DNA of 32,000 bases, from positions 60,517 to 92,516 of the forward strand of contig DXJG01000002.1 in NCBI GenBank assembly GCA_019056805.1. Reading direction: 5' to 3'. The notes below the pieces were generated by a model that saw nothing but the letters and a program-made list of their open reading frames with translations, searched no databases and was not told where the DNA came from. Within the stretch, counting starts at the first letter, position 1. Every line of letters starts with the position of its first letter. This DNA is from Candidatus Baldrarchaeota archaeon (GTDB lineage: Archaea; Asgardarchaeota; Baldrarchaeia; Baldrarchaeales; DXJG01). A program made the translations under genes and the position numbers. Of the stretch, positions 1 through 32,000 are shown piece by piece.

Positions 1-1
1 T

Positions 2-775
2 TATTCAACCTCTTCAAAAGGTCTTGCCGAAGACTACCAGGACTTGCTTTTAACTCTTGGAATACATTCTCGAATATGCAAAGATGTTTATGATTTACCA
101 AAAGGGCAATTAAAACGATACCGTTACAAAGTCTACATAACTGGAGATAGCCTGAAAAAATTTGTAGACATTGTCATTCCTGAGCTTAAGTCACACGAAA
201 AACTCAAAAAACTTGTTGAGAGGAGTGAAAGAATTAACAGAAAGCACGATGTTTTACCACCGTACGTTGGAACGATGATAATAAAATGTCTAAAAAAGCT
301 TGGCATGCCTTATAACGGTTACTTTAACGAACATATAAACGGAAATTACGGAATAACAAGAGAAGTTGTGAATAGATATTTGAATATCATCGAAAGCAAG
401 ATCAAAGAACTTGAAAAAGATATCAGAAATATAAATGATCTGCGAAAACTAAGGCAAACAATTGGTTATTCTCAAGCTAAAGTCGCAAAACTGATTAATG
501 TAGCAAGAAGTACAATTGACTACATGGAAAGAGGCGGTTACGACTCAGAGAAAAGAAATAAACTGATACACGAGTTTAAAACGGCAGTATTAAAGGAAAT
601 TGAGGAAACAAAAGAAATAGTCAATAAGATCAAAAAGTTAAAGAAATTTAGATGGCTAAGAGTAAAAAACGTAGAAATTGTAGATAACTGTGGAGAATTA
701 AAAACAGAATGGGTCTATGATGTTACAGTGGAGCCAACAAGGAATTTCATAAGTCATGGACTTATACTTCACAAT
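2..775 (+). mobile_element. MCM intein, C-terminal part: LAGLIDADG endonuclease tail, XRE-type HTH, splicing blocks F and G
   Basis: STSSKGLAEDYQDLLLTLGI is a typical intein-endonuclease segment. LRKLRQTIGYSQAKVAKLINVARSTIDYMERG is HTH_3-like. WVYDVTVEPTRNFISHGLILHN|T gives the splice junction with His-Asn at 770-775 and +1 Thr at 776. Confidence 0.93.
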
Positions 776-1567
776 ACAATTAGTATTGCCAAGGCTGGTA
801 TTATTGCTACTCTTAATGCGCGTACGGCTATTTTGGCTGCTGCTAATCCTAAGCTTGGTAGGTATGATCCTTATAGGCCTCCGGTGGATAATATAAATCT
901 TCCACCGACAATTTTGTCTCGTTTTGATTTGATTTTTATTTTGACGGATAGGCCTAGGGTGGAGGTAGATAAGCAGGTGGCTGAGCATATTCTTGCTTTG
1001 CACCAGATGAGGACTGTGGAGCCGCCGATACCTCCTGATCTTCTTCGAAAATATATTGCATATGCTAGGAAAAATGTTCATCCAGTGTTAACTCCTGAAG
1101 CTGCACAAAAAATTGAGCAGTTCTATTTGGAGCTCAGAAGTGTAGGTGAGGCTCCAACGTCTCCTGTACCGATAACAGCAAGGCAGTTAGAAGCTTTGAT
1201 TAGATTAGCTGAGGCTCATGCAAGGATGGCTCTCAGAGATAAGGTAACTGTCGAGGATGCTGAGGAAGCAATACGTCTCATGAAGCTGTCCTTGCAACAA
1301 GTAGGAATTGATAGTGAGACAGGTCAACTTGATATAGACCTAATAATGACAGGACACAGTAAATCGCAGAGAGATAAGATGGAAAAAATATTAGATTTAA
1401 TAGACGAATTAGGAGAAGAACCAGACAAAGCTGTTCCAATATCTAAACTCATTGAAAGAGCAAGCATAGAAAACATTGATGAGGATTTCGTTAAAAGAGC
1501 TGTAGAACGAATGAAAAAGGAAGGCATACTCTTCGAACCAAAGCCTGGCTATGTCAAAAAAGCTTAA
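2..1567 (+). CDS. mcm: Replicative helicase MCM, 3' part (5'-truncated by window), intein-containing
   Basis: Frame is open from position 2. After the intein end come the MCM motifs TISIAKAGIIATLNARTAILAAANP, arginine-finger LSRFDLIF, ITARQLEALIRLAEAHARMAL and a C-terminal winged helix. Confidence 0.97.
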   Translation, partial: YSTSSKGLAEDYQDLLLTLGIHSRICKDVYDLPKGQLKRYRYKVYITGDSLKKFVDIVIPELKSHEKLKKLVERSERINRKHDVLPPYVGTMIIKCLKKLGMPYNGYFNEHINGNYGITREVVNRYLNIIESKIKELEKDIRNINDLRKLRQTIGYSQAKVAKLINVARSTIDYMERGGYDSEKRNKLIHEFKTAVLKEIEETKEIVNKIKKLKKFRWLRVKNVEIVDNCGELKTEWVYDVTVEPTRNFISHGLILHNTISIAKAGIIATLNARTAILAAANPKLGRYDPYRPPVDNINLPPTILSRFDLIFILTDRPRVEVDKQVAEHILALHQMRTVEPPIPPDLLRKYIAYARKNVHPVLTPEAAQKIEQFYLELRSVGEAPTSPVPITARQLEALIRLAEAHARMALRDKVTVEDAEEAIRLMKLSLQQVGIDSETGQLDIDLIMTGHSKSQRDKMEKILDLIDELGEEPDKAVPISKLIERASIENIDEDFVKRAVERMKKEGILFEPKPGYVKKA

Positions 1568-1586
1568 CATACGGGGGAAATAGAGA

Positions 1587-4500
1587 ATTAAAATAAAAGA
1601 ACTGAATATACCTCAAAAAGTGAAAAAAATATTTCTTTCACAGGGAATAACAAGTTTATATCCCCCACAAGAAGAAGCTATCAAAAGGGGCGCTCTTAAC
1701 CATGAAAACCTAGTTTTAGCTATACCAACAGCATCTGGGAAAACTCTTGTAGCAGAACTAGCAATGCTAAAATCGATAATTGAAGAGGGAGGTAAAGCCC
1801 TATATTTAGTGCCCTTAAGAGCTTTGGCCAACGAAAAGTATGATGAATTTAAAAAATACGAACAAATAGGAGTAAAAGTAGCAGTCTCTACAGGCGATTA
1901 TGATTCATCAGATAAATGGCTCGAAAACTATGATATTATAATTTGCTCCGTTGACTATAACGAACCTATAGTTATCAAGGAAAACGGGGTAGTAAAAAGT
2001 ATTAGAATAGGAGAGTTCGTAGATAAATTAATGGAAAAATCAAATAAAATAACTTTTACAAATGGATGTGAAGTTCTAGATATTTCGGACCTTAACTATG
2101 AAACTTTAGCATTTGACCCTCAAGACTACAGTATAGGCTTTAAAAAAATTAGCAAGATAATTCGACACAAAATAACAGAACCACTCTACAAACTATACCT
2201 TGAGACCGAAAGAGAAATAACCGTAACAAGCAGTCACAGTGTTTATGTCCTTGAAAATCTGAACATAAAAGCAAAAAGGGTATCCGAAATCCAAGTAGGA
2301 GATTACGTACTTATTCCTCGAAGACTCCCCATCCAGGCCATTGACACCAAGTCGAAAATAAATCCTTTTACTTTTACACAAATACCAGAAACACATCCAG
2401 CTTGTATGCTACCAGCAGATCAAGTAATTTCAATATTAAAACACTTAAACAATAAATTATTTACTCACTTTACAGAAAGAATCAGCAGAGAACATATTCT
2501 CAACATGTTAAATTCCATAAAAATCAAAATTCTCGATATACTAACAAAACACAAGAAACTTAATAGTAGAGATATATCCTCACTTTTAAAGATTCACCAC
2601 ATCAAAATAAACCCTTATCTACGATTTCTACTGAAAAAAGGATTAATAAAAAGGAACGAAGACAGCAATGATCCCTTCTATAGTATATCCAAAAAAGGAT
2701 TAGCCCTACTTGAAAAAATTAAAAAATTAAAAAGAGTCTTAAATTCAGATTTCGCATTTGCAAAAGTTAAGAAAATTGTCCAAGTATCCTCTTCATCAAA
2801 CTATGTGTATGATGTATCTGTTCCAGGTTGCGAAAATTTCATCGCTGGGCTTGGCGGGGTTATATGTCACAATACAAATGAGAAAGCAGATTCGCTTCTA
2901 CGACACCATTCCCCATGGCTTAGTAAACTTACCGTGATAGTTGCCGATGAAATCCATCTAATTAATGATCCCCATAGAGGCCCAACTTTAGAAGTAGTGC
3001 TAGCTAGACTGCGGCAAGTAAATCCAAATGCTCAATTTTTAGCTTTAAGCGCAACAATAAAAAACGCAGAAGAAATTGCAAACTGGCTAAACGCTAAACT
3101 AGTACTAAGCAATTGGCGACCAGTAATTCTAAAAGAAGGAATATATGATGGAGAGATTATCGAGTTTAATGATGGCACCGTAAAAAAACCTAAAAGATTT
3201 GACAGTAATCCCGTAGTTTCACTCGCTATAGATACAGTGTACGATGGAGGACAATCTCTTATTTTTCTCGGCACTCGCAGATCAGCCGTAAGCATGGCAA
3301 CAAAAACAGCAAAAATCTTACCAAAACTTTTGTCAAAATCATTGCAAAGGACACTTGCAGAAGTAGCAGACGAAATTCTGAGGAGAGGAACCAGAACACA
3401 GCAAAGTGAGAAATTGGCCGAACTAGTTAAGCGAGGTGTTGCTTTCCACCATGCTGGTCTACACTACGAGCATAGAAAAATAATTGAAGACACTTTCAGA
3501 CAAAATATTATAAAAATAATTTGTGCAACACCGACTTTAGCCGCTGGAGTAAATCTTCCAGCTCGACGAGTCATAATAAGAGATTATTACCGCTATGAAT
3601 CAGATTTAGGTCGTTACCCTATTCCAATATTAGAATATAAACAACAAGCAGGAAGAGCGGGAAGACCAAAGTATGACAAAGTTGGAGAGGCTATATTGAT
3701 AGCTAAAAGCGAGGAAGAAAAAAGACAACTATTCGAAACCTACATATTTGGCGAACCCGAAAAAATCTGGTCAAAACTTGCAAATGAACAAGCACTAAGA
3801 ACACATGTTCTGTCAACCATCTCCGCGGGATATGCAAACAGCGAAAAATCTCTTTTAAAATTTATAAATGAAACATTTTACGCCTATCAATATGATCCCG
3901 AAGATATAAGATCTGTTATAAGAAAGATTTTGAACTTTTTAACTATTGAAAAACTTTTAGTGAAAACAAATCAAACATTCTTACCAACACCATTAGGTAA
4001 AAGAACATCCGAGCTTTACATCGACCCCCTCACAACTGTGACTATACGTGAAGGCATATTAAACGCTAAAAAAGAAAAGATTACCCCTCTATCTATTTTA
4101 CACCTGATTTCTCATACTCCTGATATGGTAAAATTATATCTTCGTCGTAAAGATTACCAAAAATTCATGGAGATCGTAGATTTACATCACAGTGAATTCT
4201 TAGTAGAGGTACCAGATTATTTAACTCAACCCACTGAATACGAATGGTTCCTTTCAGAAGTTAAAGTAGCTCAACTTCTACAAGACTGGATAGATGAAAA
4301 AACAGAAGACGAAATACTTCAAAATTACGGGATAGGATCAGGAGATCTTCTCAGAATAGTTGAAACGGCAGATTGGCTCCTTTATGCTACTGAAGAAATA
4401 GCAAAAATAATTAAACGAGACGACTTAATTTCGGAGATATGGAAAATACGGCAAAGAGTAAAACATGGCGTAAGAGAAGAATTATTGGAACTAGTTCGTC

Positions 4501-4727
4501 TTAAGGGAATTGGAAGGGTAAGAGCAAGAATACTTTATAGATACGGATTCAAATCCATTTTCGACTTACAAAAAGCAACAACAAAAGAACTACTATCCTT
4601 ACCATTAATTGGGCCGGAAATCGTCAAAAACATAAAAAAACAAATCGGTGGAAATATCACAGAAAGTGATATAGCATTACTAAAAGAAGAAGAGAAAAAA
4701 CAAAAAAGACTAACGGACTATAGTTAA
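1587..4727 (+). CDS. hel308: Ski2-like SF2 helicase Hel308/Hjm with intein; start likely ATT 1587 (ORF track uses GTG 1620)
   Basis: LYPPQ, Walker A IPTASGKT, ADEIH, LSATI, AFHHAGL, ATPTLAAGVNLPARRV, QQAGRAGRP and C-terminal HhH LKGIGRVRAR. In-frame upstream codons IKIKELNIPQKV resemble the usual Hel308 N-terminus. Confidence 0.95.
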   Translation: MKIKELNIPQKVKKIFLSQGITSLYPPQEEAIKRGALNHENLVLAIPTASGKTLVAELAMLKSIIEEGGKALYLVPLRALANEKYDEFKKYEQIGVKVAVSTGDYDSSDKWLENYDIIICSVDYNEPIVIKENGVVKSIRIGEFVDKLMEKSNKITFTNGCEVLDISDLNYETLAFDPQDYSIGFKKISKIIRHKITEPLYKLYLETEREITVTSSHSVYVLENLNIKAKRVSEIQVGDYVLIPRRLPIQAIDTKSKINPFTFTQIPETHPACMLPADQVISILKHLNNKLFTHFTERISREHILNMLNSIKIKILDILTKHKKLNSRDISSLLKIHHIKINPYLRFLLKKGLIKRNEDSNDPFYSISKKGLALLEKIKKLKRVLNSDFAFAKVKKIVQVSSSSNYVYDVSVPGCENFIAGLGGVICHNTNEKADSLLRHHSPWLSKLTVIVADEIHLINDPHRGPTLEVVLARLRQVNPNAQFLALSATIKNAEEIANWLNAKLVLSNWRPVILKEGIYDGEIIEFNDGTVKKPKRFDSNPVVSLAIDTVYDGGQSLIFLGTRRSAVSMATKTAKILPKLLSKSLQRTLAEVADEILRRGTRTQQSEKLAELVKRGVAFHHAGLHYEHRKIIEDTFRQNIIKIICATPTLAAGVNLPARRVIIRDYYRYESDLGRYPIPILEYKQQAGRAGRPKYDKVGEAILIAKSEEEKRQLFETYIFGEPEKIWSKLANEQALRTHVLSTISAGYANSEKSLLKFINETFYAYQYDPEDIRSVIRKILNFLTIEKLLVKTNQTFLPTPLGKRTSELYIDPLTTVTIREGILNAKKEKITPLSILHLISHTPDMVKLYLRRKDYQKFMEIVDLHHSEFLVEVPDYLTQPTEYEWFLSEVKVAQLLQDWIDEKTEDEILQNYGIGSGDLLRIVETADWLLYATEEIAKIIKRDDLISEIWKIRQRVKHGVREELLELVRLKGIGRVRARILYRYGFKSIFDLQKATTKELLSLPLIGPEIVKNIKKQIGGNITESDIALLKEEEKKQKRLTDYS
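1947..2873 (+). mobile_element. Intein in Hel308 (309 aa), no homing endonuclease motifs, internal winged-helix domain
   Basis: Exteins DIIIC and TNEKADSLLRH rejoin into the conserved helicase motif. Block A SVDYNEPIVI, block B TVTSSHSVY, block F YVYDVSVPGCENFIAG, block G VICHN|T. Confidence 0.93.
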
Positions 4728-4789
4728 CAAGTTTCTAAAACTCAATACCTATCAAACAAAATAAACCTTAATTTGATTTGGTGTTAAAT

Positions 4790-6166
4790 ATGGAAGAAGA
4801 AAAACACTTTATAGTTCACCCAATTGATTACCGATATGGTAGCTATGAAATGAAAAAAGTCTTTGATAGAGAAAACTGGCTACAAAAAATGTTGAAAGTA
4901 GAAGCAGCATTAGCAAGAGCCCATGCAGAAGTTGGAAATATTCCTATGGAAGCAGCGGAATACATATCCAAGATGGCAACAATTAAACATGTAAAAATTG
5001 AGAAAGTAAACGAAATAGAAAAAGAAATTAAACATGAAACAATGGCGGTTGTAAAGGCACTCACAGAAGTATGTGGACCATACGGGAAATATATTCATTT
5101 AGGAGCAACAAGTTCAGATATTCTAGACACAGTATTAGCCTTACAACTTAAAGAAGCTATCAATCTAATTGAAAAAGATCTGATCGAAATAGCATATTTA
5201 CTAATAGATCTAGCAGAAAAAAACAAAGAAACAATTTGTGTTGGACGAACACATGGACAACATGCAATACCGTATATCCTAGGCCACAAATTTGCAATAT
5301 GGGCATACGAAATCAAGTTACACATAGAAAGATTAAGACAATGTAAAGAGAGAGTATGTGTCGGAAAAATGAGTGGGGCAGTAGGAACTCAAGCCGGATT
5401 TGGAGCAAATGCGCTAAAAATCCAAGAACTTACTATGAAATATTTAGGCATAAAACCTGCAGAAATATCTTCACAAATAGTACCACGAGACAGATTAGCA
5501 GAATTCATATGTCTACTCGCTTTAATATCAAGTTCACTGGACAAATTTGGAAGAGAGATCAGAAATCTCCAAAGAACAGAAATCCGAGAACTAGAAGAAC
5601 CATTTAGAGAAGAAGTACAAGTCGGATCAAGCACCATGCCCCAAAAAAGAAACCCAATAAACTCCGAAAAAATATGCGGATTAGCAAAAATACTAAGAAG
5701 CCTGGTTATCGCCGCATTGGAAAACGTAGTGATAGAACACGAAAGAGACCTTACAAACAGTTCATGTGAAAGATCAATAATACCAGAAGCGTGCATTCTT
5801 CTAGACGAACAACTAAAAACCATGAAAAAAATCCTCAAAGGACTAAGAATTTACCCAGAAAACATGAAAAGAAACCTTAACCTAACAAAAGGACTAATTA
5901 TGTCTGAGGCAGTTATGTTAACGCTAGTCAAAAAAGGCCTTGGACGACAAGAAGCACACGAAATAGTTAGAAAATGTGCAATGAAAGCATACAAAAACAA
6001 CATGGACTTCTTCGAAGCATTAAAAACCGACAAAAACATCCAAAAATATCTAACGGAAGAAGAAATAAAAGAAGCACTAAACCCATACAACTATACCGGA
6101 ACAGCAAAAATCCAAATAGAAAACATAACAAGACAAATAAGAAACTATTTACAAACAACAAAATAA
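4790..6166 (+). CDS. purB: Adenylosuccinate lyase
   Basis: HLGATSSDILD, GRTHGQHA, signature GSSTMPQKRNP and HERDLTNSS. ATG 4790 follows a GGTG SD-like sequence. Confidence 0.96.
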   Translation: MEEEKHFIVHPIDYRYGSYEMKKVFDRENWLQKMLKVEAALARAHAEVGNIPMEAAEYISKMATIKHVKIEKVNEIEKEIKHETMAVVKALTEVCGPYGKYIHLGATSSDILDTVLALQLKEAINLIEKDLIEIAYLLIDLAEKNKETICVGRTHGQHAIPYILGHKFAIWAYEIKLHIERLRQCKERVCVGKMSGAVGTQAGFGANALKIQELTMKYLGIKPAEISSQIVPRDRLAEFICLLALISSSLDKFGREIRNLQRTEIRELEEPFREEVQVGSSTMPQKRNPINSEKICGLAKILRSLVIAALENVVIEHERDLTNSSCERSIIPEACILLDEQLKTMKKILKGLRIYPENMKRNLNLTKGLIMSEAVMLTLVKKGLGRQEAHEIVRKCAMKAYKNNMDFFEALKTDKNIQKYLTEEEIKEALNPYNYTGTAKIQIENITRQIRNYLQTTK

Positions 6167-6394
6167 CAAAAAATATAACAAAACACCAACCGGTACAACA
6201 AGCGGTTTCCGTGCTTAAAAAATTTCCCAGACCAGACACCTATGAGTAGGGAATCTTGTTACCTTAGTACAAGAATCATACTATTTTTCGCTTAAGAGTT
6301 TTATGTCAAATAAAAGGTTAGGCCACATTAAAACTAATTTCACCCTTTAAAATATTGGTGGGGCCGCCGGGATTTGAACCCGGGACCACCAGCG

Positions 6395-6421
6395 GACTGG
6401 CCTGCTTTTGTTTTTGCAGGT
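6395..6421 (-). other. 27-nt tRNA intron at canonical position 37/38, perfect bulge-helix-bulge
   Basis: Central helix CTGG/CCAG, 3-nt bulges GGA and TCC, intron hairpin CCTGC/GCAGG with a 10-nt loop. Confidence 0.93.
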
Positions 6422-6444
6422 CCCCAGGCTGGCATCCTACCAAG

Positions 6445-6472
6445 TTCTCCGGAAAGTTGTTTCAGCTTTCCC
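6445..6472 (-). other. About 28-nt non-canonical tRNA intron in the D-loop (about 15/16), relaxed bulge-helix-bulge
   Basis: Bulge AGG followed by a perfect 6-bp helix GGAAAG/CTTTCC. Central helix TCT/GGA has 3 of 4 pairs. Excision restores D-loop AGCTTGGTA. Register is uncertain by 1 nt. Confidence 0.8.
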
Positions 6473-6609
6473 CTAGACTACGGCCCCGTTTTTACCTTGT
6501 TTAAGAGTTTCATGTGTTGTTATATCTGTGTTGTATCTGTATGTTTGGGATTTAAGGTTTATCTTGGTTATGTTAAGTTTACTACTGGCTTTGGTTTTAA
6601 TTTATGCAT

Positions 6610-7176
6610 CTATTTTGCTGTTATTTCTTTTAATGTGGTGTATATAGGTCCTTTGGGTGTTAATTGACTTCTCATCAGCTTTACAGATCGTACTTCCATA
6701 TCTCCAAATGTAATGTTTGCTAATTCCATTAGTTTTTTAGATAGTAGCGGTTTCTTCTTGACGAATTTTACTCTAAAAATTGTACAGTGTGGTATGTATT
6801 GTTTTCCTTCCGGTTTAAATCCCAGTTTTTTTAATCCCTTTTCTATATGATTATATATATCTATAATATGTTCGGAACCTTCTCCAGCACCGACCCAAAT
6901 TACTCTAGGTCTACTAAGACTTGGAAACGCGCCTATTCCCTTTACAACGAGTTGAAAAGGAACAAAATCAATTTTCTGTAAAATTCTATATATTTCATCC
7001 ACCTGTTCGCTTGTGATATTTCCTAAAAAACGTATTGTATAATGGAGGTTTTGCGGTTCTACAGGTTTCATTTTTGCGGCATTTATATTTTCTATCTCTT
7101 TTTGTATCTGTACAATTCTATTTACAATCTCTGGTTTATCGATATCTATCGCTATAAATGCTCTAATTCTTTCCAT
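6610..7176 (-). CDS. thpR: RNA 2',3'-cyclic phosphodiesterase (2H phosphoesterase, 2'-5' RNA ligase family)
   Basis: N-terminal RAFIAID, two HxT motifs (LHYTIRF, PHCTIFR), GAFPSLSRPRVIWVG and SQLTPKGPIY. Confidence 0.93.
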   Translation of the reverse strand: MERIRAFIAIDIDKPEIVNRIVQIQKEIENINAAKMKPVEPQNLHYTIRFLGNITSEQVDEIYRILQKIDFVPFQLVVKGIGAFPSLSRPRVIWVGAGEGSEHIIDIYNHIEKGLKKLGFKPEGKQYIPHCTIFRVKFVKKKPLLSKKLMELANITFGDMEVRSVKLMRSQLTPKGPIYTTLKEITAK

Positions 7177-7771
7177 AGTGATCCCTCTTAATACCTCTCT
7201 GTATAAATCTTATATAGCTTTAGAGAAATAAACTCTATTTTTCGCCATATATTTTTTATGAGGGGAGAACTGATTTAACCATAACATGATAAGGGTCATG
7301 ACATCAAAAGCAAATAAGAAAAACATGTTACTTATTATCCTATAGTAAAAGAACGACACTCATCTATTGAAGAACGGTTAAGGGTTGATATCTTTAATTG
7401 ATATTTATCGAAATAGAAATGATAAAGAGAAAAGTTGTGAAAAACAGCGAAGCTTAACAGCACGACGAAGCCAAATTCATTGAATATTTTCTAAGAAATG
7501 TTCTAACTTGCTCGCCTTGTACTATTTCTCACCTTAAGTTTTTCATCAATTAACATAGGTTAATGTTTAAATCTTTAGGTATAACGATATACAAAAAAGT
7601 AAAAAAGAAAAGATAATCGTTAAAAGAATAGACACTAGCAAGAAAAATGCCATGCATTTTAAAAAATAATGTTCCATGTTCATTTTTTTATTTATCGCAA
7701 AAAAATTTAAATTACGTTCGAAGTAAAAAGGAAAGAGAGGGATTAATATGATTCAAATCTGAGGTGGTCAA

Positions 7772-8917
7772 GTGACACGAAAAAACCATAAACTACGTCA
7801 TGCATCAACAAGTACTAGTGAACTCGATAAAGCAAGAGCAAGCGGCAAGAAAATCAGTATACCTTCCCTAAAACTAGTGGTTCTAAAACCTATAGGATAT
7901 CCCCTTCGATCTATTGGTGATGAAAGACCAATCTCCATTACAACGGACAATATAAAGCTTTTTGAAGCATATGCAAAGGAGCAATGGTCTGGCTTTTATG
8001 TTAAAGAAGGCGATTTTCTCTTCGATCAATTTATGTATCCCGACTTTGCTTTCGAGGTAGTAAAAGTTTCGCCTCGTGGTGGAGGTAGAATTAGCAATAA
8101 AACAGAAATTCGCCTTAAAGTAGATACTTTAAGTCCAGTCGTTCGAGAAATTCCTAAAGTTAAATTTTCTGATGTCATTGGTCACGAAAAAGCAAAAAAT
8201 AAGTGTAAAATCATTCAAAAATATCTAAAGTATCCTGAAAAATTTGGAGAATGGGCCCCGAAAAACATCCTCTTTTATGGGCCTCCTGGAACTGGAAAAA
8301 CCATGATGGCTAAAGCTTTAGCTTCTGAAACAAATGTACCTATCTTCTTAACTAGAGCGACAGATCTCATAGGACTTCATGTAGGTGATGGGGCAAGAAG
8401 AGTTCATCAACTTTTTGGTGAAGCAAGAGAATCTGCTCCTTGTATAATTTTCATAGATGAGCTTGATGCAATAGGGTTAGATAGAAGATACCAATCTATT
8501 AGGGGTGACGTCTCCGAAATAGTTAATGCATTGCTTTCAGAAATGGATGGATTAAATCCTAATCTGGGAATTGTCACAATTGGTGCGACAAATGCTCCGG
8601 AACTTCTTGACCCAGCTATAAGAAATAGATTTGAAGAAGAAATAGAATTTCCACTACCTACAAAAGAAGAAAGATTCGAAATATTGAAGCTCTACGCGAA
8701 ACGCTTACCTCTTCCAGTAAAAGTTAACCTGTGGAAAATAGCAGAGGAAACAGAAGGATTTTCGGGTAGAGATTTGAGAGAAAAAATTCTAAAGAATGCT
8801 CTTCACATGGCAATTCTAAAAAATAGACGAATAATCGATGAAAAAATTTTAAGAGAGGTCTTGACTTTCGCAAGAAAACAGTTAAAAATGGATGGATGGA
8901 CGGGAATGTTCCTTTAA
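7772..8917 (+). CDS. Archaeal AAA+ ATPase (COG1223-like) with N-terminal accessory domain
   Basis: Walker A GPPGTGKT, Walker [33 protein letters not shown]-domain motif YAKEQW..GDFLFD. GTG start after GAGGTG. Confidence 0.85.
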
Positions 8918-8934
8918 CTGGAGAGTGAAAATAT

Positions 8935-9582
8935 TTGAAACTGGTTCTGGGGGTCTGCGGGCTTCCGGCTTCCGGAAAATCTACTTTTATAAATTTTTCT
9001 AGAGAGTGGTTAAAGCTAAAGGGTTGGTCTTCTCTTTCTATAAAAATGAGTTATGCTCTCTTCACCTATTACAAAAACTTATTTGAAAAAAAATTTGGTG
9101 TTAAAAATTATAAAGAAGTAAAAAGACATATGTTTCAGAAAATAGGTGATGTTGCGAGAAATGAACTTGGAGAGGATGCTATAGCAATTTTAACTTACCG
9201 CCTACTTAATGAGCAAGTCATGAAACATAATGATGTGGATGTTGTATTTATTGATGGAATAAGAGATGCTGGAGAAGTTAAATATTTTGACAAAAAGTTC
9301 GACGACATATTTTATCTAGTTGCAATAGAAGCTTCCCTAGAAATTCGATTAAAAAGAGCAGCTGAAAGAAATGAGGGAGAAAAAGATAAGCTTCAAAAAG
9401 AAGAATTTATACAAAGAGATGTCTGGGAACAAGAAAAATATCAAAAAACAATTAATATGGCCAAGAAAATACTAAAAGAAAATAAAAGATTTTTTAAAAT
9501 AACAAATACAGGAACAAAAACAGAACTCGAGAAAAAAACAATAGAGACATTAAAAACTATTCTATCAAATCTCAAATCTTAA
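8935..9582 (+). CDS. P-loop nucleoside monophosphate kinase-like protein (usually auto-annotated dephospho-CoA kinase)
   Basis: GLPASGKS at the N-terminus, VFIDGIR and IEASLEIRLKR lid. Substrate cannot be determined from sequence. Confidence 0.75.
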   Translation: MKLVLGVCGLPASGKSTFINFSREWLKLKGWSSLSIKMSYALFTYYKNLFEKKFGVKNYKEVKRHMFQKIGDVARNELGEDAIAILTYRLLNEQVMKHNDVDVVFIDGIRDAGEVKYFDKKFDDIFYLVAIEASLEIRLKRAAERNEGEKDKLQKEEFIQRDVWEQEKYQKTINMAKKILKENKRFFKITNTGTKTELEKKTIETLKTILSNLKS

Positions 9583-9607
9583 CACTTAACAATTAGGGGT
9601 TATTCTC

Positions 9608-10042
9608 ATGATAAAAATACGAGTTGAAGCACCACTATACCCAACGGAAGACTTTAATAAAGTAAAAAAGGCTATCGAAAACATCATACCAGGTATCGAC
9701 TGCAAAATAGAAAAAATAGGTAAAAACACGTACATAGTAGGAGAAATTGAAGGAGTAAAAGGATTAAGACTCTTTCATCAACAGCTAAGAGAACAACAGA
9801 TTCTTGATACCGCTAGATCGGTACTTAAAAGAGGCGTAAGTGGAAATACCATTATATTTTATATTCGCAAACAAGCAGCTTTCATGGGCAAAATACATTT
9901 TTGTGATGCCTATGCAGAAACACCCTTAGGTCCAATCACTATTCAAATCACGTCAGATGATCCTCAAAAAATCATAGATTGGCTTGCACCTCCCACAAAA
10001 AGAGGACAACCAATATTTGAAATAAAAATTCAAGAAGAGTAA
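9608..10042 (+). CDS. UPF0201/COG1931 putative RNA-binding protein
   Basis: APLYPTEDFNKVKKAIEN, LREQQILDTARSVL, KQAAFMGKIHF and PLGPITI motifs. Confidence 0.85.
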   Translation: MIKIRVEAPLYPTEDFNKVKKAIENIIPGIDCKIEKIGKNTYIVGEIEGVKGLRLFHQQLREQQILDTARSVLKRGVSGNTIIFYIRKQAAFMGKIHFCDAYAETPLGPITIQITSDDPQKIIDWLAPPTKRGQPIFEIKIQEE

Positions 10043-10947
10043 GGTATATGGATAGTCAAAAAATCATAGGAAATAAAACTTGCAGGAAATATATCTCTTA
10101 TTTCCTTTTCTAGTTTTTTCACATCTTCTTCTGTATATCTCGGGCTGATATGAAATATTGCTAGTCTTTTTACACCAGCTTTTAAAGCGATTTTTGCTGC
10201 ATCAATAACGGTTGAATGTCCACCTTCTAAAGCTTTTTCCTTTAAATTTTGATCAAAAGTTCCGTCGTGAATTAAAAGATCAGCTCCTTGTGCAAATTTT
10301 ATCATTTCACTACAAGGTCTAGTATCTCCACTATAGACAATCTTTCTACCTGGTCTAGGTTTTCCAACAACCTGTTCGGGACGAATAACTCTTCCATTTT
10401 CTAATGTAATAGGTTTTCCCAGTTGAAGCTTTTTCCATAAAGGCCCTTTTGGTACACCTAGAGCTTCTGCCTTTTCGGGGGAAAATTTTCCTGGTCTAGG
10501 TTTTTCGATCAAAGCATAGGCAAGAGTATAAACTCCATGATCAACAGGAGTACATGTTACATAATAGTCTTCTTCTTCAACTACTAGTCCTTTTTCAATC
10601 TCAGAAACTTTCACATCGAAAGTTAATGTAAATTTTACAGTCTTTATAATGGCCTTCAAAAAATCACTAATTCCTGGGGGACCATAAATTTCTAGAGGTT
10701 TATCCCGGCCTAAAAGTGAAAAAGTTTGAAGTAAACCCGCTATACCAAGTACATGATCACCATGAAGATGAGTAATAAAAACCTTGGATAATTTGCCAAT
10801 TTTTAAGTCAGATTTAAGTATTTGTCTTTGAGTTCCCTCACCACAGTCAAAAAGTAATAATTCCCTTTCTTTTCTAATTGCAATAGCGGGTAATCCTCTA
10901 TCTTTCGTAGGCATACTGCCTGATGTTCCCAAGAATGTTATTTTCAA
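10030..10947 (-). CDS. rnz: Ribonuclease Z
   Basis: MKITFLGTSG from TTG 10947 after GAGGTG, FDCGEGTQRQ, THLHGDH, exosite GVPKGPLWKKLQ, YSGDTRP and HISPRY. Confidence 0.95.
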   Translation of the reverse strand: MKITFLGTSGSMPTKDRGLPAIAIRKERELLLFDCGEGTQRQILKSDLKIGKLSKVFITHLHGDHVLGIAGLLQTFSLLGRDKPLEIYGPPGISDFLKAIIKTVKFTLTFDVKVSEIEKGLVVEEEDYYVTCTPVDHGVYTLAYALIEKPRPGKFSPEKAEALGVPKGPLWKKLQLGKPITLENGRVIRPEQVVGKPRPGRKIVYSGDTRPCSEMIKFAQGADLLIHDGTFDQNLKEKALEGGHSTVIDAAKIALKAGVKRLAIFHISPRYTEEDVKKLEKEIRDIFPASFISYDFLTIHIPYSS

Positions 10948-10957
10948 ATAAAACACC

Positions 10958-11998
10958 TCACATATTTCTTAAAATAGCTATTTTACGTGTCAAGCTCTTG
11001 TGAACACGCATCAAATAACTTTCAACAAGTTTAAGACCAAAGTTCTCTGCAAATTCTTCAAGAGGAATCCAAAGAGGAGTAGCTATCACCATATAACTAC
11101 CCTTCTTCATCAGTGGTGAAGCATTTTCAATAAACGCATAAATTAGCTTTCTAAGAGGGCTACCCATAGTAGAAGAAGATATTCCATAGGGAGGATCAGT
11201 GCTAATAGAATCTACCTTCGATATTGTTATAAGTCTCGCATCAGCGATAAACAACGCATTTACATCTAGACCATAGTGCCTAAGGTTATACATAGCGCCC
11301 CTAATCATTTTAGCACTAACATCAGAACCAATGACTCTACACCCTATTAAAGCAGCTTCAATCAAAATTCCTCCGGCTCCACAAAAAGGATCATAGAAAA
11401 TACTATTAGCCCTTGCTCGGGAGAGGTTAACTAGAAGCCTAGAGAGAAAAGGACTCATAGAACTTGGGTGCATATATGGACGTAGATGCGTCGCTCTTAA
11501 ATTAAACCTCCCTCGTTTAATTTTAGCCATACAAAGACCAAAAACAAAATTTTCTTCTGTTAAAACACCATAGAAACAAACATCCGGATTTGTCAGGTCA
11601 ACTTTAATTTTTTTTCCAGAATTTTTCAATATATTCTCGCCGAGGAGTTTTATCAATTCAACACTATTTATATGCGGAGAATATTGCTTTATACGTTTAA
11701 CTTCAACAAGAAAACTGGATTTTCCATCCAAAATACTATCAAACGGAACATCTTTCATACAACTATTAATATCAAAAATATTAGCTTCACAACAAAATAA
11801 AAGTTTGCAGCAGACATGCGTATAAGCAGCACGCTTGGCAACAACTTTGCACGGATCACTAGAACATTTTAATATAATTACTTGATTCAATACATCAATA
11901 ATCTTATACTCGATACCCTCACTTTCTAAAATGGCTCTTAATTCAGCAAAAGGAAGAGATTCCAACTCTCCAGAAACAACGAAGAAATACTCATTCAT
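10958..11998 (-). CDS. trm11: tRNA (guanine-10, N2) methyltransferase: THUMP plus Rossmann methyltransferase
   Basis: THUMP region, then RPYMHPSSM, YDPFCGAGGILIEA and STDPPYG. ATG 11998 follows GAGGTG. Confidence 0.85.
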   Translation of the reverse strand: MNEYFFVVSGELESLPFAELRAILESEGIEYKIIDVLNQVIILKCSSDPCKVVAKRAAYTHVCCKLLFCCEANIFDINSCMKDVPFDSILDGKSSFLVEVKRIKQYSPHINSVELIKLLGENILKNSGKKIKVDLTNPDVCFYGVLTEENFVFGLCMAKIKRGRFNLRATHLRPYMHPSSMSPFLSRLLVNLSRARANSIFYDPFCGAGGILIEAALIGCRVIGSDVSAKMIRGAMYNLRHYGLDVNALFIADARLITISKVDSISTDPPYGISSSTMGSPLRKLIYAFIENASPLMKKGSYMVIATPLWIPLEEFAENFGLKLVESYLMRVHKSLTRKIAILRNM

Positions 11999-12210
11999 GA
12001 TATACACCTCAATATCACTCACCATATATATCAAAACCATTAATAGAATTTGCTTTTGTAAAAAGTCTAAACCCGGTTCGAGTTTAACGTAAAAAAGAGT
12101 AGTAACTATTAACATAGGTTGTACATCAAGGGGCTTGAATGGAACACTTTACAAACTTGCAGAAAGACTTTTATTTAAAAAATAGTGAATTACGAGTAGG
12201 AGGAAACAAA

Positions 12211-13266
12211 ATGATAAAGGAAGCAACCGCACCTCACACAAAACTGCCAGATAACAAAGTAAGGTGTGATCTTTGCCCTCGACATTGCGTGTTAGAAGTT
12301 AATAAGATTGGTGCATGTAAAACGAGGAAAAACATAAACGGAAAACTATATACATTAATCTATGGATCCGTTTCAGCTATGGCTGTGGATCCCATAGAGA
12401 AAAAACCGCTTTTTAACTTCTATCCAGGAAGTTTAGCCTTCTCTATCTCAAGCGTTGGTTGTAATTTCTTTTGTAAATTCTGTCAAAACTGGCACTTATC
12501 ACAATCATCCCCGGGACAAATAAAAACAGAAGAAGTTCCACCAGAAAAAATAATAGAATTAACAAAACGTTATAAATGTGAGTCCATTGCTTATACCTAT
12601 AATGAACCCCTGATTTGGTGGGAATATGTTTTAGACGTATCTAAACTTGCGCATAAAGAAGGTATATTTAATGTTCTCGTTACTAATGGGTATATTACTT
12701 TAGAGGCTCTAGAAGAACTTCTGCCCTACATAGATGCTGCAAATGTCGATGTTAAGGCTTTCAAAGATAGTTTTTATCAAGAGCTATGCGGTGTTCCCAG
12801 CTTAAAGCCTGTACTTGAGACTTGCGAGATGATGAAGGAGAAAGGAATTCATGTAGAAATTACCAACCTCATTATTCCAGGCTATAATGATGACATAGAA
12901 GAGATTAGATCTATTTGCAAATGGGTAGTTGAAAAATTAGGACCAGATACTCCTTTACATTTCTCTAGATTTTACCCACATTACAAAATGACTTACGTAT
13001 CACCCACTTCAACATCTACTCTAGAAAAAGCTAGAAAAATAGCCTTGGAAGAAGGTGTACATTACGTTTATATAGGTAATGTTCCGGGGCATGACGGTGA
13101 AAATACTTATTGTCCAGGGTGCGGTAAACTTTTGATAAGACGATTTGGATTCGATGTAGTTGAATGGAATTTAACCGAGGAAAATAAATGTAAATATTGT
13201 GGTAAAAAAATAGCTATAAGAGGTAAGTTTGTTAAAAGAGGTGGATGGATACCATTTATAATTTAA
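12211..13266 (+). CDS. amrS: AmmeMemoRadiSam-family radical SAM enzyme (PflA-like)
   Basis: CDLCPRHC N-terminal cluster, DPIEKKPL, GCNFFCKFCQNW, AYTYNEP and C-terminal CPGCG..CKYCG. ATG 12211 follows GGAGG. Confidence 0.88.
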   Translation: MIKEATAPHTKLPDNKVRCDLCPRHCVLEVNKIGACKTRKNINGKLYTLIYGSVSAMAVDPIEKKPLFNFYPGSLAFSISSVGCNFFCKFCQNWHLSQSSPGQIKTEEVPPEKIIELTKRYKCESIAYTYNEPLIWWEYVLDVSKLAHKEGIFNVLVTNGYITLEALEELLPYIDAANVDVKAFKDSFYQELCGVPSLKPVLETCEMMKEKGIHVEITNLIIPGYNDDIEEIRSICKWVVEKLGPDTPLHFSRFYPHYKMTYVSPTSTSTLEKARKIALEEGVHYVYIGNVPGHDGENTYCPGCGKLLIRRFGFDVVEWNLTEENKCKYCGKKIAIRGKFVKRGGWIPFII

Positions 13267-13287
13267 GATTTAAATTGGTGATAAACT

Positions 13288-13497
13288 ATGCCTGTATGTC
13301 CTGAATGTGCTGCAGAAATGAAATGGGATCGCAATAGATTTATGTATGTTTGTAAGACTTGTGGACTTGCTCTAAGAAGAGAGGAGTTAGATAGAATTAG
13401 AGATAAACAGAGAAGAGAAGTTTTAACAGAGGAAGAAGAAAAGAAAAAAAGGAGAAAAGAATATCTAGAATGGTGGCTATCAAAGGAGAAAAAATAA
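13288..13497 (+). CDS. Small Zn-ribbon protein with charged C-terminal helix, unknown function
   Basis: CPEC..CKTC, then EEEEKKKRRKEYLEWWL. GGTGAT SD upstream. Confidence 0.8.
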   Translation: MPVCPECAAEMKWDRNRFMYVCKTCGLALRREELDRIRDKQRREVLTEEEEKKKRRKEYLEWWLSKEKK

Positions 13498-13551
13498 ATT
13501 ATCGCCCATAAATAACAGCTCTTAGGATTAGTTCATACCATTTTTAATGTT

Positions 13552-14682
13552 TTAGCTGACTGGTTTCCATAGAATGTTTAATTTGTCTGCAATTTTATAG
13601 GCTTTTTCCATTTCTTTTCCACTAGGCCGTCTATCAATATCACTGTATTTTGGGTTTCCAGGAACTTGAAATAGAGGCCTATACTGTTCCATGATATTTA
13701 CTAGAGCTTTAGGACAGTTTTCAGCTATCCATTCTAATATTGGACGGGTACAACATTCTATGTGATTTGGCAGTACTAAGTGTCTAATAATCATACCAGA
13801 AGTACCTTGTGCAACTGTTTCATCATAAGCCATTTTATGATTCCTTGAAACTATACTCCAATAATTTGGAACTTTTGAAAGGCGTTTTGCGCACTCATCA
13901 CTTCCATATTTAAAGTCAGGAAGCCAAAAATCAATGATATCCAGAAGTAGTTTCATCAGTTCCTTTGAGCAATACATATTAGAGTTCCATAGTTGAGCAA
14001 TATTAACTGTAGTATACTTCATGGATGCAATTATATGATATGCATTAGGTGTAGGTTCCCCACCGACCCAATTAACATTTCTCGCACCTTCTCTCTTAAG
14101 ACTATTAACAATTCTGGCTAACTTTTCAGGTGTAACGACTTCACCATTATCGGGATTATTTGAAATATCCCAGTTCTGACAGAAAACACATGGACCAAAA
14201 TTACAACCAGCAAAGAAAATAGTCCCCGATGGAACTAGCGGGGCTTCTTCTCCCATGTGGAGAAACGCTGTGGAAACTCTCGCTTTATCATCAATTCTAC
14301 AGAATCCTCTTTCGCCTTCCAATCTGTTAACTTCACAGCGTCTTTCACAAAAACAACACTTCTGAAGAATACGGCAGGCAATTTCTACCTTCAAATCTAG
14401 ATAAGAAACTTTAGGAGAATCTAAATCTTCAAGATTTACTTGATTACTATCAATTTTCTTAAGTAGAGATCTAAATCTTTTACTCGCTTTATTGTGCGCA
14501 AACCAAAGTCTTTCGATGGGAGCATCTAAACTTACATCAACCGATACTTTTTTAGCGATTAAAAACTTAGCAGGCAAATTACCTTGCATAATAGCATAAT
14601 ATCGCCTAAGTCTTTCCTTTACTTCAATATTACGCCAAACAGCAACAGCATCAGGCCTATAAAACATCCACAAACCCAACAA
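13552..14682 (-). CDS. pflX: PflX-like radical SAM protein (COG1313)
   Basis: CCFCERRCEVNR, HMGEEAPLVPSGTIFFAGCNFGPCVFCQNWDIS, VGGEPTPN, LWNSNMY and IIRHLVLPNH. Confidence 0.85.
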   Translation of the reverse strand: MLGLWMFYRPDAVAVWRNIEVKERLRRYYAIMQGNLPAKFLIAKKVSVDVSLDAPIERLWFAHNKASKRFRSLLKKIDSNQVNLEDLDSPKVSYLDLKVEIACRILQKCCFCERRCEVNRLEGERGFCRIDDKARVSTAFLHMGEEAPLVPSGTIFFAGCNFGPCVFCQNWDISNNPDNGEVVTPEKLARIVNSLKREGARNVNWVGGEPTPNAYHIIASMKYTTVNIAQLWNSNMYCSKELMKLLLDIIDFWLPDFKYGSDECAKRLSKVPNYWSIVSRNHKMAYDETVAQGTSGMIIRHLVLPNHIECCTRPILEWIAENCPKALVNIMEQYRPLFQVPGNPKYSDIDRRPSGKEMEKAYKIADKLNILWKPVS

Positions 14683-14806
14683 CCTCCAGATTCATCCAAT
14701 ACAAAATAAGATTAGCACATTATATCTACATTTCTAATAGACTCTTATACCACAATAAAGAAGTTTTATCCTAACAAAAATGTAGGTCAAAAGAAGAAGT
14801 TAAAAT

Positions 14807-16624
14807 TTACATCACTGTTACTGATTTTGCTAGGTTACGAGGTTTATCTGGATCCACTCCTCTTTTTACAGCTACATAATAGGAAAACAATTGAAGTGGG
14901 ATTATATAAGTGATTGGTGAAAATATAGGAAACGTTGACGGTATTTTGAAGGTAACATCCGCTAGTTGTGGGACTTTTTGATCTTTTTGATCTACTACTG
15001 CTATTATTTCTGCTCCCCTGGCTTTCATTTCCATAATATTCCCTATTATATGTTTGTGTGTTTCATCTGGAGGCGCTATAAAGACGCACGGATATCCAGG
15101 TTCTATTAGTGCAATGGGTCCGTGTTTAGATTCTCCTGCCGGATAACCTTCTGCATGAATATACGATATTTCTTTTAGTTTTAGAGCTCCTTCTAATGCC
15201 GTTGCTGTACTTATCCCTCTTCCCAAGAAGTAAAAGTTACTTTTTAGATAATACCTTTCTGCCATGGTTTTCGCTTTTTCTTCGTGCACCTCTATGATTT
15301 CTTTCACTTTTTGTGGTATTTGATATAATTCTGAAAGTAATTGTTTCGTCTCTGTTTCTGCTAATGATCCATTTTGTTTTGCTAAATTTATTGTTATTAA
15401 TGCTAAGGTTGCAAGTTGTGTTGTAAAGGTTTTTGTTGCTACCACGCCTATTTCTGGTCCCGCCTGCATGTAAATCGTGTGATGAGCAATTCTTGTTATA
15501 GAACTTCCCAAAACATTAGTTATTGCTAAGATCTTTGCACCATACTTTGCTGCATGTCTTACAGCATTTAATGTATCCGCTGTTTCTCCCGATTGAGTTA
15601 TTGCTATAATTACAGCGTTTTCATCTAATGTTTCTCCTACAAGTTCTGGAAACTCAGAAGCAATTATTGCCTGTGAATATGTTTTTGCAAGGTTCGAAAA
15701 CATGTACGCGCCAGTTAACCCTGCATGATAAGAAGTACCAGCAGCCACAAAATATATTCGGTTCGCTTTCATTAAGTTTTCAACAAAAACATTTACGTAT
15801 TCTGGACGCACTCTAAGTGTGTCTTTTATCGCTCTGGGCTGTTCATGTATCTCTTTTAGGATAAAGTGAGGAAATCCACCTTTTTGAGCCATTTCTGCAG
15901 TCCAGTTTATAACCTTAACTTCCTTAGTTAAAATCTCTCCATTAAGATTTTGTACAGTCACACTATATGGAGTTAATACTGCTATTTCACCATCATTGAG
16001 AAAAATCACTCTATTTGTCATTGGCAAAAACGCTGGAATATCTGATGCGCAATAAACAGCTTTTTCACCAATTCCGATAACTAAAGGACTGTCCTTTCTA
16101 GCACAAACAATTTTATTTGGCTCGTCAGCATAAATGACAGCTATAGCGTATGAACCTTTTAACTGTTTAAGAGTTTCCCTTACAGCATCTGCTAAATTGT
16201 AACCCCTTTTTACATAGTTTTCAATTAAATGTGAAATAACTTCGCTATCTGTCTCTGATCGAAATACATGGCCCTCTTTTTCGAGTTGTCTCCTTAGTTC
16301 CAAAAAGTTTTCTATTATTCCATTATGTACAACTGCTATTTTTTCTGTACAGTCGGTATGTGGATGGGCATTATGTTTTGATGGTGCCCCATGCGTCGCC
16401 CATCGAGTATGTCCTATACCTACATGTCCTGGAAGCGAATCAAAATTTAATTTTTTATGAATTTCGTCGATTTTTCCCTTATCTTTCTTTGTGTGCAATG
16501 TGGAGTTGTATATAGTTGTTATCCCTACTGAATCATAGCCACGATACTCTAATCTCTTAAGACATTCCCTTAGTAAACTTGCAACCTTTTGATTGTTAGA
16601 CGCGATGCCGATAATACCGCACAC
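14807..16624 (-). CDS. glmS: Glutamine-fructose-6-phosphate transaminase (isomerizing)
   Basis: N-terminal (M)CGIIG, LEYRGYDS, GHTRWATHG, TQSGETADT, LKLKEISYIHAEG and PRNLAKSVT. Confidence 0.97.
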   Translation of the reverse strand: MCGIIGIASNNQKVASLLRECLKRLEYRGYDSVGITTIYNSTLHTKKDKGKIDEIHKKLNFDSLPGHVGIGHTRWATHGAPSKHNAHPHTDCTEKIAVVHNGIIENFLELRRQLEKEGHVFRSETDSEVISHLIENYVKRGYNLADAVRETLKQLKGSYAIAVIYADEPNKIVCARKDSPLVIGIGEKAVYCASDIPAFLPMTNRVIFLNDGEIAVLTPYSVTVQNLNGEILTKEVKVINWTAEMAQKGGFPHFILKEIHEQPRAIKDTLRVRPEYVNVFVENLMKANRIYFVAAGTSYHAGLTGAYMFSNLAKTYSQAIIASEFPELVGETLDENAVIIAITQSGETADTLNAVRHAAKYGAKILAITNVLGSSITRIAHHTIYMQAGPEIGVVATKTFTTQLATLALITINLAKQNGSLAETETKQLLSELYQIPQKVKEIIEVHEEKAKTMAERYYLKSNFYFLGRGISTATALEGALKLKEISYIHAEGYPAGESKHGPIALIEPGYPCVFIAPPDETHKHIIGNIMEMKARGAEIIAVVDQKDQKVPQLADVTFKIPSTFPIFSPITYIIPLQLFSYYVAVKRGVDPDKPRNLAKSVTVM

Positions 16625-16870
16625 TAGCGAACCTCCAAAATCGGTGAGGAGGTATCTACTTCAGATAACTTATTAAGTATTATTAAGAAAATATTTAGAA
16701 TTGTCTAGTCAACTTTTTTACATACAAATAGCCGCCCTCTGAAAGCAAGAGTAATTTTGGACAAAAAGAAAGGAGATCATACTTTTAACTTTAATATTAA
16801 GTTAGGAACAGTAACTATTATAAAATCATTTGTAATATTATAAAATACATTTTACATGGAGGTAACTTGC

Positions 16871-17818
16871 TTGAATCCTTATGTACTGTTTAAGAGAGAA
16901 GACAAGTATGTTGTTGTTCCCGCTAAGCTACTTGACGAACCAAACAAGATATTGGCAGTTGCCAATCCACTAAGAATAAAAATTCTGAAAATACTTGCAG
17001 AACAACCCATGTATTCTCGTCAATTAGCCAATTTCCTAAAAGTTGACGAACAAACCATATATTATCATGTTAAGTTTTTAGAAAAAGCGGGTCTTATAAA
17101 ACTTCAAAGAAGAGAGGAGAAAAAGGGAGCTGTAGCAAAATATTACACAGTGGAGTCGCCCAGTTTAGTATTTAACCTAACTGAACCAAAAGATGTTGAA
17201 GAGTTTATCTTGCCTAAAGTCCCGCTAAGTGAAAAGGCCAGAAATTTCTTAAATCCTCATTTAAAAAATGGAGATTTAGATACGCTTATTATAATTGGAA
17301 GCCCTGATTCACATGGCCCATATAGAAGCCAAGCAAGAGATGGGCACTACGCGGTAGATTTAGCCATTTTTCTTGGGTCAATTTCCCGTTGTGAACCAAA
17401 TTTTATTACACGATTAGACACTGAAATAAGGGAAAGTGATTTGAAAAGAAACTTAATATTAGTGGGCGGTCCAATTGTTAATACTGTGACATATAAGATT
17501 AATGAAAATCTTCCTATCTACTTTGATGTAAGTCATCAAAGTAGAATTGTTTCAAAAATATCTCATAAAGTATATTATGAAGATGAATGTGGTATTATTG
17601 TAAAGATATCCAATCCTTTTAATCCTGATAATACAGGCATTTTAGTTTTAGCAGGAAAACGTTATTGGGGTACACGAGCAGCAATAATAGCCGTTGTTAA
17701 ACATCTTGATGAAGTTGCAGAGAATAATTTTTATAATTCTGATATTCCAGCAAGGGTAGTTAAAGGTATAGATGAAGACAGTGATGGAATAATCGATACT
17801 GTAGAGTTCCTAGAGTGA
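16871..17818 (+). CDS. ArsR-type HTH transcription regulator with C-terminal S-layer-like/ligand domain
   Basis: ANPLRIKILKIL..SRQLANFL..TIYYHVKFLEKAGLI winged HTH. C-domain has NLILVGGPIVN and LAGKRYWGTRAAI. TTG 16871 lies 7 nt after GGAGGT (alternative ATG 16856). Confidence 0.8.
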   Translation: MNPYVLFKREDKYVVVPAKLLDEPNKILAVANPLRIKILKILAEQPMYSRQLANFLKVDEQTIYYHVKFLEKAGLIKLQRREEKKGAVAKYYTVESPSLVFNLTEPKDVEEFILPKVPLSEKARNFLNPHLKNGDLDTLIIIGSPDSHGPYRSQARDGHYAVDLAIFLGSISRCEPNFITRLDTEIRESDLKRNLILVGGPIVNTVTYKINENLPIYFDVSHQSRIVSKISHKVYYEDECGIIVKISNPFNPDNTGILVLAGKRYWGTRAAIIAVVKHLDEVAENNFYNSDIPARVVKGIDEDSDGIIDTVEFLE

Positions 17819-17853
17819 AACACAAATAGAAAATTAGTAAGAATATTACGCAG

Positions 17854-19785
17854 GTGAAAAGTTTGGAGGAAAAATATGACTACAAAAAACTAGGATTTAA
17901 AGCCGGTTTAGAGATTCATGTTCAACTTGATACAAAGAAAAAACTCTTTTGCCGTTGCCCTGTAATTCTCCGTACGGACGAGCCAGATTTCTATGTCAAA
18001 AGATTTTTCAGACCAGTTATGGGCGAGATGGGAGAATTCGATAAAGCTATGCTAAGAGAATTTGAAAAGGGACTAACAATAATCTACGAAGGGTACAATG
18101 ACACTACATGTTCATACGAACTCGATGAAACACCACCGTTCCCTCTTAACGAAGAAGCCATAGAGATAGCACTCATGATATGCCTATTATTAAACTGCAA
18201 TGTTGTAGACGAGCTACATGTTTGTAGAAAAAATTACCTAGATGGTTCAGTTCCCTGCGGTTTTCAAAGAACAATCTACATTGGAGGAGGCGGATATCTC
18301 CCTATCAATGGAAAGAAGATAAGTATCTTACATGTTTATCTCGAAGAAGAAGCAGCAAGAAAAGATGATAAAAAGAGTAAAGGGAAAACTGTTTACTACA
18401 AACTTGATCGACTTGGAATACCACTCGTTGAAATAGTAACAGGTCCTGATATGCATACACCACAAGAAGTTGTAGAAACCGCAAAACGTTTAGGTACGCT
18501 TTTAAAAACAACCGGAAAAGTTAGAAGAGGACTTGGCACCATAAGACAAGATATAAACGTAAGTATCGAGGGAGGAGCAAGAGTAGAGCTAAAAGGTATA
18601 CAACTTTTAGACATGATACCTAAAGCTATCAACATGGAGATTAGAAGACAACTCGAACTTATAAAAATAAAAGAGAAACTCAAAGAAAGAAACATAAAAC
18701 CAGAAGACATCAAAGAGAACTTTATAGATGTAACACAAATATTTCAAGATACTAAATGCAAATTTTTAAAGAAAACCATAGAGAGAGGTGAAAAAGTTCT
18801 AGCCGTAAAACTTAAAGGATTTGGTGGATTATTAGGCAAAGAAATACAACCAAACAGAAGATTCGGAACAGAACTCTCAGATCGAGTAAAAGCTTATACA
18901 ACTCTAAAAGGCATAATACATTCAGATGAGAACTTACCTGCATATGGATTTTCTGAAGAGGAAATTAAGAAACTTTTTGAACAAACAGAAAAAGGTGAAA
19001 ATGATGCCATAGTTATAGTGGCTGGCGAAGAAAACGAAGCTAAACGAGCATTAAAATTGGTTATTGAACGTGCCCGAACAGCCTTAAAAGGAGTTCCGGA
19101 AGAGACCAGACAGGTAAAAGAGGACGGAACATCATCCCTCCTTAGAGAACTACATGGCCAAGCAAGATTATACCCGGACACAGATACACCACCTATTACA
19201 ATTTCTAAAAACCGAATAGAAAAAATAAGAACAAATCTCCCAGAATATCCTTGGGATATGAAGAAGAGAATAATAAAAGAATATAATTTAAGTAATGAAT
19301 TCGCAGAACTACTTATTTATGAGGGACTAGCTAGCTTTTTCGAAGAAATTGTGAAGAAATACAATTTATCTCCAGTCTTAGTAGCGTCAACCTTATTTCA
19401 AACATTAAAAGCCTTGCACAGAGACGGTATACCAGTAGAAAATCTTACACAAGAACATTTGAGAAAACTGTTTGAATCACTATCTCATGGAATGTTTGCT
19501 AAAGAAGCAATTCCTACCATATTGACCCTATGGGCTAAAAAACCAAATCAAGAATTATCTAGTATCTTAAAGGAAGCAGGAGTTTTGGCTATTTCAGAAG
19601 AAGAACTTAAGGAAATCATTCAAAAAATTATTCAAGAAAACATGAACTTAATTAGAGAACGTGGAACGGGAGCCTTTGGGCCTTTAATGGGTAAAGTTAT
19701 GAGCAAAGTCCGGGGCAGGATAGATGGAGCAACAGTTAGTAGGATACTCCAACAAAAAATAAAAGAGGCGTTACATAGCGATTAA
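17854..19785 (+). CDS. gatE: Glutamyl-tRNA(Gln) amidotransferase subunit E
   Basis: KAGLEIHVQL..KLFCRC, DGSVPCGFQRT, LDRLGIPLVEI, RRGLGTIRQDINVSI, AspRS-like insert RFGTELSD and C-terminal Yqey-like domain. Confidence 0.96.
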   Translation: MKSLEEKYDYKKLGFKAGLEIHVQLDTKKKLFCRCPVILRTDEPDFYVKRFFRPVMGEMGEFDKAMLREFEKGLTIIYEGYNDTTCSYELDETPPFPLNEEAIEIALMICLLLNCNVVDELHVCRKNYLDGSVPCGFQRTIYIGGGGYLPINGKKISILHVYLEEEAARKDDKKSKGKTVYYKLDRLGIPLVEIVTGPDMHTPQEVVETAKRLGTLLKTTGKVRRGLGTIRQDINVSIEGGARVELKGIQLLDMIPKAINMEIRRQLELIKIKEKLKERNIKPEDIKENFIDVTQIFQDTKCKFLKKTIERGEKVLAVKLKGFGGLLGKEIQPNRRFGTELSDRVKAYTTLKGIIHSDENLPAYGFSEEEIKKLFEQTEKGENDAIVIVAGEENEAKRALKLVIERARTALKGVPEETRQVKEDGTSSLLRELHGQARLYPDTDTPPITISKNRIEKIRTNLPEYPWDMKKRIIKEYNLSNEFAELLIYEGLASFFEEIVKKYNLSPVLVASTLFQTLKALHRDGIPVENLTQEHLRKLFESLSHGMFAKEAIPTILTLWAKKPNQELSSILKEAGVLAISEEELKEIIQKIIQENMNLIRERGTGAFGPLMGKVMSKVRGRIDGATVSRILQQKIKEALHSD

Positions 19786-19800
19786 AACATAATTTAATCC

Positions 19801-21180
19801 TTAAAGTTCTTTTATAATTTTATCAATTTCCAGGATTCCACCTTGAAGAACGATATAACCATTATAGGGCTCTCTCTCAGTGATTTCACCAGCAATATTT
19901 GTTTGCATAAGTTTCTTTACTTCATCCATGTTTTGTGTATGACCTAAAACCCACATTAACTTCACATATGCCACTTCTGGAAGCATGTTCATACCCGGAA
20001 TTACACCAAAATTTAAGAGATCTCTTCCTGTTTCATAAACATTCATCCCAACAAAACCCCAAAGACATTGAGTAGTCATAACAACTGGGATATTTTCATC
20101 GATTGCTCTCTTTACAGCGTCAAAAAGATAAGTTGCAACATGGCCTAGTCCGGTTCCAGCAATTACAATTCCTTTATATCCAGCGTCGACAAAATGATGT
20201 ATAACATCTGGCCGCATTCCCGGGTAAAAATAGATCAAAGCCACATGGTCTTCAAGTTTCACATCCACAGAAACGGAACCTTCTGTTCTTTTTCTGTAGT
20301 CATTTCTGAACATCGTAATTTTTCCATTTTCAACTTTACCAAGTGGAATATCACCAATTGTTCTAAAAGCATCCCTGCGAGAGGAATGCATCTTTCTAAC
20401 TCTGGTACCTCTGTGAATTAATGAGTAATTATCACTCGTAGTTCCATGCATGCAAACGGTAACTTCAGCAACATCACCTTTTGATGCAAGAGTTACTGCA
20501 TTAATTAAATTTACAGCAGCATCGCTGGACGGTCTGTCACTACTTCTTTGGGAACCCACTAACACGACAGGAACAGGCAGGTTTCTCAACATAAACGATA
20601 AAGCAGCTGCTGTGAAACTCATAGTATCCGTCCCATGACCCAGAACAACTCCTTGCGAATTGTTTTCATTGATTTCTTTCTCGACCTCTTTTGCAATTTT
20701 AATCCAATGTTCAGGAGTCATATTTTCACTAAATAATTCAAATAAGAGTCTTGGATAAACAAAAGCTATATCCGCCAATTCAGGAACCATACTGTAAAGT
20801 TCTTCTGGAGTCAAGGCAGGAATTACAGCACCACTACGATAATCAAGTCTACTAGCGATCGTACCTCCACACCCTAACAAAGGTATTCTTGGTTTTCTTT
20901 CATCAGGTTTTACGGAGGGAGATGGAAGTTTATACTGTCCAGGCTCATAACCGATTTCTTTCATCTCAATAATGTCATCAACATTTAAACCAGTGTTATA
21001 TCCCGTGGGAAGCTTAATCGTGATATGTCTATCATCAGCGAGTTGATATCTGGGTAAAATTATTCCTCGAAAGCTTCCGGTTTTTGTGATAACCTCTACA
21101 ACACTCCAAACTTTTACTCCAAATTTTTCTAGTATTTTTCTTGCTTTTCCTCTATAACCTTCATAAACATCTTCATTCAC
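19801..21180 (-). CDS. gatD: Glutamyl-tRNA(Gln) amidotransferase subunit D
   Basis: N-terminal KLPTGYNTG, asparaginase-like GGTIASRLDY, HGTDTM, GSQRSSDRPSSD and RKMHSSRRDAF. Confidence 0.96.
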   Translation of the reverse strand: MNEDVYEGYRGKARKILEKFGVKVWSVVEVITKTGSFRGIILPRYQLADDRHITIKLPTGYNTGLNVDDIIEMKEIGYEPGQYKLPSPSVKPDERKPRIPLLGCGGTIASRLDYRSGAVIPALTPEELYSMVPELADIAFVYPRLLFELFSENMTPEHWIKIAKEVEKEINENNSQGVVLGHGTDTMSFTAAALSFMLRNLPVPVVLVGSQRSSDRPSSDAAVNLINAVTLASKGDVAEVTVCMHGTTSDNYSLIHRGTRVRKMHSSRRDAFRTIGDIPLGKVENGKITMFRNDYRKRTEGSVSVDVKLEDHVALIYFYPGMRPDVIHHFVDAGYKGIVIAGTGLGHVATYLFDAVKRAIDENIPVVMTTQCLWGFVGMNVYETGRDLLNFGVIPGMNMLPEVAYVKLMWVLGHTQNMDEVKKLMQTNIAGEITEREPYNGYIVLQGGILEIDKIIKEL

Positions 21181-21191
21181 TTACAAACACC

Positions 21192-22790
21192 TCAACTTAT
21201 ATGTTTAGAAACATATGGACCGTCTTTTCGATAACCTAAGGAATAGTAGTATTCTCTTACTCCTATACCACTAGTTACTAAAATCTTTTTAGCATCAAAT
21301 TCTTCTCTAGCTATTCTCTCAGCTTCCATCAACAACCTTCTACCATAACCTCTATGTTGCCATTCTTCTTCCTCAGGAACTTTTCCCAACTTAACAAGGG
21401 GGCCATAAACATGTAATTCCCTAACAATTGCTGAGGGCGTTTCATTAATTTCAGGCCTATGCGCTTTTTCAGAAGGTATTCGTAATCTAAGAAAACCTAT
21501 CAAAATATCATTTTTAACATCTTCATAAGAAAGAAATAATTCTACACCTTCAGAAGCTTTGTACTTCAAGGTTTTCAGTCTAATATTCTCGATATTAGGT
21601 TCTAAACCTAATTTTAGCATTACATGACCTACTTCCCGGCAACGAATGCAATAACATCTTTCTCCTAGCTTTCTAAGTTCCCTCCAAACAATTTCCCTTA
21701 AATTTCCTTTCTTAGGTCCAGCAGCAATAACTGTTGCTGGTATATCACGCATAACACGCTTAATACGCACATACCTAGGAATATACTTCCTTTTTACCTC
21801 AACTAATAACCTAATGAGCTCGTCGTCAGTTAAAGGGCTATATCTTCCCTTTTGCCACATATCATATAAGGTAGTTCCAGGAACAACTAAAGTAGGGTAA
21901 ATCTTTAATTCATCAGGCTTAAATCTGGAATCAGAAAAAACACGTTTAAACATTCTAAGATCACGTTCAAAGTTTGAGCCCGGCAATCCAGGCATTAAAT
22001 GATAGGTTACTTTAAGTCCTGCATCTTTTAATATTCTGGTAGCTTCAACAACATCTTCTACACTATGTCCCCTTTTAACTAAATCATAAATATAATTGTA
22101 AATAGTTTGTACACCAAGCTCTACCCTTGTAACTCCCATCTTTAACATACGATCCACATGTTGCACCTTACAAAAATCGGGTCTAGTTTCTACGGTAATA
22201 CCAACATTTCTAATGTCAGTTTTTTCTGCTTTGTTCTGAGCTTCTTCTAAAGTCATAGAATTATCATTATTCATAGCATCTAAACATCGCCTAATAAACC
22301 ACTCCTGATAACAGAGCGGATAAGCAGGAAAAGTACCACCCATAACAATTAATTCAACTTTATCGATGGGATGGCCAATAGTTTTTAACTGTTCTAAACG
22401 ATTTTTAACCTGGGCATAAGGATCAAACATGTTGTGTAAAGCTCTCATAGTAGCAGGCTCACGACCAGTATAACTCTGAGGAACGTCCCCAAAAACAGAA
22501 TCAGGACCACCAGGACAATAAATACAACGACCATGAGGACATGGATAAGGTTTAGCCATAACAGCAACTATCGCAACACCAGAAATAGTACGGACAGGCT
22601 TTCTCTTCAAAATTTTCAGAAGTTTATCCCTCAAATCGGGAGAAACAGAACTTAAAATTTCAGAGTTACTAGGTATCCTATCTAGCCCGTACTTTTTACA
22701 AACTAAAGTCTTAATACGATTAACATCTTCCTCTGTTAAAATTTCACGATTTAGGAGTTCTTCTATAATTTCCCTATAAATGACTTCCAA
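21192..22790 (-). CDS. elp3: Elp3 tRNA U34 carboxymethyltransferase (radical SAM plus GNAT)
   Basis: KPVRTISGVAIVAVM, CPHGRCIYCPGG, ETRPDFC, RVELGVQT, RELHVYG and QHRGYGRRL. Confidence 0.96.
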   Translation of the reverse strand: MEVIYREIIEELLNREILTEEDVNRIKTLVCKKYGLDRIPSNSEILSSVSPDLRDKLLKILKRKPVRTISGVAIVAVMAKPYPCPHGRCIYCPGGPDSVFGDVPQSYTGREPATMRALHNMFDPYAQVKNRLEQLKTIGHPIDKVELIVMGGTFPAYPLCYQEWFIRRCLDAMNNDNSMTLEEAQNKAEKTDIRNVGITVETRPDFCKVQHVDRMLKMGVTRVELGVQTIYNYIYDLVKRGHSVEDVVEATRILKDAGLKVTYHLMPGLPGSNFERDLRMFKRVFSDSRFKPDELKIYPTLVVPGTTLYDMWQKGRYSPLTDDELIRLLVEVKRKYIPRYVRIKRVMRDIPATVIAAGPKKGNLREIVWRELRKLGERCYCIRCREVGHVMLKLGLEPNIENIRLKTLKYKASEGVELFLSYEDVKNDILIGFLRLRIPSEKAHRPEINETPSAIVRELHVYGPLVKLGKVPEEEEWQHRGYGRRLLMEAERIAREEFDAKKILVTSGIGVREYYYSLGYRKDGPYVSKHIS

Positions 22791-22933
22791 ACATATCCCT
22801 CACAGTCAAAATTGCCCTGACTAACTAGTAAGAACAGTCATCAAATCTAACCTGTAATTTCCCTAAGGAAATAAAATCAAAACAAGATATGAGTATTTCT
22901 ATAAACAATAAATCGCTATTAAAATGAGAAATG

Positions 22934-23095
22934 TTATACGGGCTGTCCACTAGACTTCTTAAGGACCACATACTTAATGTAATTCTTTCTATTTCTCACA
23001 CGTGGAACTAGACTTCTTCTAGGCTTACCTTCAACTTTTGGAGTCTGATTTCTAACTTTTCCAGCCTTACTTAATGAACCGTGTGAACCAGGCAT
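22934..23095 (-). CDS. rps30e: 30S ribosomal protein S30e (53 aa; absent from the ORF track)
   Basis: Hand translation [53 protein letters not shown]. HGSLxKAGKVRxQTPK is the S30e signature. GGTGAT SD and a TTTAATAA TATA-like element lie upstream. Confidence 0.95.
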
Positions 23096-23331
23096 AATTT
23101 ATCACCGATTCTAACCTTTTAATTTTCCTTATTAAACTTTATGTTTGATACTTTCTATAAAAATAATATTTTCAATCGTCAACCAGCAAAATTCGTAATA
23201 AACTCGAATTTCATAGACTTCAAACTCTCGATAGAAAATGAAATATAACCAGACAAAACATGTTAGAACACTTTTATAGCCACCTACTTCGTGGAAAAGC
23301 TTAAATTAAAGGTCTGAACTGTATAATTAAT

Positions 23332-23381
23332 GAAACATGATTGATACGCTAATTTTCTGTTTAACGTATCAATCATGTTTC
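23332..23381. promoter_or_regulatory. Perfect 17-bp inverted repeat with 16-nt spacer upstream of the protease gene
   Basis: GAAACATGATTGATACG (23332-23348) and CGTATCAATCATGTTTC (23365-23381). It lies downstream of a BRE/TATA-like GAAAAG-CTTAAATT (about 23294-23307) and upstream of the GAGG SD. Confidence 0.7.
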
Positions 23382-23403
23382 TAAACTTTTTGAGGCGTAT
23401 AAA

Positions 23404-26400
23404 ATGAGAAAATGGCCACTATTACTAATATTTATTATATTGTTGACATCTTTTACCCCCTTATCGATAAACGAAACCATCAGCAGTTACTCAGATTCAT
23501 CAGAGAATATTTTCCATTTCAGCCGCAAAACATCCGCGGAACTTGAGAACATCCTTTACTCACCAAAAGTTTCCGATGACGAAAAAATCTCAGTAATACT
23601 AGTAGCGAAACGGAGTCTCAGTGCAAGCGAATACGATGAACTTGCAAATGTGTGTGAAATTTTAGCCAATACTAGCAGAGTTTTTGTAATAAGAACATTC
23701 AAAAACGACATTACACGTATAGCATCTCTCCCATTTACACTTTACTTAGATTCAGGGCTTAAAACCGCCGAACCTCATCTAATGGATACTTCCATTACAA
23801 CGCGCACAAACTACGCATATTATGTGAAAGATGTTTCTAACCAAAATGTAACTGGCAAAGGAATCAAAATAGGAATTATCGATACAGGAATAGACTGGAG
23901 ACATCCATTCTTCTATTATGATGATGGACTGACTTGGGAGGTTATAAACGAAACCTTTGCTATGCTACCAAACGGGACTCTATGTAATTATTCCTTTATA
24001 GACGTTGTAACTGTTCAGCCAGCTGCTCAGGGAGCTCCATCAGGAGATCTTGTAATACCAGTTCCCGATGGAGTGTTCAATATAGGCTATGAATACCTTT
24101 ACCTAGATCTCGATAATGACAGCAAACCCGATGTAGATCCCGACAATCCTCAGAGGATAGAATATGGAATCTTAATAGACTCTGATGGGAATGGTATCCC
24201 GACAGCAGGTGATTTTATTAAAATGTTACGAACACCAAAAATCAAGAAGATCCTTGATCAAAGATCATATCCCTACACCGTATATATTAGTGGAGTAAAC
24301 CTATCACAATTTGATCCTGTAGATTCTTCCGGAGGGGGGGGCATGGTGCTCACGTCGCAGGTATAATTCTAGGAGGTCATAGTTTAATGAAGATACATGG
24401 AGTAGCACCTGACGCGGAAATTTACGTTGTTGCTAACGGGGGATATTTCACATCTGAAAACGTTATCTACGGAATGACATGGCTTGCACAAGAGAACGTT
24501 AGCGTAATAAATATGAGTTTTGGCGGAACAATGGGATACTTAGATGGTTCAGATCCATGGGATATAGCAATAAATGATTTATTCAAACAGGGAATTATAT
24601 CGATTGTATCCGCTGGGAATGACGGTAATAAAAACCATCATATCGAAGTAGAAATACCAGCATTAAGTAACGTAAATTTAACGTTTAATGTTCATGACTT
24701 AAACATATATCTAAATATTCTATGGAGAGAACCTTGGAGTAACCTAGAATTCTACATAATTTCACCATATGGAAATGAATACAATCTAGGATCTTTTACA
24801 AATCCCTTATTTGTAGACATTCCAGGAGTAAACATTTCTTGTACAAGCTCTATGTCACCCAGATACACCCGTCAATTCCTAATAAGCATATATAACCTTA
24901 CACCTCTAGACGGAGCTATATGGACACTAAAGATCCGCAATCCGACAAACAAGATGCAGAAAATAAATGGTTACCTCTTGTGGTCAACCTCTAACACATG
25001 GAATCCGCCATACCTAAGTAAAGAGCACACAATTACCTCTCCAGCTACGGCAGACTCAGCAATAGCGGTTGGAGCATTAACTAAAGATGGTTGGTTAACG
25101 TCTTACAGCAGTATAGGACCAAGAATTGACGGAGTTAATAAGCCAGAAATTTGTGCACCAGGTGGACACTATGACCTAGGATATGATAACCCCTATATTC
25201 TCTCAGTTGACGGCGATGTGTCCAACGGTCAGCCTCCATATACCCATGGACATGGATATTATACGTATATGTGTGGAACAAGTATGGCAGCTCCCCACAT
25301 CACGGGTTTTGTAGCACTTCTTCTACAGGATAACCCAAATCTATCACCAACGGAGATTAGAGAGTTACTATTTCTATCTACAGGATATACACATTTCCTA
25401 CCTCACACTGTGTATCCCATGCCTGATGATACCGTAGGCTACGGTGGATTCGGATACATGAATATTCCACAGCTACAAACTGACGGAATTAATGGACCAG
25501 GACCTGTTTATGTTACCTCATGGTACCCATCTGGTTTTTCCATCGCTTATAATAATTGGCTCTCTGGTAGTCGAGGTATCATTGTTGACGGTGACGACAA
25601 TGACTGGTTAATATACTATCCAGTAATAATACATAATGATTCAAGATGGTACGAAGAATATAGTTTCAAGTTATATTCATGGCATGAAAATGAGTCGCAT
25701 ATCTTCTTCTACATGAAATTTAGAGTAAACTATGTTCCCGTTGGATATATGATTAATGTTTATATTGGCAGGGAAAGACCAGGCTTCATGGGTGTTGTGG
25801 ATTATTATTTACCTGAATGGAAACTTTCCTACAACACTTCCTCTGGAATATCTCAGTTAGAGTTGTGGAATAATCAAACAAATCAGTATGGGGTAATGCC
25901 AGCTGGCGGATTTTTCGGGGTAAGCACAGGATTTTCATCGATAGATGGTAACTGGCTTATAGAATTCTATGTTCGAAAAGATTATATTGAAATGCAAAGC
26001 TTAAGCGAAGCAATAATATATTTTGCAGTATATGACATAAACTACGCGGCTCTCTTAAACAACAATGACCCTTACAATAGACCTGGAGCTTCATTCTATG
26101 CATCTATAGATCAAACACCCGTAGCTAGTTATGTAAACACAACATATGTTAGTAATAGTCATGGAATGTATATAGATATAGTAACATCGCTTAATGACTA
26201 CTGGGGCAATGTAAGCAGAGTTCTACTTATGAGCTACTCACCCAGCGGAACTTCTACAATCATATATATGGAATATAATTCTAACACTAATCTCTGGGAA
26301 GCTAGTTATAGCATCACCCCAGCAAATCAAAGCATAGGCGAGTTTAAGAACATATTGATAATTTACGACGAATTAGGAGCGAAAACAACAATAAATTCAC

Positions 26401-27041
26401 CGCCAACAGTCATGTATACGTTAATTGACAATGTTGCACCTCTAATATCACTTGAAATACCAATGTACGCTACTGGAACGATTCAAATCAACTGGACCGT
26501 AAATGAGGAAAATCTCAAGAATTTAACATTGTATATCGACTCTGACAAATACGATGTCCTCGGAACTAACATCTTCACTTGGGATACAACACAATACGAC
26601 GATGGAAACCATATAATCAGATTATATGCTCAAGATGCTGGCGGACTTGAAAGCGAAGTTATAGGAAATGTTATTGTTGATAATACACCTCCAGCAATAA
26701 TCATAATTTCTCCGATTAACAACACAAGAATAAGTGAGGATTCAATAGAGGTAACTTGGCAAGCCTTTGACAATGTAAAAGTAGATCATTTCGATATCTA
26801 CCTGGATGGAGTATTAATAATGCAAAATGTTTCAGCAAGTCAAAGAAGCGCTACTATAACCGAATTATCACAAGGAACACACGTATTAAAGATAAAAGTG
26901 TACGACGAAGTTGGAAATTACTCAGAAGCGACACTTATATTCACATACAAACCACCGACAATAATGTATATAGTAGCAGCAACCCTCATAATAGGATGCG
27001 CCGTTGCAGTAATTCTAATCAAAAGAAGAAAAACCACTTAA
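23404..27041 (+). pseudogene. Secreted, membrane-anchored S8 (subtilisin-like) protease, frameshifted at a G8 tract; about 1212 aa if in frame
   Basis: ORF1 (23404-24366) has the signal peptide, propeptide and catalytic Asp (IIDTGID, 23881). His motif HGAHVAG starts at 24342 in the frame of ORF2. ORF2 (24387-27041) has SAGNDG, catalytic Ser (GTSMAAPH, 25281), Ig-like repeats and a C-terminal TM helix followed by KRRK. Confidence 0.85.
24334..24341 (+). repeat. G8 homopolymer at the protease frameshift
   Basis: TCC GGA GGGGGGGG CAT. G6 or G9 would restore the frame. Confidence 0.9.
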
Positions 27042-27078
27042 ATACCTATCATTTTATTTTTATGATAAAACTAAAGTT

Positions 27079-27888
27079 CTAAATATTAAAGTTAATAGGT
27101 AGACCAGAGGATGATCTTTTAAAAACACCAAATTCATCTCTTATTCTTCTCAACATCTCACTGTTAAATACGGGGCCGTCCTTACAAACCAAATATTCAC
27201 CAATACAACAACTACCACAAAGTCCCATACCACATTTCATATATCTCTCCAAACAAGCCTGAACTTCAACCCCTCTTTCCTCAGCTTTATCAAAAATTTT
27301 CCTCATCATTACTTCGGGACCACACATGTAAATGCAGTCAAATTTTCTTTCTTCTAATAACTTGACAGCAATATCAGAAGCTAAACCTTTTAGACCAGCG
27401 GAACCATCATCGGTAACAATCATAAGAGAGTCGCGATTATTATTCAGGATGTTAGAGATTCTATCGACAAATAAAAGCATTTTCGAAGTTCTGGCAGCCA
27501 AAATAACGGTAATACTATCAGAAACACGCGAAAGTTCAACTATTAAAGGATAAAGAGGTGCTATACCTATCCCTCCGCCGACAATAAGAACGTTTCCGTT
27601 AGAAAGAGAAAACCCATTTCCAAGTGGACCTCTAATTCCAATTCTATCACCAACAGTTAAACCATGTAATGCAGCAGTAGCGTCACCAACCTTTTTCACG
27701 GTAATTCCTAATTCATTTTCGCTAATAAAAGAAACACTCATAGGAATCTCATCAACATCAGGGATCCATATCATAAAAAACTGTCCAGCCTTAGGTTTTT
27801 TTAGGTCTTTTCGATCAAAAAATATACTCTTTACATCATAAGTCTCTTCTACAATTTTTTTAACTTCAACAACTTTTAGGCAATCCAC
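27079..27888 (-). CDS. pyrK: Dihydroorotate dehydrogenase electron transfer subunit
   Basis: AGQFFMIW..EIPMSVS, IRGPLGNGF, GGGIGIAPL, CGPEVM and 2Fe-2S motif CGMGLCGSC..VCKDGPVF. GTG 27888 follows GGTGAT (alternative 27897). Confidence 0.93.
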   Translation of the reverse strand: MDCLKVVEVKKIVEETYDVKSIFFDRKDLKKPKAGQFFMIWIPDVDEIPMSVSFISENELGITVKKVGDATAALHGLTVGDRIGIRGPLGNGFSLSNGNVLIVGGGIGIAPLYPLIVELSRVSDSITVILAARTSKMLLFVDRISNILNNNRDSLMIVTDDGSAGLKGLASDIAVKLLEERKFDCIYMCGPEVMMRKIFDKAEERGVEVQACLERYMKCGMGLCGSCCIGEYLVCKDGPVFNSEMLRRIRDEFGVFKRSSSGLPINFNI

Positions 27889-27897
27889 TTCTATCAC

Positions 27898-28800
27898 CTA
27901 AACCTTATGAGCCAAACCTACGATGTCACTAATTCTCTTATACCCGCTTTTTTCTAAAAAATCTTCTAATCCTTTTGTGATTTCTCTAAAAATTGATAAT
28001 CCTTTCGCTATACCACTACCAATTTGTACAGCAGAAGCACCTGCCATAAAAAACTCAACAGCGTCTTGCCACTTACAAATCCCACCAACCCCCACAATGG
28101 GTACATTAACAGCCCTATAAATCTCGTAAACACATCTAACGGCAATAGGTTTGATAGCAGGACCAGACAGACCCCCAAAAACATTATTCAAAACCGGTTT
28201 CCCAATTTCAATATTTATATACATCGCTTTAACCGTATTAATTGCTGTAATAGCATCGGCGCCTGCATCAACAGCAACCTTAGCAATTTCCGTAATATCA
28301 GTAACATTAGGCGTCAATTTAACAAAAACAGGTATATTAACTGCACCCTTCACAGCCTTAACAATCTGATATGTCAATTCTGGACTTTGACCGATTAAGC
28401 CAGCCCTAGCATGAGGACAGGAAACATTCAACTCTAAAGCATCGATACCAGCCTTTTCCAGTTTTAAAGCAACTTCAACAAACTCCTCAACCTGTTCTCC
28501 AACGACACTTCCAATAACAGGCGCCCCTCCTTCCTTTGCAATTGCTACTTCTTTCACAAAATAATCTACACCAGGATTAGGCAGTCCCATAGCATTAATA
28601 AAACCACAATCAACTTTAACAATCGTAGGATTAAGGTAACCAGATCTTGGATGAAGACTAATAGACTTGGTGACAACAGCTCCAGCTCCAGCCATAGCCA
28701 CTTTCCTCAAAAGCTTCCCGCTAATCCCAAGAACTCCTGAAGCTAACATCGTAGGATTTCTAAGGTGAATTCCAGCAATATCAACTGAAAGACTAACCAT
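27898..28800 (-). CDS. pyrD: Dihydroorotate dehydrogenase 1B catalytic subunit
   Basis: NPTMLASG, GYLNPT..INAMGLPNPG, ELNVSCPH, VKLTPN, AINT and GGLSGPAIKP. ATG 28800 (alternative GTG 28812). Confidence 0.96.
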   Translation of the reverse strand: MVSLSVDIAGIHLRNPTMLASGVLGISGKLLRKVAMAGAGAVVTKSISLHPRSGYLNPTIVKVDCGFINAMGLPNPGVDYFVKEVAIAKEGGAPVIGSVVGEQVEEFVEVALKLEKAGIDALELNVSCPHARAGLIGQSPELTYQIVKAVKGAVNIPVFVKLTPNVTDITEIAKVAVDAGADAITAINTVKAMYINIEIGKPVLNNVFGGLSGPAIKPIAVRCVYEIYRAVNVPIVGVGGICKWQDAVEFFMAGASAVQIGSGIAKGLSIFREITKGLEDFLEKSGYKRISDIVGLAHKV

Positions 28801-28902
28801 AACTAAATCCACCGTCTTTTCATTCTCTTCATATTATAACTTGAATATAAGTCAATAACTTTCCGTTTATTAAGTTAGGTTCATTGTAATTAGAAACCTA
28901 TT

Positions 28903-28950
28903 CTACATGTATCACCTAATAGAAGCTTACGTTCACCCACTACATGTATC
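28903..28950. repeat. Two copies of CTACATGTATC (palindromic core TACATGTA) 37 bp apart, upstream of pyrD
   Basis: Copies at 28903-28913 and 28940-28950. Function is inferred only. Confidence 0.45.
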
Positions 28951-29383
28951 CCTAAAATCAAAAATGCTACTGAGACATGGACTTACTAATATTTTGCGCA
29001 TAAGAAAAGAGTGATGATAGTATAATGGTTCTAAAATTAACATTATAAAAACTTGAGAGTAGAATGACGAAAACATACTAAATGAATCATTTGGTTCAAT
29101 TCCCTTGTTGTTTTCCTTCATAAAATAAACAAAACAACTACTTTAGGTAGTAATTGGATCCCGCTATTCTTAAATAGTTGAATTTGAAATTTAAAGTTAG
29201 AAAGATTGAAAGTATTCTTCGCCCAAAGTAAGCGGAGAACATAATCATAATTTAATCTCTTGAATAAATGAAAACATAATAAGGACAAATGTTGTCGGTC
29301 CAGGTAATAAGCAATAATTTATCAGTTCCAATATATAGATTAGAAAATACTGAGAGTAACCGATGATGCTGGGAGGGTGACAT

Positions 29384-30622
29384 TTGAAAAAAATACACAT
29401 AATAGAAACCATATTGGGTATAATAGCAGCAGATGAGCAGGGAAATGTATTAGAAAAAGAACTATTCGAGAAAAACCCGGAAGAGATAGCAGAGAAAATA
29501 TACAAATTGCAACGAGGAGAAGTAATACCTGAACTTCAACGCATTATTCAAAAAACAAAAGACGCTGAAGAAATAATAGTAGAAGACGACTCCCTCGTAA
29601 AATCGCTAAAAGATATATGTTCAACAAAAATAACTGTTGAAAAACCAAGTACAATAGCTCAGCAAATAAGAGCACAAATTCCCGAATTAGCCCAACAATA
29701 TGATTACATAAAAACACTTCAAGAATATATACAGCTAACTCGACAAATAGCTACCTATCTAACAAGGAGAAAAATCAGAACAGCAGCTGAAAAAAGAGAT
29801 CAACTCATAGCACAAGCAATAGAAACAATTGATGATATCGATAAAACTGTAAATCTTTTCGCTTCAAGAATACGTGAATGGTACGGATTACATTTCCCAG
29901 AACTAAACAAACTAGTAGAAGAACATAGAACTTACATGAGACTGGTATCTGAATTAGGGTTAAGAAAAAATTATACAAAAGAAAAACTACAAAAAATGGG
30001 ATTTCCATCTGAAAGAATTAAAGAACTCGAAGAAGCAGCAAAAACTTCCATGGGCGCAAACATAGCAGAAGAAGATATGCAACCCATACAAAAGTTTGCA
30101 GATATAACACTAACCCTGTACAGATTAAGGAAAGAATTAGAAGAGTACATTGATGAATCTATGAAAGAAACAGCACCAAACATAAGAGGACTAGTAGGAT
30201 CGTTACTAGGAGCAAGATTAATCAGCTTAGCAGGATCATTGGAAGAACTAGCCAGAATGCCAGCATCAACAATTCAAGTACTCGGCGCAGAAAAAGCCCT
30301 TTTCCGTGCACTACGAACAGGTGCAAGACCACCAAAACACGGAGTTCTTTTCCAATTCCCCGCGATCCACGGTTCCCCTAGATGGCAACGAGGAAAAATA
30401 GCCCGTGCAGTTGCTGGAAAACTAGCAATCGCCGCAAGAATTGACGCTTTTTCCGGGGAATATATGGCAGACGAACTAAGAGCAGATCTCGAAAGACGTA
30501 TTGAAGAAATAAAGAAGAAATATCCAAAGCCTCCGAAGAGAAAAAAGCCAGAAAAAGTTAAAAAAATAAAATTGCACAAAAAAGGAAAGAGAAAAAGAAG
30601 AAAAGAAAAGAGGGAAAAATAA
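29384..30622 (+). CDS. nop5: C/D box sRNP scaffold Nop5 (Nop56/58)
   Basis: RIREWYGLHFPEL, APNIRGLVGSLLGARLI, PASTIQVLGAEKALF, PPKHGVLF, RGKIARAVAGKLAIAARID and a Lys-rich tail. Confidence 0.96.
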   Translation: MKKIHIIETILGIIAADEQGNVLEKELFEKNPEEIAEKIYKLQRGEVIPELQRIIQKTKDAEEIIVEDDSLVKSLKDICSTKITVEKPSTIAQQIRAQIPELAQQYDYIKTLQEYIQLTRQIATYLTRRKIRTAAEKRDQLIAQAIETIDDIDKTVNLFASRIREWYGLHFPELNKLVEEHRTYMRLVSELGLRKNYTKEKLQKMGFPSERIKELEEAAKTSMGANIAEEDMQPIQKFADITLTLYRLRKELEEYIDESMKETAPNIRGLVGSLLGARLISLAGSLEELARMPASTIQVLGAEKALFRALRTGARPPKHGVLFQFPAIHGSPRWQRGKIARAVAGKLAIAARIDAFSGEYMADELRADLERRIEEIKKKYPKPPKRKKPEKVKKIKLHKKGKRKRRKEKREK

Positions 30623-30623
30623 T

Positions 30624-31322
30624 ATGAGTGCAAAAGTTGAACTTCATGAAAAATTTGAAAATATTTACTGGGCAATTTTTGAAGACACGGGAGAAAAAAA
30701 GTTAGCAACAAAGAATTTAGCACCCGGTTATGCGGTTTATGGTGAACGTTTAATAAAATATAAAGGAGAAGAGTATCGTTTATGGGATCCATACAGATCA
30801 AAACTAGCAGCAGCAATACTTAGAGGAATAAATTTTGTTCCAATAAAAACGGGAGATCGTATCTTATATCTAGGAGCCGCTACTGGATCAACTAGTTCTC
30901 ATTGTAGCGACATTGTAGGACCTAACGGCATTGTTTATTGTGTAGAGTTCTCACCTCGAGTTTTAAGAGAACTAGTAGGTGTTACAGAACATCATAAAAA
31001 TATGATACCCCTACTTGAAGATGCACGCTTCCCTTGGAAATACAGAATGTTAGTACCCCAGGTTGATGTTATTTATCAAGATGTCGCACAACCTGAACAA
31101 GCTAAGATATTAGCAGACAATGCTGAATTCTTCCTAAAACCTAATGGTTGGGCCTTGTTAGCAATTAAGGCTCGAAGTGTTGATGTTACTGCAGAACCTT
31201 CCGAAGTCTATAAAAAGGAAATAGAAACATTAGAGAAAAGGAATTTTGAAATAAAAGATGTAGTACACTTAGAACCATTTGATAAGGCACATGCATTTCT
31301 TGTGATGCAATATAAACCATAA
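30624..31322 (+). CDS. flpA: Fibrillarin-like rRNA/tRNA 2'-O-methyltransferase
   Basis: LATKNLAPG..VYGE, WDPYRSKLAAAI, LYLGAATGST, VEFSPR, EDARFP and DVAQPEQ. Confidence 0.97.
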   Translation: MSAKVELHEKFENIYWAIFEDTGEKKLATKNLAPGYAVYGERLIKYKGEEYRLWDPYRSKLAAAILRGINFVPIKTGDRILYLGAATGSTSSHCSDIVGPNGIVYCVEFSPRVLRELVGVTEHHKNMIPLLEDARFPWKYRMLVPQVDVIYQDVAQPEQAKILADNAEFFLKPNGWALLAIKARSVDVTAEPSEVYKKEIETLEKRNFEIKDVVHLEPFDKAHAFLVMQYKP

Positions 31323-31333
31323 GGAATTCTCAC

Positions 31334-31362
31334 TTTTCATTTTTAATTCTTTTATTTTTATT
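31334..31362 (+). terminator. T-rich tract after flpA, candidate archaeal intrinsic terminator
   Basis: TTTTCATTTTTAATTCTTTTATTTTTATT begins 12 nt after the stop codon. Confidence 0.5.
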
Positions 31363-31448
31363 CAGCCCATAACATAACATCGTTCAGCGGACATGGAATT
31401 CGGTAAGCATATATAGTAGTTTAATTTGTCAAAAAGTAGGGTTGAAAT

Positions 31449-31928
31449 ATGAGCGAAGACAAATTTTTAAGAGTTATATGGAAGTATGAGATAGAAAGAA
31501 TCAATGATCATTTGCCTAAGAAGACTAGATCCCTATCGAGTCTCTTAGAAGATGAAGATCCATATGTCATTTCTAGAGATGGTAGTAATTTTACCATAGA
31601 TAAGGATGAGTTGAACTTTCTTGCTTCTTTTATACCCAAGGAGCTTCATGATTTTATTAGGCTTCCTATTGTTCTTATTCGTAGATTAGATCTGGGTAGA
31701 GGAGTTTTTACTATTAGTGGTGGAAAACTCGAGCGGTTCGTTATTCATAAACTTTTAAAGAATACAAACGCTTCATTTTCAGAATATAGAAACATAGAAC
31801 TACCTCTATACATCTATTGGCCTCACGTTGTTGAATTAAGAAGAAGATTTAAAACCATTATTACAATCGGATTTGGAGTTTCTAAGAAAGATATGGATGA
31901 CGCTAGAAGATTTCTTAGAGGTTATTGA
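31449..31928 (+). CDS. DUF61/UPF0216 family protein
   Basis: EIERINDHLPKKTRSLSSLLEDEDPYVISRDG..IDKDEL..RLPIVL pattern. Confidence 0.75.
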   Translation: MSEDKFLRVIWKYEIERINDHLPKKTRSLSSLLEDEDPYVISRDGSNFTIDKDELNFLASFIPKELHDFIRLPIVLIRRLDLGRGVFTISGGKLERFVIHKLLKNTNASFSEYRNIELPLYIYWPHVVELRRRFKTIITIGFGVSKKDMDDARRFLRGY

Positions 31929-32000
31929 TGCTTTATTGATAGCGATTAGTTTTTAAGTCAGTTGTTTATCCTATTTTTTAGAAATCAAGAGGCAGTTATC

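Follow-up and report, generated by a model that had tools for sequence, protein, structure and literature searches.

In GC-biased gene conversion, the handling of mismatches in heteroduplex DNA causes a fixation bias that decays with distance from the break and also affects non-synonymous sites. GRINS have GC and TA skews that are both intense and correlated with each other; these change over abruptly within 1 kb, recode proteins and are tied to gene conversion, through a mechanism stated as unknown (PMC8256042). Human meiotic break hot spots present a mirror-image asymmetry of about 2 kb on each side (Hinch et al. 2023, PMC7615360), which involves mutagenesis on resected single-stranded DNA. 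MCM inteins occupy four insertion sites in mcm, contain LAGLIDADG nucleases and are frequently gained and lost, with co-conversion (PMC10643990). EndoMS (NucS) cuts G/T, G/G and T/T mismatches in vitro, but not A/C, A/A or C/C (PMC4838380); Haloferax that has lost nucS is impaired in gene conversion (PMC11276520), and Streptomyces is reported to depend on NucS (PMC11109965).

The DNA analysed here (the window) is a stretch of 32,000 nucleotides from a Candidatus Baldrarchaeota archaeon, whose genome (labelled G000; other Asgard genomes carry G numbers, and C6 and C9 are contigs) contains flips between A/C-rich (amino) and G/T-rich (keto) composition of one strand. As in GRINS, GC and TA skews are correlated and exceed 0.15 (four-fold TA skew SD 0.26, GC skew SD 0.30, r=0.56 for the genome). 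However, GRINS are duplicated regions inside gene clusters (>500 bp, >80% identity, same cluster), whereas these tracts are single-copy (protein searches with purB and with the mcm C-extein gave one match each in G000), and they have mirror symmetry about a site and a constant sign. GC-biased gene conversion would share with them the heteroduplex fixation bias, the decay with distance and the reach into non-synonymous sites, although the bias here runs along a strand-polar amino/keto axis, does not alter GC and is proposed to be the work of EndoMS/NucS. The flips are most likely the scar of biased mismatch repair in recombination, rather than of many replication origins; no paper linking them to NucS was found.

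Two mirror domains in the window

The features of the window are the following (gene calls are those of our own ORF model):

1..775, + strand: C-terminal part of the mcm intein at site c (Pfam LAGLIDADG_3, Intein_splicing)
776..1250, + strand: mcm C-extein, G/T arm of the intein-centred flip
1620..4727, + strand: Hel308-type helicase with a 310-aa intein (1944-2873), mildly A/C background
4778..6166, + strand: purB, A/C arm of the tRNA-centred flip (residual -0.15 to -0.34, deepening toward the tRNA)
6356..6487, - strand: tRNA gene ending in CCA, with one intron in the D-arm and another in the anticodon loop, called from sequence, a T-arm motif and a weak Rfam match (E=0.036)
6488..6720, no strand: G/T arm of the tRNA flip, non-coding and then the 3' end of thpR
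6610..7176, - strand: thpR (2',3'-cyclic phosphodiesterase)
27898..30622, both strands: pyrD (-) and a nop5-like gene (+), each rich in A/C when read on the + strand; the tract is strand-fixed and no centre was identified in it

The sharpest flip of the interval centres on the mcm intein homing sites. The site-c intein (525 aa, LAGLIDADG, starting at -799) has a compositionally neutral interior (keto ~0.4) that forms the core of a first mirror domain. The G/T tract begins exactly at its C-terminal junction (776 is the first codon past the intein) and fades over consecutive 40-codon blocks (keto 0.93, 0.87, 0.70, 0.59), while the A/C partner arm (keto 0.00-0.08) is found before the window begins, between about -2950 and -2477. 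The initial annotation had taken the mcm tract as part of a single interval-wide flip around the tRNA; the start at the intein junction and the position of the partner arm contradict this, and the interval resolves into two separate mirror domains (mcm inteins and tRNA-Pro), the purB/tRNA flip itself being retained. In congeners, mcm inteins are polymorphic at four sites, with MCM proteins of 1222-2243 aa that carry differing intein sets. Break or exchange at inteins is shown by the homing-endonuclease domains (LAGLIDADG_3 at mcm) together with this presence/absence polymorphism, which mark mcm as an active homing site. The four sites and the co-conversion of flanks are those described for MCM intein homing, in a paper that does not mention skew (PMC10643990). 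To the right of site a, an intein-a-bearing allele has 9/27 keto codons versus 1/27 in G000 (p=0.011) and 1-6/27 in intein-free sister alleles, the nine keto gains being all transitions. The Hel308-type helicase intein has no LAGLIDADG match and shows little or no flip (away residual 0.01).

The gene at 6356..6487, probably tRNA-Pro(UGG) as read by eye, is conserved in congeners and is the centre of the second mirror domain, in agreement with the polarity proposed initially; ARAGORN and Rfam (at the gathering score) miss it because of its two introns. An abrupt turn to T/G past the tRNA had also been claimed, and it holds for non-coding DNA (73% G+T at 6488-6610), where the right arm is mainly strong, but not for coding DNA, whose residual moves from -0.34 to only +0.05. 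In congeners thpR is absent, or different inserted genes come next, and the thpR side of the tRNA is therefore a variable site. No break or integration event was seen at tRNA-Pro, and a search for att-type duplications of tRNA 3' ends returned matches only to other tRNAs or contig ends. A purB-based search for related loci retrieved mostly distant bacteria.

Recounting reproduced the initial codon figures, with 75/81 codons ending in T/G in mcm (779-1021, +) and 66/74 ending in A/C in purB (5942-6163, +). Both are well past chance against the codon-family expectation (z = +8.8 and -6.1, respectively), and at four-fold sites alone keto bases occupy 32/36 and 2/20 positions. The contrast between pyrD and nop5 was also borne out (whole-gene sense T/G of 0.70 versus 0.27), as was the claim that the skew tracks the DNA strand and not transcription, since oppositely oriented genes correlate positively in + coordinates. 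The bias is on the amino/keto axis: the T/A, G/C, T/C and G/A odds each move 2-4 fold with GC constant (four-fold GC is 0.21-0.24 in every skew class, with no favouring of G and C on both strands), and extreme tracts reach 0-8% and 87-93% keto. At 14.8, 22.9 and 31.4 kb, where flips had been noted by eye, there are modest steps (-0.12 to +0.10, -0.25 to -0.09 and -0.21 to +0.13, respectively), none of them with a tRNA, and the window background is A/C on both sides of the flips. A second tRNA near 22.8 kb, suggested by a loose ARAGORN run, was rejected, being unsupported by default settings, the T-arm scan and the sequence.

Flips across the genome

The coincidence with tRNAs, proposed initially as a check, holds at 28 of the 30 tRNA loci of this Baldrarchaeia genome, which flip the same way. 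Five to six of seven intein genes flip in the same sense, and junction flips with a neutral interior are clear in mcm and weaker in four to five other intein genes. The same sign is seen at cassettes for toxin-antitoxin systems and for glycosylation, which include the largest non-tRNA flips; there, a neutral cassette separates an A/C flank from a G/T one. The four-way keto shift does not differ between tRNAs, inteins, islands and oriC. tRNA loci lie tens of kb apart and their flips fade within 1-4 kb and are gone by 4-6 kb; they are symmetric for either tRNA orientation, with the upstream arm longer than the downstream one. The skew reaches the proteins, as V+G+F+C+W amounts to 23.6% in genes reading away from tRNAs versus 17.2% in those reading toward them.

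Among congeners, every tRNA locus with a jump of at least 0.3 has a non-shared neighbour gene, while four fully syntenic loci do not exceed 0.18, so large tRNA flips go with variable neighbours, an association that is suggestive only. Intron-bearing and intronless tRNAs (0.20 versus 0.14) are too few to tell apart. Convergent gene ends, also put forward at first as flip sites, do not stand out: divergent, convergent, tandem and long-gap junctions all give about 0.01-0.03. No 4-6-mer anchors flips outside tRNAs (GGCC = -0.004), a simple repeat scan detected no CRISPR arrays, and the only Rfam matches in 20 regions, most of them at non-tRNA flips, were RNase P RNA and tRNAs known before. Strong promoters of protein genes were discarded as a cause, because 34 ribosomal-protein-like promoters (of small basic genes) have no flip (mean -0.002).

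NucS, MutS and a model of biased conversion

G000 encodes NucS (C9:111.1-111.8k, above the curated cut-off) and has no match for MutS. In Asgard genomes, the mcm intein-flank jump averages 0.52 in those with NucS, lacking MutS and with full-length inteins (n=17), 0.09 where both proteins are present (n=10) and about 0 without NucS (n=14, 7 families), the association with NucS being significant at the family level (p=0.0055). About five sister contrasts go in the predicted direction on an mcm tree (built by a quick method and read by eye), and genomes that lack both proteins have no flips. G003 flips and has no NucS match, NucS absence being uncertain in draft genomes. Six non-Asgard intein-bearing mcm genes, scored irrespective of host NucS status, have no flip and are an exception to the pattern. 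Temperature was considered as a cause and rejected, as the distribution of reverse gyrase does not match that of the flips.

The 3' tails that remain after 5'-3' resection read toward the site, and their pairing partner is the away-reading strand of the donor. In the proposed mechanism, a break or cassette exchange at the site would be followed by heteroduplex formation between the resected tails and the away-reading donor strand. Where a G or T of the tail faces a G or T of the donor, EndoMS would cleave and the tail would be trimmed and recopied from the donor, the toward strand thereby gaining A/C; the reverse mismatch would be ignored and the recipient A/C kept. Repetition over population history would fix A/C to the left and G/T to the right of the site, in tracts of heteroduplex length (~0.3-4 kb), with a neutral swapped core and unchanged GC. 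Through such biased conversion in break-repair heteroduplex, the EndoMS substrate list predicts both the amino/keto axis and its sign, and all four amino-keto odds shift with the sign predicted. In the background spectrum, transversions of the A/C and G/T types are at least as common as A/T ones, and therefore EndoMS leaves no mark there. The flips centre on polymorphic intein sites and cassette flanks, while for tRNAs hot-spot centring is suggestive only; from the variable neighbours we infer break or exchange at tRNA genes and islands.

The flips are probably the footprint of recombination hot spots, and the full NucS mechanism behind them is close to evenly balanced; taken together, break-repair hot spots with a strand-polar conversion biased by EndoMS/NucS are a reading that we hold with slightly less than even confidence. 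More tentatively still, NucS-containing archaea without MutS may undergo strand-polar, amino/keto-biased conversion around every hot spot, with recoding of silent and amino-acid sites, so that hot spots (inteins, tRNA-linked islands, cassettes, origins) could be mapped from one genome, and the same process may underlie actinobacterial GRINS. If true, this would be a second kind of biased gene conversion, strand-specific, amino/keto and traceable to one characterised enzyme, and it would offer a directly testable mechanism for GRINS. Recombination hot spots of uncultured Asgard archaea could then be mapped from sequence alone, skew flips in NucS-only archaea could not be used as origin calls, and analyses of mcm and other core genes, whether of codons, amino acids or phylogeny, would be distorted near such sites.

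Alternative explanations

It is unlikely, though less so than the other alternatives, that two processes share one geometry, with NucS conversion at inteins and islands and a NucS-independent process at tRNAs (and oriC), for example DNA synthesis that starts or restarts locally at stable-RNA genes. The restriction to nucS holds at Asgard intein flanks and fails at the tRNA flanks of two genomes. G018 (MutS+, 89% complete, NucS not found with three models) has positive tRNA flips at 17/19 loci (mean 0.124) and no intein flip, and G004, in which NucS was not found either, has weaker tRNA flips; G015 shows the reverse, a strong intein flip and nearly none at tRNAs. tRNA and intein flips can therefore dissociate, and these genomes count against the NucS mechanism. 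At tRNAs, moreover, MutS-only genomes are G/C-dominated and NucS-only genomes T/A-dominated, and the longer upstream arm and the sign shared with oriC would also fit two processes. Against them stand the single four-way keto spectrum of G000, the flat profile of G053, a congener of G018, the absent or weak tRNA flips of the NucS-less Asgard families f7, f9 and f20, and the variable neighbours of large tRNA flips.

The initial annotation explained the flips by many dispersed or R-loop-primed bidirectional origins that leave a leading/lagging mutational sawtooth, an improbable reading of which the specificity of strand and position survives, and of which local repair start sites come near to ours, but not the many origins or the R-loop priming. 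Leading strands are G/T-rich in bacteria, and the sign of the flips fits. Replication skew at oriC (in bacteria, and in archaea with Orc1/Cdc6 and ORB) likewise steps up from A/C to G/T whatever the direction of the genes, the ORB-bearing oriC does flip in the same direction as tRNAs and inteins (in G000 and three other NucS-only genomes), and upward flips are sharper and larger than downward ones. Unlike replication skew, however, these flips are local, are found at dozens of positions that have neither ORB nor cdc6 and centre on inteins, and origins cannot explain intein-junction flips that scale with intein occupancy and NucS. The three ORB matches in the genome are all at C6:59.1-61.0k (oriC) and none at the window flips, in answer to the ORB-box check suggested initially; no cdc6/orc1 lies beside the window flips either (cdc6 is found at C6:62k and C9:46k, and the closer of these precedes the first position of the window by about 15 kb). 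The short tRNA arms also argue against origins; tRNA flips vanish by 4-6 kb, and the window background is A/C on both sides, with no replichore-scale step. Across oriC on C6 the background step is opposite in sign to the local flip (+0.07 left, -0.04 right), and no replichore skew is seen in blocks sampled from G005, an Asgard genome that is complete and has an oriC. The oriC flip, which lacks an evident two-ended break, also counts against the conversion mechanism.

Error-prone repair synthesis, by which a new away-reading strand would pile up uncorrected wobble errors (G/T opposite T/G), is just as improbable. It matches the geometry, the sign and the four changes, and the nine gains to the right of intein a are all transitions, as it would have them. 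It nevertheless predicts flips in genomes without NucS and MutS, where none were found, and hypermutation predicts an A/T decorrelation of at least 0.72, compared with 0.45-0.5 for fixation bias and 0.24-0.27 for one-way suppression. The value observed in skewed tracts is 0.37 (CI 0.32-0.42) versus 0.40 in the background, slightly under the prediction for fixation bias and between this and one-way suppression. A/T turnover is thus not accelerated, which argues against hypermutation and already disfavours this explanation; a mutational footprint of error-prone synthesis, as under the origin reading, fits poorly for the same reason.

Damage (deamination or depurination) to DNA made single-stranded by resection, or at strong promoters by transcription and R-loops, is more improbable still, even though the 2-kb flanks of human meiotic breaks are strand-asymmetric (PMC7615360) and the host carries reverse gyrase. 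The resection-exposed toward strand should lose C and A, whereas here it gains both, near fixation and with no faster turnover, and in the away strand C is hardly depleted (0.12 versus 0.13) while A drops from 0.39 to 0.24. The symmetry in both tRNA orientations and the flat ribosomal-protein-like promoters do not fit damage, and strong flips occur in lineages without reverse gyrase and none in some that have it. An artefact or selection (chimeric assembly, gene orientation, expression-linked codon selection or a short launching motif such as GGCC) is very remote and already refuted. Although the 18 contigs of the assembly form a metagenome bin, the same tracts are kept in independent assemblies that differ at ~30% of silent sites, no 4-6-mer anchors flips outside tRNAs, and orientation-matched junctions give 0.012 +/- 0.019 versus 0.195 at tRNAs.

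Strand-bound skew and its centres

The host is an Asgard archaeon, judging from the Baldrarchaeia/Baldrarchaeota names carried by the members of its purB cluster, and its assembly comprises 1.92 Mb in 18 contigs (35% GC, 91% complete). Within this genome, G000, the window occupies contig C9, positions 60517-92516. In its 1,808 genes, called with our own ORF model, each degenerate third position was scored as keto (G/T) or amino (A/C), and the codon-family mean was subtracted to give a residual. The strand skew described in the initial annotation is real, strong and conserved. The counts on which it was based, 75 of 81 codons ending in T/G in mcm (779-1021) and 66 of 74 ending in A/C in purB (5942-6163), are exact on recounting and correspond to z = +8.8 and z = -6.1 against the codon-family expectation (the standard deviation of per-gene skew z-scores in this genome is 4.0). 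Genes of opposite orientation show a positive skew correlation in forward-strand coordinates (0.03-0.04 at 0.2-2 kb); the bias is thus tied to the DNA strand, as had been proposed. The same tracts recur in independent assemblies of congeners, in which about 30% of silent sites differ, and this excludes assembly chimerism as their cause.

The first interval holds two separate mirror domains, one centred on the mcm inteins and the other on a tRNA gene:

6356-6487, reverse strand: tRNA with two introns, tRNA-Pro(UGG) by eye reading, centre of the second domain

To its left the purB residual sinks to -0.34, and to its right, where the genes differ between congeners, the stretch 6488-6610 is 73% G+T. 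Of about 25 intergenic copies of the GTAACAAGA motif in the whole genome, one lies at ~6262 on the reverse strand, ~95 nt beyond the tRNA 3' end. The flips noted by eye near 14.8, 22.9 and 31.4 kb are present, but they are only modest and none has a tRNA. A subtilase is apparently split over ORFs 23404-24366, to which the beginning of Peptidase_S8 matches weakly, and 24387-27041, which holds the remainder.

The suggested coincidence of flips with tRNA genes is borne out genome-wide. An upward jump (A/C-rich left, G/T-rich right) occurs within 1 kb at 28 of the 30 tRNA loci with both flanks, with a mean of 0.195 versus 0.012 ± 0.019 at orientation-matched long junctions (highest permuted mean, 0.081). 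Its sign does not depend on the strand of the tRNA; the effect is halved by 1-1.5 kb and absent by 4-6 kb, the arm upstream of the tRNA being the longer. At four-fold sites, genes reading away from the tRNA have A 0.24 and T 0.48, and those reading toward it A 0.52 and T 0.24; the G/C, T/C and G/A ratios shift too, with GC content constant and C hardly depleted. Congeners show the flip at 12/15 and 7/8 loci, and it is also present in several other Asgard families. In the congener comparison, where numbers are small, large jumps accompany non-shared neighbour genes and fully syntenic tRNAs reach at most 0.18. A motif scan of the host found no 4-6-mer anchoring flips away from tRNAs, and promoters of its ribosomal-protein-like genes show no flip. 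In two complete chromosomes tRNA matches are clustered in one part, mostly at 280-930 kb in G005 (oriC at 623 kb) and at 230-965 kb of 2.8 Mb in G015.

The largest non-tRNA flips have an A/C flank, a neutral core and a G/T flank around gene clusters which, by reading of their protein sequences, look like toxin-antitoxin genes (contigs C18:43-45k and C9:551-558k) or glycosylation genes (C8 and C17:278k). At G000:C9:249569-249860, with no tRNA nearby, a small histone-like gene has an upward flip of 0.27 at its 3' end.

Inteins as flip centres

Position 776 is the first mcm codon past the intein at site c. The extein ahead of the intein pair drops to 0-8% keto over ~160 codons, the intein interiors stay near 40%, and the extein behind starts at 93% and decays within ~160 codons. 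A clear flip is seen at five of the seven intein-bearing genes of the host (away residual 0.07-0.43), the exceptions being Hel308 and one polB. The Hel308 intein (1944-2873) lacks a LAGLIDADG match and contains a winged-helix region of HTH_45/TrmB-like type; two family B DNA polymerase-like genes (C17:5181-9209 and C17:180294-184334) carry one intein each, and only the latter shows the flank flip.

Congener mcm genes (L191, L194, L196 and L198) display at least four intein combinations over four sites; neighbouring sites hold two alleles unrelated to each other, and a mini-intein of 177 aa occurs at site c. Directly right of site a, the intein-a allele has 9/27 keto codons, compared with 1/27 in the host and 1-6/27 in intein-free sister alleles. 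The jump is present in intein-free mcm alleles from families that also carry inteins and have NucS with no MutS found (NucS-only), and absent from intein-free mcm genes of unrelated metagenome contigs. A single Nitrososphaerota mcm (L565) has a jump of opposite sign (-0.25) across its intein.

Replication origins

The initial annotation inferred many local start sites of DNA synthesis or repair, with dispersed or R-loop-primed initiation; the data do not favour dispersed origins. The only ORB matches in the genome are the three of the canonical origin:

G000:C6:59100-61050, outside the window: oriC with three ORB boxes, the third before cdc6

It comprises an inverted ORB pair around an AT-rich spacer, with three small genes between ORB boxes, and several GTAACAAGA repeats that resemble sites bound by a local regulator. 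This genuine origin does flip locally in the same upward direction (0.32), as do those of three other NucS-only genomes; the oriC regions of G005, G016 and G014 show no upward flip. The contig background is +0.07 to its left and -0.04 to its right, opposite in sign to the local flip, and no replichore step was found at oriC of the complete genome G005 (20 blocks sampled genome-wide), so ordinary leading/lagging asymmetry fails to account for local amplitudes of 0.3-0.45, and dispersed origins are an improbable source. The weak background persists over hundreds of kb (about -0.06 throughout C9), and its downward step across oriC on C6 hints that, over long distances, the leading strand is rich in A/C, the reverse of the bacterial pattern.

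Proposed biased conversion by NucS

The flips are probably the scar of recombination hot spots, and among makers of that scar conversion biased by the mismatch nuclease EndoMS/NucS appears the most likely, with close to an even chance of being correct. EndoMS cleaves G/T, G/G and T/T mismatches and acts little, if at all, on C/C, A/C and A/A (PMC4838380). During two-ended break repair, recipient 3' tails reading toward the break pair with donor strands reading away from it. At a keto:keto mismatch the tail would be cleaved and copied anew, so that G/T of the toward-strand becomes A/C; an amino:amino mismatch would be left uncorrected. Together, this substrate preference and tail geometry predict the axis and sign that are observed, as well as the neutral core and the length of the tracts.

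The prediction was fixed before the phylum-wide scoring of mcm genes. Where the inteins are full-length, the mean jump is 0.52 in genomes with NucS and no MutS (n=17) and 0.09 in those with both systems (n=10); all 14 intein-bearing genes from seven families that lack NucS have an average of about zero. The family-level association has p = 0.0055. About ten further junctions in genomes with neither system show no flank shift, and roughly five contrasts between sisters on a quick tree point the same way. In a 121-genome sample, the distributions of NucS and MutS over Asgard families largely complement each other; of the families searched, f20 has neither, and both occur in f5, f21 and f25. The distribution of reverse gyrase does not track the flips.

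The explanation is less secure for the tRNA flips than for the intein flips, because several observations fit poorly and no break has been observed at tRNAs. G018, which has MutS and no NucS match with three models, shows strong tRNA flips (L394-L413), broader and G/C-dominated, and does not flip at its intein; G053, a congener, stays flat over 400 kb. Weaker tRNA flips occur in G004, for which there is no NucS match, G015 flips at mcm and hardly at tRNAs, and oriC flips without an obvious break. The background substitution spectrum bears no EndoMS mark, and six non-Asgard intein-bearing mcm genes show no flip.

A literature search of partial coverage gave no account of keto flips centred on tRNAs or inteins in archaea, nor of NucS-biased conversion. 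GRINS share intense correlated skews and a link to gene conversion, of unknown mechanism (PMC8256042), but they are repeats, and each tract described here occurs in a single copy. At human meiotic hot spots, mutagenesis on resected DNA leaves asymmetric flanks of 2 kb (PMC7615360), a process that here would give the opposite sign. In Haloferax, gene conversion is impaired when nucS is deleted (PMC11276520), and in Sulfolobus heteroduplex mismatches are resolved singly, in short patches (PMC3367456). Between the host and its congeners, A/T decorrelation is 0.37 in skewed tracts and 0.40 elsewhere; in simple models, hypermutation gives at least 0.72, fixation bias 0.45-0.5 and one-way suppression ~0.25.

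Follow-up and report, generated by a model that had tools for sequence, protein, structure and literature searches.

What does a run of eight guanines do in the middle of an otherwise intact gene for a surface protease: does it switch the gene on and off, is it bypassed during expression, is it an error in the sequence, or is it simply a recent mutation? The run in question (G8) lies within the window analysed here, 32,000 nucleotides corresponding to C9:60517-92516 of an 18-contig MAG (1.92 Mb, 35% GC, 91% complete), in which the neighboring genes GatD/GatE, ELP3, PyrK/PyrD, Nop56 and fibrillarin mark the host as archaeal. The Nop56 shares 86% identity with a protein labelled Candidatus Odinarchaeota at NCBI. 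It is the longest G run in the window, as noted in the original prediction, the next longest run of G or C being of 5 nucleotides. The features of the locus and the other long G/C runs of the genome are collected in Table 1.

Table 1. Features of the protease locus (window coordinates) and long G/C runs elsewhere in the genome (contig coordinates).
Feature	Position	Strand	Remarks
Inverted repeat, 21 nt, 95% complementary, 8-nt loop	23332..23381	.	22 nt 5' of the protease ATG
ORF1, 320 aa	23404..24366	+	signal peptide, propeptide-like region, catalytic Asp160, insert of ~150 aa
Asp160 codon (verified)	23881-23883		in GIIDTGI of ORF1
G8 homopolymer, frame break of the subtilase ORF	24334..24341	+	ortholog spacing + 2 nt; in frame if G6 or G9
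Heptamer G_GGG_GGC, zero frame	24336..24342	+	formal X_XXY_YYZ by sequence; criteria of PMC8211752
HGAHVAG motif	24342..24362	+	-1 frame relative to ORF1; 5' of the first start codon of ORF2
Presumed catalytic His codon	24342-24344		first codon of HGAHVAG
ORF2 as callable, 884 aa	24387..27041	+	remaining S8 domain, middle region of ~330 aa, Big_7 Ig-like domains, C-terminal anchor
Catalytic Ser codon (verified)	25281-25283		in GTSMAAPH, ORF2 frame
C-terminal TM helix and KRRKTT tail	26955-27038		end of ORF2
G11	C18:35894	minus	breaks gene of a 257-aa Ig-like (Big_13-like) protein
G8	C15:71976		10 nt 5' of the ATG of the second subtilase
G8	C18:43964		7 nt 5' of the GTG start of a small membrane-protein gene
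C8			intergenic

The break separates the residues of the catalytic triad, as had been proposed. The Asp is encoded in ORF1, which past the tract acquires only seven out-of-frame residues, MVLTSQV, before it stops; His and Ser are encoded in the -1 frame, so that no uninterrupted ORF holds the whole S8 catalytic domain. This second frame is open from 24318 and has its earliest ATG, GTG or TTG at the start of ORF2 in Table 1. It carries the HGAHVAG motif, the first His of which abuts the G8 directly and is taken by us, from alignment and family knowledge, to be the catalytic one matching subtilisin His64 (HGTH), as well as the oxyanion Asn (within SAGNDG) and the catalytic Ser. A functional 'split subtilase' made of the two ORFs was considered and rejected, as the callable start of ORF2 lies 3' of the catalytic His codon and ORF2 has no signal peptide.

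Read through the tract, the gene presents the S8 order Asp-His-Ser together with the oxyanion Asn. Pfam PF00082 matches the frame of ORF2 with an E-value of 1.1e-49 and that of ORF1 weakly (8.8e-4, profile positions 1-23), and all four catalytic motifs are covered when the intact ortholog is aligned with PDB 9ues, 3afg and subtilisins. The motifs IIDTGID, GHGxHVA, AGNxG and GTSMAxPH are shared with Tk-SP of Thermococcus kodakarensis (PDB 3afg) and with other S8 subtilases; relative to Tk-SP, the protein adds an insert of about 150 residues between Asp and His, the long middle region, the Big_7 Ig-like domains and the C-terminal membrane anchor. With G6, read-through yields 1211 residues and meets no other stop, and with G9 it yields 1212, both lengths being those originally predicted; the G8 is the sole lesion in this 3.6-kb gene. 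Judged by sequence, the called ORFs of 320 and 884 residues are the two halves of one anchored S8 subtilase of 1211 or 1212 residues, and the signal peptide, S8 motifs and C-terminal anchor bear out its assignment to the cell surface. The junction peptide would be DSSGGGGHGAHVAG for a -1 shift or G9, and DSSGGGHGAHVAG for G6.

The DNA state is reproducible. G8 is the reading in each of six assemblies (the NCBI MAG, two JGI metagenomes and three Logan runs), which were made with different pipelines and draw on at least three sample sets; all copies belong to a single clonal strain, and the samples are therefore not independent lineages. Over the tract, the Logan contigs X1 and X2, from the presumed source study, and X3, from an independent study, show 0 differences and 0 gaps (the X3 contig, of 1520 nt, covers 24007-25526, and the X4 contigs leave 24316-24442 uncovered). 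Three further copies, in JGI 3300004069, JGI 3300037673 and Logan SRR3723048, were located by an exact-protein look-up of the ORF1 form ending in MVLTSQV; their loci are 100% identical to the window, all with G8. Across the six assemblies no variation in tract length is seen at 24334-24341, a statement that applies to assembled contigs rather than raw reads, in which minority subpopulations with G7, G9 or G6 are invisible.

The comparison with orthologs that the original prediction had called for places the tract in this lineage alone. At 93%, 77%, 68% and 55% identity, the orthologs have unbroken genes, with G-x-G-H in place of a tract and 2 nt less at this point. In the same-genus genome G001, a single ORF of 1230 residues (77% identity) has GAC TCA AGC GGG CAG GGA CAT, encoding DSSGQGH; in the sister lineage (L023; P0002, P0123-P0125), which shares synteny and is 93% identical at the amino-acid level and 91.8% at the nucleotide level over 13.6 kb, the proteins have 1212 residues and GGA TGG GGA CAT, giving DSSGWGH; P0004 reads GQGH and P0005 GYGH. 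Only four clusters, each of them metagenomic, hold homologs above 50% identity, and every relative has a single ORF of 1212-1299 residues, so that neither the two-ORF layout nor the shift site is conserved. The family motif is therefore G-x-G-H with variable x and no homopolymer, and the tract is specific to this lineage rather than a conserved recoding signal.

The break is also young. When the read-through gene is aligned by codons with L023 and L009, dN/dS against the sister is 0.15 overall, 0.21 before the break and 0.11 over the 900 codons that follow, the last value lying among those of the flanking housekeeping genes (0.04-0.17). With G001 as outgroup to polarise the changes, the branch of the window carries 18 nonsynonymous and 42 synonymous ones downstream of the break and the sister branch 22 and 40, respectively; a neutral phase lasting beyond about 5-8% of the branch can be rejected. 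The promoter region, too, has been conserved. Since purifying selection is still seen in the 900 downstream codons, the break must be recent or bypassed; the gene would have been functional until very recently, or may be in use still. An old or decayed pseudogene, dismissed already in the original prediction, is rejected here also on these grounds: the gene carries one lesion only, its dN/dS values lie at 0.11-0.21, and the window branch has not evolved faster than its sister.

These observations are probably best explained by a young slippage allele, null or leaky, at a hypermutable tract, that is, by a real and recent mutation in the dominant genotype. The Gly-rich G-x-G-H stretch before the catalytic His would have become a pure G run in this lineage alone, most simply by a synonymous change from GGA GGG GGA to GGA GGG GGG (G6), followed by slippage to G8; the present tract would be two bases longer than an in-frame G6, or one base shorter than an in-frame G9. 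Translation initiated at the usual start codon would then stop 8 codons past the tract, and ORF2, having neither His nor signal peptide, would leave the cell with no active protease, or with a small leaky fraction arising by spontaneous -1 slippage. Similar one-base breaks at homopolymers occur elsewhere in the genome, in a second subtilase and in a csa3-like gene, both at an A6. Mismatch repair in this organism appears to be of the NucS type: NucS was detected (106 bits), while neither MutL nor MutS domain I turned up in the 91%-complete genome, the only related hit being a MutS_V-type protein. NucS of M. smegmatis leaves indels of 1-2 nt unrepaired, which its authors link to homopolymer phase variation (PMC11551767). 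Because the archaeon appears to be NucS-reliant, and NucS leaves loops of 1-2 nt in mycobacteria, the tract would be an intrinsic indel hotspot, and it could revert.

Such a hotspot might also be put to use. Poly-G and poly-C tracts drive phase variation in the contingency loci of Campylobacter and Neisseria, and the G8 could likewise switch the surface protease ON and OFF, reversibly and stochastically, the assemblies having caught an OFF majority. Much about the tract fits: it lies within a surface-protein ORF as a hypermutable repeat whose length sets the frame, the rest of the gene is intact and evolves under purifying selection, and canonical MutS and MutL were not found in a genome that has NucS. 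What it does not show is an alternative state. Among 15 billion proteins there is no full-length allele of this strain; its only forms in that collection are ORF1 with 320 and 307 residues and the 884-residue ORF2. The ORF1 cluster consists of the two G8-type truncated forms only, and the 90% cluster of the 884-residue ORF2 and four full-length sister-lineage proteins of the W type, with nothing else. Pattern scans of public contigs for the flanks of the tract with a variable gap gave no hit, a result from which near-identical records are excluded and which therefore does not bear on other tract lengths. At the level of consensus contigs, a single length, OFF, is thus seen within the strain, and the repeat, absent from all orthologs, is not a feature maintained across related strains or species. 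The tract lies 26% into the gene, away from the 5' end, and neutral slippage knock-outs are to be expected in dispensable surface genes in any case. For these reasons, reversible switching of this gene seems rather unlikely. Of the switching put forward in the original prediction, what stands is mechanistic plausibility, given NucS, the failure to find MutL and MutS domain I, and the tract-length difference at the G11 described below; evolved phase variation is unproven, and by the criterion of a fixed G8 that the prediction itself had set, the consensus contigs lean so far towards a fixed OFF allele.

Like the G8 of the protease, the C7 tract of M. tuberculosis glpK (10.1101/717272; PMC10334774, via PMC11551767) is a G/C run of 7-8 nt inside an ORF, where, as would be the case in the protease, slippage by one base abolishes the protein in an otherwise intact gene and in a NucS-type repair background. 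In glpK and in Campylobacter and Neisseria, however, ON and OFF lengths recur among isolates and the tract is kept across strains, whereas the protease shows the G8 OFF form only, and its tract, unlike those of bacterial contingency loci, is unique to one clonal lineage of an uncultured archaeon. The idea that homopolymer frameshift alleles serve gene regulation in prokaryotes, archaea included, is already known (PMC2831843). A survey of prokaryote homopolymers likewise found surface-protein genes silenced by homopolymer frameshifts and proposed a general, reversible inactivation that extends to archaea; its signal lies in poly(A/T) near 5' ends, with poly(G/C) showing no 5' bias, whereas the protease has a poly-G tract well inside the gene. 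Homopolymer frameshift alleles as such are therefore not new, and the present one is an example from an Asgard-type archaeon.

A wider form of the same idea takes in the other long G/C runs of the genome. There are five of at least 8 nt, against about 4.7 expected by extrapolation from shorter runs, and the existence of the G8 is therefore unsurprising in itself; measured against 7-runs, runs of at least 8 nt are over-represented (5 seen, about 1.3 expected, P ~0.01), which would favor switching. Two of the five break surface-type ORFs (the G8 of the subtilase and the G11 of the Ig-like protein), and another two, the remaining G8 tracts, lie just 5' of a second subtilase and of a membrane-protein gene; for the small membrane-protein ORF beside the latter tract, no orthologs were found in G001-G003. 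Past the G11, the -1 frame matches the in-frame continuation of a homolog in G025 (57% identity, E 2.7e-20). The MAG and JGI 3300037673 both have G11 here, and Logan SRR3732688 has G12, with the other 4613 nt identical; the G12 form encodes an in-frame Ig-like protein of 294 residues, in agreement with the G025 homolog. Either tract length genuinely varies in this strain, or the long G run has given rise to Illumina or assembly noise, a possibility that counts against reading the difference as switching. It would be doubtful to conclude from this that the archaeon, without MutS and MutL, possesses a small set of poly-G contingency tracts that jointly switch its secreted and surface proteins in a stochastic manner; the set would comprise the G8 of the subtilase, the G11/G12 of the Ig-like protein, and the 5' G8 tracts of the second subtilase and the membrane protein. 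If it did, repeat-mediated phase variation would have its first described case among the Asgard archaea. That G11 and G12 occur in assemblies of the same strain sits less easily with a simple young null allele, as tract lengths may be dynamic.

Bypass at the level of expression would require that a functional full-length protease be made from the G8 template, by -1 ribosomal frameshifting or by an RNA polymerase that slips and adds a G. Several observations would fit: G_GGG_GGC formally matches X_XXY_YYZ in the zero frame, the -1 product DSSGGGGHGAH preserves the motif, GGG (10.5%) and GGC (12.9%) are used least among the Gly codons here, and the downstream sequence is without decay. The heptamer match is uninformative, however, as any 8-run contains one in phase, and Y is usually A or U in slippery heptamers, so that Y=G is atypical for tandem slippage (PMC8211752). 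No stimulatory RNA structure was found 5-9 nt downstream: folds of 58, 98 and 147 nt have z-scores of +1.44, +0.39 and +0.26, no better than shuffled sequence, and orthologs fold similarly at the site. The site, moreover, is not conserved in relatives. Efficient transcriptional slippage is known at A/T runs of at least 9 nt, and G8 is both shorter and of the other base type. Productive recoding is on this evidence very improbable, and the -1 frameshifting on G-GGG-GGC that the original prediction had entertained finds neither a downstream structure nor a conserved site.

The closest archaeal parallel would nevertheless be of this kind. In S. solfataricus, fucA1, the gene of an alpha-L-fucosidase, is likewise split into two ORFs at a homopolymer, its relatives are likewise continuous, differing by one base in the run, and a -1 shift, at A_AAA_AAT, restores the enzyme (PMC1616953; PMC8211752), as it would, by sequence, in the protease. 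The gene is interrupted in some strains only and is still expressed at about 5-10% by -1 frameshifting (PMC8211752). In fucA1, the site is an A/T heptamer with flanking rare codons, there is a putative stem-loop, and the full-length product is proven experimentally; the protease has a G8 without structure, known from the sequence. The fucA1 heptamer does recur in phase in this genome, at two other one-base homopolymer breaks. One is in a csa3-like gene, broken at an A6, whose winged-helix domain goes on in the -1 frame. The other is in the second subtilase (C15), where an ORF of 63 residues with a signal peptide and an S8 frame of 461 residues overlap at CTA AAA AAT; with A7 or a -1 shift the product has exactly the length of continuous homologs, the A6 is reproduced in three other assemblies, and the counterpart in G001 covers only the C-terminal half of this subtilase.

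Least credible is a sequencing or assembly error that hides an intact gene with G9 or G6: although Ns scaffold this MAG, errors are typical of homopolymers and the longer G11 disagrees between assemblies, the G8 recurs in six assemblies from different pipelines and at least three sample sets, and homopolymer frame breaks are not in excess genome-wide, which makes the artefact, an alternative originally taken seriously, highly unlikely. Switches of frame between two long ORFs occur at 24 of 9494 A/T runs of 6-7 nt and, with the same frequency of about 0.26%, at random positions (52 of 20000), and at none of the 72 A/T runs of at least 8 nt on both strands; the protease G8 is the sole homopolymer of at least 8 nt in the genome that splits two long ORFs. 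Adapter tails in the contigs identify Illumina Nextera libraries, and in Illumina data consensus errors at 8-mers are rare.

If the preferred reading of a young slippage allele is right, the locus holds an ordinary frameshift allele of a dispensable extracellular protease, and its value is one of annotation: two adjacent called ORFs would be entered as one interrupted gene product, and several one-base homopolymer knock-outs, two of the four subtilase genes among them, would be recognised in a NucS-only archaeon. The broken subtilases bear on the protein-degrading capacity that is inferred from Asgard MAGs. To our knowledge, repeat-mediated phase variation has so far been documented almost only in host-associated bacteria; should the tract lengths prove dynamic at the level of reads, it would extend to archaea near the eukaryotic stem.

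Two further aspects of the locus deserve mention. Of the four S8 genes in the genome, two are intact and two are broken at homopolymers, and such a proportion of broken genes, together with the complete lack of decay in the protease, could mean a switch in use or a tolerated bypass. Upstream of the protease, the region that includes the inverted repeat of Table 1 is 96% identical to L023, as compared with about 92% overall, and the repeat is a possible candidate for an operator or a 5' hairpin.

The longest G run of the genome containing the window (G000, a metagenome-assembled genome of 1.92 Mb in 18 contigs) interrupts the gene of an Ig-like (Big_13-like) protein, and its length differs between assemblies: it is G11 in the MAG and in JGI 3300037673, giving 257 aa (OFF), versus G12 in Logan SRR3732688, giving 294 aa (ON), while the remaining 4.6 kb are identical. 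The G12 reading agrees with how a homolog of 1141 aa in another genome (G025) continues. Coordinates of this and the other features are collected in the table.

Homopolymer tracts, inverted repeat and broken genes
Feature	Coordinates	Locus	Strand	Remarks
G11 tract in Ig-like (Big_13-like) protein gene	G000:C18:35894-35904	L027 2395-2405; also L050, L051	minus	
G8 run by 103-aa membrane-protein ORF	G000:C18:43964-43971	L029 965-972		
Second S8 subtilase, broken	G000:C15:71993-73518	L028 1594-3119		
csa3-like gene, broken	G000:C9:558658-559212		minus	heptamer near 558672
Three C10/G10 tracts	G001:C301:601-610, G001:C301:3108-3117, G001:C153:4-13	L061, L064, L058		
Inverted repeat	window 23332-23381			21 nt, 95% complementary, 8-nt loop

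On the same contig, a G8 run lies between an ATG and the NCBI start of a membrane-protein ORF. It begins 6 nt past the ATG (the sequence up to it reads ATG GAC TT), and 7 nt separate its end from the GTG that NCBI takes as the start; at a length of G7 the upstream ATG would be in frame with the ORF. The ORF closes with TAA, after which another 260-aa open stretch continues in frame. Genome-wide, G/C runs are scarcer than expected at a length of exactly 7 (6 counted, about 21 expected by extrapolation) and not so at 8 or more (5 counted, about 4.7 expected, likewise extrapolated); the length distribution is therefore non-monotonic. Long tracts also occur in a genome of the same genus (G001), where three C10/G10 tracts lie in paralogous genes with the motif YPW[IV]K..LPP.NI.D..KTP; at one of them the gene is split into frames of 115 and 366 aa, and a frame of 462 aa reads through another. 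The contigs that bear them are of uncertain origin because of the 9% contamination in this genome.

In a second S8 subtilase, a frame break separates the signal peptide, on a 63-aa ORF, from the catalytic body, on a frame of 461 aa. The break falls at CTA AAA AAT, an in-phase A_AAA_AAT; with A7, the exact homolog length would be regained, and the A6 is also found in JGI 3300004069, JGI 3300037558 and Logan SRR3723048. The ATG of this gene has a G8 run 10 nt upstream of it. The csa3-like gene has a stop directly after AGA AAA AAT CCA TGA, and the -1 frame past it carries a typical winged-helix sequence, SMISQYVKELEKLGMV..., as a continuation; a single base in a homopolymer thus breaks a third gene here, at A_AAA_AAT.

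In the window itself, 22 nt separate the inverted repeat from the start of the protease gene that follows it. The repeat is kept in the sister lineage with the intact protease, which shows 96% identity in this upstream region, and may represent an operator or a 5'-UTR hairpin. Downstream, a low-depth 226-nt contig (record 4) of X2, a run from the presumed source study, covers 24490-24688 with 19 differences, showing that a second, approximately 90% identical strain co-occurs in the source sample.
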